DNA of 64,000 bases from Lama glama (Eukaryota), in the NCBI GenBank assembly GCA_028534125.1, contig CM052816.1, positions 101,184,001 through 101,248,000 on the forward strand, written 5' to 3'. This document shows, one piece after another, positions 1-64,000 of this stretch. A program made the translations under genes and the position numbers. Every line of letters begins with the position of its first letter. The first letter of the stretch is position 1. A model generated the notes under the pieces. That model saw nothing but the letters and a program-made list of their open reading frames with translations. It was not told where the DNA came from and searched no databases.

Positions 1-237
1 CAAGCACCCCAATGTCTCAGCCTGGGTCTGTGTTAGGGGTGGCGGCCCTGGAGCAGGGCTTCCAGGCTGCTCCCCGAGGGGGTGCCTGATGGTGGCACTG
101 GTGCATCTGTGCCCAGAGGTCCTGGTGACTCCAGCGTCCTTGCCGCTGGGAGGCAGGGTTGGGGGGGCGCCGTGTCCCCTTACCCAGGTGAGGGGCGCAG
201 GCCCAGGTGCTGTGCTGACCCCGCACCCCGGGCGGTG

Positions 238-738
238 NNNNNNNNNNNNNNNNNNNNNNNNNNNNNNNNNNNNNNNNNNNNNNNNNNNNNNNNNNNNNNN
301 NNNNNNNNNNNNNNNNNNNNNNNNNNNNNNNNNNNNNNNNNNNNNNNNNNNNNNNNNNNNNNNNNNNNNNNNNNNNNNNNNNNNNNNNNNNNNNNNNNNN
401 NNNNNNNNNNNNNNNNNNNNNNNNNNNNNNNNNNNNNNNNNNNNNNNNNNNNNNNNNNNNNNNNNNNNNNNNNNNNNNNNNNNNNNNNNNNNNNNNNNNN
501 NNNNNNNNNNNNNNNNNNNNNNNNNNNNNNNNNNNNNNNNNNNNNNNNNNNNNNNNNNNNNNNNNNNNNNNNNNNNNNNNNNNNNNNNNNNNNNNNNNNN
601 NNNNNNNNNNNNNNNNNNNNNNNNNNNNNNNNNNNNNNNNNNNNNNNNNNNNNNNNNNNNNNNNNNNNNNNNNNNNNNNNNNNNNNNNNNNNNNNNNNNN
701 NNNNNNNNNNNNNNNNNNNNNNNNNNNNNNNNNNNNNC
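238..738. other. Assembly gap (~500 N)
   Basis: N run. The right flank is a degenerate ccctggctgtcccc-like repeat. Confidence 0.99.
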
Positions 739-1381
739 CCCACTGTCCCCCCTTTCCCTGGCTGTCCCCTTCCCTGGCTGTACCCACCAGCTGCCCCCCA
801 CCCCCCGGCTGTCCCCAGGCAGCCCTAGTGCAGACCACACAGGCCCTACAGTGTACTTGTCACTTCCAGCCCCAAGCCCAGGCCACCAGCACCCAAAGGG
901 CCTCCTCCCTAGGCCTTCTCCCAGTCCCCACTCTCTCCTCATCACCCTCCCTCCACCTCCTGCCTCCGTGGCAGCACCACTGCCTCTTGAACGTCAGCTC
1001 ACACGTTGGCACCTGGACCCCTGTGTGCCTCTTGCAGCCACGCAAGAGGTGGGTCCTGGGTTCCCCTGTCTTCTCTGGGGTCGAAATGTGATGGTGATCA
1101 CTGAGCTGACAGACAGGCGGGAAGAGACGTGCTCAGTTACCTTCCCGCCAGGGCTGAAGACAATTAAGTTAAGTCCCGGAATCCAGGAGTGTGAGAAAGG
1201 CCAGCCTCGTGCTGCAAGAGCTGAATTAGCCTCACGGGGCTGAACCGAGCTGCGGTCCAGCAGCAGCGGGCCACGTGCTCCGCGTCCACATTTGCTACAG
1301 TGATCGGCACGGCAGTCACTCGAGCGGGCCTGCGTTTTCCCGCAGGACAGGACAAATAAGACAGCACGGGGTCTGACTTAC

Positions 1382-1416
1382 GCTCCAGGTCCTTGCCACG
1401 TCCACGTGATGGTGTC
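1382..1416 (-). CDS. LPCAT1: LPCAT1 exon 7 (35 nt)
   Basis: Encodes DTITWTWQGPG(A); cag acceptor and gtaagt donor; phase fits exon 6. Confidence 0.93.
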
Positions 1417-3193
1417 CTGGGGGCAAGAAAGGTGCGGATGAATCTGGATTGGGAACCCCGCATGTGCCGCGTCCCTCCTCCTCCTGCAGGCGAGCCCGCC
1501 TCGCCCGGCCCTCCACTCAGCCCACCTCGGACCCCAGGGATGCTGGTCTCCCTCATCGCTCATGTCCACTCTGGGGCAGGACAGAAGGCGCATCTCACTG
1601 CCCCCGGGTCCCCCCAGACATGCTCACCTCTCTTCCCACAGCTGCAAGGTCACCAGTTCCAGCGTCCACCTAAGACCCAGTCCCGACCCTTTTCCCACTG
1701 TCCCCCTCCTTCCGGTATGCGTGGCACCTTCAGGCTACGGCACGGGCGCCCGCTTTGTGTGCCTGACTCTCAGACGTGCTCTGCAGGCCTTGCCCTGCCC
1801 GTCACCACCCCCCAGCCTCACGACGCTGTTGGCAGCCTCCTTCCAACTCCACACCCACCTGTGCCCCCAAAGGTCCCCCTGCCCAGACTCTCAGTCAGAG
1901 ACACTGGCAGGTCAGCCCCGGGCTCAGGAGGGGGTGGAAAGAGCACTGCTGGGCCACATCTCCCCCACCACGTGTGTGTCCAGGGCCCCGTGGGGGCATT
2001 TCCGCAGCTCTCCATCCTCAGCCTGAGCCCTGCACCAGCCACCCAGGTGAGGACAGGGGTGACATGTGTTCCAATTCTCCCCTGACACCGGTCACGTCAC
2101 CAGCCTGGGCTTCCTTTTCCTGTGGGCCTGACACCACCTGGACCCCTCCCACGGCCCCTGGCAACCCCCCTGACACAGGGCCTCCCGCAGTCCCCGGCCA
2201 GCTCCCCCCCGCCCACTGTGCAGGTCTGGGCTCGAACCCCAAGCAGCAGAAAAACACACGACACAGACTGTGAGCACAGGCAGACATCCTGCTTGGGCAC
2301 AACCGAGCCGAACGCTCCAGAAGACCCAGTGCCGTGCTTCAGATAAGTCAAAACTTAAAGGGGGAATCTAGAATGCCACACACTGACGGCGGAGTCTCCC
2401 TCTCAGAAACTGGCTAACGAACACGCCTCTTCAGAGTCACAAGAACAGTCACATCTGCTGGTTCTGACTGGCCTCCGTTTCCTGGCCGCTCTCCTGGGCC
2501 TGTCCACACCCACGGGAACAGGATCAGGGCGCAAACCTTGGACCCGACAGGCTTGGTTGGGAAACGGGTGGCCGAAAGCCCCTCATGAGCACAGATGTCA
2601 CAGGAATCCTGCCACGTCTGCACCGGCAACTCCAGAGCCCCCGGGCCATGCCCCACGTTTCTCTGGCACCGTCAGAAAGACACAGTGGACAGAGGAGGCT
2701 CAGTGTGAACGAATCCACCTTTCATCCTCTGCTGAGTGACAGTCGGCACACCTGCACCCAGGAGGGCCGGGGCACGAGCCTGGGACCCCTCAGCTCAGAG
2801 AGCCCCATGTCCACTGAGGGCCCTGCTGAGGGGGTCACAGATGCACAGAGGAGGCTCATCCCGGCCCCCCGGCCCATGAGACCGGCAGGACCTCTGAGTC
2901 CCAGCGGCTGCCCCGGGCCTCCGGCCTTCGGGACTTAAAGATTCTCAATTTCAAAACATCCTGGCATGTGTGTTGGGCAGTGAGAGCGGCTGAGGGCACA
3001 GGAGTCTCACACCAGCACGTCCGGATCGAGACTAGCCACCACTTCCTGACCCACAGGAGTGGGACATTGTGAGCGAGTGCCAGGGGAGGTTCCGAACACC
3101 GGGGTTGAAGGAAACGCGGTGCGCTGGGACGCCGCGCAGTTCTCATTCCCCGGGAATTTGCACGGACCCTTGTGCCCAGGAAAGCACACTTAC

Positions 3194-3252
3194 CAGTCTG
3201 TTTGGGTACCGCAGAACCACGGGCTGCACGGGGACGCCCGGGATGAACGCGC
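3194..3252 (-). CDS. LPCAT1: LPCAT1 exon 6 (59 nt)
   Basis: Encodes (G)AFIPGVPVQPVVLRYPNRL; cag acceptor and gtaagt donor. Confidence 0.95.
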
Positions 3253-3504
3253 CTGCGGGGCAAGGGACACCGTCTTACTTCTGGGCGGCAGGTCCTCCGC
3301 CCACCTTCGCGCGCGGGTCTCAGAACAGAACAGGCCTCTCCGCCAGGCCCTCCCAGTCAGCGGCCGGCGGTGCCCGCACGCCGTGCCCGTGTGGACACTC
3401 AGAAAGCCAGGGCGGTGGCACACAGGCACGGGGGCGCCTCCAGGCCGAGGCGTGCTGGCAGGGTGAGGGGCTCAAGGAGAACAGGAAATAAGAAAACTTC
3501 ATAC

Positions 3505-3565
3505 CAGGTTTGAAGGTGATCAGGCAGGTCCTGTTGGTACAGGTGCCTTCTGGGAAAATCATTAT
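3505..3565 (-). CDS. LPCAT1: LPCAT1 exon 5 (61 nt), acyltransferase FPEGT motif
   Basis: Encodes IMIFPEGTCTNRTCLITFKP(G); aag acceptor and gtatga donor. Confidence 0.96.
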
Positions 3566-4761
3566 CTTGAAATGGAATAAAAAGACCAGCGTTAGGGGTG
3601 GGTTCAGAGCTCACAGCGCCTCTCTGACCCTCCGACCACACTCGGCTGAACAGGGCAGCGTGCCTGTGGAAGCGCTCACTGATCTCTCTGACGACCAGCT
3701 TTACTACCATCGGGAAGCAGCCCAGCTCGTGTCCCCGTAGACGGCGGGGCTGGCAAACAGGCGGCGGTCCTGCCCACCGCACGGCTGCTGCGAGGACTGG
3801 ACACAGCTGCCCGGGGCAGGCACCCCACAAGCCCAGAGGGGGCAGGCGGGGAGCCCTGGCCGAGGATGGGGCCTTGGGCCGGGGCGCTGGGCCAGCAGCG
3901 CCAACGCCCACAGAACCAGCGGCTACGGCCGCCGTCCTCTCTGGGACTTCGGTTACTCTCTCGTGCTGCCTTCCAGTGACATAACATAAGCGAACTCTCC
4001 CCCGCGTGCTGGAAGGTCCAGCCGTGAGGCCGCTTTCACTCCTGGCCCTGGAGCCAGCACGGGTCCCACCAGGCCCGCCCGAGAGTCAGGCAGGTGAGCT
4101 GAGTGGAGGGCGGTCGACCCACACTCGGAGGGGCGGCCAGAGCACCTGGAAGCCACGGCCCCCGGGGCGGCCCATCCACGGGTGTGGGTGCCCCCAGCCA
4201 GGCCGTCGATGTCTTCTGAGCAGCCAGAACCCCACAGTTCTGTGGGATTTCCAGCTGCTCAGCGTCGGCTCAGCGGAAAGCAAACAAGAACTACAGCTCG
4301 CGTCAAATGCGACCGGGGGGAGTGTGAGCAGAGGCCCCGCCTCGCAGCCCAGCTCAGCCTCCCCGATGTCCCGGGGAGGCAGACGTCTCAGGCGAGCCCA
4401 GCCGGGGCTTCAGCAGTGCGTGGACACACCCTGCAGACTCACTGACTATTCGGGCACGAGACTGTGCAGGGAGACGGGGCGGTCAGCTCTTTCCAACTCA
4501 GAACGGACAAAAAGATTCGTTTTTAATAAAGGTGGTTGGGACCTCGAGATGCCTGAGCACTGCTTTTCACTAGTTCTTTTGTTGCTAAAACTCCGGAGCC
4601 CAAGCACCTCCTTGGACTCGCCTCCTTGAAGGTAAAACGGAGCAAAAGAAACCCCGCCTCCGGGAGGGCAGGCCTGCCCTCACACGCCTTCTTTCTCCTC
4701 CAGTCTCTGAGTTCCCGTCTTTAAGAACAGATCTGCTCAAAACGTGAGCAGGGCTGCACAC

Positions 4762-4874
4762 CTGCGGCCACTTCCCACCGGACTGCGCCCGCCTCTTGAT
4801 CTCTTCCACCGTCTTCCTGCGGGAATCCTGGTCTGATCGGGACACGAACACGGGCCGAATGTACTTTATCAGAG
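4762..4874 (-). CDS. LPCAT1: LPCAT1 exon 4 (113 nt)
   Basis: Encodes (T)LIKYIRPVFVSRSDQDSRRKTVEEIKRRAQSGGKWPQ; cag acceptor and gtgtgc donor. Confidence 0.96.
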
Positions 4875-5329
4875 CTGCAAGAGAGGAAGGGGCACTCGGG
4901 TGGGGCAGCGGCCGACGGGGGGCCGCCCACGGCGACCAGGGAGATGTGAGGCTGCAGGCGCCCGACCACGAGGGAGTCGGGGAACCACCGAAGTCCCGTG
5001 GACTCAGACGATGCCAGGGAGCCTGACAACCCCCTGGGCCAGGAGTGACAGCTCCACAGATGACGCATCAGGAGAAAGAGAAGGACGAGGCTGACCCTCC
5101 AGGGAGCAGAGAGCCTTTGGTCACCTGTGTCACCGGGGAAGGCGAGAAAGGCCCAGAACCAGAAGGGCCTGGGGCATGAGGCTTGGACCCCGCCAGCCCC
5201 ACTGTGGGTTGAGCTGTGTCCCTCAGGAAGACAGGCTGACGTCCTAGCCCAGGTGCCAGCTTCTGCAGATGCGGTCAAGTTAAGAGAAGGCTGTCCTGGA
5301 CAGGGGTGGGCCTTCACCAGCGGCTGGCC

Positions 5330-5545
5330 CCAGAAGAAGGGAGACGAGACGGACACTGAGGGAGAGAGCCCATGTGACAACGAAGGCGAAGACGAGAGAT
5401 GCGGCCACAACGGGGGATGCCCGGGACAGCTGGGGGCCAGCAAAGGCTTGGGGGGACCCGGGACGGATTCTCCCTGGAAACCGACCTGCCCACACCTCGA
5501 TTTTGGGCTCCTGGCCCCAGGGTGGTGAGACAGTGTACATTTCTT
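5330..5545 (+). mobile_element. MaLR (MLT1-like) LTR fragment
   Basis: ccatgtgacaacgaaggc ... cccacacctcgattttgggctcctggcc ... gagacagtgtacatttct resembles an MLT1 LTR 3' half; by eye. Confidence 0.55.
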
Positions 5546-7189
5546 TCTAGGTTAAGCTGCCCGGGCTGCGGCGTCTGTCATGGTGGCCCCGGGACACTCA
5601 CACAGGCCCCGTCCTAAGTGGGCGTGGCAGCCCAGGACCCCCTTGGTGAGGCCGGGGCGCCACCGTGCCAGTCCTCTCGGAGGACGGCTTGAAGGTGGGA
5701 AGGCACTTCCCGGAAGTGGAGACTCTGACCCGACAGTGAGCGGGCCCCGCCCACCTGCCCTGCCCCCGGCCCCGCCTCGCCGTGCCCAGGGCGTGCCTGG
5801 AGCTTCCTTCTGAGCACTTTCACCACTGGCAAGGAGCAGTACTTCATGACTGATTTCTTGGCGGTCTTCCAAAAAGTAAAGAGAAAACATTTTTTAAAAG
5901 AATAAAATTCCATGAAGCTGGGGCCACGGGACTCACAAAATCGAAGGCACATGGACCTGAGTGACGTTTTTTTCTGACGTCTTAAAATACTTCGCTTGCT
6001 CACCGAATTGGAACTGCTTCACCTTTCCTTGCCAACTATTCCTGACGCCGCTCAAAATGACGTGAGAAGGAAAGGGGGCTCGGGGGGAACAGCCCAGAGG
6101 GACAAGGGGACGGAGAAGTAAGTGGCCGGCCAACCATCTCAGGCTCCTCACTGTCTGGCCCGGAGCACGGCGTCCCCTCCTGGAGGGCGGGGGGGAAGGG
6201 GCCTGCAGACGTGGCCGGGGTGGGCTTTACCGGCCAGACCTGGAAGTCTCCCTTTTCTGTCTACATGGCAAAGACGGGAACACTGACGAAGAGGCTTTTT
6301 AAGCCTCTTGGATGAACTGGAAGCTGAAGGCAGAGAAGCAGAAGGGCTCTCTGGGCTCAGGCCGATGGGGAGCCCAGACTGTGCGTCTCGGGTGGCACCA
6401 CACCGGTCCCCACCCTGGAGGACCGTGCACTCTGAGGACAGAAAGGAAACGCGGCCTCGGTCCCGCGAGCCCCGAGCCACGTTTGCAGCAAGAGCTCGGA
6501 CCCCCGTTTTACTAAAAGGAAGCGTGGCAGGCGCTGCCATCAGGACCTGAGCACCAAACTCCAAGGGTTTGTAAATGCAGTGGGCTCTACAGAGAGGAAC
6601 CAGATGATGGAAAAATGGAAAAAGTCACCGGTCTGATCACTCAACTGGCCTTTATAAATCTAACTGTGAATGCATTTTGAATATTTTCAACAATCACCTC
6701 TTCACCAAAGCTGTGAGCTTTCAAAAGGTCCAAAAGTGTCATGCTTTATGGACAAGAGGGACGGCAATCACGATGGCTGGGCCACTGGGGGCCGCTCTGC
6801 ACTCGGCTCAGGGTCAAGTCAGGGGTCAGGACGGCAGCGAGGCTCCCAGAGCTCTGCCTGCCTCCTGCCCAGACAGCCCCGCCCCTGAATCCACCCCGTC
6901 ATGCTCAGCGTGACACACTGGTCACCCGACTTGGCTCAGACTAACAGGTGGAGAGGCCGGTGGGCGAGGACGTGGGCAGCACAGGCTGGGCCAGGCAGGG
7001 GGATTGGGGAGACGGAGCCCCAGGGAGAAGAAGCGGGAACAGGTGGGCCGACCCCTGAAAGGCAGCCTGAGCAGTGCTTGCTCGGCCATGGCGCGGGGTG
7101 CAGGGCATGGGGCTTGGGAAGGCATCTTCCCTGAAGAGCGAGGGGCACACAGACGGCCGCAGTGTGGTGGACCTGGGGCGCCCAGAACC

Positions 7190-7440
7190 CGCGACGCGAC
7201 CTCAGCTGGAAGAAAGGCTCTTTGCGGATGGAATTAATGAGGGTCCGGAGAAGGCGTCACCCTGGATAATCCCATGACAGGTGTCCTTGAAAGAGACACG
7301 GACACACACGGAGGAGAAGCCATGTGACGGTGAAGAGATGGAGAGGAGGCGGCCCTGAGCCCAGGACGCCTGGGGCCCCACGAGCCTCTGACGGGAGCGC
7401 AGTCCTGGCGCCCCCGGGTGGCAGCTACAACTAACGCACT
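7190..7440 (+). mobile_element. MaLR (MLT1-like) LTR fragment
   Basis: ctttgcggatggaattaa ... ccctggataatccc ... gtgtccttgaaagagacacgg ... gccatgtgacgg; by eye. Confidence 0.55.
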
Positions 7441-7739
7441 GGGACAGTTACTGAGCTGAGCCCGGCCTCTGGAACTTCTGTGTAATAAGGTAACGCGCTC
7501 GTATCAGAATCTGAAGAAGCATTTCAGCACATTACAGCCGAGGGCACTTGTGTGCTAGTAAGAAAGACCACAAGGGTATTACAGAAGTCACAACAGAGAA
7601 CAGGGACGCAAGGCCAGGCGCCGACTTCACGTGGGCGGATGTGACCTGCGTGGGTGCGTGCTGTCCTGTGCTGTAACCTGCACTGGCCAGAAGTGGGGGT
7701 TCCCTCCCAGCAGGATGGGGGCTCGTGCTCTGGGGCGGG

Positions 7740-7895
7740 GCTTACCCACTCCCAGTTGGGGGGGCTCACTCACTCCCAGCGGGGGGGGCGGGGGCTCACT
7801 CACTCCCAGTGGGGGGGGTGGGGGGCTCACTCACCCCCAGCAGGGGGGGCTGGGGGCTCACTTACTCCCGGCGGGGGGGTGGGGGGCTCACTCAC
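7740..7895 (-). repeat. ~30-bp minisatellite (5-6 units) made of copies of the exon 3 splice donor
   Basis: On the minus strand the unit is ggga-gt(g/a)agtgag-C-rich, with GT at 7895, 7865, 7834, 7803, 7773 and 7745. Confidence 0.9.
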
Positions 7896-8110
7896 TTCCC
7901 CATATCGGGATGTCTCTGCTCTCCGCCTTCATCACGATAGAGGACATTGTCATGGTGACGGGGATGGCATCGAAGTAGGAGGAGTGTGGTGCCAGGGTGA
8001 GGATGGCGGCCTCGGAGGGCAGTGCCTGCCGCCCCTTCACAGCCACGTGGTGGAAGCCGCCGGCGAACCACATGGTGCGCATGATGGCCCTGAGCAGAAC
8101 GTCCACGACC
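7896..8110 (-). CDS. LPCAT1: LPCAT1 exon 3 (215 nt), catalytic HxxxxD motif
   Basis: Encodes VVDVLLRAIMRTMWFAGGFHHVAVKGRQALPSEAAILTLAPHSSYFDAIPVTMTMSSIVMKAESRDIPIWG; cag acceptor and gtgagt donor. Confidence 0.98.
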
Positions 8111-9059
8111 CTGCAACAGAAGCGCCACGTCACAGCCAGGCTGGCAGCAGACGCACCCTGATCCCCACAGCCCGGCAGGGGCCACGCCAACTCGAGGAGA
8201 ACCGGGCCGGGGCCCACCCATCCGGCGCGTGGTCCAGGCCAGCCGGACCCGCCGGCGCGGTCACCGAAGCGTCCCGAGCAGGGAAGGAGAGGAGCTGCAC
8301 GCTCTTCCCTCTGGCTGTTTAAACATGCCTGGGACGACTCTCTCAGTCAGTCAAGGAAACCGAAGCTGGCTCTGCCACGTGGCACCCACCGCAGCTCGGA
8401 CACGGCAGGGACCCTGAGGCAAAGAGCGGGGCCCACAGCCAGATCAGAGAGATGAGACTGTCAAGGGACTGATCAGCATTCTAAGCGTCTAAGTTTTCAA
8501 CAGAAAATCATCATTAACACCTAAAACACATAACGGGACGTGGAGAGGCAGTTGGCGGGGGTCAGGAGCAGAGACCTGTGGGCGAAACTCCCCAACCTCA
8601 GTTCCCACGGGCAGCCTGACGTCCCCGGATGCAGGCGCGATGCTGTCTCCTGCCACGTGGCCCTGCGTGTGCAGCCACCTCGTGCCCCTGTGGTTGGGGC
8701 CCATCCACAACAGGCCCAGAGCAGCCCGCTATTGCCCAGGGTGATGCAGGCAACGGCGGGAAAGCCACCAACATGAGGGAGAGTGGCCTGTGGGGGCCAA
8801 GAGGAGGGCGGCAGGGCTGGCCTCCACCACCTGGCCTTCCTGCGTCATTCTGGCAAAAGTGAGAGAACTCACCCCGTCCCCAGCGAGCGCCCACAACCAG
8901 CCCTGCCCAGCTGAGGTTTGTCACCCTCTAGTGAGGGAAGTAAGAATTTTTAAAAATTAGTGAATTATGGACACTAAGTTAAAAAGAGACATTGTCCATG
9001 AAAAGGTGAAACAGGAAGGAGAGAGAGGTGAGGAGGATCAGAACAGAGAGGAGGCGGCT

Positions 9060-9620
9060 CAGGATGAAGTTGTGGGGCAGGGCTGAGGCTGCGCACTCTA
9101 GGTGGGGCTCATGCCACAGGGAGGACAGCCATGCAAAGGCCCTGAGGCAGGGGCACCCTCAGTGGGGACAGAGTGGGGAGGAGGACAGCGGGAGGGGCGG
9201 CACGTCTTGGGGGCCTGGTGGGTGCTGAAAGGCGCTGGGGATGCGGACGTGGGCGCCCCCGCAGGGCTGAGCACGGAGGGGAGCTGTGCCCCGAAGCAGG
9301 TGTGCAGGAAGCAGGAGGGCAGCTGGCAGGCTGTTCCGGGAACTCAGGTGAGTGACAATGGGGGGTGGGCAGAGCGGAGGGATCAAGGGCCTTCTGAGGG
9401 CAGTACAGGTGGGAGGCGTGAGGTGGGGGGTCCCAGTGAGGAGGGTGGAGGAGTGGCTGTAGCTAGAACAGGCAGGGACATGGGAGCCAGCTGTCCAGTT
9501 CAGATGCATTGAGCTGAGGTCACCCACAGACAGACAAGCTCGGGGTTTGGCGGGAGGAGAGCTGCTGGCTCATGGACGGTGGTCGGTGTCCCAGACCTGG
9601 ACGAGCTCACCAGGAGAGCA
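9060..9620 (-). mobile_element. L2 (LINE2) remnant
   Basis: gacagccatgcaaaggccctgaggcagg and tgtccagttcagatgcattgagctgagg resemble antisense L2 hallmarks; by eye. Confidence 0.5.
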
Positions 9621-10249
9621 CAGGATACACGAAGTCGGGGCCGGGGGGAGGGAGAAGCAGAGTGATGGGGAGAGGTCCAGATGGGGAGAGGTCCAGGAGC
9701 CCCCGACACCTCGCCTGGGGCACGACTGCGGAGGCCTGGGCCCCCGACCAGGCAGGTGTGTGAGCCATGCAGCCCGGGCCCGGCCCACCTGGGACTTTAA
9801 GACACAGCAGAGAACACAGACCTGCACGTTTCAAATGGTTTTGCTCTGAAAGGGTGCTCACAGATGGGGCAGGAGCTGGCACTGGGAGGGGTGTGGGCTG
9901 GCCTGTGTGCTGGTGGGACCCCCAACCACCGACATCGGAGAGGGGCCTGGGCCTGTCCTGGAGCAGCGAGGAGCCCGGTGGTCAGTGCCGGGACAGGCCG
10001 GCCAGGAGCAGGGGTGTTCCTGGCTGCAGGCAGGAGGTGATGCTGGGCTGCGGGGCTTCCCGGGGGCAGTTCCAAGCTGAGACACCGGGGAGTGGGGGGT
10101 GGGGAGGGCATCCCAGGAGAGCAGAGAAAAGCAAAAAGCAAGTCCAAGTTCGGGCTGCAGCCTCCTGTGTCCACGCGGCATCCTAGGGTCGCCAAGGAGA
10201 CAGACTCAGATCTGGGGGTGGGAGCCCCACACGGCCACTCGGGCAAGCA

Positions 10250-10530
10250 TCCCCCCAGGTTCCTATGTTGAAGCCCTAAGCCCCCAACCCCCGCTGTGTG
10301 ACTAGATTTGGTAAAAAGGTCCAGTGAGGTCCTGGGGAGGGGCTCTGGTCCGACAGGACCGCTGCCCTTAAAAAAGAGAAAGAGGATGGATAAGAAGGTG
10401 GGTCTGCAGCCGGGAGGAGGTGTCACCAGGAGCCGCGTCTGCCGGCACCTTGATCTCTGACTTCCAGCCTCTAAAACCCTGAGAAATGAATCCCTGCAGT
10501 TTGAGCCCCCCACCTGTGGGACGTGGCCGT
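10250..10530 (+). mobile_element. MaLR (MLT1/MST-like) LTR
   Basis: cctatgttgaagccctaagccccc ... ctgccggcaccttgatctctgacttccagcctctaaaaccctgagaaatgaat ... tttgagccccccacctgtgg. Confidence 0.7.
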
Positions 10531-11074
10531 CACACCGTCCTCCCAGACCGCGAGCTGGCCGAGGGCAGTGCCCACGGGAGCAGCCTGCCTGGCTCAGGGG
10601 TCAGCCTGCTGGCCGGGTTTTGTAAGAAGATGCTGCGGTTTTTACAACACTTTGTGTTTTGAAACATACAGCAAGTGTCTTTTATGAAATTGTGTCATTC
10701 CTCCTCTCACTGAAAACCTAAGATATATTTTTGGAAAGTCTGAATGACGCTTACATGCAGCAAAAAGCCTCCCCAGTGCAGCACCAATCTACTCAAAACC
10801 GCACCGCTGTGCGCGGTGCGAAACAAGGCGCCCCCAGCTGCCGGCACGGTGCCTCCACCCCGGACCCTGTTACTTCAAGCCGGTCTCCTCCCAGCCCCCT
10901 GGGGCTCGAGCCCAGCCGCTGCTGTCTCCGCGTCTCCTCTGAGGAGCTCAGCGCCCGGTGTCTGTGCTCATCTCCCCGGAGACCCGACCTGGCCCAGGGC
11001 CGCGCTCTGAGCTCTCGATGAACACTGCTGCGTGGACACCCCGAGGGCTGCGCCAGGCGGCGGGGACTCAGCGT

Positions 11075-11490
11075 GCGCGACGTATGCAGCTGGGGTCCAC
11101 ACCAGTACACGTGCACCCACGTGCATACACACATGCTTCCATGCACACGTACACAGGCACACAGGCACAAACACGTGCACACATACGTACACACAGACAT
11201 GCACATACACTCGAATGCATTATGCACACACACGTACTCAAACCCAAGTGCACATACAAAAGATGCAGTCAGCCCCCACGGACCTGAACGGCCAGAGTTC
11301 CCGAGAAACTTACAAAACCCCCGCACCTCCCTGCGCAGGGCCCGCCAGGTGTGCACGTCACACACACGGGCATAACACACACATGCTCACGGGCACATCA
11401 CACACACGTCATGCGTGCACATCACACGTGCATGCGGGCGTGTCACGTGCCACATGTGCACACCACACACTCACACACATGCACCTCACA
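11075..11490. repeat. Degenerate (CA)n/(CACG/CATG) low-complexity tract in LPCAT1 intron 2
   Basis: Two blocks of mostly alternating purine/pyrimidine sequence with several CACGTG. Confidence 0.8.
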
Positions 11491-13121
11491 GGCACCTGTG
11501 AAGTGGGCTGCAGCCACCCAACAGCTTGGCCGCTTTATTGCCCGATGAGACCGAGCACATCATATCACAGACAGGAAAAGCCACGGGAGCCAGCAGAGGA
11601 CGTGGAAATTGCCCTTCTCATCCGTTTTGAAAAGACAGACCCTGCGGTGTGAGGACCCCCTCTGCGGGGCACAGGAGGGCAGGAGCCCAGCCCAAGAGCA
11701 GAACAGAGGGAACGGGGAGTCAGGTCACCTGTGAGCTGTCACGACCACAAAGTCTCGGCTTTCAAGCCATGGGTTCTCAACCCAGTGAAACTGAAATTCT
11801 GATTCTTATTTGGTCTAGACTTATTTTGTTTGATTATATATTTGATACGAAAATCATATTTTAGTTAAAACATACAAGAAACACCTCGAGGTAAAGCATG
11901 ATTTCCAAAGAGCTTAGGAACCCAGCCCCCTCCCTCCCGGTCCCTCTCTCTCTCACTCACTGACGCATTCATGGTTTTGGAAGAGGGCTTCCTGCCCCCA
12001 GGCCAGGCTCCGCGCTGTGGACACATGGGGAGACGGTCTCGGGGCCTTCGGGCTTCCGGGGAGGAGCAGAGACCGAGGTTCACTTGAAACTGGGGAAGGT
12101 CTGAGAACATGAGGCACATCGGGACGGTGAGGGGCCCCAGGCTGTGCCCCGCTCAGTGATGGCTCAGCAAACCCCTGAACCTCAACCGGCCGTCTTCAGC
12201 CTGCACGTGGCTGACCGTGGCCCGCGGGCGGCGGAGAACCAACGTCCCACAGAGATGCCGTTTCCACAGCCTCTCGGGGCACCAACGCTCCTGCGCTCAG
12301 ACACTGGAGAGGAAGGAGGGCCGAGCTGGTCCCTGTGCCGTGAAGGGCCGGGGCCAGGAGCTCAGGCTTTGCTGGCCCGAGGGCTCGGCCACACAGCCCG
12401 CGATGGGGGCGGGGGGCTGCGTCCCCATCAGGCTCCACTTGACAACACAGGCGGCAGCTGGCCTTGGCCTGCGGCCCTCCTGCCACACCCCCGCACCCGC
12501 ACGAAACTAACATTTCTGTTCCAAATGAACCCTTCGCCCCGTGACTGACCAGAGACGCGGACGGGGGAGGCCGCCAGCGCCTGGCCTTCGCAGGACAGGT
12601 GTCCTCCAAGACGCTCACTCACCGAAATCCTTACAGCTGCTCAACCGTCCCTTACTGAGGGCAGATACTGCGAGTTAAAACCGGCGTTAGGTGTTCAAAT
12701 TCACGAGAAGGCGCTGTGACCTAACTTAGTATTTCGAGGTCCCTGTCGGGTCTGCAGTGAAGACGTGCCCACAGCCCGCCCCCCGCAGGCGGCGGCTTAT
12801 TCACGTTCCCTGTGTAACAGAGGGCAATGCCTAGGTCTGTGGACCGGGGGGGGGGGGACGTCGACCTGCAGAGGCCAGGCCGGGGCCAGCGGGCGGGACA
12901 GACGTCGGCCGACGCGCAGCCCTGGGCAGGGTACCACGGAGACACGGGGGACCTCTGCGCTCGGACACGCGGCTCGCAGAACCTGGAAGGAGCCCCAGGC
13001 AGGACTGCGGCAGGGATGTGGCGGGGACCCTGGTGCCGGGCGGGGAAGATGCACTGGCCCGCGGAGGGCTGGCTCTGCGACGCCGGCCCTCGATCGGAGC
13101 CCCCACAGGCAGGCGACTTAC

Positions 13122-13264
13122 TTCCTCCACGAGGCCAGGGGCTGTTCCGGTTCCCTCTCAGCGGATCCCAGCGAGGCCACGAGCGCCAAGGGCCAGGCCA
13201 GCAGCATCATGCAGGCGGCAAACAGCAGGCGGACGGGGAAGAGCGTCAGTGTCATGACGGTGAC
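13122..13264 (-). CDS. LPCAT1: LPCAT1 exon 2 (143 nt), transmembrane segment
   Basis: Encodes VTVMTLTLFPVRLLFAACMMLLAWPLALVASLGSAEREPEQPLASWR(K); cag acceptor and gtaagt donor. Confidence 0.96.
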
Positions 13265-16200
13265 CTGGGGAGACAGGCCGTGTCACTGCGGAAGCGGCGT
13301 CCTCTGGGCCCCCTGGGCCGGCCCGCCCTGCCCGAGCCGCTGACCTCCCTCCCATGGACAGCAGGGTGGGGCCAGCTCTGGACATCCCGCTCGGGGTCCC
13401 CGGCCACGCTGCTGCCCCACCGGCCCGCTGCCTCCTGCAGACACCCTGGGGGGCGGCACGGGAAGGGGGGGCTCTCTCCCAGTGGACAGCGCTTGCCCAC
13501 TCCCGGCGCCCCCACCAGGCAGCCCCCTCTCCAGGCCCAGCACAGCCTCCTTGCTCCTCTGAGCCCCCCCCCCCGGTAGTGCCCCGCCCCCACAGGAGGG
13601 GGCTTTCAGGGCACTGAGTGGCCATCTGTGAAGCATCGAAGTAGCAGGTACAGCGTTGGCAAGACTGGACCGTGGACAAGGGAGACTGGGGGTTCAGGGA
13701 CTTTCCAGCCACAGGACAGGACAGGAGCCCAGCAGAGAGGGAGGTATTGAAGGCCAAGGGTCTGGTCAGGAGGACGGGGGGTGGGGGAGATGCACTGGGG
13801 ATCAGTGGGGAAGGGCAGGTCCTGCAGGTTGCGGGGGAGGGAGCCACAAGTGCTGGGCGGTGGAGCACACACGGTTCAGCAGAGTGGCCGAGTCGGGGGA
13901 GGCCCGGCTGGACGGCAGCTATAACTCAGCTCGGCGGTGCAAAGTGACATCTGATTCCGCACGGGGGGCAGGGGGGCGCCGGGGTGGGTGCTCCAGAACA
14001 ACGTGTTTTGTGATGAACCCAGTCTCAGGGGGTCAGCTAGAAATGGGGCAGCAGAGGGGTGACAAGACGTGAAACTCGCCGAGCGCTGTGACCAGTAGAC
14101 GCAGCTCTCCACTACTGCAAGGAAAACACTCAGCACACGCAGGGCTTGGTGCGGGGGAGACAGCAAAGACAGGGGAAGAGGCCCAGGCCCACGGTGCCAC
14201 ATCGAGCTGCTCGAGGCCCCCGCCACCCCAGCTCACGCTGCTGGCCTCTGCACCGCAGGCCTGCACGCTGACCGCTCCCACGGGCCTGCGAGATTCTCCA
14301 GGGTCCCCAGCGAGGCCAGCATGGCCCAACAGGAGCCCGACTCAGGCCACACGTGCAATTGCACATTTTCCAGCAGCCAAATTTAAACCATAGAGGTGAT
14401 GAAACGAACTCAGCACACCCGAAGCAGCGTCACTTCGGCACGTTCTCGGTACAAAAGTGCCGATGAGCTATTCCACGCTTCCCTCACAAAGCCCAGGAAG
14501 TCCCGTGTGTCTTCTCCATCCCTCACACACGCCCACATTTTGAATCCCCAGCAGCTGAGAGGGGGCCCTGGGCCCGGGTCTCCACGTGTTGCAACAACGG
14601 TGATTTTTGACCTCCCTCCTCTCTGAGAGCCGGCTGTCACCCTGGCCGAACCTGCAGTTTGAACACGGGGTGGAACAGGATGGTGACCCCAGATCTGTGT
14701 GGTGGACCTGGTGGCCACGTTTCCCGTTAAGTGGGGGGCTGCTCGAGGCTGTCAGAGGGCGTCCCTGCTGAGGGAAAACACCCTCCACCCCTGGTTTCCT
14801 AAGGGTTTGGTCTTGCCTTCAGCACGAGCGGGGCCGAATGTTGCCACGTCTTCCCGTGACCCGCGGGGCCATCACACGCTTGTCTCCATGGCAGTCTCGG
14901 CTTTCCTGGCGTTACGACCTTGGTTGCTGGGCTGGGAAGCCACCTGCTATGACGTCTCTTTTACGGACTTGGGTCTGTTTGCTGCACGCGTCGGGGACAG
15001 TGGGCCTGGCCGTCACCCATCCTCTGGTGGGCCCCGCGGTCACAAGGCCAGACGCCAACACACGTCGGAGGAGGAGCTTCTACAGAGCAGCGTTCTGATG
15101 GCTGCTCTGATGTCTCCTGACTGTTTATCTAGATTTCCTATTTTTCTTGAGTCACTTCAGAGTTTTCTCAGGGAGAACATTCTCTCCGGGTGTCCCCAGC
15201 CGGTGTCTCCTCCCCACCCGGCTTCCCGACACGCGTGTTTGCAGGATGACTGCCTGGAGCCGCTCCCGTGAGGTCACGTCGACCCTGCCCTGACCCAGGG
15301 TGTCGCTGCAACACAGCTGCGCCTGCACTGCGGACGCGCTCCTCCTTTGTTCCTCCGTTTAGGGAACCGCGTCTGGACCCTCTCCTTGTCCCGCTGTGCC
15401 CTACGCAGTCATCTGAATTGCGGCTCTTGCAAGCACCTCTCTCGTCTGCTCTGCGTTCACTCTGGTGGTCTTTTTAACTTCTTGAGGGGAGAGCCTGGAG
15501 CATGATTTGCAGAAATACCTCATTTACCAAGACTCACGTTGAGAAAACAGCTTTCTCGAAGTAACATTCTAATCCAACTCCACAAGCTTCAAACGTCGCC
15601 TTCCCTTCATCTTAAAATGTAGGTTGATCATTACCTCCTGCTCCTTCCTTCCCTGTCACTTCGCAGTTCTGCTCGGAGGGAAAAGAGGTGCCGTCGGCAG
15701 ACACTCCACCCCGCTGGGCCCCGCTTCTCGGGCTCCCGGCTCCGGGGAGGCTGTGCTGGAAACCCACACACCTGCGACCCTGCACACCTGCTCGGCGTTT
15801 CAACCCACTGCTGCCGGCTTGTCCAAGTTCAGAGCAGTTCCGTCACCGGAGAGTTTCCTGCGTGTTCCCATAAGCAGACCCTGAAGCCGAGCCTGTGCCA
15901 CAGACAAAATGGACGTGCGGCGAAGCGATGGCCCAGGCTCCGGGCGCCCACCACGCCCAGATCGCTCCCGGATGCTAGCGGACCACCCCCTACCCTGCAG
16001 CCACATTCCATGACCAGGATGGCTGCCACCACAAACGACGGCATAGAACAGATGGTCCCAGGGGTTCCTGAGGCAGGAGCCTGCTTCCCGCGCCCCACCC
16101 CAGGCCTCTGAGAACCGAGACTGCAGAGGGCTCCTGGGGGCCCCGGGGAGGCAGCGCCCCACTCGGTCCCGACCAACAGGGAGGTGATGGCGAGTCTGGG

Positions 16201-17708
16201 GTGGGTGACCAGAGCCGGGGCAAGTACACTGCTCAACCTGCTGGTCCCATAGGCTGGTCAGCAGGTGGGGTGCACTAGGCCACTGCACGTGGGACATCAT
16301 GTGTGACCCCATGTGCACCTCGGGGGATGCATTCCTGCTCCCACTTGGTGTGCATCAGGGGAGAACACAGTCCTGGGTTCTGAGTTTCGCAGCAGGCAGG
16401 GAGAGGACGTGCGAGTGACCACAGAGCCTCTGACCCTCAGCAGACAGGCCCCCATGAGACGAGGAGGGCGTCGGTGGAGGCAGAACGTGGTCGGAGCCAC
16501 ACGCCTGTCGGTCGGCCCTGCTGGCCTGGGGGAGGGGGTGGGAGGCAGTGGTTCCAGCGCACGTGCCCTGAGGGCTGTGGAAGCTGCTTGGAGGGCCCGC
16601 ACCTTCGGGACCCACAGGCTGCCAGAGGGACCGGCTTCCTGAAATGCCTCCTGAGACGCTGCCCACAGCCTTGGTCCTGCACATCAGCATGAGCCTGGTC
16701 CCCTCGAAAGTGCCAGGTCAAACACAGGGAGGTCCCCGAGCCACACGAGGGTTTGTGACGCAATCCTATGGGCAGCGGCATCCAGAGTCTCTGCTGAGCT
16801 GCTCAGTTTAAACGGTTAGGGGGTTGGCTGCGAATACTGCCCCGTCAGAGGGTCTGACACAAGTCACCAGGACATGCACGTCCCCAGCGCATCCGAGTCG
16901 TCGGGCAGCCAGTCAAACCAGGTCTGAGGGTGCACAGCCACCCTCCCCGGGCACGTTTCGTGACGGGTCCCCAGCAGAGCTGTCCAGGCTCGGGTCAGCA
17001 TTTCCTGCCAAAGGGACCCAGGGCTCCTGAGTGAAGTGACTCCAGGTCCAGGTCGGGGTAAAAGTGTAGGAGGTGACCCTGGAACACTGGGACAGCCAAG
17101 GTCCCCGGGCTCAGGCCCCCACGCAGAGGGGGCGACTGGAACACGGACAAGAACAGTCCACGCGTGACGTGAACTTCACACTGCACACCACCACGACCCC
17201 ATGGCGGGCACACGCACACATCCACACGCGCACTCACGGGCACATGCCCCAGCCTCACCGCCGCCTTTGGATGGCCCTAGGAAACCAGCTCCTGGTTGTG
17301 GCACTGGCCGAGGGCACAACAGGTTTCACGCTGTCTGTCCTGTGAGACTGTCCCTCGGGGCAGCCAAGGGGTGGAGGGGCTGTGTCCGTAGACCTGCCCA
17401 CGAGGGGCTGGCACAGGCTTCCAGAACCCGCCATCCAGGCACACTCAGGTGACAGAAGGTCCTGCCCAGATGCAGATCACCAGGCCTGCATGGCCGTGCG
17501 TGTGGGGGCCACAGGACACCCAACAGAAATGGCATCTCTCCAGTTCTAGACCAAGCCACCAGCTTCCAGAAAGCACCGAAGCCTGGGACACAGTCAGCAG
17601 AAGGCAGACTGGGAGACACAGACGCCCCACACGCACCGCAAGGAAAACAGCCAAGACAGAGCTAGAAGGGGACCCTCTGATCAGGACGTGCCTGGGGCAC
17701 CTGCTCGC

Positions 17709-18208
17709 NNNNNNNNNNNNNNNNNNNNNNNNNNNNNNNNNNNNNNNNNNNNNNNNNNNNNNNNNNNNNNNNNNNNNNNNNNNNNNNNNNNNNNNNNNNN
17801 NNNNNNNNNNNNNNNNNNNNNNNNNNNNNNNNNNNNNNNNNNNNNNNNNNNNNNNNNNNNNNNNNNNNNNNNNNNNNNNNNNNNNNNNNNNNNNNNNNNN
17901 NNNNNNNNNNNNNNNNNNNNNNNNNNNNNNNNNNNNNNNNNNNNNNNNNNNNNNNNNNNNNNNNNNNNNNNNNNNNNNNNNNNNNNNNNNNNNNNNNNNN
18001 NNNNNNNNNNNNNNNNNNNNNNNNNNNNNNNNNNNNNNNNNNNNNNNNNNNNNNNNNNNNNNNNNNNNNNNNNNNNNNNNNNNNNNNNNNNNNNNNNNNN
18101 NNNNNNNNNNNNNNNNNNNNNNNNNNNNNNNNNNNNNNNNNNNNNNNNNNNNNNNNNNNNNNNNNNNNNNNNNNNNNNNNNNNNNNNNNNNNNNNNNNNN
18201 NNNNNNNN
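17709..18208. other. Assembly gap (500 N) at the LPCAT1 strand switch
   Basis: N run. LPCAT1 is on the minus strand to the left and the plus strand to the right. Confidence 0.99.
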
Positions 18209-18884
18209 TCTGAACAGCGGCCTCCTCTCCTGAATGGCCAGGGGTCCCCTCAGCCTCTTGTCTGGTGCGTGGGCTTCTCCCTGGCACAGCCCTCAGGCCC
18301 TCCTGCACCCGCACTTCGGCAGGGAGACACACTCTGGCTGAGCAAGGAGGCAGCGTTCACAGCCCCTCGGCCCTCAGGGCCCCGGGAGGAGCGGGCAGAC
18401 ACGGGGCCAGCCTGTCAGGACCACGACTCCCGCACACGCGTCACCGCACAGACACGCGTGCTGAGCCCTGCAGGAGCCGACCCGCGGCAGGGGGTGTGGC
18501 GGGCTCCTCCGGCCGTGACTGTCCCACGTTAACAGCACAGCGTGTCCCAGGCGACAGTGTTGTGTGTTCAGAGTGACAACACAGCGTGTGCCGTGGGACC
18601 ACAGGAGCAGCCGCAGTGGCCTGTGGTAGAACTGAGGCGGATGGGGTGGCCGCTGGCACAGGAGACCCCCCAAGAGTTTGCAGACTGTGCAGGAAGCTTC
18701 AGCCACCTTGGAGAAACAGTTGGTTGTGAACATTCTTCCAAAACACTCTTCACTCATTTGTTGGCAAATGCCCCCAAGTCAGAGTGGCCCTAACCTCTTA
18801 GCTAACAGCCAGCGATGGCGCTGAGCCCAGCTGCCCGTGCCCGCGCGGGTGGCGGGGCTGGCGCCTGACGGTGTCTCTCCGCAG

Positions 18885-18983
18885 GGCGGAGGCGGCGAGA
18901 TAGACCTGCGGGAGTACGTGGTCGCCTTGTCCGTTGTGTGCCGGCCGTCCCAGACCCTGGACACCGTCCGGCTGGCATTCCAG
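18885..18983 (+). CDS. LPCAT1: LPCAT1 exon 12 (99 nt), EF-hand region; GC donor
   Basis: Encodes GGGGEIDLREYVVALSVVCRPSQTLDTVRLAFQ; cag acceptor; ends CAG|gcaagt. Confidence 0.92.
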
Positions 18984-21900
18984 GCAAGTGCGGCGCTGAC
19001 ATGAGTTGCATGTGCAGGGACGGGCTTGTGGTGCGTCTGTAGTCCCTGTGACACTGGCACACGGGTTATTTGCCCCACTGCTGTTTTCACGGAAGCATCT
19101 ACGGACCGATGTTTGTGAAAGTGCCCGCGAACCTCTAGGCAATCTCTTCCTGGAATCGGTGGTCCATGCTTGGAAGGAGGGCTTGGAGGAGGGTCTTCCT
19201 GAGTCCAGGGCGTCTGAGCGGGACTGGTGGGTACCACACACCACCGTGTGCGGTCCCGCATCTATCAGCTCTTCCAACATAGCCTCCCCGTTAGCCATTG
19301 ATGGAGGAAAGCAGGGCTTAGGGAGTTAAGGTGCTGCCTGCCCCAGCGGAGCCGAGCCAGGCCCTTCACCATGGGCGCAGAGAGTCTGGGAGCCGGAAGG
19401 CCCGTGACGGGGTCCCAGCCCACCTGCAGATTCACCTGGCTGCCCTGAAGGCTGGGCTTGCCAGGTCAGTGACTTAAGATGGAACTGGGCAGCCTTTGTC
19501 CACCAAGAGACACGAGTCTGCCAGGGTCTCACTGTGGATGTGTCTCCCAAGTACAACTCACATTAGCCTGACTCATGAGAACCTGATGTGTAAGTCAGGA
19601 AGCGACTGTCACTCACTGCGTGGAGAACCCCCGTCTCTCACTCCTGACCCAGCAGACCCTCTCCCTGGCACACCAGGAGAACCCCCCACACTGCAGGGTG
19701 GCTTCTGTGGGTCATGCCAGGGGAATTAGCCGGGTGGGTCAATCCTTGGTAGTGCCCTGCCCGAGGAAGCCTGGCCCCTTCCTCCAGCTGGGCAGGGATC
19801 TCCCAAGGCTGCCAGTGGTTCATCACCCCGTGGGGGCTTGCCTACGCCACACCCCATCTGGTGGCCCCACGGGCGGTGTTTCTGTTGTCACCAGTGGGAT
19901 CTGCTTCAATGACAGTGGCTGGCGGCTTGTTTCTCAGTAAACAACCGACTGTGGGCCTGACCTTTCTCAGGAGGCGCTGCCCAGCTCCCACCTGAGGGCA
20001 GGCGGAGGGGGCTGCAGGGGAGGACGGCCCCGCCCAACGGGGCGGAGAGCGCGGCCAGCGCGTCCCCTCAACAACCTTCCCTGTGGGGCTCACGCCGAGG
20101 TTACCAGCACACGCTGCCCCGGCTGAGCTGGGGAAGCACCTGGGCGCCCCCCACAACGCAGCGTGTTCTGCCGTGTGGACGCCCTGCCCGGCGTGAGGTT
20201 GAGGTCTCAGGGGCTCCTGGCCTCCCCGTCACAGTGAGGAGCCTCTTTCTGTCCCTGCCTGCAGCCCCGGACAACCGAGTCCCCGGGCACATCGGGGCGG
20301 GGCGCCCCCGGGACCTGGTGGGGGGAGGGAGGTGACGTCGGTGTCGCCCTGCAGAGGACGTGCGCCCGAGGCCTCCTCGTTTCACAGTTAAAGCCCCTCC
20401 TGGGCTGGCAGTGAGGACACGCCACACGTGCGGGGTGCTTAGCTCCTGAGATGTGCGCCTGCCCCGGGGCATCCCCGAGGAGCTCGCAGACTTCCGGGCC
20501 TTTGTTTCTGCCTCCTGTTGCTCCTGCTCGAGGGACTAGTAGTGCTGGTGTTGTCAGTGCCCGCGCCGCCGCTGCCCCGTACAACCGCGGCGTCCGCGCG
20601 TGATGGGTCCTGAGCGTCTGCCTCCCCGTCAGCAGCCCAGTCCCTCCTTACGTGGCCCAGACAGACTTCAGAATCACCTTCTGGATGGAGAAATAGAAGT
20701 CCTCTTCCTCTGAATGTTACAGCGTCAGACTCCAGGGCAGGCGCCTGGCGGGCCACCTGCCCGTCAGCACAGGTCGGGGAGGCGCCCGGGCTGGGCTGCA
20801 GGCCTGGCGGGGGAGGCTGAGTGGAAGGGCGTGACCGGGGGCTCTGGAACGTCCCAGAGGGCTCAGTCTCCAGATGCAGTGTTCAGCAAGTCTAAAGACA
20901 GGAGAGAAATGCGGCTGAAGAGGGCCCGGGGCTGCCAGCTCCACAGACGGTGCGACCTAAGGCCAGGGGCGCGAGGGAGGGCCTGGTGACACAGACGCAG
21001 GCAGGGAGCGGGAAGTAGGTGGCCACTGCCAACACGGGCAGCTAAGCAGAAGCCACTGGAAAGGGCGCGGTCAGCAGGCCCGTGCCTCCTGAAGGCCGAG
21101 CGGTGGTGGCCAGTTTGTGCCATTGAGCAAAAGGCCCCGAGAGCCCACGTGTGCCTGGCAGGGCTCAGGGCGCTGCCCGGTGGGAGGACAGGCACCCCCA
21201 CCCCGGAGCCCACCTCCAGGTGGGAGGGCAGCACGAATGCTCCAGACGGCTCAGGGTCGAAGGAGCAGCTTGATCGGGGGTCCCTGGGTCTCAGCACCCA
21301 TGGGAGGCAGGCGGAGGTTGGAGCCACGGAGCCTGGGAGGGAAGCCCGCAGACGGGGAGCAGGGCGCGTGGGGGCCAGCCCCCCACCTCCTGCAGCCCCG
21401 ATCAAGCTTGGAAGTGGCAGGGCGCTGCCCGCAGACCTGGGCAGGAGGAGGAGGAAGTTCAGAAGTTGGGGCAGCAGGACATAAGGGGCTTGTGTGCTGG
21501 TCTCAGCCCATAAGGGGCCGTGCTGGGGCTGCACCGGCCCCGGCGGTTCCTGTTATGACTGAAGGATGCCCTCAGCAACCTCCAGGGGACCTTGTAAACC
21601 TGGTTCGTTACTCACAGGTCCTGGAGGGTACACGGCACAGCGAGGTCACAGCTGGGTGGTGCGGGGAGTATGGGCCTGGGGCTCCGCCTTTACGGGGGGG
21701 CGAGGGTGTGGCAGGTTTGCTCTTTATAGGTGATATCGGTGAATGTAAAGCGTAAGAGGAGGAATTAAGGGGTGGGAAGGGAGAAGGGGGTCGCTGAAGC
21801 AGTCAGTTATCTGGGTCCTGAACGGGGGACCCCATGGGGGTGGCCTGGCCCCTCACCCAGCGGTTTTAGGGGTGACTGCATCTCATGGCTGCAGGGTGTT

Positions 21901-22180
21901 CACCCAGGTGGACGTCTGTGAGTGGACCGAGCTCCTCACCACGATGTGTGCAGCACCCTTTCTTAGTGAATAAGACTTAAGACAGGAATCTAGAGCTGCC
22001 GACTGCGCCCTGCCCCGGGGGCCCCATCGAGGAGCGGAGTCCTGCTGCTCTGACCCATGGGCTCAGCGCCACCGGAGAGCTGGGAAGGCCGTGCGGAGGG
22101 ACAGCGGGCGCCCCGGACTCCTGGGGCTGGGGGGCGATGGACAGAGTGGGCCGTGGGGTGACGCAGCCTCTGCCTCACAG

Positions 22181-22319
22181 ATGTACGGGTCCCGGGACGG
22201 CAGCATCGACCAGGGCGCCCTGTCGTGCATCCTCAGGACTGCCTTGGGGGTGGCCGAGCTGAGTGTGGCCGAGCTTTTCCATGCCATCGACCAAGAGGAG
22301 ACGGGGAAGATCACGTTTG
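22181..22319 (+). CDS. LPCAT1: LPCAT1 exon 13 (139 nt)
   Basis: Encodes MYGSRDGSIDQGALSCILRTALGVAELSVAELFHAIDQEETGKITF; cag acceptor and gtgagt donor. Confidence 0.95.
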
Positions 22320-23553
22320 GTGAGTGGCCGGGAGCAGGGAGGACGCCCCCGTGCATGAGGGGGAAACACTATTGTCCCGAACGAGGACATTCAAGGGAAG
22401 GCACTTCCCAAGCCTGGGCAGGGGGAGGGGGCTGGGGCTCCCAGTCTTGTTTCTGCAGGTGATCAGTGGAAGCAAGTTCCGAGCCCAGAACCCCCACGTA
22501 GACGCATCCCGACCCCGGGCCACGGTCGGCGGGGTCAGGCTCCCCGGTGGGGGAGGGAATCTATGCCAGCCCAGCGGGGCTGATCCTGGGGGCGTCTCCT
22601 GGGGGGTGGGTTGATGGCTTTGGAAATTGTCACCACAGAAAGCAGGGCGGCCGGGGTCTTTGGTGACCAGGGCTGAGACCTGTCTGGGGCTGAGGCAGGG
22701 AGGGGTGGGCAGCAGCACCCCCAGAAGGCGGCCCCACCCAGCACGCCAGCCGGCGTGCACATCTGAAGATGAACGCGTAATCTCCCTGAAATAAGAGACG
22801 TTTGCTCAGGAAAGGTCACTGTTCACATCGTGTTTGGATGTGCTTTTAAATTGCATCCAAATGTCAGGCACGAGTGTTGGTTTAGGGGGGTGTGTGTATG
22901 TGTGTGTGTCAGCATCATGGGGGGGCAGGCCTCCCAGGGAGCCAGGTACGGCCGCTCACAGTGAGCCCTGACCAACGGCAGCCATTCCCGGGGGACACTG
23001 GTCCCGCTTCCCAAGGGAACACAGGCGCATCTCCTACAGCCACCTGGAGCCCACTGTGCCCTGCGCCTGGGCCTCTGAGCATCACCAAGCCCTTGGGGGG
23101 CGCTCTCCACCCTGACACCAGGCCCGTGGCCACCAGGAGACACACAGGGGCAAAGGCTGCATGACAGCAGGGTGGCCCTCCATGCACCTGGCCTCCCCAG
23201 AGCACAGCCGCGTCCACCCACGCGCCTGCCTGGTGAGCATTCAGGCCACCTGAGGATGCCTCTCCTCGTGTCTAAACCAGCGCTTGGGCGGAGGCCCCTT
23301 CCACGCCCAGCACCCAGAAAGCACCCGACCCGAACCTTCAGTTTCCCCGAAGCGGGAAGAGCCAAAAGGCCCGGCAGGTGCCCTGGTTCTCACAGCGGCT
23401 GCTGTGCGACAGAGGAAAACCGAAGTGGCGTGCGGGCCTCCGACACCCGCAGAGACGGCCTGCCGCCCCTGGGGGTGGGGAGACACCCGGGAAGACCCCA
23501 GACTCCAGGCCTTCGCCCCGTGGGCCATAACCAAGGTGCCTTTGTCTTTCCAG

Positions 23554-23738
23554 CCGACTTCGAGAGGTTTGCGGAAACGTACCCCGACTTTGCAGAGGAA
23601 TACCTGTACCCCGACCAGACACGCTTCCAGAGCGGCGCACAGACCCCCCCAGCCCTGACCGCCAACGGCTTCTGCACTGACTTCAGCCCCGAAAACTCGG
23701 GCATCGGGCCCGAGCCTTTGTGTAAGAAACTGGACTAG
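23554..23738 (+). CDS. LPCAT1: LPCAT1 exon 14, coding part to TAG
   Basis: Encodes (A)DFERFAETYPDFAEEYLYPDQTRFQSGAQTPPALTANGFCTDFSPENSGIGPEPLCKKLD-stop; ends in the KKLD dilysine motif. Confidence 0.96.
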
Positions 23739-25575
23739 GACAGAAGGTTCTCCCCACCGCCGCCGCCCGGCTGCTGCGGCAACAGCGTCCGGTTTCGCCC
23801 TCCCACACGTGCTGTCCCCACCCTCAGGCCCGAGGACCTGGCGGGGCCAGCGCGCGGCCCTGTGCAGAGCACTGGAGGGAGTGGCCTGGCCTGCACACGG
23901 GGGATCCTGGGGGCGTGTCCGGGCTCTCCCTCCGGCAGGTGCTCGAGGCCGGGCCCCCGGTGTCACTTTGTGCCCCCCCCACCCTCCAGCATCCTGGGTT
24001 TCAGTTTCCATCCACCTCTCCCACCTGCCGCCCCCCGCCCCCGGCCCCGGCCCACTCTCGGCAGCTGGGCCCCGTGCGCGCATGCGCACTTGAGAAACGG
24101 GACGTGTCCCCTGCGTCTGATCCCAGCAGCGAGTCCCGACCGCCGAGGAGGCAGGGCAGAGCCGCCGTCTGATTTTTAAACATTTCTATATTTGCAGGAG
24201 CTCATGAGGATTTTATAAACTTCATTTAGATACTCCAGGAAACATTCAGCTTTTTTTTATAAAGAGAACATTGTTTTTCTACTTCGTTTTCCTTTGAGGG
24301 TCAGAGGATATTTATTTATATGCCCTTTTTTGATAGAACCTGAGGCTGCGTGGGGCTCTGAGCGCGCCTCCCCGGCCTCCCCTGGCCAGGCCGCTGCTTC
24401 TGCTGGGGCGCCGTGGGCGCCCGGCCCCAACCGCTCTCCTGCCTCCTTGATCCTTTTCAGATGCCGCTGTTTTTATTACTACTTGGGGTTTCTGTTGCAA
24501 TATGGCAGAATCCACTCCGCCGTAGCGTCAACTCTAATCAGAGCGCTGGGTGCTGGTGAGATAAGTCAGGCAGAAGGTGGAAGCGGGAAGGGAGTCCCCA
24601 GGTCAGGAGCCCTGGGGGCCCGTGACGCTCCGGGAGGCCCGGCCATGGCTGAGTGTGCCCCCCCCACCCCCTGTGGCTCTGAGACCATGAGCCGTTGGTG
24701 GGGGAAGGTGTGGGCGCAGTGGGGACAGGCGGTGGGCGGCCGGGGGGCAGGGCGCTGGGGCAGCAGCACCTCGGGCTTGGGAGGAAGCTCCCTGCCCTCT
24801 TACGAAGGCGCCTTGATTCCCTTCCTTGGGACGCAGTCAGAGACCTGCCATCAAGGCACAGTCACAACCACACACTCACCTTTGTCCCCTCAGGCAGAAC
24901 CTCTGGGCTTCGTGGGGAAATTTATTTTAATTTCTGAGAAAATTGGATTTTTTCTTGGGGGCCTCTCTGTGGAAAGTGGCTGCCAGGACCAGGAGCGCAG
25001 GGAAGACGTCTGCTAACTTCCTGAGGCACAGAGGCTTGGCAAGAGGGAGGCGCCTCCGCTTCCGTTCATGCCGAGGCCCCTCCCGCCCCGGGTGGGGCCA
25101 CCTGGCATCGTTCAGGGCGTCGGGCCCGCCGGACACAGAACCCCCAGCGCAGCCCTGGTGGCGAACAGGACTGACCTGGTGGTCGTGGAGCGCGTAAAGG
25201 TTCGCTTTGGAAGAGAACCCCGCACGTGGCATGAGGGAGGTGAACAAGCTGAGATGTTCTGAGGGAGGCCTCGGCCCCCGTCTGCGCATGAAGGGCTTTC
25301 GAATGAGGCGCCGCTGCGCGCTTTCAGGGAAAAGTCTCTGACAGACAGACCGTGAATGGATGTTTGTTCCTCCTGATTCTCCTTCACAGAACTGAGTTGC
25401 GGGCAGCCAGAGCGGGGGTGTACTTAGTCTGGGAGTCGAATCCGCGGAGGGTGAGGAGGGGGCGGCCGCCCGCCTGCGGGGGTCCCGCCGGGGTCCGAGG
25501 GCGGGTGGGACGGGCACCCGCAGGCAACTTCAGGTTTTCAGTGGAACGAATAAAACCTAGTTTATGTGCTTGCGG
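23739..25575 (+). other. LPCAT1: LPCAT1 3' UTR (inferred)
   Basis: Runs from the stop codon to the first AATAAA followed by a GT/T-rich tract; contains an AU-rich block at ~24170-24330. Confidence 0.7.
25549..25554 (+). terminator. Polyadenylation signal AATAAA of LPCAT1
   Basis: AATAAA followed by tttatgtg...tgtgtttgtt...gtggtttttt downstream elements. Confidence 0.7.
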
Positions 25576-27149
25576 CTGTGTTTGTTACGTGTGGTTTTTT
25601 AATTAGAAAAACAGCAGACCTGACTTGGGCCGCGGCAGGCGCACCAGCCCGGCTGAGATTTCTCTTGCTGCTCTTCCAGCGTGTTGGGAAAACACAGCAC
25701 TCGGAATTCTGCAGAGAAGGCTTTCTGGATCCCAAAGGGAAGGTCTGGATGTTTCCGTACCACGTGGATGGTGGCCAGCGTGTTACAGAACTCAACCTTG
25801 TACGGCTGTTTGCTGACCTGGAGCGTTGGCTTCTGCAGTTTCTCCGTGTCACACACACGCCTTAAACACGCGCTTTGTGGAGCAGAGAGAAACGTCAGTC
25901 TCGCACTTGGCCCGCCTCTTAGATCAGCGAAGGGTGTAGAAATAGACATAAGAGGAAGAGCTGACATGTCAATCCCCAAAACCGGATAAGAGGCGAGCTG
26001 CGTACGCGGCCACGGCTTCGGGATCGAGTGGCACTCGGGGCGCTGTTCCTGCGACAGCTCTGGGAAGCCGGTCAAGGGCGCGCGTGCGCGGACCCCGCCG
26101 GGCCGGAGCGGAGCGTGTGCCCCGAGCCGAGCTGTTTACCTCTTCCTTCGTGCTCACAGGCACTTGCTCTTCCTGACATAGTAAACAGGCATTGCCTGTG
26201 TATTGGTTGAATCGTTCTCCTGTTGTTAAGTGAAGGAAGAGGCTAAAGCGAAGCCAGGGTCTGGTCATTCCCAACTCCCCGTCGGAGGACTGGAGAGCAG
26301 CCTCCGGGCGTCAGTGGTGGGGCCGGGGCGGTGGCTGCTCTGTGCCCCAAGATTTGGGTCAGCAAACAGTTCCTCCTCACCCGCCTCTTCTCAGGCGGCC
26401 CCCGGTCCGACAGCACAGCCCTGTCCTGGGGCCCCGCCAGGCACACACACAGGGATGGAGAGGGTGCTGGAGCTTCTGCACAAAAGCGAAGCGCACCAGC
26501 CCCTCAGGGTTCATGCGGGACCCTGCGTCCTGCAGACGAGGGCCATGCAGGGAGGCCAGGAATGCTCGCAGGCACAGTCACACAAGCCACCCTCCAGCCC
26601 TGGGGGTCACAGCCCTGTGTTCCGCTGGGAAGCACTCTCAAAGTGTGGTGGAGATCACCCTGTTAGGACGGACCCCCTCACTGAAGCTTCGACGTCATCG
26701 GGCCAGCTGCTTCTGGGGGTGGGGGCCTGGTCAGAGCGTCAGGCTTCCCTGTGCTGTCAAGTTCACCCCTTCGTGACGTAACATGAGGCGGCAACGGGAG
26801 CCAGCCGCTCGCTGCGCCTGCAAGTGCTGCTGGCGGAGGCTCAGAGGCAGAGACGGCAGGTCTGGACCTGGAACAGCGTGTTAAAATGAGGACAAGCGTT
26901 TCCCCTCCTGGCAGGAGGGCCCAGCCAGGCGTGCTGCCACCCAGGGAGGGGGCCGCATCGGGAGCCAAGTCCTGGGCCGGCATCTGACAAGGGGGGTCCA
27001 GCCATGGCCCCCCCGGCCTGGGCTGTTCCTGGTCACTCGGCTCCAGTGTAGGATCTGGGACTCACCCCAGTCCCTCCTTTCAGAGCCACGTTGTCACACT
27101 GGGCTCTCTGGGGGGAGAGGCAGGCCCCACCCATCACGTGCACACTTGG

Positions 27150-28340
27150 GACAGGGCCACCCGAGACAAAGACTCGGAGAAAATGCCACGAGCCTGTGTG
27201 GGGCAACGCACCACCCCAGCAAAGCACAGACCAACAGGGGACCTGACCGAAAAAACACCAAGCGTCCTGCCACGGCGACTGGAGTCCCAGCGGAGGCGAG
27301 ATTAGGACAGAAAAAATACTGGACAGAATATTGGCCAGAGCTCCCTCAAATCTATCAGCACAGATACCCGAGCAGCTCAGTTAGCCCAGCAGGAAAGTTG
27401 TAACCGAAACAGCAAAGCAGGTCACAAAAGATTCTGGAAGTTGGTGGCAGTGAAAGCAGCCAGAGAGTAAGTCAGCTAGACTGCAATTTAAAAAAAGGGA
27501 AAAGGCAGGCAGGGAAAGAGCGCATCGTGGGGCCAGGCTAAGAGGAGCACACGTGGAGAGCAGGCTGTGCAGGGGGTTAGTGTGATTTGAAGGCAGGTGG
27601 TGCACAGGTGAAAACGTGTTAAGTCTCCCAGGGAAAACACAATGAAAACGTAGCGGTGTGACTGAAAAACCAATAGCAGAAATAAAATGGGATTTTTAAA
27701 ATGATAATTTCACTCAAACTGATCAGGAAAGTAAGGGGGGGGAGAAAGGACAGACAATAAACACAGAGCACAGCAAAGGGAAGGCTTGAATCCAGCTCTA
27801 TCAGTAACTGCACGGAACACAGACTGAAGCTCCTAGACGACAGCTGCGAGGCCAGACTGAGCCACAGCCACCAACCTGGCTGCACGCCGTCTAAACACAC
27901 CCTGAAAGTTTGAAAAAAGGGAAATATAATATGCAGACGTAACCACAACAAGGCTGGTGTAGCAAGATTCAACCACACGAAGTGACCTTTAAGACGAGGA
28001 GAATCACGGTGTAGACAAACACTGAGCGATAGAAGGTTCAGTCCAGCTAAATGCGCGCGTCCCTCGCGACAGCTTAAAATACATTTAGCAAACAGGGGCG
28101 GAATGAAAAGGAGAAATAAACAAATCAGCAGAGCTGGAGATTTTAACACACTTCTCTCCGTGAGCAGTAGAACCACCAGGGAAAGAAACACAATTATACG
28201 GAAAATGTGACCAACGCCGTTTACCACATTGACTGAATGGCCATTAAACATGCACATGAAGCAGCTGATCAAATAGACCCTATGCTTGGCTAGAGAGTAA
28301 ATTTCAAGACATCTTAAAATGTTTAAATCACACCAAGTAC
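27150..28340 (+). mobile_element. Old L1 remnant 1 (ORF1 C-terminal region to ORF2 endonuclease)
   Basis: ggagtcccagcggaggcgag...gaaaaaatactggacag (ORF1-like); gctggagattttaacacacttctctcc (GDFNT-like endonuclease motif). Confidence 0.7.
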
Positions 28341-28539
28341 GCTCCCTCATTGAGAGGAAGCTCCCCACATTCCAGGGGCAGGACCGGGCTCCCAGCCCGC
28401 CAGCCGCACAGGAGCTGGCAGGTGTCCGCCCGGGGGCAGAGCAGCGCCAGGGCTGCAGCGCGGCCAGCCTCTGCCCCGTGGTTGCCAAGGGCCGCTCCGG
28501 CTCTGGGTAATTCTTTTAAACTTAGAGTGAACTAGTCCG

Positions 28540-31500
28540 CAATTTTGCTTCCAGTCAAGATGGCAAAACGGAGACTGGATTCGCCCTTCGTCCCAGAAGA
28601 GGTCACAGATGGAAACGCAGAGGGGTCTGCCTGAGTCGTGAAGAAAAAGTAACCCCTCCACAAACCCAAACCCAACCCCGGTCCCGCCAGACAAAGCTTA
28701 GAGGCAAGACCTGAAGGGACAGCCAACCCTCTGGGAGCAACTTCCCTACGGCCCAAGGTTCCAGAACACTCAGGGGAACACAGCCGTCCAGCACCCAGAG
28801 AGGAAAGCTTACAACCCCTCAGACCCAGCCAGAGGCCACCGGAGGCAAGACGAGCGGGAAGGAAGACCCGTAGGCCCCACAGCCACACCCAGAAGCGAGT
28901 CTGGCCATGGCACTGACAGTCCCTGTGCAGCATACCTGGGCCCCTCGTTCAAACGCCCGCTAGGAGCGAGAGCGACGGTGCTTGGCTGAGACTGAAAGGT
29001 GTCTTTTAAATAGCACACATGCAGATTCTGTCGGTGATAACCATGATGTTTGCAATGCAAGCTGCCTGGGTTGGGCTGGAGGGCGGATTCGACGCCACAG
29101 AGGAGCCAGCAAGCGCACGTGAGGACACAGCAGTGGAGACTATTCAGAGCAGCACAGAGAAGAGGGACAAGCAGCCGAGCTGAGCCCCAGCGAGCTGCGG
29201 GGCCTCCCGCCCCCCGACGCACGCGCTGCTGCGGCTCCCACAGGGAAAGGGCGAACAGAGAAGTATGCGGAGAAACACTTCCCCAGATGCGGCACGAACT
29301 GTAAACCCGTGGATCCGAGGAGCTCAGTGAATTCCAAGCACAAGAGCCGTGGAGGAAACTACATCAGGTGCATCGAAATCCACTGCTTAAAACAAAGAGA
29401 AAGTCAGAAACCAGAGGAAAAGGACACACTTCACGCAGAAGAACAGGGAGACACAGCGGATTTCTCTTCACAGACAACGGAAGCCAGAAGTCAGTGTCTG
29501 CCGAGCCTGCAGAGGAAAAGAGCACGGCCAGCCTGGATTCCTCACTCAGCAAAAATACCTTTCAAGGCAGAGGAATACAGATGTTTCCAGACACAAAAGC
29601 TGAAGGAATACACCACTGGCCAGCAGGCCTCGCCGCACAGTGTGAAAGCGAGTCCTTCAGGCAGGGGGGCAGTGACTCCACTTTGAAATCCGGATCCACA
29701 CGGGGGGCGAGGGGGCGCAGACATGACGGTCACAAGGGCGGCTGTCAACACGGCTTCCTGCATTACTCAGGTCTCTTTCAGCAATGACTGACTGTCCAAA
29801 GCAAAGCGGGTGGTGTGTTCTGGGGCTCATGACACCTGGACAGCAATGGCGAGGCGCCAGGAGCGGTAAACAGAGTGCCCCTCGTGTGTCCTAATGACGT
29901 GTGCAGCAGTGTGATGCCACTTGAAGGAGGCACCAAAATGACACGACAGATGTAGCTAAGGGTCCAACAAAGTGGGGAGAACGTGGCACTCAAGAAGAAA
30001 ACCCTCAGTCTGAAGGGCAGCAGCGGCGGCGGTGCAGGGGAGAGGACGCAGTGCAGCAGACGGTGCGTCCCACCCAGCCGCGCCAGCACCGCACTCGCCG
30101 CACACGGTCGGACGGCCTCAGTGATCCGCGGAAACCATCAGGCCGGACACAAAAGCGAGACCCGAGCACACGAGGCCCACACGGAGCAGGCGTCAGGTGG
30201 ACGCCAGCTGGCCAAAGGAGAAGGGCGGCACCCACGCCATCAGAAGGAGGGGTGAGCGTCCCTCAGAGCCGGTTAGCAGGCCCGAGCAAGGTCATTTCAC
30301 GACAAGAACTCAGGTCCCAGGAGACACAGCCCTAAGACACATCAGCGAGCCTCCACGTGAATGAAGCAAAGACGGCGGGACCACAGGCCCTACGAGGCCG
30401 CCCGCCCTCCCATGCACAGCGCTGTCGGCGCCTCTCCCCGCGACGCGACCGAGCGGGCAAGGGGGCGGGGGCTTTGCAGGGAAACAACGCGAACTAACTT
30501 GCCCTCCGCGAGGGTTACACAGCGTTCACGCAGCAGTAACGGCGCACACAGTCTCCTCAAAAGCACGAGAAAACCTTCCCAAGTGTGACCGTATTCTGAA
30601 CAATAAAGTGAGTCTCAATAAGCTTACAAGGACTCAAGCGATAGAAGTGTGGTCTCTAAGAAGGGGCAAACCACTTAGACACCAACGTAAGAAATACATT
30701 CAGAGAATAATAAAATAAAGAAAAACACTCATAAAGCCCTCAAATATCTGGAAACTAATTAACATGTATAAATACTAGTGGGTCAAAGAAGAAAGCAAAA
30801 GCGAAATTTAAAAATTTTTAACTGACTGAAAACAAAAACAATGTATCAGCTGTATGGAATTCAGCTGCAGCAGCGCTTGCGGGGGACTAATGGCACTGAA
30901 GGTCTAAACTGAAAAGGGATAAGAAGGAAGAAAAGAGTGACGGTCACGAGTCAGTGAGCACCTCCACCTGGAGAAACCCCAGCAGGCTTTTCTGCATGGA
31001 AATCGGAAAGTTAATTTTAAAATTTGTATAAAAATGCAAAGGCCCTAGAATAACCTGAACAACTTTGAAAGAACAAAGCTGTTTGACTGACATCCCCTGA
31101 CCTGACGAGGTGTTAAAAAAACCACAGTAACCACGACGGCGGAGCACTAGCCAGCTCAGGCCGCCGTGGCAGAAGCCACCACCGGCTGGGGGCTCAAACG
31201 GCAGAGACGGAGCTCCGCTTAGCCCTGGGGCTGCGTCAGATCGAGATGCTGGCCAGTCTGGTTTCCGGCGTGTGCTCTCTCCCCGCTCGCAGACCGACGC
31301 GGTCTGGCTGTGTCCTTACGCAGCAGAGAAAGAGAGAGACAGAGACAGAGACAGAGACAGAGAGGAGAGGGGCTCCTCTTCGTGGAAGACCACAGTCCTG
31401 TCAGAATAGGGCCCCACCCTGATGACCTCATTCACCCTTAACGACCTCCTGCAGACCTTACCTCCAGACACAGTTACATTAGGGGTGAGGGCATGCTGGA

Positions 31501-32800
31501 CACAATTCATCCACAGAAAGCATGGTATTGGCACCAAAACGCCAGCCAATGGCACTGATGATCGTCAATGAATAGATCAGCGAAGCAGAGGCCTCAGAAA
31601 CAAACCCTCAGCATATGGTCATGATTTTTCAACAAAGGTGCCAAGGCCGCTCCAAGGAGAAAGGGTGGCTCTTCAACAAATGATGCTGGAACAACTGGAC
31701 ATTCACATGTGAACAGAAGGACTTTGATCTCTGCCTTACACCAGGTTAATTTAAAATGAATCATATAAGTAACTGTACAGCCTAAATTTTTAAAACTCTC
31801 AGAGGAAAACTCAGGAGAAAATGTTTGTGACGTCGGGTTAAGTAAAAGTGTCTCAATTTAAGCAGGATTCATAAAGGAGAACAAATCAGTAAGTTGGACT
31901 TCATCAAAATGAGCAACTCTGTTCTTCAAAAGACTCAAGAGGATGAAAAGACAATATAAGATTGGGGGGAAATGTTTGCAAAGCAGCCATCAGACATGGA
32001 AAGGGCGTACATCTAAAACAGGCAAAGAACACTCAAAACTCAGTAATAATACAACAAACAACTTGAATGCGCAAAAGATTTGAACATACACTTGTCAAGA
32101 AGTTACCCTGATGGCACCACGCACGTGAAGAGCAGCCAAGACACGCTGGTCACTGGGAAAATGGGGCACTACCACGTGCCTATTAGAATGACTGAAACTA
32201 AAAAGACTGGCCATGCTAAGTGCTGAGGAGGACACGGAGCAATGGAAGCTCACAGCCTGTTTGTGGAGATGTCAAAAGTGCAACCACTTGGCAGAACAAT
32301 TTGACAGCTTTTAATAACAGGTAAACATACATCCACTAAATGACCCAGCCGTTGCCCAAGTAAGTCTCCACTCAGGAGAAATGAACGCACACCTTGCAAA
32401 GACTCATGTGCAAATATTCACGGCAGTTTTACTTGTAAGAGCCCGACACCCATCGGCAGGTGGATGGATAAATAGACTGCGCTCTATCTGTGTGATGGAG
32501 TACTACTCAGCACTGAAAAGGAACACACTGATTTGTGTAACAACATACATTCATCTCAAATAGGCTGAGTGGAAGAGAATAGATCCCCAAACAGTTCCAT
32601 TTACATAAAATTCTAGGAAGAATAAGTGAATTGACAGTGGGCAGTTGAGCGGTTATGGGTCGGGGTGGGCAAAGGCGGACTATGCAGGGGCGAGAGGACA
32701 GTGCGAGAGGTGCCCTCAGCATGTTCCGGGGCCACACAGACGACTTACCAAATAGCACACCTGACACACGTGCAGTGTGTTGCACGCCAGTCACACCCCA
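28540..32800 (+). mobile_element. Old L1M remnant 2, internally deleted (5' end, ORF1, parts of ORF2, 3' end), interrupted by an MLT1 LTR
   Basis: cttccagtcaagatggc (5'-end-like); ORF1-like 29020-29790; ORF2-like 30400-31110 and 31520-32400, e.g. aacaaatgatgctggaacaactggacattcacatg; 3' UTR-like to ~32800. Confidence 0.8.
31150..31510 (-). mobile_element. MLT1-like LTR nested in L1, with a (GAGACA)n microsatellite
   Basis: gggccccaccctgatgacctcattcacccttaacgacctcctgcagaccttacctccagacacagttacatt is a typical antisense MLT1 segment. Confidence 0.75.
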
Positions 32801-33739
32801 ACAAAGCTGTTAGTGAAGCAAGGACACAAATGGCAAGATAACGACAGAAGATAAGATGTTTTGCTGGGATGTTGGGATTACAAGACATTTCCTTTGTCCT
32901 CCAGTCTTGTTCCTTTCCAGCATTGTTTTGGCTCCACTAGGTCCATACACATTTTAGAACCAACTTCAAAAAAGCCAGTTAGAACTTTGGTTGGAATTGA
33001 GGGGACTCTCCCGGGACTCTCCTGCCACCTGCCCCGCCGGCCCTCCCCCAGCTCTGCAGCTGCAGCCTGTCCCCCCCAGACGGTGAGCAACTGCCCTGAG
33101 GGTGAGCAGGATGATGCCCTGAGTTCTGCCTTCACCCATCCAGGGCTCCCAGCCCACGGCAGCCATGCTGAGGACAAGTCTGGGGCAAAGTTCCAAGAGC
33201 TCGAAGGCTGTGGTTTAACCAGCTCTTAACCACAGGGTTCCGATGGAGCAGGCTGCTCACAATCTCTCTCCTGTGGCCAGGCTGCCGGCACAGCTCCCTG
33301 GTCACGAACACCCCCAGGGCTCTTCTGAGTCGTGGTTAGAGGTGGGGGTTGGCAGGGCTGGAGGGCCCAGGCTGCACTTGTCTCACCTGAGCCCAGGCCA
33401 ACATCCTCCACTGGGTCCACGCTGCGCCTGGACGGGGAGGCTGCCCTGCCGTGCTCCCCCCACCCCTGCTCCCTCTTTCCTGCACATTGGGCAGGGGCCT
33501 CGGCTGTTCCCCAGGACTCAGCTCCTCCCCAGGTGTCTCTGTCCAGTGTGTGGGCTTTCAACACGTATGGCAGAGCTCGCCCCTCCCGCCCTGCGTTCCT
33601 GCCTCTCAAACGCAGGGCTGCTCTTTTTCCTTGAAACCCACACTGAGGAGCAATGTGGGGAGAGTCACCCTGCTGTGACAGCCCCTGGGGCAGCGCAGAT
33701 GCAAGGTGGCTCACCACCATCTTCTGAAACCCCTGTCAC

Positions 33740-33985
33740 TTCTCTGAGTATGCGTCCCCAAAATGCCTACTGAAATCCTAACCCTCGTGCAGCGGTGCTG
33801 GAAGGTGGGCCCTGGGAGGTCACGAGGACTGGGTTCCCAGGAACGGGGCCGATACTCTCGTAACAGGCGCCCCAGAGCACTTGAACGTCCCTTCTGCCAC
33901 GTGAGGACTTGGCCTCCAGCCTCCAGCACTGCCACATACATTTCCGTTATCCTAAGCTGCCCAGTCCGTGGTATGTGTTACAGCG
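33740..33985 (+). mobile_element. MLT1-like LTR
   Basis: cgtccccaaaatgcctactgaaatcctaacc ... ctaagctgcccagtccgtggtatgtgttacagcggcc. Confidence 0.75.
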
Positions 33986-34849
33986 GCCAGAGAGACCGAG
34001 GCACTGGGTCGTGGGCTCCCCTGCAGGGTCCTTACTCAGCCCGCGGCCTGGAAGAGCAGTCCCTGCCAGCTCCCCCGGGTGCCAGCCACCCCCAGTCAGG
34101 AGGCTATGGGAGAGGCAGCGAGGTGTGGCCTCAGGATAAGGCCCAGGTGGTGGGAGGCGGGGGCACGAGAAGCCAAGGTGCTCTGTGGACCCCTGGCAGA
34201 GGGACACTGCATCTGTGACACTGCTGAGCAGGGTGGAGAGTGGGGACACATGTGGGCCCCGCCTCGCAGCAAATACACAGCGAGAAAATCAAAGCATACG
34301 TGGAGGTCAGGGTGGGGAGGTGACTGCCCCAGGCTTGGTCGCCAGGCCCCCGTCGACGTGCAGAGCCAGGGCAGCCACCTACCTACCTTGATGCTGGTCT
34401 GCACCTGAGGGTCCTGGGCCGGCTTGGTGGCCGGGGGACGCCACTCCGCTGTGTGGTGAGGGCCCAGTCCTGCCAGGGGCGTCTCTGCAAAGACTCCAGT
34501 CAGTCTCCTCCCAGAGCCAGTGCTGACGCCGGGCTCACCAGGCCAGTCCACAGAAATCGTTCTCCAGTGCGAGTGTGACTCCTGACCCTTGGTTCCAATC
34601 CATTAGCGCTCGATGTGGCAATGCACGGGGACCCTCTGCTCCTTGCCCCGCGCTGAAGGGAGACCAGGCCCCGCTCACGTGGCCACAGAAGGACCCACGT
34701 CTCCGCAGCCCAGATCCAAGCGACAATCTGGTACCTCGAGGCCCAGATACCTGGGTGCACAGCAGGAGAAGAGACGGCCAGACTGGGCTGGGTCTGAGCC
34801 CGTCCATCCGGGCAGGGGCAGGGGTCGTGTCATCAGCTAGAAACGCGAC

Positions 34850-36100
34850 AGGACACCAGGCGCTGGACTGGCATCCTGGCCGCTAGGCTCCCCCTCCAAC
34901 TCCAAGTAAGAGAGTAAGATCGCAGGTCCGGAGACGTCCCCAGGGCGCCAGCCGTCGGGAGGGGCGGCCACAGTGGAGAAAACGTCTGGGGACAGCATGG
35001 TGGGGGGTGGGAGCACGGGGGAGGGATCGGCAAGACCGGCTCCGCTCGGCGGGATCCCGCGCGCCCGCCGCCCAGCTCCCTCCCGCAGCCCGCGGCTCCT
35101 GCCGGGCCTCGCTGGGCGGAGCGGTGGGTGGGCCGAGGCAGCCCCCAAAGGCGGCCCTGGGGGGATGCAGGCGAGGTGGGAGGGAGACGGAAAACCTCCC
35201 GTCTGGGTCCTCCGAGGCCTGGGACCCAGAGGTGTCCCCGCTGCCACGCGCCCCGGGAGGCGCAGGGCCTCGGGCAGAGCGCGCCGCTGGCAGCGGACTG
35301 GCGCCGCCGCCTCGACCCTGCGGTCCAGGTCCCGGGGGCGGGGTGCAGGGGCGGGGCCGAGCTCGTCCCCCGCCCACCCGGGCGGCCCGCAGGCGGAGCC
35401 AGGGCGGGTGGGCGCCCCCGTTGGCGGGCGGGGCGGCCCGGCGACAAGATAAGAGCCCGGAGCTGTGAGGGACCAGAGAAGGAGCTTTGGTGGACGATCG
35501 GCGGTGGGATCCCAGGCAGAGCCAAGGCCGGGCACGCAGGTGAGGCCGGGCCGCTCCCTTCGCAGGCGTCCCCCGCACAGCCTTCGAGGGCGCCGCTCCC
35601 CACTCGGATCCCGAAGGCTGCGGCCGAGGGGCGCCTGGCAGGGGCGGGCGCCGTCGGGAGTGCCACATCCCGCAGGCGGCGGCGTCTCCAAAAGTGGCCA
35701 ACAGTTGAGGTGCACAGCGCCCCGCAACAGTGCCATTGGCGACCTTAAGGCGATCTGTGGCCGCGCGGCGTGTACACAAGAGGGGGTGGGGGCTGGTGTG
35801 CGCCCCTCGCGGGCCCTCGCCCGGCCCTGCCCCAGCGGGGAGCGGTTCGGGCAGGGGGCGGCTGTCCCAGGCTTCCGTGCCGTGGACTCGGGGGCGGCAG
35901 CTGTGGCTGATTCCGCCCTTGAGCCAGACGCAGCGCAGGGCGAGGCAGACCCGGGCCAGCGGCCCCTGACCGAGCGCGGGTGGTTTTCCCAGGCAGCTGC
36001 TGCCTCTCGCGGGGTTTGGTCTTTGATTTTGAGATGAGGTGGGGCACGGGGTTGCGGGGCGTCCAGGCTGCCTGCAGGGAAGGACCGGAGCTCCGTTTCT
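34850..36100 (+). promoter_or_regulatory. SLC6A3: SLC6A3 CpG-island promoter (no canonical TATA box)
   Basis: Dense CpG; GC boxes at 35402-35436; GATAAGAGCCCG at 35448-35459 matches the human DAT core promoter as I recall it. Confidence 0.8.
35475..35539 (+). other. SLC6A3: SLC6A3 non-coding exon 1 (5' start approximate)
   Basis: Ends gcacgcag|gtgagg downstream of the TAAGA element, resembling the human exon 1 donor context. Confidence 0.65.
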
Positions 36101-36511
36101 GTTCTGGGTGCAGATCCACGCTTCCTCAGAACCACGTTCTGCTTCCTGTGCCCAAGCCTGGCCTCTGAGGTGGCGGCTTCGGGAGTGTGTGGGTTCACCC
36201 CAAATGCCCAGCCTGGGGTTTCCCGGCAGGCGGTCCTCGATGCGCCTGCGAGGGCCGCTGTCAGAGCAAGAGGGCTGTGATCTGCCACCAGTTCAAGTCC
36301 ATCCCTCCCCAAGCAGACCCCACAGCCAGCCAGTCCCACCCTCTCCTCTGGTGAAGCCCCTCCTGGGCCCCTTCACTCACCCTAGGAAAGTGCTGCCGGG
36401 TTTGTCCTGGAGAAGCCGCGCAGAAGATGGCTTGTGCTCTGAGTTTTGTTCAAACTTGGATGAAGAGGGAAATTGCCCCATTACTGCTGCCATCCTGCTC
36501 CCTTCTGCTCC

Positions 36512-36553
<42 letters not shown>

Positions 36554-36595
36554 CGCACGTGCGCACACACACACACACACATGCACGTGTGCACA
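36512..36595. repeat. Compound (TG)n(CG)n(CA)n microsatellite in SLC6A3 intron 1
   Basis: 84 nt of uninterrupted purine/pyrimidine alternation. Confidence 0.95.
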
Positions 36596-37430
36596 AGTGT
36601 GTACAGCTGAAACAAAATGCCAGAAGAAGTATATTTGCAGCTGCCCTTGGCCTCGAGGACCCCCTGCTCTTGGCTGTGACTGTGTAATTTCTTCTGTTCT
36701 CCTGGATTGAAGTCCCCAGAGTTTCATGAACATAGCTCAGAGCCAGCTTCCCTGGTAAAGATGCTAGTTCAGGAGCTAGTCCTATAAATGTTCAGGTGCA
36801 GCCTGGCAGGAAGCTCTCACCAGGTGCGTCCAGGTGGGGCCACAGGCAGACAGGGCTGGTGCAGCCGTCCCTTGAAGGAAAGCATTGTCATTGTTACTTT
36901 TAATCATTGAGTTCCTGTGGCTGACATTAGTTTTAAAAATTTGCTCTCCACTTTCATCGCCAACTATAAAGAACACATACGTACAGTTGTGGCGTCTCAC
37001 TGTTGAACACTCTTCGAGGATTGTAACATTGTTCCCTGGCACTGTGGGGGAGGGTGGAGGTAACATCTTGTGTTATGATTAAAACCAAATTCGAGATTAC
37101 GCAGCCTTGCACTTTGATAGGAATGGGGAGGGCACCGGGGGAGGAGGGCACAGAGCAGGTGTCTGTCCCGAGCTTCCACAGCCCATCTCCCAGCCCTGCC
37201 AGGTGGGCTGGCCCAGTCCTAGCAGCCCCATCCCTGGCTGCATCCTCTCAGGGGCCTGGAATGTGTTTGTTCTGCTCCGAAGCAGCAGCTGTGAAAGCCT
37301 TACTCTCCATCGGGCCACCGGTGCATCGCCGTCCTGGCTGCTAAACCATTGCATTCCTGTGTGTGTTCATTTTCATGCCAGCTGAAGACCAAGAGCAACA
37401 GCGCACCGCATTCCCGAGTCCAGGTCGCCC

Positions 37431-37716
37431 ATGAGTCAAAGCAGATGCTCTGTTGCACTGATGTCTTCTGCTGTGGCCCCCGCTAAGGAGCCCAATGCCA
37501 CCGGCCCGAAGGCGGTGGAACTGGTCCTGGTCAAGGAGCAAAATGGGGTGCAGCTCACCAACTCCACCCTCGTCAACCCCCCGCAGACCCCCGAGGAGGC
37601 CCAGGAACGGGAGACCTGGGGCAAGAAGATCGACTTCCTCCTCTCCGTGATCGGCTTTGCCGTGGACCTGGCCAACGTCTGGCGGTTTCCATACCTGTGC
37701 TACAAAAACGGCGGGG
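37431..37716 (+). CDS. SLC6A3: SLC6A3 exon 2 coding part (286 nt): N-terminus and TM1
   Basis: [22 protein letters not shown]...[36 protein letters not shown]; gtgagt donor. Confidence 0.98.
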
Positions 37717-38952
37717 GTGAGTCGTGCTGCCCTCCCCGTGCGCTCCCCCAGGGCTGGAGCCAGGGGGCAGCTGGAGGAAGGGCTTTGGAGAAGCGCAGCA
37801 TCAGCAGGGTGCAGGTCTCCCCGGGCGGATGTGGGGCTCAGGGATCTCGTGGCCTGTCACCGAGGCCAGGAAAGCAGAGGCAGGGGCTGGTGGTCAGAGG
37901 CACTTGTCTCTGCTTCTGTTTCCAAAGATGATTTTACTCTGGGAAAGAAAATCCTCAAAGGCCCAAAGAATGGCACCTGGCCAACTCACCAGTGTCTGCA
38001 AAGTGCTCCAAGGCCCTTGAACTTGGAGTAGCCAAGATGCACCAGACGGCTGCCTGTCTCCCTCCCCTGCTGCCCCTAGTCCCTGAGCAGCCAGTTCTAG
38101 AACCAGGATGCCTGGACCCCAGGCAGAAAACTAAGAAGTGGCACAGGGCCGCCCAAAATATTCAAGTTGAGAAGCCACTTGGGCTGGTGCCAGGTTCCTG
38201 TGAGTTCCTCGAATGCTGCCGCTGGGCAGCCAGCCCTGCCGCACAATCGCAGGGCCTCTGGAGACCTCCTTGGGGTGGAGTGCCTTCCAGTGTGCCTGTG
38301 AGCCGGTGGGCATTACTGTCCCCAACCTGAGGGGAGAAGACTGAGGCCTGAGCAAATACAGAATTTGCCCTAAGACATCTCCTGGACCCCCCTCCCCAGA
38401 AGAGAGCTGTGCAAAGCCCCACTCATCTGAGACAGAGCAAGAGGGCTTAAGGAGGCTGAGCCTGTGGGGCCCTGACGTTGGTGATCTGATGAGGAACTGG
38501 CTGCTTCCCTGGAGAGTCTCCAGCCCCCAGGGCAGCTCCTGCCCCCAGAGAGCTTGGGTTCTGAACTCAGGGCTCAAGATGAATGAAAGCCCCCAGGCAG
38601 GGTCGGATCCCGGAGGAATCACTACTCAGGAGGGCAGACGTTTGTGCAGGGGAGAGGGAGGGGCCGAGGGCGGGCCCCCAGCAGGGGAAGGGACGGCAGC
38701 GTCCTCTGGTCATCTGCTCCCATGCACGAATTGTAACTCGGGGTGGGAGGTGTCTGGGACCGCAGCAGGGGGTGTCAGGGCCCTCATGGCCGCATGGCCG
38801 GGCATTGGGGCAGGAGGCTCACCCACGCCCGCTGCAATTTTCCTTTGTGGGGTGGACACACGGGAGCTTCAGGGAGAGACAGGGACAGGGACCTGGGGTG
38901 AAAATGGCCATGCCCAAGCACGTGCCGGGCAGGGCAGCCGCGGCCGCAGTGA

Positions 38953-39204
<252 letters not shown>

Positions 39205-39649
39205 TGAGCCCGGGTTGTGAGCTTTGGGCCGCTTCGCTGGGGCTCCACGCCCGTGCAGACGCTGCTTTGGTTCTGGTCCGACCTTGAAGATCCCTGAGGA
39301 CCGAGCACTCGGGGTGCACTCCCTGGCCTCCAGGGAGGCCATGCTGTCATTCAGCAGTGATGTTATTTGGTCAAAGTGCTAAATGGTAGAAAAGACGAAA
39401 CACTCACCTGTTGATCTGTCGTCTCTCCTCGGTCAGTTGTCCATCCGTCCATCTGCACTGGTTTGTTCCGCTGCCGTACAAAGTGCCACAAGCCGAGGGG
39501 CTTCAACAGTAGGGTCATTGTCTGGAAGTTCTGAGGTGAAGTCAGGGGGTCGGGGGCGATCCCTTCTGAGGGCTGGGAGAGGGTCCAGGATGCTACCCGT
39601 GGGCTGTGGCTCGCGGCCTTCTCCCCCTGTCTTCACGTCTTCCCTGCAT

Positions 39650-39800
39650 GTGTCTCTGGCCCTTTCCCCAGGGACGTCAGTCACCCTGGGCTCAGGCCCA
39701 CCCTGACAGCCTCACTTTAACTTGATTTTCCCTGTAAGGACCCTGCTTCCACATAAGTCCACATTCTGAAAAACTGGGGGTTAAAACAGCAACAAACAAA
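39650..39800 (-). mobile_element. MLT1-like LTR fragment
   Basis: ggcccaccctgacagcctcactttaacttgatt...gaccctgcttccacataagtccacattctgaaaaactgggggttaaaac. Confidence 0.7.
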
Positions 39801-39814
39801 TTTTGGAGGACACC

Positions 39815-40030
39815 GTCCACCCATCACACTGTCCGTCCACCTGTCATCCATGCAGCCACCCATCAGTCTACCCGTCTATCCACCTACCATCTGTCACCCA
39901 GCTATCTGTCACATGCAGACCAATCGTCTGTCACCCCCCCACCCACCCACCGACCATATTGTACCTGCTTACCCAGCACCTGTCGTCTGTCTCTGTAGCT
40001 GTCATCTCTCCAACCATCTGGCTGTTCACT
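39815..40030. repeat. Degenerate (CCAT/CTGT)n low-complexity tract
   Basis: Recurrent ccatc/ctgtc/tccac motifs. Confidence 0.6.
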
Positions 40031-41142
40031 GAGCTGTCCCGGCTGCTAACATGATGCCCCAGCGCGTGACGCAAACAGCTTATGCTGAGTCCCGGTGGCG
40101 ACTGGTGTCTGCTGACCGTCCGTGGTCCCCTGGCCCCAGGTGCCGTCTGTAGATGCAGGCGCTGGGGGTCAGGGGCTGGAGTAACTCACCCCGTCATCAT
40201 CTGGACAAGGACAGGGAGATTCAATCCCAGACCTCTCTGACCCCCAGTCCAGCCTCCAGGTCACACCTGAGTCTCAGGAGCCGGTGGTCCAGGGAGGATT
40301 CAGGCATTTCCTCAAAGAGACCGGGGAGGTGCCTGCTTAGACAGCTGGCTTCGTTAAGAAAATGGTGATGCAAAGCCCAGTCTTTGGGTTTCCTTAGAAG
40401 TTCTTGCCAAGTCGGTGCGTTTGGAGAATGGAAGCCCTGGTGGGTCCCCACGGACGCGCCGGGATGCGTCAGCGGGTTTACCCTGAGAAGGAACTGATGC
40501 GGCCGAAGAGTGAGGGCATCTTGCAGCTGCGGGGAGATGCGGGGAGTCCTCCAGGAGAAAATCGCCCTCAAGGCAGCGGAGCCATTGCGTTCACCCTGTC
40601 CTCCCAGGTCCGCGGGGCAGCGAGCATCTCTCGGGCAGGCACCACACTGGGCCTGCAATGCGGTCAGTATTTACACAGTATTAAGGCGCCTAGTCGGAAA
40701 TGAAGTGGCCCCCCTTGAGCGGCCATCCTGGGGGCTGCCGAGGAAGGACGCAGGCTGTGTGTCAAACCGTGTCCTCATCTCTGGATTTCTGAGAGCCGAC
40801 CCCTCGAGTCTGAGTATGCTGTGAGATGTGACGTAACCCTGTGCCCCGCCTCCCACCAGGGAGTCCAAAGCTCAACCAAAGTAAAGCCACCTCGTTCCTA
40901 AGCGTCCAGGCGGGCAGAGCTCGGGCCAGGGACTCAGGGAGTAAAAGGGCGCCCACCGTGGGGCTGTGGGCCAGCAGAGGGAAGTGAATTTCCGGCTGTA
41001 TGTCCTGCCACAGAAGGAATTTTCCCTAACAAAGCTGCCAGCTTATAAAAACGTCGGTAAGTGATTTCCAAGGATCTCGGAGGACTAGTAAATCCTGATG
41101 AACGTGGCTGCTACGGAAAACTTGCCTCCAGGGGGTATGACG

Positions 41143-41198
41143 GTCAGCCCTGTCCACGGATCAGTCCCGAGAGTCAGCCCTGTCCACGGATCAGTCCC
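41143..41198. repeat. 30-bp-period tandem duplication
   Basis: gtcagccctgtccacggatcagtccc occurs exactly at 41143 and 41173. Confidence 0.95.
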
Positions 41199-42299
41199 AG
41201 CTCGCCCAGCAGCGCAGCAGCAGCGCCTGGAGAGCCGGGCAGATGAGGACAGGCTCCACCACGTGCTCCACGTCACGGCCCTAGATTCAGGCTCCTGCAT
41301 CCCAGGTTGGTCTCATCCAGGTCTGGAAACTCATCCATGTGGAGGGATGTGCATGGCCAAGGGAGGCCGCAGAAGCAGTGCCATGTGTCCCCCGTGGGCA
41401 GTCTCGGCCAGAGCCTGGTCACCCCGTCTCCTAAGCAGGAATCAAGAGAAATCGCAAATCACTTCAGGTCGACTGTGGAGCCCGAGCTCAGCACGGGGCG
41501 GTGTCCGGTGGGGGCCGGGGAATCCGCGCAAGGACTTCTGCCTGTGAGGAGCAGACATCTCGACGAGTTCAACGCTCGCAAAGCTGCGGCTCCTGGCAGG
41601 GGACTCCCTGCCCGTTCAGGGCGAGTTTCACCCACTGGGTAAGAGGACGCCCGCTCGATAGGACGCTGGTGTTGCCCCTTGCATTTGGTGAGGCCAACCA
41701 AACCTCGCTGTTCGGGAAACCCTGATACACATGCCTGCCCTTCCTTCTTTCTCTTTTTAAAAACTCAGTAACATCGCAGGTGCTTTCGCCTGTCATTGAC
41801 TAGGGGACACGCGGTAAACGAAGACATCAGTTACAAAGCCCTTCATGGTCTCTGTGGAGCTAAAAGAGGTGGTCCAGTCCTCCAGTGGGCGGTCGGCGCG
41901 TCTGGGCCCCTGTAAAGTCCCCCCTGTGGGAGCAGAGCCCAGCTCTCCAGGGAGCCTGCTCCCCCGTCCTTCCCTCCCTTGGACCTGGGAGCCCCTCCGT
42001 GTGCCTGACTGCACTGAGATCCACCCGAGAAAGCCAGACGGTGAAGTGCATGGTCAGAGTGAGGGCCCTCGGGGGCCGGACATCATCCACAGTCCCCTGC
42101 ACAATCTCTCCAGAGCCCCCCGGGTGGGCACGCAGCTGCAGAGGCCCCAGGTGGCCCTCGGCACCCAGTGTCATCACAGGGCCTGGGAGGAGGGCTCTCA
42201 GAGCCCTCTCCCCCGCCCCTCGTCTCTGTCTGCATCTGCCTCCCCCCATCCCTGGCCCCGTCATTCTCTGTCCCTCCCCGCCCCCCCACCTCTCTCTCT

Positions 42300-42410
42300 G
42301 GTGCGCATGCACACACACGTGTGCACAAGTATGCACTCTCATACACACATACACAAGTGCACGCACACACATACATACACATTCACGTGTGCACATGCAT
42401 GAACACACCC
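42300..42410. repeat. Degenerate (CA)n tract in SLC6A3 intron 3
   Basis: gcatgcacacacacgtgtgcac...atacacacattcacgtgtgcacatgc. Confidence 0.75.
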
Positions 42411-44429
42411 CCCCCAAGCAGACACTAAAGACACTCGGACCACCAGAGGAGGAACTCTCTCCTGTTTCCTCGGAGACCCGTGGTGACTCACCAGGAATAG
42501 GTCCCCTGCTTGGTTAGGGATGTGTTCTCCAGCTGGTGTCCTGGGAGTACTGCTTACCTGTGACACCCTCTTCCTCCTGAAGCCAGCGCTGGGGGACACT
42601 CTGGAGTGACCTGGCTCTCGTGGTGGAGGAGGGGGACTGTGCTGCTCCGCTGAGGTCCAAGAATGCACCTCAGGGTCACCGCCGCAGGCGCCCCCTTTGT
42701 GTGTACAGTGTGGCAGCATCACCGCCGCATTTTATCAAATACAGAATAATTCATTATATTTTGTAGTCAGTGATATTGATGATTTACCAAACTTCCTCTC
42801 CTTCTCAAAATAATTTAAAGAGGCCTAAGATAAAATAGAATGCACACAAAGTTGATATAAAGATGCTTAAAAAATGGAAACGTAAGAAAACTGACGTTAA
42901 GTGTTGTGGTTGAGACTCACACTGAGCCTCGGCTTCCTGCGTGTCAGACAAAAGAGGAGCAGGTCAAGCTTTCATCAATATTTTCACTGGAAAAGTTAGA
43001 GGGGACTGAGCCTGCACCTTCTTGGGAAAGAAGTTCCCGTGGAAGACAGTGGAAGAAACGCATCAGACGGTACTTTATTTGAAGATGTGGTAACACGTGA
43101 ACAGCGGTCACAGGAACATTCTCAGAACAAACAGGACCATGCATTTCATGTGGCTGGGCTACAAGTGACGTGAAGGAGGAACCTGAAGGCCCGTGGCTTC
43201 CTGAGGCTCTGTGGTCCTAGAGGACAGAGCTCCGGTGACCAGACGAATGGCCGACACCACAGCCGCTGTCCTGGGGAATCGGCCCGCCCCCAGGTCCCTT
43301 GGGGCAGCTGGACCACGGCGCAAGGAGGCCGTGCCTTTGGCGGGGGGAGCCTCTGGGGCTGTGCTGTGCTGCTGGTGGGGCAGGTCCTCAGGCTCTGGGA
43401 GCCCCGTCAGCCCGTGGTGCCCTTGTCGCTGTTGTGAAAGTCGAGAAGCCCGGCCTGCCCAGGTGGAGGGCTGTGCACGTGGTGCCGGTTCCAAAGGACC
43501 AGCCCTCCCTTCGGACACCGGACTTGGGTCTGCCTAGTGTTTGAGCAAAAGCCCCTTTGAATTCCCAGCGTTTCGAGCTGAGGGTTTGCTGTGCAGAGTG
43601 TTCGCCTTCCAAAGATCACAAGCCCGGATCCACAGCCAGCTCACCGCCGGGAAAACCCTCCGCGACGCTCCTCGGAACAGCCCCGAAGGCTCGGCCCCCC
43701 GGGCCTGCCCGCTGGGACTCCGCCGCCTCCTCAGGAACGGGCGAGCGGGAGTGTTCCATCTTGGAGAGGGCCTCCCGAAGGGAGCGCATGGGTCCTGCCA
43801 TCACTGCTGCCAAGCGTGTCTTCCAAGGGGGATGACACATGAGTGTATTTCAGGTAAATCACCCCCGACTGCAGCCTCAGGAAGCCACGGGCCTTCAGGT
43901 TCCTCCTTCCCGTCACTTGCAGCCCGGCCACACTCTGATAATGAACTCCTGTGTCTAATATCCACACACAGACGGATGGTGGTGCCTCTCTTTTTGCTTT
44001 CAGGGTAGGAAGCAAACTCTACCGAAGTGTCCTGAGCATGAGAATAGCTCAGGTTTTGTCAGTTGCACCCATAAAAGCAAGCCAGGCCACTCCTGCAAAA
44101 GCTGTGCTCCGCCCCGGCCACCAGCAGGCAAGACAGGGCCTGGCACGTGGGAGTTGCAGCCCGAGCCAGTCCTCCTCGCAGAGCTGGGAAGGGGTGTGGA
44201 AATGAAAGAACTCTGCGTGGGGCTGGATGAAGTAGACGTGACAGTGCTTGTCCAGGGAGGACCTCGAATAGAGAGGGGCTCCCTGACCAACAGAAGGTCT
44301 TCTAACTGCCAGACCGTCTGCCCCCCACAGTCAGGCTGGCACAGCTCAGAGACTGCTCGCCACTCTGTTCTGCTCCACGAGTCAGTGACTGTTCCAAACT
44401 CCAGGTGTTGTGGTCCTGAAAAGTCACCC

Positions 44430-45080
44430 TGAGAGGCCCTGGTGACCATAAGAGACCCTGGAGGGTCGTATATGCGTGACGCCGGCGGCCCTGGATGGTC
44501 GTGCACGGCCCTGGGTGGAGTTAAGTGGTTCTGTAGCTGTGTGGACCCAGATGGCTCTGCCCTGGGTAGTCTTGAGGGGCATGACGGGCCGTGGGTGGAC
44601 ACAAATGACTCTGGATGGCCCTGGGAAGCCCAGGTAGGCATGGATGGTCTCGGATGCCCTCGATGGTCCTGGATGAGCCTGGGTGGCTGTGGTTGGCTGT
44701 GGAAGACCCTGTTGTCCTTCAGTGACTCTTGGTGGCCTGGACGGCCATGGGTGACCCTGGATGTTCCTGGGTGACCCTGGAGGGCCCTCTGGCCCTGTTG
44801 GCAAGGGCATCCCTGGAGGTCCCTGGGGGGCCCTGAATGGTTGGGGGTGGCCTTTGTTGACTCTTGGTGGTGTTCTGTATCCCTGGGTGGCTGTGGGCGA
44901 TTCTGATGGTTTTGTATGGCCGGCGGCCCTGGGTTGGGTGGCCCTGGGTGGCCCAGAGTGGCCCTAGGTGACCGTAAGTGAGCCTGCATGAGTGGCTGTG
45001 AGAGGCGTGGGCAGCCACGGGCGGGCCTTAGCTACCTGTGTGTCTGCAGTGGCCTGGCTGTGCCGGGGGTCCTGGGTGCC
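44430..45080. repeat. Degenerate ~10-bp-motif array (ccctgg-rtgg) upstream of exon 4
   Basis: Many variants of ggccctgg(g/a)tgg and gaccctgg over ~650 bp. Confidence 0.7.
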
Positions 45081-45230
45081 CCTGTGTGTCTGGTAGACGT
45101 GGACGGCCGTAGATGGCGCGGGAAGGGCCACGTGATGACGGCGCGATTGCACCCCCTTCCGCTCGTCTTCCCGAGCGTCTGAAGGCGGCTGGGGCGGGGC
45201 GGCGGGGGCTGACGGCGCTGCATCCCGCAG

Positions 45231-45456
45231 GCGTGGGCTACACGGTCATCCTCATCTCGCTCTACGTCGGCTTCTTCTACAACGTCATCATCGCCTGGGC
45301 GCTGCACTACCTCTTCTCCTCCTTTAGCGCCGAGCTGCCCTGGACCAGCTGCAACAACTCCTGGAACAGCCCCAACTGCTCCGACGCCCGCGGCCCCGGC
45401 CCCAGCCCCGGCCCCAACGACTCCTTCAGGACCACGCCGGCCGCCGAGTACTTCGA
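45231..45456 (+). CDS. SLC6A3: SLC6A3 exon 4 (226 nt): TM3 and extracellular loop 2
   Basis: (G)[74 protein letters not shown](E); cag acceptor and gtgagt donor. Confidence 0.97.
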
Positions 45457-47819
45457 GTGAGTGGGGCCCTGCGGGTCCTGCCGGGTCCGCCCTGGGGAGG
45501 GCGGAGGCCGGGCGGGCGCAGCGGCGGCCCCAGGTCAGCGCCTGCCCGCCCGGAACCCAGGCAGGTTTGGGAGAGACGGTTGCCCAGAGGAGCCAGGCTC
45601 TGTCACTGGGTGGCCCCCTCCGTGACGTGATCCTGAAGGGGTGTCCCTGAGCTGAGGACACCCTGCTGTCACGCAGACACCCGGGTCCACGAGTGTGCAG
45701 GGCCAGTGGCAGCCGCCGCGGGTGGGCGGGGCAGGCTCTGCGAGGACCCCTCCCCCCGACCGCCCCCCCCCCCCGCCGTGTCCTGACGTCCTGACGTCCT
45801 GACTGAAGCAGCTCCTCTTAAGGAGTATCCAGAGCGACTCCCGCCAGCTTCAAAGTTCGCGCCGACTGGTGTTCCTCCTTGGGGCTGAAGTCCTCCCTGC
45901 GTAGTTAGGTACAGTCTGCTCGTGTTTACAGTAAAAATGAGGCCACTTACAATTCAGAAAAAGGAATCTCAACCAATAAAAATCAAGTGATTCAGGTTTT
46001 AACAGCAAGTGGGAACCGCAAAACTCATTTTGAGTTAGAAAACCATGAGACTGAAGGTGAGGAGGCCTCGCTGTGGAAGCGCCGAAGTCCGTCGTGGTGG
46101 GAGGGCCGGGCCCCTGGGGCTGAGCAGAGCCACCCGCCCGGCCTCGCTGAGCAGAGGGTGAACCCTGGTCTTCCCTGAGGGGAAGGGGCCGCCTGCTCCT
46201 GGGGCCCCGTCTAGATGAGTGAGGCCCCTCAGGCGTGCAGGAGAGGAGAGCAGAGCCTCCGGGCCCCAGTAGGATTCGTCTGGACGCAGGAGCAGCCAGA
46301 AGGGCAGGGCTCGTGGACCTGCGGACTGGAGCCTCCGGCTGTGACGCGTGGCACCAGGCAGAACCTGAGCCCTGCGCTCTGGGAGCCTTGCTCAGGCGTT
46401 GTTGGGGACAGCATGGTCGGGGGCGAGGGGTGTGTGTGAAGGGGCCTGCTCACGCTCCCGTGGTTTGGGATTGGAGAGAGAAGGAGTGTGCGGAGGGGAG
46501 GGAGTGAAGTTCCGTGATGGGGAGGTGGGGCCACTGGGAGCCCGCCTGCCGGGCGGGAGAAGGGAGTCTCCAAAGCCGAGGCTGGGCCTTGGCCTCCAGA
46601 GCTCTCAGGAGGGGCGAGCTGGTTCCCAAGATGGGCTGGAGACAGGAGGCCCCTGGGAATGGCCCCCGGGATCGGCCCCCTTAGATCTGCCTCCAAGAGC
46701 CGCAGGTGGGCAGACCCACGAGAGGCGGAGACGCAGTGCGGCTACCTGGGCGTGTGTGACAAGCAGACAGGGAACGGTAGATCTGTCCAGAAAAGGGCAG
46801 CAGAGTATTGGTCGGAGTCAAGTTTGCAGTTCTCAGGAGCTCGCCGCGGGCTGGTCCGCTACTGTGTTTCCCAAATTTAATAGCGAGTCGTGAACAGGTC
46901 GAGGCCGGGGCTGCTCGCACTCTCGCCACGTGGCCCAGCTCGGGGTTCACGAGTGACGGAGAGAAGAGGCCGGCAGGGGTGGGGGAGCCCCTGCACCAGG
47001 AAGCCGAGGTGCAGACGTGGTCTCAGCTTCCGCTGGAATCGGCTTTAATATACCATTTCACCCACAAAACCAGCTAGATTGTTGAGCTAGTGTGTCTTTT
47101 CAAATTTTGAGATGGATTTAGGTGCCGTTTAGAATGCTTAGAAGCTTTCTGAGACGTCAGAGGTGCCAGCAACACTGCCCTCTGGGGACACTCATCTTCT
47201 GTTGGGGGCGTAGGAGGGGCTGGGTCACCCACGTGATTTTCAGGCAAGAAAAATAGGAGGAAAAACTGATCCATCTAGTGATTTATTACTAAGAATGCTA
47301 GAAAGGAAGAATATATGCGACCCGTGAATTGAAAAAAAAGAGCAGACCAGTGGAGTCCGTCTGGAAGCTCCCAGCCTGGAAGGGAGGACCCTCCCCGGGA
47401 AGGGCTGTCACAGCGGCAGGTGACCCGCCGTGGCTGGCGGTGACGCCGGGGCAAAGGCGGGGCCTCGGGAGGTCTGTGGCGAAGTCATCGATCACTAACA
47501 ACACGGTGAGTTACTGAACTGCGCTGAGGATTCCCCAGGTGACTTCACTGACGGTGCTGACTGCGTTGCCGCGAGACAGGCCCCAGTGACTGTCAGGCCT
47601 GCAAGGGTTCTCTGGAATTGAAACCCACTTTATAAAGTGGGTCATCGTGAGAAGCATCGCATGTTTCTGAAGGCACGTCCCACCATGAAATGCCACAAAG
47701 GCCAAGGTAACTGTGACTGTTGAAGTAGGAAAGCTGTACGTGCTGCAAAACGTGTGTGGGTTTGGACACCCCTAGATAGGCCCCTGTAACGCCAGCCAGC
47801 TTTAGATTTCCCCCGGCTC

Positions 47820-48994
47820 CATAAATACTTATTAAAACCTCCTTCACCTTCTTTCTAATATAAACTAGAAAGCCATGTATTTAAAGCTACAGATTTGCCT
47901 CCAAGAGGCGGCTTTAGCTGCCTCCTGCATGTTGGGCACAGTGGGGTCTCACTGTCATCAGTTTAAAGTACCCCCGATCTGCCTTGTGACTTCTTCTTTG
48001 ACTTATAGGACATTTTAAAAGTTTGTCGTTTGATTTTGAAATGTTTAGAGGTTTTCTAGACATATTTCTGTTACTGATTTCTGATTTAATTCTGATTCGG
48101 TGAGATAATATGTTTATAAAACTCCATTGTTTCAAAACACACTGAGACTTGTCACTCAGGATGTGGTTTATCCTGGCGCATGTTCCACATGCCCTTAAGA
48201 AGAACGTGTGTCCAGCTGTGGCAGGGCAGACGCGCCAGCCCGGTCGTGCTGGCTCCGGTCTGCCCGGGCCTCCCACAGCCTCACTGCCTGCTTGCTCTGC
48301 CAGTTACTGAGGAAGGGGTCAGAAATCTCAGCCATAACCTCTCATGGATGTGCCTGCTTCTCTTTACAGTTCTATCCATTTTTGCTTCATGCATGTATTT
48401 TGAAGCTCTCTTTCTGAAGGACATGGATGTTTATGAATATCAAGTCTTTTATTTTTGTTCTGCTTTTTTGGTTTTGCTTTTAATATTTCTGAAAGTTTAG
48501 TGGAAATTATAAGCCTATGAAAGTGATCATTACTGAGTTTGATTTTGTTTCAAATGTATGAACCGAGACTATATTGAGTTACTTAAAGGTGATGAAGAGT
48601 GCTCCCTAGCTATTGGCACCTTTAAGAACTTTCCAGGACGTAATTGGTGGACCAGACATTGGTACCAGAACAGGGCCACCTTGGCCATGAATAAAGAGCG
48701 AAACCCTCTATTAAGTGAACAAATAAATATGCTGTGAAAAGACAGGAACCTCCAGAATAGGTAACATCAAGCCTTTTAATCGACTCCTCTCCCCTATGAA
48801 AGGCCCCTCTTGGTGACACTCACCCTTCTGATGTCAGCTTTCCCTGGTACTCGTATGAGCACCGCAGCTTTCCTGTGAGCAGTGCTCACGTGAGATTTCT
48901 TCTGCTGCCCTGATAAATCCCACCGTCCGTGTCACGTTTAGAGTGGGCTTCACGTAAACAGCAGCGAGTTGGCACTCGGCTTTCCGTTCACTGC
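47820..48994 (-). mobile_element. Old L1 remnant (ORF2 endonuclease region), antisense to SLC6A3
   Basis: tttctgttactgatttctgatttaattc ... atgttccacatgcccttaagaagaacgtgtg resembles antisense L1 ORF2; fragmented. Confidence 0.7.
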
Positions 48995-49494
48995 NNNNNN
49001 NNNNNNNNNNNNNNNNNNNNNNNNNNNNNNNNNNNNNNNNNNNNNNNNNNNNNNNNNNNNNNNNNNNNNNNNNNNNNNNNNNNNNNNNNNNNNNNNNNNN
49101 NNNNNNNNNNNNNNNNNNNNNNNNNNNNNNNNNNNNNNNNNNNNNNNNNNNNNNNNNNNNNNNNNNNNNNNNNNNNNNNNNNNNNNNNNNNNNNNNNNNN
49201 NNNNNNNNNNNNNNNNNNNNNNNNNNNNNNNNNNNNNNNNNNNNNNNNNNNNNNNNNNNNNNNNNNNNNNNNNNNNNNNNNNNNNNNNNNNNNNNNNNNN
49301 NNNNNNNNNNNNNNNNNNNNNNNNNNNNNNNNNNNNNNNNNNNNNNNNNNNNNNNNNNNNNNNNNNNNNNNNNNNNNNNNNNNNNNNNNNNNNNNNNNNN
49401 NNNNNNNNNNNNNNNNNNNNNNNNNNNNNNNNNNNNNNNNNNNNNNNNNNNNNNNNNNNNNNNNNNNNNNNNNNNNNNNNNNNNNNNNNNNNNN
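48995..49494. other. Assembly gap (500 N) in SLC6A3 intron 4
   Basis: N run. Exon order and strand are consistent across it. Confidence 0.99.
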
Positions 49495-50370
49495 GATTTC
49501 TGGGTCAAATGATGGTTCTGTTTATTTTTTTGAGGAAACACCATACCCTTTTCCACGGGAGCGGCACCATTTTGTGTACATTCCCACCAGCGATGCATAA
49601 GGACTAGTTTGTCCACACCCTGGATCCTTGATTTCCGACGTTTTCCCAACAGTAGCCATCCTGTTGGGAATGGACTTGTGTCCCATCGCGGTTTCCACTT
49701 GCTTTCCTCTGGTGACTGGTGACGTTGCGCATCGCTGTGTGTTTACTGGCCGTCTGCGTGTCTCCTTCGGAGGAATGTTTATTCAGGCCCTTCGCCTGTT
49801 TCCAGACTGAGTGGTTTGGTTTCCTGTTGGTGTTGTTGCATTTTAGGGGCTCTTTACTTATTCTGGATACTAACCCTGATCAGATCGTGGCTGCAGGCGT
49901 TTTCTCCCGCTCTGCTGGCTGCCTTTCACTCTCCTAGTAGCGCCTTTGACACAGGAAAATTTTCAGTTTCGACGAAGTTAATTTATCTGTTTTTGGGCTT
50001 TGGGCTTCGTATCAAAAACCCATTGGCAAACCCAAAGGCGTGAAGACTCCCCCCAGTTCCTGCGGGAGGTTTATCGTTTGCGCCCTTGCATTTAGTCTCT
50101 CACCGGTTTTGAACCAGATTTGCATCTGGTGTGAGGGAGCCGCTGACTGGCTTTCTGCTGGTCGTGGGTCCCTTTTCCTTGCTGCTTCTTGTGTCTAGTG
50201 ATGTTTTTACTGCATGCTCAACTTGAGGACTTTCACGTTTGCGGGTGTGTAGATTCTCCTGTCTTTCTTTAAAGGACGTGAGATTTGTTCCGGCAGGAAG
50301 TTAGTCTGCTTGCTGTACAGGGTTATCCTTTCGAAGCTGGCTTTAAAGCCTGTTGACATGGTTCCAGGTG
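49495..50370 (-). mobile_element. Old L1 remnant (distal ORF2)
   Basis: ctgggtcaaatgatggttctg...tgaggaaacaccatacc...cattcccaccagcgatgc; tagccatcctgttgg. Confidence 0.8.
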
Positions 50371-52715
50371 GCCCTGGCTTTGGGGACAGTCTGTTCGCCT
50401 GCTGCAGTGTGGCCTTCCCAGGGCGGGGGTGCGCCAGCTCTGAGGGCACTTCTGCAGCCGCGCTGCCGACCCGCACAGCCTCCTGGGAGTCCGGGGTCCT
50501 GGGGAGGCCCTCTCTAGCGCCTCGGACTGCCCGGGCTCCAACCCTACTTCCTGCGCCCAGCAAGACCCCGCGCCGCGCTCAGCACCCCTGCCCGGCCATC
50601 GGGAGGGGCCCCCAGGCAGGGAGCTGGGCAGGAGGGCTCAGCCATGCGTCACCTCCAGGCCTGGGTCTGAAAACCCTCGTCTGGTTAGTCTCGCTTCATC
50701 GCTTTGTCCAGTTTTCTGGTCTTCGGTGATGTCACTCTCTCGTGGCCGGGGCAGAGGGCCCCCGCCCCCTCCCCACAGCAGCCATCTCCCTCCCGGCAGA
50801 GCACGGCATCTGGCGCTCCCCGCGCCAAAGTCCGCTTTGCTGTTCTCTGCCTCTGGGTGAGGCTGGGGCCTCACCCCTTGGTGCCGGGGCCCTCATCTGT
50901 GCATGGGTGGGGGGCTGCCATGCGGGTTCAGCGAGGCTGTGCCTCAGGTGCTCTCATGTCATCCAGATGCAGGATGGCACAACCACAAACTCACCTGGAA
51001 AAGGAGCCCAGCCGACAGTGGGAGTCTGTGCCTTTCCCGAGGCTGGCCATGGCCCGGGCCTCTCCGTCGGATGCCCCAGACCACTTACAGCTGCAGAAAT
51101 GCCTGTGTTTCAGCCCCAGACCAGCTGCCCCGTTGTCCCCCGCCGTCCCTCCAGGCCATGCTCCTGCTCTTGGGCAGTGTAGTCCCTGCCCCGCGGCTGT
51201 CCTTGCTGGCTGGGGGGGCTGCCCCGCATGGTGAAGGGGCACAGTGGCCCCTTCCCGGGCTGACAGCGACCTGGAGAGGCCTGGCCTCTGTCTGTGGGAC
51301 GTCACACAACTTCAAAGCAAGATGGATTTTTAGTCTTGGAGAAGAGCGTCGAACCAGTTGGATTTGAAATGTCTGAACGTGGAACCAGTGCCTGGCCCCC
51401 ACCCCGCCCCACCCTCACCAGGAGAGCTGTGCACTTTCTGTGGAGCCCCGCCCTGTCAGCCTGGGAGGCTACGGATGCCTGTGGGCCACAGTGCTCCTTT
51501 CGCAGGCCCATGGTAAAGGGCCGTCCGCCCCCAGGTGTGGGTGCATAACCTGGCAGGTGCATGTGTGAGGAGGCTGAGGTGCAGCTGGATTGCATGGAGA
51601 GGGTCCGTCTCTCACACAGCCGCCTTTTGACACTGTGGCTTCACCTGGCAGTGCCAGCCTGTTGCTGGAGAGAGTTCGGGGTGATAAGACCTGGCTGGGG
51701 TGGGTGGGACAAGAAGGGACGCTGGGCAGCAGGCGCAGCGCCAACGCTGAGCTAGGGGGAGGAGAGGAAGACGCTAGGAGTTCTACCGCCCCAGAAATCC
51801 GGAGGAGACGCCAGGGAGGGCGGCCCCGGGGAGGACAGGCTGGCACGGCAGGCTGAGCGGTGTCCCACAGTGGCCTCCTCCCGCCCCCACCCCGGAGTGC
51901 GCAGGTGTGCCTCCCAGACCTCTCTCCATGCCTGTCAAGGCCTCCCTTGCCTCCCCTGCTGCGAGGCTGTGATGCTCTGAAGACTCAAGTTCCTTCCACA
52001 TGCCACCGTGACGCCTGAAGCTGGCGGAAAGCTCTGGAAAGCTGGGTCTGCAGCATCCCGCCCTGGAGCCAGAACTACTTCCTAGGGATCCAGGCAAACT
52101 CGGTTGCTGCCAGCGACTCCTTTCACAGCCTGGCTCCTCCGCTCCCTAGGGCAGCAGGACAGCCATGGAGTCGCCTTCGACTGATTCAAAATTCCTGCCT
52201 GTGAAGGAGAGGCAGCAGGTGTGCTGGGGACGTGACGGTGCTGCCTCCTTCCCCGCAGATGGTCACCAGGACTTAACAGGGTCCTGTGTAGACAAGTGCC
52301 CGGATCCCTGCCTGGCACAGGCCATGCACCTCTGGCCATGAGTTCCGTCCCCTGCACAGCCTTCTGTTCTGCCCCTGTGACGGAGCCCCCACAAGGCGGG
52401 TCCCTAAGTGGGGCCGTCCTGAGTCTGTGGGATCCTCCCTGACGCAGCTGGAGCTGTGGGAGCAGGTGTCATCCGCTGCCACCCTTAGAGAACAGCCAGG
52501 CGCTGTGCGTCCTGCTTTATTGCTCTGAGTCCACTCGGCCTCCTCCCTGCCAGCAGTGGCTCTGGGCCATCCGGCAGGCAGCAGCGGCTCTGCCCCACCG
52601 AGCAGCGTCCCCTGGTTCTGCAGCTCCTTTCCTTCAAATACCCGGTGCCCTTCCCTCTTCCAGTTCCAAAAAGCAGGGGTGCTGAGGGCCAGAGGCCAAG
52701 GCTGGGCTTCTGTGA

Positions 52716-53270
<555 letters not shown>

Positions 53271-53835
53271 TGAGAAACAGTGTCAAGGGGAAATGCACCC
53301 ACAGCAGAGTGTTTTCAGCATGAAGATCAGCACAATATGAATTGGTTTTTGCCCATGAAAATATGTGGGCACCCAAAGCAACGCTGACCAAGCCGTGCCC
53401 ATCACTTGGGACAATACTCACAGTGCAATTTCAGCACACGAGCCTTCCAACGACAGGCGCCCTCCTCCTCACCACCCCCAGCCCAGAGGCCATGTTTCAC
53501 ATGTAATCCAGGCGCACATTCACAGTCAGTGCAAATTCACCCCCACCTCACTCACCAGAAATGCAGCCACTCCTACAGCAGCAGGGCGAATGCAGACTAG
53601 GAATGTTCCTTCCTTGCCAAGCTGTTTGTCCTGCTTTAAGCCCTGGGAAGGACGTGCGGGGCAGAGGGCATTTAGCAGTCTGGCTCCAGCCAGCATTTGC
53701 TGAGCTGGCGTCCTGTGGATGTTTGGGGTGTCGGGCTTCCCAGTTTGAGACCCCCCCTCAAACCATCAGGGTGACCCTGTGCCTGTTCCTGCCCACGGGT
53801 GGCCGGGGCACCCCAGGGATGCCTCCTCTCACCAG

Positions 53836-53970
53836 GTCGTGTGGATCACGGCCACCATGCCGTACGTGGTCCTCTTTGCTCTGCTCCTGCGAGGAATCAC
53901 TCTTCCTGGGGCCATGGACGGCATCAGGGCGTACCTGAGCGTGGACTTCCATCGGCTCTGCGAGGCCTCC
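53836..53970 (+). CDS. SLC6A3: SLC6A3 exon 6 (135 nt)
   Basis: [45 protein letters not shown]; cag acceptor and gtgagt donor. Confidence 0.98.
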
Positions 53971-55222
53971 GTGAGTATGCCCTCGGCTCGCCGCCCTGTG
54001 GTCCACAGGCACTGGCGTTCCGCAGCAGGAGACCCCAATGGCAGCCGCTGGGCAGGAACTTCTCACTCGCCCTGCAGTGCGCCCGGCTCTGTGGGAAGAC
54101 CTGGCCCGCCAGGCAGAGCTCACCGTCCAGTTGAGACGGGGACGGTGGGCACAGGAGGGGCTGAATGGACCAGATAAGGAAGTTTGGGGGACGCCACCTT
54201 GGTCTCTGCAGGAAGAAAGCGGAAGGCTGCTGCCACTCGACCTCCTCCCCTCGGCCCATCCCACTTCCTGGAGGAAGGCTCCGGTTCCTCGTTCCTCGGA
54301 TCAGCACCTGTGGGGCTGCCAGTCTGTGCTGGGGGGCTGGGGCTGGGGGCTGCTCACCTGGCTCACAGCCCTGAGCTCTGGCTCCTTGGGGGTGTTCCGA
54401 GCTAGACTGGGACGAGGTGACGTTGTGTGAACCAGGGAGTGATCTAATCACATCCCATCCAAAACTGAGTCCCCAGTCAGGCTGCAAATTTCTCCAGCAA
54501 AGAAAGAAAGAAATCTGGCCTGAAATACTTGGAGACAACCTCATGCAGAGACAAGGCTCGACTGGGCAACTGGAGGAGACGACGGGAGCGGGAGAGGGAG
54601 AGGCAGCAGCATTGCAGGGAAACCAGGCCCAGAAGTGGGAGTGGCCACTGGCAGGAGGCGGGAATTGTAGGAAATTCGAGTGGACTAGTCCTGGCAAACG
54701 GTGGCAGCCGCCTGTCAGCCACTCCAGGAGAAGCAAGCGGGGGAGGGGAGTGGGAGCCAGCGGTGCTGCTGGGTGGTGCTGGGTGGTGCTGGGTGGGGAG
54801 TGGGGCTCATGGTGGGTGGAGGGGGCGGGGGAGGGCGCCGTGGCTCCGTCCCCAGGAACCTGGGAAGGGAGGAGCTGGCCACTGCGTGCTGCTCCTCCTG
54901 TGTGCTTCTGGCACCGCGGTTTGGGGAGAAAGCAGGCGTGAGTGGGTGTCTCTATCGAGGCACCAGCATCACACAGCATTTTAACAGATCAGTGCTGTCA
55001 CGAGGGTCACGGGTCATCATGCCAGCAACAGGAAATTGCAGGTTCAGTGCCCCTTTCTTCAGGTTCCTTCACACTGGCGACCCGGGAAGGGCTTGTTCCC
55101 TGAGACTGTGTTTGCCCAGACCACTTGGCTGACGCCATCTGTCCTTGACCATGACCTTGAGTTTCAGTCTGACTCTGTCCGCCGTGACCTCTGACCGCCC
55201 TGTCTCCCTCGGGTTCCTGCAG

Positions 55223-55326
55223 GTTTGGATCGATGCTGCCATCCAGATATGCTTCTCACTGGGAGTTGGGCTTGGGGTCCTGATCGCCTTCTCCAGTTAC
55301 AATAAGTTCACCAACAACTGCTACAG
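55223..55326 (+). CDS. SLC6A3: SLC6A3 exon 7 (104 nt): TM6
   Basis: [34 protein letters not shown](R); cag acceptor and gtgagt donor. Confidence 0.98.
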
Positions 55327-56334
55327 GTGAGTCCTGAGGTGCCGGAGGAGGGTCTGCAAAGTCAGGCGGGGGCATCGCTGATGTGGGGGCATGTCACTGA
55401 CTTTTGGAAATGTTGTGTCCCTGGATGAAGGGAGAAGGGAATAATTTGTGCTTGCAAACCTCTAAGCCAAAAGGGCTGTTTAAATGGAAATGAAACAGGG
55501 AAGCTACAGGCACAGTGTTTCCTGCTTCAAGGGAGGTTTTGAAGCAGGGAAGGTGTTGGCGCCTTCCTGGGAGGAAGTCTCATGGATCCCCCCACCCCCA
55601 GGCCCCTCCCTCTGCCTCCCTCCTCCATCCCCTGCCCGGCCCCAGCTCGTCCTCCCAGTTCTCAGGGTCCACTCCTCTCCAGACGTCGCCCCCATGAGGA
55701 AGGGCCTGCATCGAGGGAGCCTGGGCCCTGGGGGACATCCCAGACCCTGTGCAGCGGCACCCCGGTGCCCCAGCACCAGGCAGGCAGGACAGCAGCAGCA
55801 CCGAGCGCCCACACCCCCGACAGCGTCTCCGCTGGTGCCACAAGGCCCAGGATGTCCTCAGTGACCCGCAGCCACCTGCTGGACCTGAAATCCTTCTGAA
55901 AGCAGAACAAGAATTCCGTCTGGGGCCGCTTTCTTTGAACTTTCCGAGCCTCTTTATTTTCTTTCACATCATGAGGATAAAAATTCAGTAAAATACAAGG
56001 GTGCCCTCCTTTGTACGTCCTTGCAGCCAGCACCCGGAGGGCTGACCCCACACCCGCCCCCTCCCTTGGTCTGGCCCTCTGAATCCCCAGCCCTTGGAGG
56101 GGGGTCCCCAGGCCAGCAGCATCAGACCCTGGGAGCATGTGGGAAATGCAGCATCTGGGGCTCCCCAGACCCACCCCGTCAGAGCCTGCATTTTAACTAG
56201 GTCCCCAGAAGTCACCTAGAAGCCCTGCCTGGCAGCCTCCGTGGAACAGGGGTGGGGCCTCCCCCGCCAGTCGGCTGCTCTGCCCACCCAGAGCCCCAGC
56301 GTTGCTGGTGGGACAGTATCGCCTTCAGCACTGA

Positions 56335-57342
<1,008 letters not shown>

Positions 57343-59272
57343 TGAAGTCAACGGAGGGGGCGCAGGCGGGCGGAGGGCGTGGGTGCAGGTGAGGCAGGGA
57401 GCAGGCCTGGTCCCAGGGAGACAGAGCTCGGGGCCCGGCACAGATGCGGTGCCGAGAGGCTCTGAGTGCTGGGGCCCCCCAGGCACTGGGGGAAGGTCTG
57501 CTGGTTCTAGAACCTGTGTGGAGAGTCACGGCTTGGGCAGCCTGAAGATGGGTCAGTCCAGGACTCCAGGGCCTCCGGGATCCCTGAGACCAGCCCCAGA
57601 TTAGGGCTGGGCCCTTGCTTCCCCTGGGAGGCCCCTCTTCTCTGGGGGCCGGGGAGCTGCTGACTCCTGGGTCTTCTTGCTCTTGGGTGGGAGGGTGGCA
57701 TTCAGGGAGGGGTCGGCCCCACTGAGCCCTGAGCTCTCGGCCCTTCGGCCCATCATCCCACCCGCTTCTCGAGTTGCTGAGTGTTGGGAAACAGAGCTTT
57801 GGAGACAGGGAGGATGGACAGACGGGCCCCTCTGAAACTACGGCAAGAAAGTTGGGGGCTGGGATGAAGTCTCAGTATGTTTCCAGGTCCACACGCTTTC
57901 CTCTAGGAAAAAATTTCAATTAAGAGAGGGGAGAGGGAGCATAACGCAAACAAACGCAGAGCAGAGAAATGCGCTGCCTTCGCATTTGTGCATTTTCACC
58001 CTCTTTTGCCCTTTATTATGGTAAATAGCCGTAGCTGGCAAGAACCTCCGTTAATCCCTGAGAGTAAGCTGAATGTCTTGGGTGCGTTTCCTTGACAAGC
58101 GAAGTAAGTGTCATTTATAGCCCTAATTCTCAGGGAACCGGTAAAATGTTACCTCGGGAACAGAAACGAAAGGCGAGGATGTTGCTACGTTCTACCGAGC
58201 TAGCGGGTGTCTTCCTGGCTTCCTGGTTCATGGCGTTCAGACTTCAGAGTGCTTCAAGCCAGCCACCCACTAGTCCCGTGTTGGAAGCCCTGCCCCTTCC
58301 GTGGGGCGTGCCTGGCCTGACACCAGGGCCTTGGGAGGTGGACCCTGGCTCTGGCCTTTGATTCTCGGGAAGGATCAGGAAGTGCCCCGTTGCTATGGGC
58401 TGGTGCCAGACACAGGCCCCCCCAAGGCTGGGAGAACCGGGAAAGCTGTGCCCTACACCTCTGTTAGCTCAGGAGGCCGTGCCAGTGAGCTACGTGTGCA
58501 CGTCTTTGAAAATTAACCAGGAAAGTGGCCAGCTAGCACTCTCCCGTGGGAATATTTTTGACTTTGGGATCGACGGCAGCCAAACTGCCTCGAGTCTGGG
58601 TTGAGTCCTGCACTGCTCCCGTCCCCCACCTCCGCCCAGACCCACTTGCTGGGGCTAAGGGAGCCAGTGTGGCCCCGACGTGTGCCCTGACCCAGCACTC
58701 CCACAACCAGAGCGTCTCTGAGGCACCGTCGAGGGGGCTCGTGTGTGAGCAGAGATACACGCTCTGCAGGCAGCAGCCCGTGGGAAGCACTCACTAATTG
58801 CGGCAGCTCTGCGTTCATCACAGGGTTTCTAAAGATCACGTTAGAGTCAGACGTTGGTGCGGAAAGATATGGTGGCGGCTGCGTGACTGACAGCAAGCCC
58901 GCGTGTGAGCATGTGCACGTGCATCCACGACGAGCATGGGGAGAACCAGCCAGCAGGCGCCCCCGGGGTTTTCAGGGGTGAAGGGCAGGCCCCCCGGAGG
59001 CCCCCTGCCCTCCTCCTCTCCCTGCGCCACCACAGACCCGCATGGATGGGAGAGGCTTGGTGAAACAGTGGAGGCTGAACAAGGCCCTCCCTCCAGATGA
59101 CCCCGTTTCCAGGGTCCTGACCCTGAGCCCACGGAGAGAGGGCTTTCCAGGGAGAGCAGGAGAGAAGGCGTTGGGAGGGGCTCCACGGTCCTGTTGCTGG
59201 GGCGCTGGGCGGCCTCGCTGGTGGGGGCTGACCTGCAGCCACAGCGCGGGGCGACCGGGGGTCTGCTTCCAG

Positions 59273-59385
59273 GGCCGGGGCTGATCTTCATCATCTACCC
59301 CGAGGCGCTGGCCACGCTCCCGCTGTCCTCCGTCTGGGCCGTGGTTTTCTTCATCATGCTGCTCACCTTGGGAATCGACAGTGCT
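59273..59385 (+). CDS. SLC6A3: SLC6A3 exon 9 (113 nt)
   Basis: (G)[37 protein letters not shown]; cag acceptor and gtgagt donor. Confidence 0.98.
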
Positions 59386-60430
59386 GTGAGTGACCTCAGT
59401 GCTCCACGTGCCCTGGGGCCCCACCGGTGGCAGCGGCTCACCTCTGCCTCGCAGACCAGACCGGCCCCAGGCTCTCCCTGAGGGTCCCCCAAGTTCCTGT
59501 GCCCACACAGCCCCTGCATGGGAGGACGGAGGGGTCCCACAATTACGTGACCAGCTCACCCCTTCTTCTTTCCCTCGGGGGTGCCAGCCGCCCTCTCCCT
59601 GAGCCCTCTGAGGGTCCTAAACACACACACAACAGGGCAGGTCGGGCCAGCAGGCAGTGTAGGAAGATGAGGAAGTAGGGTGGGGAGACCACGCAGAGCC
59701 CAGGCAGGCCCAGGAACTCGTGTTCCCTGCCCCTTTGCCACCAGGAGGAAGGGGTGCACATTCGGGGTGAGGGCGGGGGCAAAGCCCAGTCCAGTGAACA
59801 TCCTGTGGTGGCCCTGAGTGTGCGTGGGCACTCAGGAGGCGGGCGGACGGGTCGGCTCTGGCCTCTGGACTTTCTCACGCTCCTCCTACTGGAGACCAAC
59901 AGCTGAGAACTCGGGGTCCCCTGTTCACCCGAGCTTCCTGGGAAGTGCAGAGGACCACAAACCCTCCCCTTGTGAATGCTGGGTATACAGCTCCGCCTTC
60001 CGCCTCCATCTCCCAGCCAGCCTGGCCGCCCGCCCACTGGGCGGGCACGGCCTTTGAGCTGCACGTCTGGGGAGACAAATCCCATGAGCAGTTCTTCCTG
60101 GAGGAGGCGGTTCGACAGAGCAGGGCAGAGTCTCCCCTGCGGGCCAGGCCTCGTGGGGGACACCCCGTCACGACAGTCCCGAGAGTCAGGAAGGCTCTGC
60201 CAGTGAGGACATAGCCAGTGGCTCGGCCAGGTCCTCCCTGGGAGCAAAACTAAGCTGTTTGTGGGTCAGAGGTTTGCTTAGAGAAGCCCAGCAGAGCTGA
60301 GCCTTTGTGGCGATGCAGTGGGTGGCATTACGTCAGCCAGGTAGCACTCCACCCCCAGGGCCTCCAGAGTGGCTGTGCAAATCACCACCAGGGGACAGAG
60401 AGTCCACCCCAGGTCCTCTCTCTCCAGTAG

Positions 60431-60748
<318 letters not shown>

Positions 60749-60904
60749 TGATGTCTGTTAGCACTCGGGGCCGGGCAGCGACCAGAGCGTTCCCGAGGGC
60801 TGCATCCCCCGAGCAACCCATGACTCGTGGTGACTCACGGGCTGCGGTCACAGGCGGGGCCGCCTTGGGCACTGGCAGGTGGAGGTCGCCGAAGCCCCAG
60901 TTAC

Positions 60905-60924
60905 TTCAGCACCTGGACAGCTCC
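60905..60924 (+). promoter_or_regulatory. RE1/NRSE-like site with a 1-nt spacer
   Basis: TTCAGCACC-T-GGACAGCTCC versus consensus TTCAGCACC-NN-GGACAGCGCC. Confidence 0.35.
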
Positions 60925-61299
60925 CGGGAAGCGCCCTTGGCTGAGCTCCGGCTGGTTCGGCTTGTGGGGCTGGCGGGGGAGGGAGGCTTGTCTGGGGGTG
61001 CAGGGCCCGGGTGCCCCCCCACGGGGGCTCTGCTCTCTGGCATTTGCTTGCTTTCACTGCTAATTCTGCCCGGAGCACTGGGAAAGGGGAGGAGGGGGTT
61101 TTTACTTTTTGTGAAGGCAGGTCCCTGAGAAGCTGCTTGCGAATGAATCTTAGTGACTTGAATGACACTTCGTAGGGACTAAAGCAGAAGATATCTGTCA
61201 ACAGAAACTGCAGGCCAGGTTTATATCTGGGGAGAGTGCTTTAGTGGGCGAGGCGGGGGTGGAGGCACCCCCGTCGGCAGGCGCTCCCCTCCCTCCCAG

Positions 61300-61399
61300 G
61301 GCGGCATCTACGTCTTCACGCTGCTGGACCACTTCGCGGCTGGCACGTCCATCCTCTTCGGGGTGCTCGTCGAGGTCATCGGGGTGGCCTGGTTCTACG
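61300..61399 (+). CDS. SLC6A3: SLC6A3 exon 11 (100 nt)
   Basis: [33 protein letters not shown](G); cag acceptor and gtaagg donor. Confidence 0.98.
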
Positions 61400-61504
61400 G
61401 TAAGGACAGACGGAGCCTCCCTGGGGGCCGGTGTGCTCCAACCGCTAAGACCCAGCTGCTGCCCCGGCAGTGCGACTGCTGGCGGGCGTCCTTGGGCTTT
61501 GGGA

Positions 61505-61680
61505 GGCTGGTGTTTCATGGGAACAGTTTCAGTTTGGGAAGATGAGAGCGTTCTGGAGATGATGGTGGTGATGGATGCACAACCATGTGAGCGTGCTCTA
61601 TGCCACAAACTGTGCACTAAAGTGGTCAACTCTATGTTATATATGTATTTAGCACGACTTTTGTAAGTGAAAAAAATGAT
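61505..61680 (+). mobile_element. L1M 3'-end fragment
   Basis: agtttcagtttgggaagatgagagcgttctggagatgatggtggtgatggatgcacaac is a typical L1MB/MC 3' end. Confidence 0.8.
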
Positions 61681-61984
61681 TGCAGAGGGGAGGCAGGGAC
61701 GGCAGTGGGGCAAGGGGCATATCACCTGAGGCGGGAGGAGGGCGGGGACCAGCAGGGAGCATTGCCGGGGCCCCACAGGTCTCCCTTAGGGGGTGCCGGT
61801 GATCCCAGTGTCACCAGGGGGACAAACATGGGGACTCCTGGTCAGCAAGACCCCTGGGGGGCCTGAGTGGGGCGGCCTGGGCACCTGAGGTCACGGGGAC
61901 TGGCCCGGGGGTTAGCGAGGACGGCAGCGCCCGCGTCCCAGGAATGCGCTGCGCTGACCGCCCTGCTCGGCTGCCTCCCCGCAG

Positions 61985-62085
61985 GCGTGTGGCAGTTCGG
62001 CGAGGACATCAGACAGATGACCGGGCAGCGGCCCAGCCTGTACTGGCGGCTGTGCTGGAAGTTCATCAGTCCCTGCTTCCTCTTG
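61985..62085 (+). CDS. SLC6A3: SLC6A3 exon 12 (101 nt)
   Basis: (G)[33 protein letters not shown]; cag acceptor and gtgagg donor. Confidence 0.97.
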
Positions 62086-63257
62086 GTGAGGGCCCGCTCT
62101 GCCCAGTCCTCAGGCCACCCCAGAGCCAGCAGTGGCCACACCCAGGCTTGTCCTTGAGCGAAGCATAGCCTGAGGCTGGGGTGGGGCTCAGCGCTGCCTG
62201 GGGACCCGGGTCTCTGGACAGCAGTCGGCAGGTCACAGGACGCTGCAGGAGGGCAGGCTGGCCGCTAGAATCCTCTGGTCTCCTGTAGGTGTGGCTCCCT
62301 GCTGGACCCACTGAGAAACTTCACATGGGGTGCAGGGGGGTCTCCTACCCGATTAAAGCCGTGTGCATCCTGCTTGGAGGGAAGGCCAGAGATGAGCAAG
62401 GCCGTCAGCTGACCTTTGCCTGAAGGACCACGATGGAATTCAGAGCTCGGGGGCGACAGGCACTCAGACCTCGAGGACAGTAGCCACTTGGACTGTCACA
62501 GCGCAGCCCGGGGGGCCTCCCCAGGCACAGGCACCAGCGCGTCCAGCACCTGCCTGGTTTCTGCCATCTGGGCAGGGGGTTTGCAAGCTCAGGCCCACGG
62601 CCAAGTCCACTGCTCACTTGTCACACTGGAGCATGGCTGTGCAGGGTCATTTACGACTGTCCGGGTGGTTGTGACCCAGCCCGGATGGCTCACGAAGCCT
62701 GAACCATCTGCCCTGCCTGGTGGCCACAAACAGCTATTCAGGGGCTGTCCAGGTCTGAGAACAGCGCGTGGGCAGACGAGCACCTCCATGACCCTCCTCC
62801 CGCCCAGCCAGCCCAGCAGTGCTCAGGGTGTGCGTGGACTGGGCAGGCAGCTCGGGCAGCCCCCACCATGGCCAGTGGGGGTGCAGGTCCTGGCCAAGCG
62901 GCATTACCCCCGAGCTTCAGGACCTGCTCGTCACCCTGCCCACCTGGGAGCCTGGGCTCTGTTTCTCACCCGCTCATCCCAAGGGGTCACTCCAGGCCAG
63001 CGAGCGGTCCTGCTTTTCCTGGGGCGGCAATGTGGGAGGCTTGCAAAGGACAGTGGGAGAATGCCTGCCCCTAAGACCTAAGAGCTGGAGGTTCCGTGCG
63101 CCCCCCGGCCCGGTCCTGCCATAGCCTCCCGCTGCCCAGGTCCGTGTCTGCAGGGCCTGGGCGTGCAGGGGCACCCTCCACCAGAGAGGCCCACTCCTCC
63201 CCACCTCTCCCTGGCCCCAGCCCGGAGTTGCCCCTGACCCCTGTCCCTTGGTTTCAG

Positions 63258-63425
63258 TTCGTGGTTGTGGTCAGCATCGCCACCTACAGGCCCCCACACT
63301 ACGGCGCCTACGTCTTCCCCGAGTGGGCCAACGTGCTGGGCTGGGCCATCGCCGCGTCCTCCATGTGTATGGTCCCCGTCTACGCGGCCTACAAGCTCTG
63401 CAGCCTTCCCGGGTCCTTGCGGGAG
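63258..63425 (+). CDS. SLC6A3: SLC6A3 exon 13 (168 nt); gene continues past the window
   Basis: [56 protein letters not shown]; cag acceptor and gtgcgt donor. Confidence 0.97.
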
Positions 63426-64000
63426 GTGCGTATTTGGACGGGGCTCCCTTGCCCTGCCCTTCCACCCAGCTGTGAGGCCACCAGCGAGGTCCGGTGGGTG
63501 TCATCGTCCCAGGCTGGCTCCCGCCTGCTCACCTCTGACTGCAGGAGGGCTGGAGAGGATAGCGATCATGCCGGAGACACCGGCCATGGGAGGAAGGGGG
63601 CTGCGCCTGTGTGTCTGCGTGTGTGGCCCTGTGTGTGCTTGTGTCCTCACAAGGGCACGTATGTGTGTGGACTTGCCTGTGTCTATGCCACATGTGTGCA
63701 TATGTGCTCTACAGAGTGTGGTGCAGGTGAGAAGGGCAGAGGTCTGGAGGGGTGGAATCAGGGGGCCCCATGTTCTCTCCTGGGGCCGAGCAGGGCCAGC
63801 GGGACCCCCAGGCTGGAGCCGTCATGTAGACCCGGGGGTTGCTCTGGTCCTCGCAGTCAGGCACCTGCTGGGAGGGTTGAGCTGGTCGCAGGGGTCCCTC
63901 CGCTTCACATCTTGGCACTGAGATTCCTGGAAGTGACAGAGGACATGGGCCTCCTTGGAAGGACCACTCACAAACCTGCTCAGAGCTATGGCTGGGAGTT

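Follow-up and report, generated by a model that had tools for sequence, protein, structure and literature searches.

The 5' splice site of exon 3 in an LPCAT1-like gene is reiterated in a small GC-rich intronic minisatellite, which consists of about five good units of 30-31 bp followed by one or two decayed ones. It forms a significant head-to-tail array in which the first unit lies at the exon-intron junction and the later units repeat donors of comparable strength, i.e., a donor-spanning minisatellite. By analogy with human genes that carry similar arrays, we think that this one is a near-neutral minisatellite born of slippage, whose pseudo-donors would be silent or rarely used and which would have no regulatory role of its own; we give this reading a probability of roughly two in three. 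The arrangement itself has already been published for the human F7, ABCA7, CBS, and IFI6 genes, and the principle is not new. A literature search that combined LPCAT1 with minisatellite, or LPCAT1 with splicing or NMD, returned nothing relevant.

The window, that is, the whole 64-kb stretch of DNA that was analysed, carries exons 2 to 7 of the gene on its minus strand (Table 1). Exon 3 (8110-7896 on the minus strand) translates as VVDVLLRAIMRTMWFAGGFHHVAVKGRQALPSEAAILTLAPHSSYFDAIPVTMTMSSIVMKAESRDIPIWG plus one base; it is preceded by ...ttgcag, followed by GTGAGT, and its translation carries the HxxxxD acyltransferase motif. Residues 21-53 of the exon 3 piece 7942-8109 were aligned to positions 1-33 of Pfam PF01553 (E 0.058), and the exon 5 piece to positions 94-114 of the same family (E 4.7e-4), colinear with the exon 3 match. 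Both matches fall below the cut-off because the pieces are short. For the exon 4 piece, acyltransferase look-alikes were found in the Atlas at 0.87-0.90. The gene is probably LPCAT1 and not a paralogue, given a nearly residue-for-residue fit to the human protein. Intron 3 is in phase 1, because exon 3 ends in A (7896), which forms a Thr codon, A/CT, with the first two bases of exon 4 (CT, 4874-4873).

Table 1. Features of the LPCAT1-like gene and of the array at its exon 3 donor. Positions are those of the window, offsets are relative to the authentic donor, CVs are approximate, and a slash marks the exon-intron boundary or its counterpart in a copy.
Feature	Position	Strand	Offset	Approximate CV	Remarks
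Authentic exon 3 donor, GAA/GTGAGT	7890..7898, GT 7895-7894	minus	0	81.5	
GGA/GTAAGT	GT 7865	minus	+30	75.7	
GGG/GTGAGT	GT 7834	minus	+61	85.4	highest score
GGA/GTGAGT	GT 7803	minus	+92	73.0	
GGA/GTGAGT	GT 7773	minus	+122	73.0	
TGG/GTAAGC	GT 7745	minus	+150	81.5	
Second GTs, 4 nt after the first	7891, 7861, 7830, 7799, 7769	minus		66-75	TGA/GTGAGC or TAA/GTGAGC
In-frame TGA	7888..7890	minus			met on use of any downstream GT; ...IPIWGSE-stop
Unit 1	7874..7903	minus			30 nt; spans the exon-intron boundary, holds the authentic donor
Unit 2	7843..7873	minus	+30		31 nt; pseudo-donor GGA/GTAAGT
Unit 3	7812..7842	minus	+61		31 nt; pseudo-donor GGG/GTGAGT
Unit 4	7782..7811	minus	+92		30 nt; pseudo-donor GGA/GTGAGT
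Unit 5	7758..7781	minus	+122		24 nt; lacks the second C run; pseudo-donor GGA/GTGAGT
Degenerate unit 6	7727..7757	minus	+146, +150		GGA/GTGGGT (+146), TGG/GTAAGC (+150); identity to other units 0.64-0.75
Exon 2	about 13260-13121	minus			same LPCAT1-like gene
Exon 3, LPCAT1-like	7896..8110	minus			encodes VVDVLL...APHSSYFD...DIPIWG and the first base of the next codon
Intron 3	7895-4875	minus			3021 nt, phase 1
Exon 4	4762..4874	minus			acceptor ...ctcttgcag/CT; TLIKYIRPVFVSRSDQDSRRKTVEEIKRRAQSGGKWPQ; donor CAG/GTGTGC
Exon 5	about 3565-3503	minus			same LPCAT1-like gene
Exon 6	about 3250-3190	minus			same LPCAT1-like gene
Exon 7	near 1400	minus			same LPCAT1-like gene

TRF placed the array at 7759-7896 with a period of 30/31, 4.5 copies, 84-85% matches, and a score of 200-206, and described the same array at a period of 61 with 89% matches and a score of 225. 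As a control, 200 dinucleotide-preserving shuffles of 5000-10999 were searched for TRF periods of at least 15, and the best score among them was 60. Since the real scores of 206-225 greatly exceed this maximum, the array is far beyond chance. Its units follow the pattern (C)TGGGA/GTGAGTGAG, then C5-7, one base, and C6-8, to which the end of exon 3, TGGGGAA/GTGAGTGAG, conforms. The edge of the array given by TRF, 7896, is the last base of the exon, and the 18-nt core of the unit also matches at 7900 with two substitutions, so that unit 1 reaches about 5 nt into the exon. It was the inclusion of these last exon nucleotides in the first unit that led us to conclude that the junction itself was amplified, as had been proposed in the first-pass annotation of this DNA. 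The same annotation had described the native GAA/GTGAGT and five further donor-like 9-mers on the minus strand with C-rich spacers between them, and all of these were recovered at the offsets given there. Toward the 3' end the identity of the units drops, and unit 6 is followed by a decayed remnant that lacks GT, CCCCCATCCTGCTGGGAGGGAACCCCC, and reaches about 7700. Units 2 and 4 form the closest pair (0.87). All five good units have retained GT and AGT; this may be due to selection or to a young age of the array. A scan of the 64-kb window on either strand, with a probe taken from unit 4 (7811-7782), gave no match to the repeat unit beyond the array itself, and a dispersed-repeat origin was ruled out on this basis.

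An array in such a GC-extreme, homopolymer-rich stretch could be an assembly artefact, either as a whole or in its exact copy number and C-run lengths, an explanation that we regard as highly improbable. In the best DNA sequencing runs, 0.86 of the sampled 31-mers of 7300-8400 were present, and 0.63 of those of 7700-8110; the missing words (about 16 of 113 and 15 of 41, respectively) come near the number that overlap the array, which is in line with an artefact, and the word totals indicate that the array as written may be absent from the short-read contigs of all runs. However, short-read contigs commonly lose C-rich tandem repeats, and the ABCA7 authors met the same problem (PMC5954066). The units moreover differ from one another in ordered ways and decay toward one end, as natural minisatellites do, and 14 DNA runs, which come from seven or more studies and carry four organism labels, contain the flanks of the array. 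It is unlikely that the array was wholly invented, and errors in the number of units or in C-run lengths in the assembly are plausible; the shortfall of words would fit loss of the repeat from short-read contigs, real allelic differences, or errors of the assembly in C runs or unit count. In four RNA contig runs, 0.16-0.20 of the words of 1101 nt were found, which is about the share of the exon.

As for its origin, the array would have arisen by replication slippage or unequal exchange between short direct repeats, TGGG(G)A. This direct repeat flanks the first ~25 nt of intron 3 and stands at both ends of the unit, and it would represent microhomology of the sort where slippage duplications start. 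In at least one later step, two units would have been duplicated together; the better fit of period 61 than of period 30 (89% vs 85%) suggests one such two-unit duplication. We take the end of the exon to be the older sequence, because human LPCAT1 has the same Trp-Gly residues at the end of exon 3 (IPIWG). That an unrelated array should end within a few bases of a donor has a chance below 1%, by a rough estimate that counts about six separate arrays and six recognised donors in the window, and this low chance fits the derivation of the array from the junction. The surroundings of the array are ~61% GC, and other GC-rich minisatellites occur in the window. In biological terms, the array is probably near-neutral, a side product of minisatellite mutation where GC content is high.

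In order to rank the donors, CVs were calculated in the Shapiro-Senapathy form with a position frequency table, and the values are approximate and serve for ranking only. The table was calibrated on the F7 value of 74; for F7 sites it returned 74.2 and 82.7 for published values of 74 and 82.2, and 84 and 97 for published values of 91 and 100. On this approximate scale the copies score 73-85 compared with 81.5 for the native donor, which the +61 copy exceeds. The native donor has A instead of the consensus G at -1 and is without C/A at -3. Its strength (approximate CV 81.5) is ordinary; the mean for authentic donors quoted in the F7 paper is 83 +/- 6 (PMC1557585). Among the 3363 minus-strand GTs in the window, 154 reach a log-odds score of at least 6 bits, the level of the weaker copies, and 56 reach 8 bits. 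Single sites of such quality are therefore common in the window, and it is the phased repetition beside a real donor that is special. Every donor in the array is a tandem pair of GTs 4 nt apart, the second of which is weaker; if the second GT of the native site were used, it would add GTGA and shift the frame.

Because the repeat unit contains the donor, intron 3 carries four or five extra GT[AG]AGT sites. A transcript spliced at a downstream copy would read AGT GAG TGA after the exon, and the frame-1 translation of this read-through product ends in Ser-Glu-stop. This agrees with the first-pass annotation, which had placed a stop two codons past the exon; the TGA, at 7890-7888, occupies intron positions +6 to +8. 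A stop more than ~50 nt ahead of a later exon junction makes a transcript a target of NMD. Since four or more further exons follow the stop in the window (exons 4 to 7), NMD would apply to the extended isoforms, and the predicted isoform, with its in-frame TGA, is a candidate NMD substrate.

Several genes were reported to hold minisatellites whose first monomer lies across an exon-intron boundary and which thereby repeat the donor within the intron (Borensztajn et al., 2006, PMC1557585). In IVS7 of F7, a unit of 37 bp is present in 5-9 copies, and the authentic site alone is used. Minigenes of F7 showed that the most upstream site wins and that the pseudo-sites are functional but silent: downstream sites improved to CV 82-91 failed to compete, sites of CV 100 did compete, and the next copy takes over once the first is inactivated (PMC1557585). 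The LPCAT1 array is similar to that of F7 in that unit 1 is composed of an exon end and an intron start (4 + 33 bp in F7, about 5 + 25 bp here), in its size, as F7 has five to nine copies, and in that the authentic site heads the row. In contrast, the F7 copies are identical (TGG/GTGGGT, CV 74), whereas the copies described here vary at -2, -1, and +3, and one of them outscores the native site by approximate CV. Splicing of F7 was tested with 50 constructs, while the LPCAT1 array is known here from its sequence.

The closest analogue in composition is the VNTR in intron 18 of ABCA7, a C-rich repeat with a 25-bp unit, the first two bases of which are the donor of exon 18 (De Roeck et al., 2018, PMC5954066); in a 2026 study, the units of this VNTR were split at GTGAG (PMC13747324). 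Use of the donor in the next unit retains 25 nt and leads to a frameshift and a premature stop. The resulting isoform accounts for about 2 +/- 1% of transcripts and increases with cycloheximide, and its abundance is independent of VNTR length, which instead raises skipping of the next exon (PMC5954066). Both the ABCA7 and the LPCAT1 repeats are C- or GC-rich, flank an exon directly, and have the authentic donor as the start of unit 1, and in both cases use of a copied donor would meet a premature stop (NMD-sensitive in ABCA7, predicted here). They differ in size, with 12 to several hundred highly polymorphic units in ABCA7 and about five units here, and in how the stop is reached, which is by a frameshift in ABCA7 and by an in-frame TGA within the unit in our case. 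Gene and species also differ, and the two repeats are independent in origin.

If LPCAT1 behaves like F7 and ABCA7, splicing would rely almost exclusively on the authentic donor, the one furthest upstream, and the copies would be cryptic, i.e., silent or active in at most a few percent of transcripts. Transcripts spliced at a copy would end in Ser-Glu-stop and be degraded by NMD. A mutation of the authentic donor would turn the copies into rescue sites, among which the +30 site would take over. The number of units would hardly affect the use of the copies. The approximate CVs of 73-85 place the copies below the level at which F7 sites competed (CV 100). The expected silence of the LPCAT1 copies extrapolates findings on human genes to a different gene in a different species. 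Against this near-neutral reading, the +61 site is stronger than the native one, which has A at -1, and a model based on strength or proximity would predict appreciable use of copies; likewise, IFI6 and CBS, if they are a guide to LPCAT1, speak for use of copies, since both constitutively use the first two pseudo-sites.

The repeat of CBS, c.1444_1467+7(16_21), is made of 24 exon and 7 intron bases, 31 bp in all. It spans the donor and has a unit of 31 bp as in LPCAT1, but differs in that its unit is mostly exonic (24 + 7 nt) and present in 16-21 copies. The CBS VNTR is reportedly associated with reduced enzyme activity, as the title of one study has it. IFI6 is donor-spanning likewise and differs in having about 25 pseudo-sites and products that are described as protein isoforms, not as NMD substrates. 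According to the F7 paper, two pseudo-sites are used in IVS13 of CBS (15-20 copies), and the first two of 25 pseudo-sites are used in intron 2 of IFI6 (6-16); for the donor-spanning minisatellites of LMNB2 and PDGFA, the paper states that the authentic site alone is used, and gives far longer units (100 bp in LMNB2, 81 bp in intron 4 of PDGFA) in 10-18 copies (PMC1557585).

These genes bear on a different reading, proposed in the first-pass annotation, according to which the copies would compete as decoys, drawing a meaningful share of the LPCAT1 pre-mRNA into a PTC isoform and hence NMD, with repeat number setting the level of LPCAT1 expression. We consider this unlikely, even though each copy is a plausible donor with a strength near that of the native site, or above it at +61, and the stop two codons past the exon would make every extended isoform an NMD substrate. 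Copies can indeed be spliced in ABCA7, CBS, and IFI6, and the reduced enzyme activity said to go with the CBS VNTR points the same way. On the other hand, use of the second-unit donor in ABCA7 is only about 2% and does not depend on repeat length (PMC5954066), the authentic site alone is used in F7, LMNB2, and PDGFA, and F7 sites of up to CV 91 failed to compete (PMC1557585); the LPCAT1 array is also short, with five units. The best-studied analogues thus appear to speak against a copy-number-dependent decoy as it had been formulated, and a copy-number-dependent NMD switch at LPCAT1 is unsupported. Some probability stays with the decoys, chiefly since +61 scores above the native site and copied donors are in use in IFI6 and CBS. 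With a very low probability, the LPCAT1 copies might even be used often enough for repeat number to tune the mRNA level via NMD; if this were true, repeat number would act as an inherited rheostat on the expression of a surfactant-lipid enzyme.

It is also conceivable, although in our judgement very unlikely, that the extra U1-binding sites are helpful, bringing U1 snRNP, in the manner of an intronic enhancer or a back-up, close to a donor whose exonic half (GAA) is weak. Exon 3 would then be defined more strongly, or the 3-kb intron would undergo less premature cleavage and polyadenylation. Such help would suit a native donor that departs from the consensus at -1 (G) and at -3 (C/A), and the units hold GGG and C-run motifs. 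Motifs of this kind near donors are bound by hnRNP H/F and by PCBP/hnRNP K proteins. In F7, moreover, the copies act as functional spares when the first site is inactivated (PMC1557585). At LPCAT1, however, a spare donor would yield a truncated protein alone and cannot rescue function, because of the in-frame stop at 7890-7888. The native approximate CV of 81.5 is also ordinary against the mean of 83 +/- 6 (PMC1557585), and no sequence feature sets this explanation apart from neutrality.

The plus strand was described in the first-pass annotation as having runs of up to 8 G and, with them, G-quadruplex potential. Runs of 5-8 G are indeed present on this strand, but the quadruplex does not follow in its canonical form: within 7700-7900, the motif of four tracts of at least three G gave no match with loops of 1-7 or 1-12, and matches need loops of up to 16 nt. 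The side claim holds in a weak form only. The G-rich plus strand is the template DNA strand of the gene, and the pre-mRNA carries C runs. The predicted MFE of the array RNA was not below that of shuffles (z = 0.22), and there is therefore no unusual fold to account for. The predicted unpaired fraction was 0.17-0.22 at +61, +92, and +122 compared with 0.47 at the native donor. RNA structure was rejected as the cause of silent copies, given the z of 0.22 and a lower accessibility of the copies that is too weak.

If the array is polymorphic, it would provide a natural allelic series for testing how rows of nearly equal 5' splice sites are resolved, and such a series would separate a preference for the most upstream site from selection by strength or proximity. 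Here one of the downstream copies outscores the authentic donor, an arrangement that the F7 work had to build by mutagenesis (PMC1557585). The array also calls for caution in annotation, as the exon 3 donor may be put in the wrong place, or coverage lost, by gene predictors and short-read aligners.

Some further features of the window may be mentioned. An LPCAT1-like first exon was sought in the ORFs near the CpG-rich kilobase 35001-36000, and none was recognised there. This kilobase is CpG-island-like (GC 0.76, CpG observed/expected 0.79) and lies ~22 kb upstream of exon 2 on the strand of the gene, and it is a candidate for the promoter or first-exon region. Three blocks of exactly 500 N are found at 238-737, 17709-18208, and 48995-49494, and the last of these accounts for the apparent low-GC bin at 48-50 kb. 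At the boundary of intron 2 and exon 3 (8088-8129, minus strand), TRF reported two copies of a 22-nt repeat with 81% matches and a score of 52; here the end of intron 2 (~20 nt, with the acceptor, TTCTGTTGCAG/G) is similar to the start of exon 3 (~21 nt, TTCTGCTCAG/G). The repeat leaves an acceptor-like AG inside exon 3, 21 nt in and in frame. It probably arose by chance, because its score of 52 is within the range of the shuffles (maximum 60 in 200). Another GC-rich minisatellite, with 5.2 copies of a 25-bp unit or 2.6 copies of 50 bp at 94%, occupies 53119-53247, and its unit contains the donor-like CAGGTGGGC.
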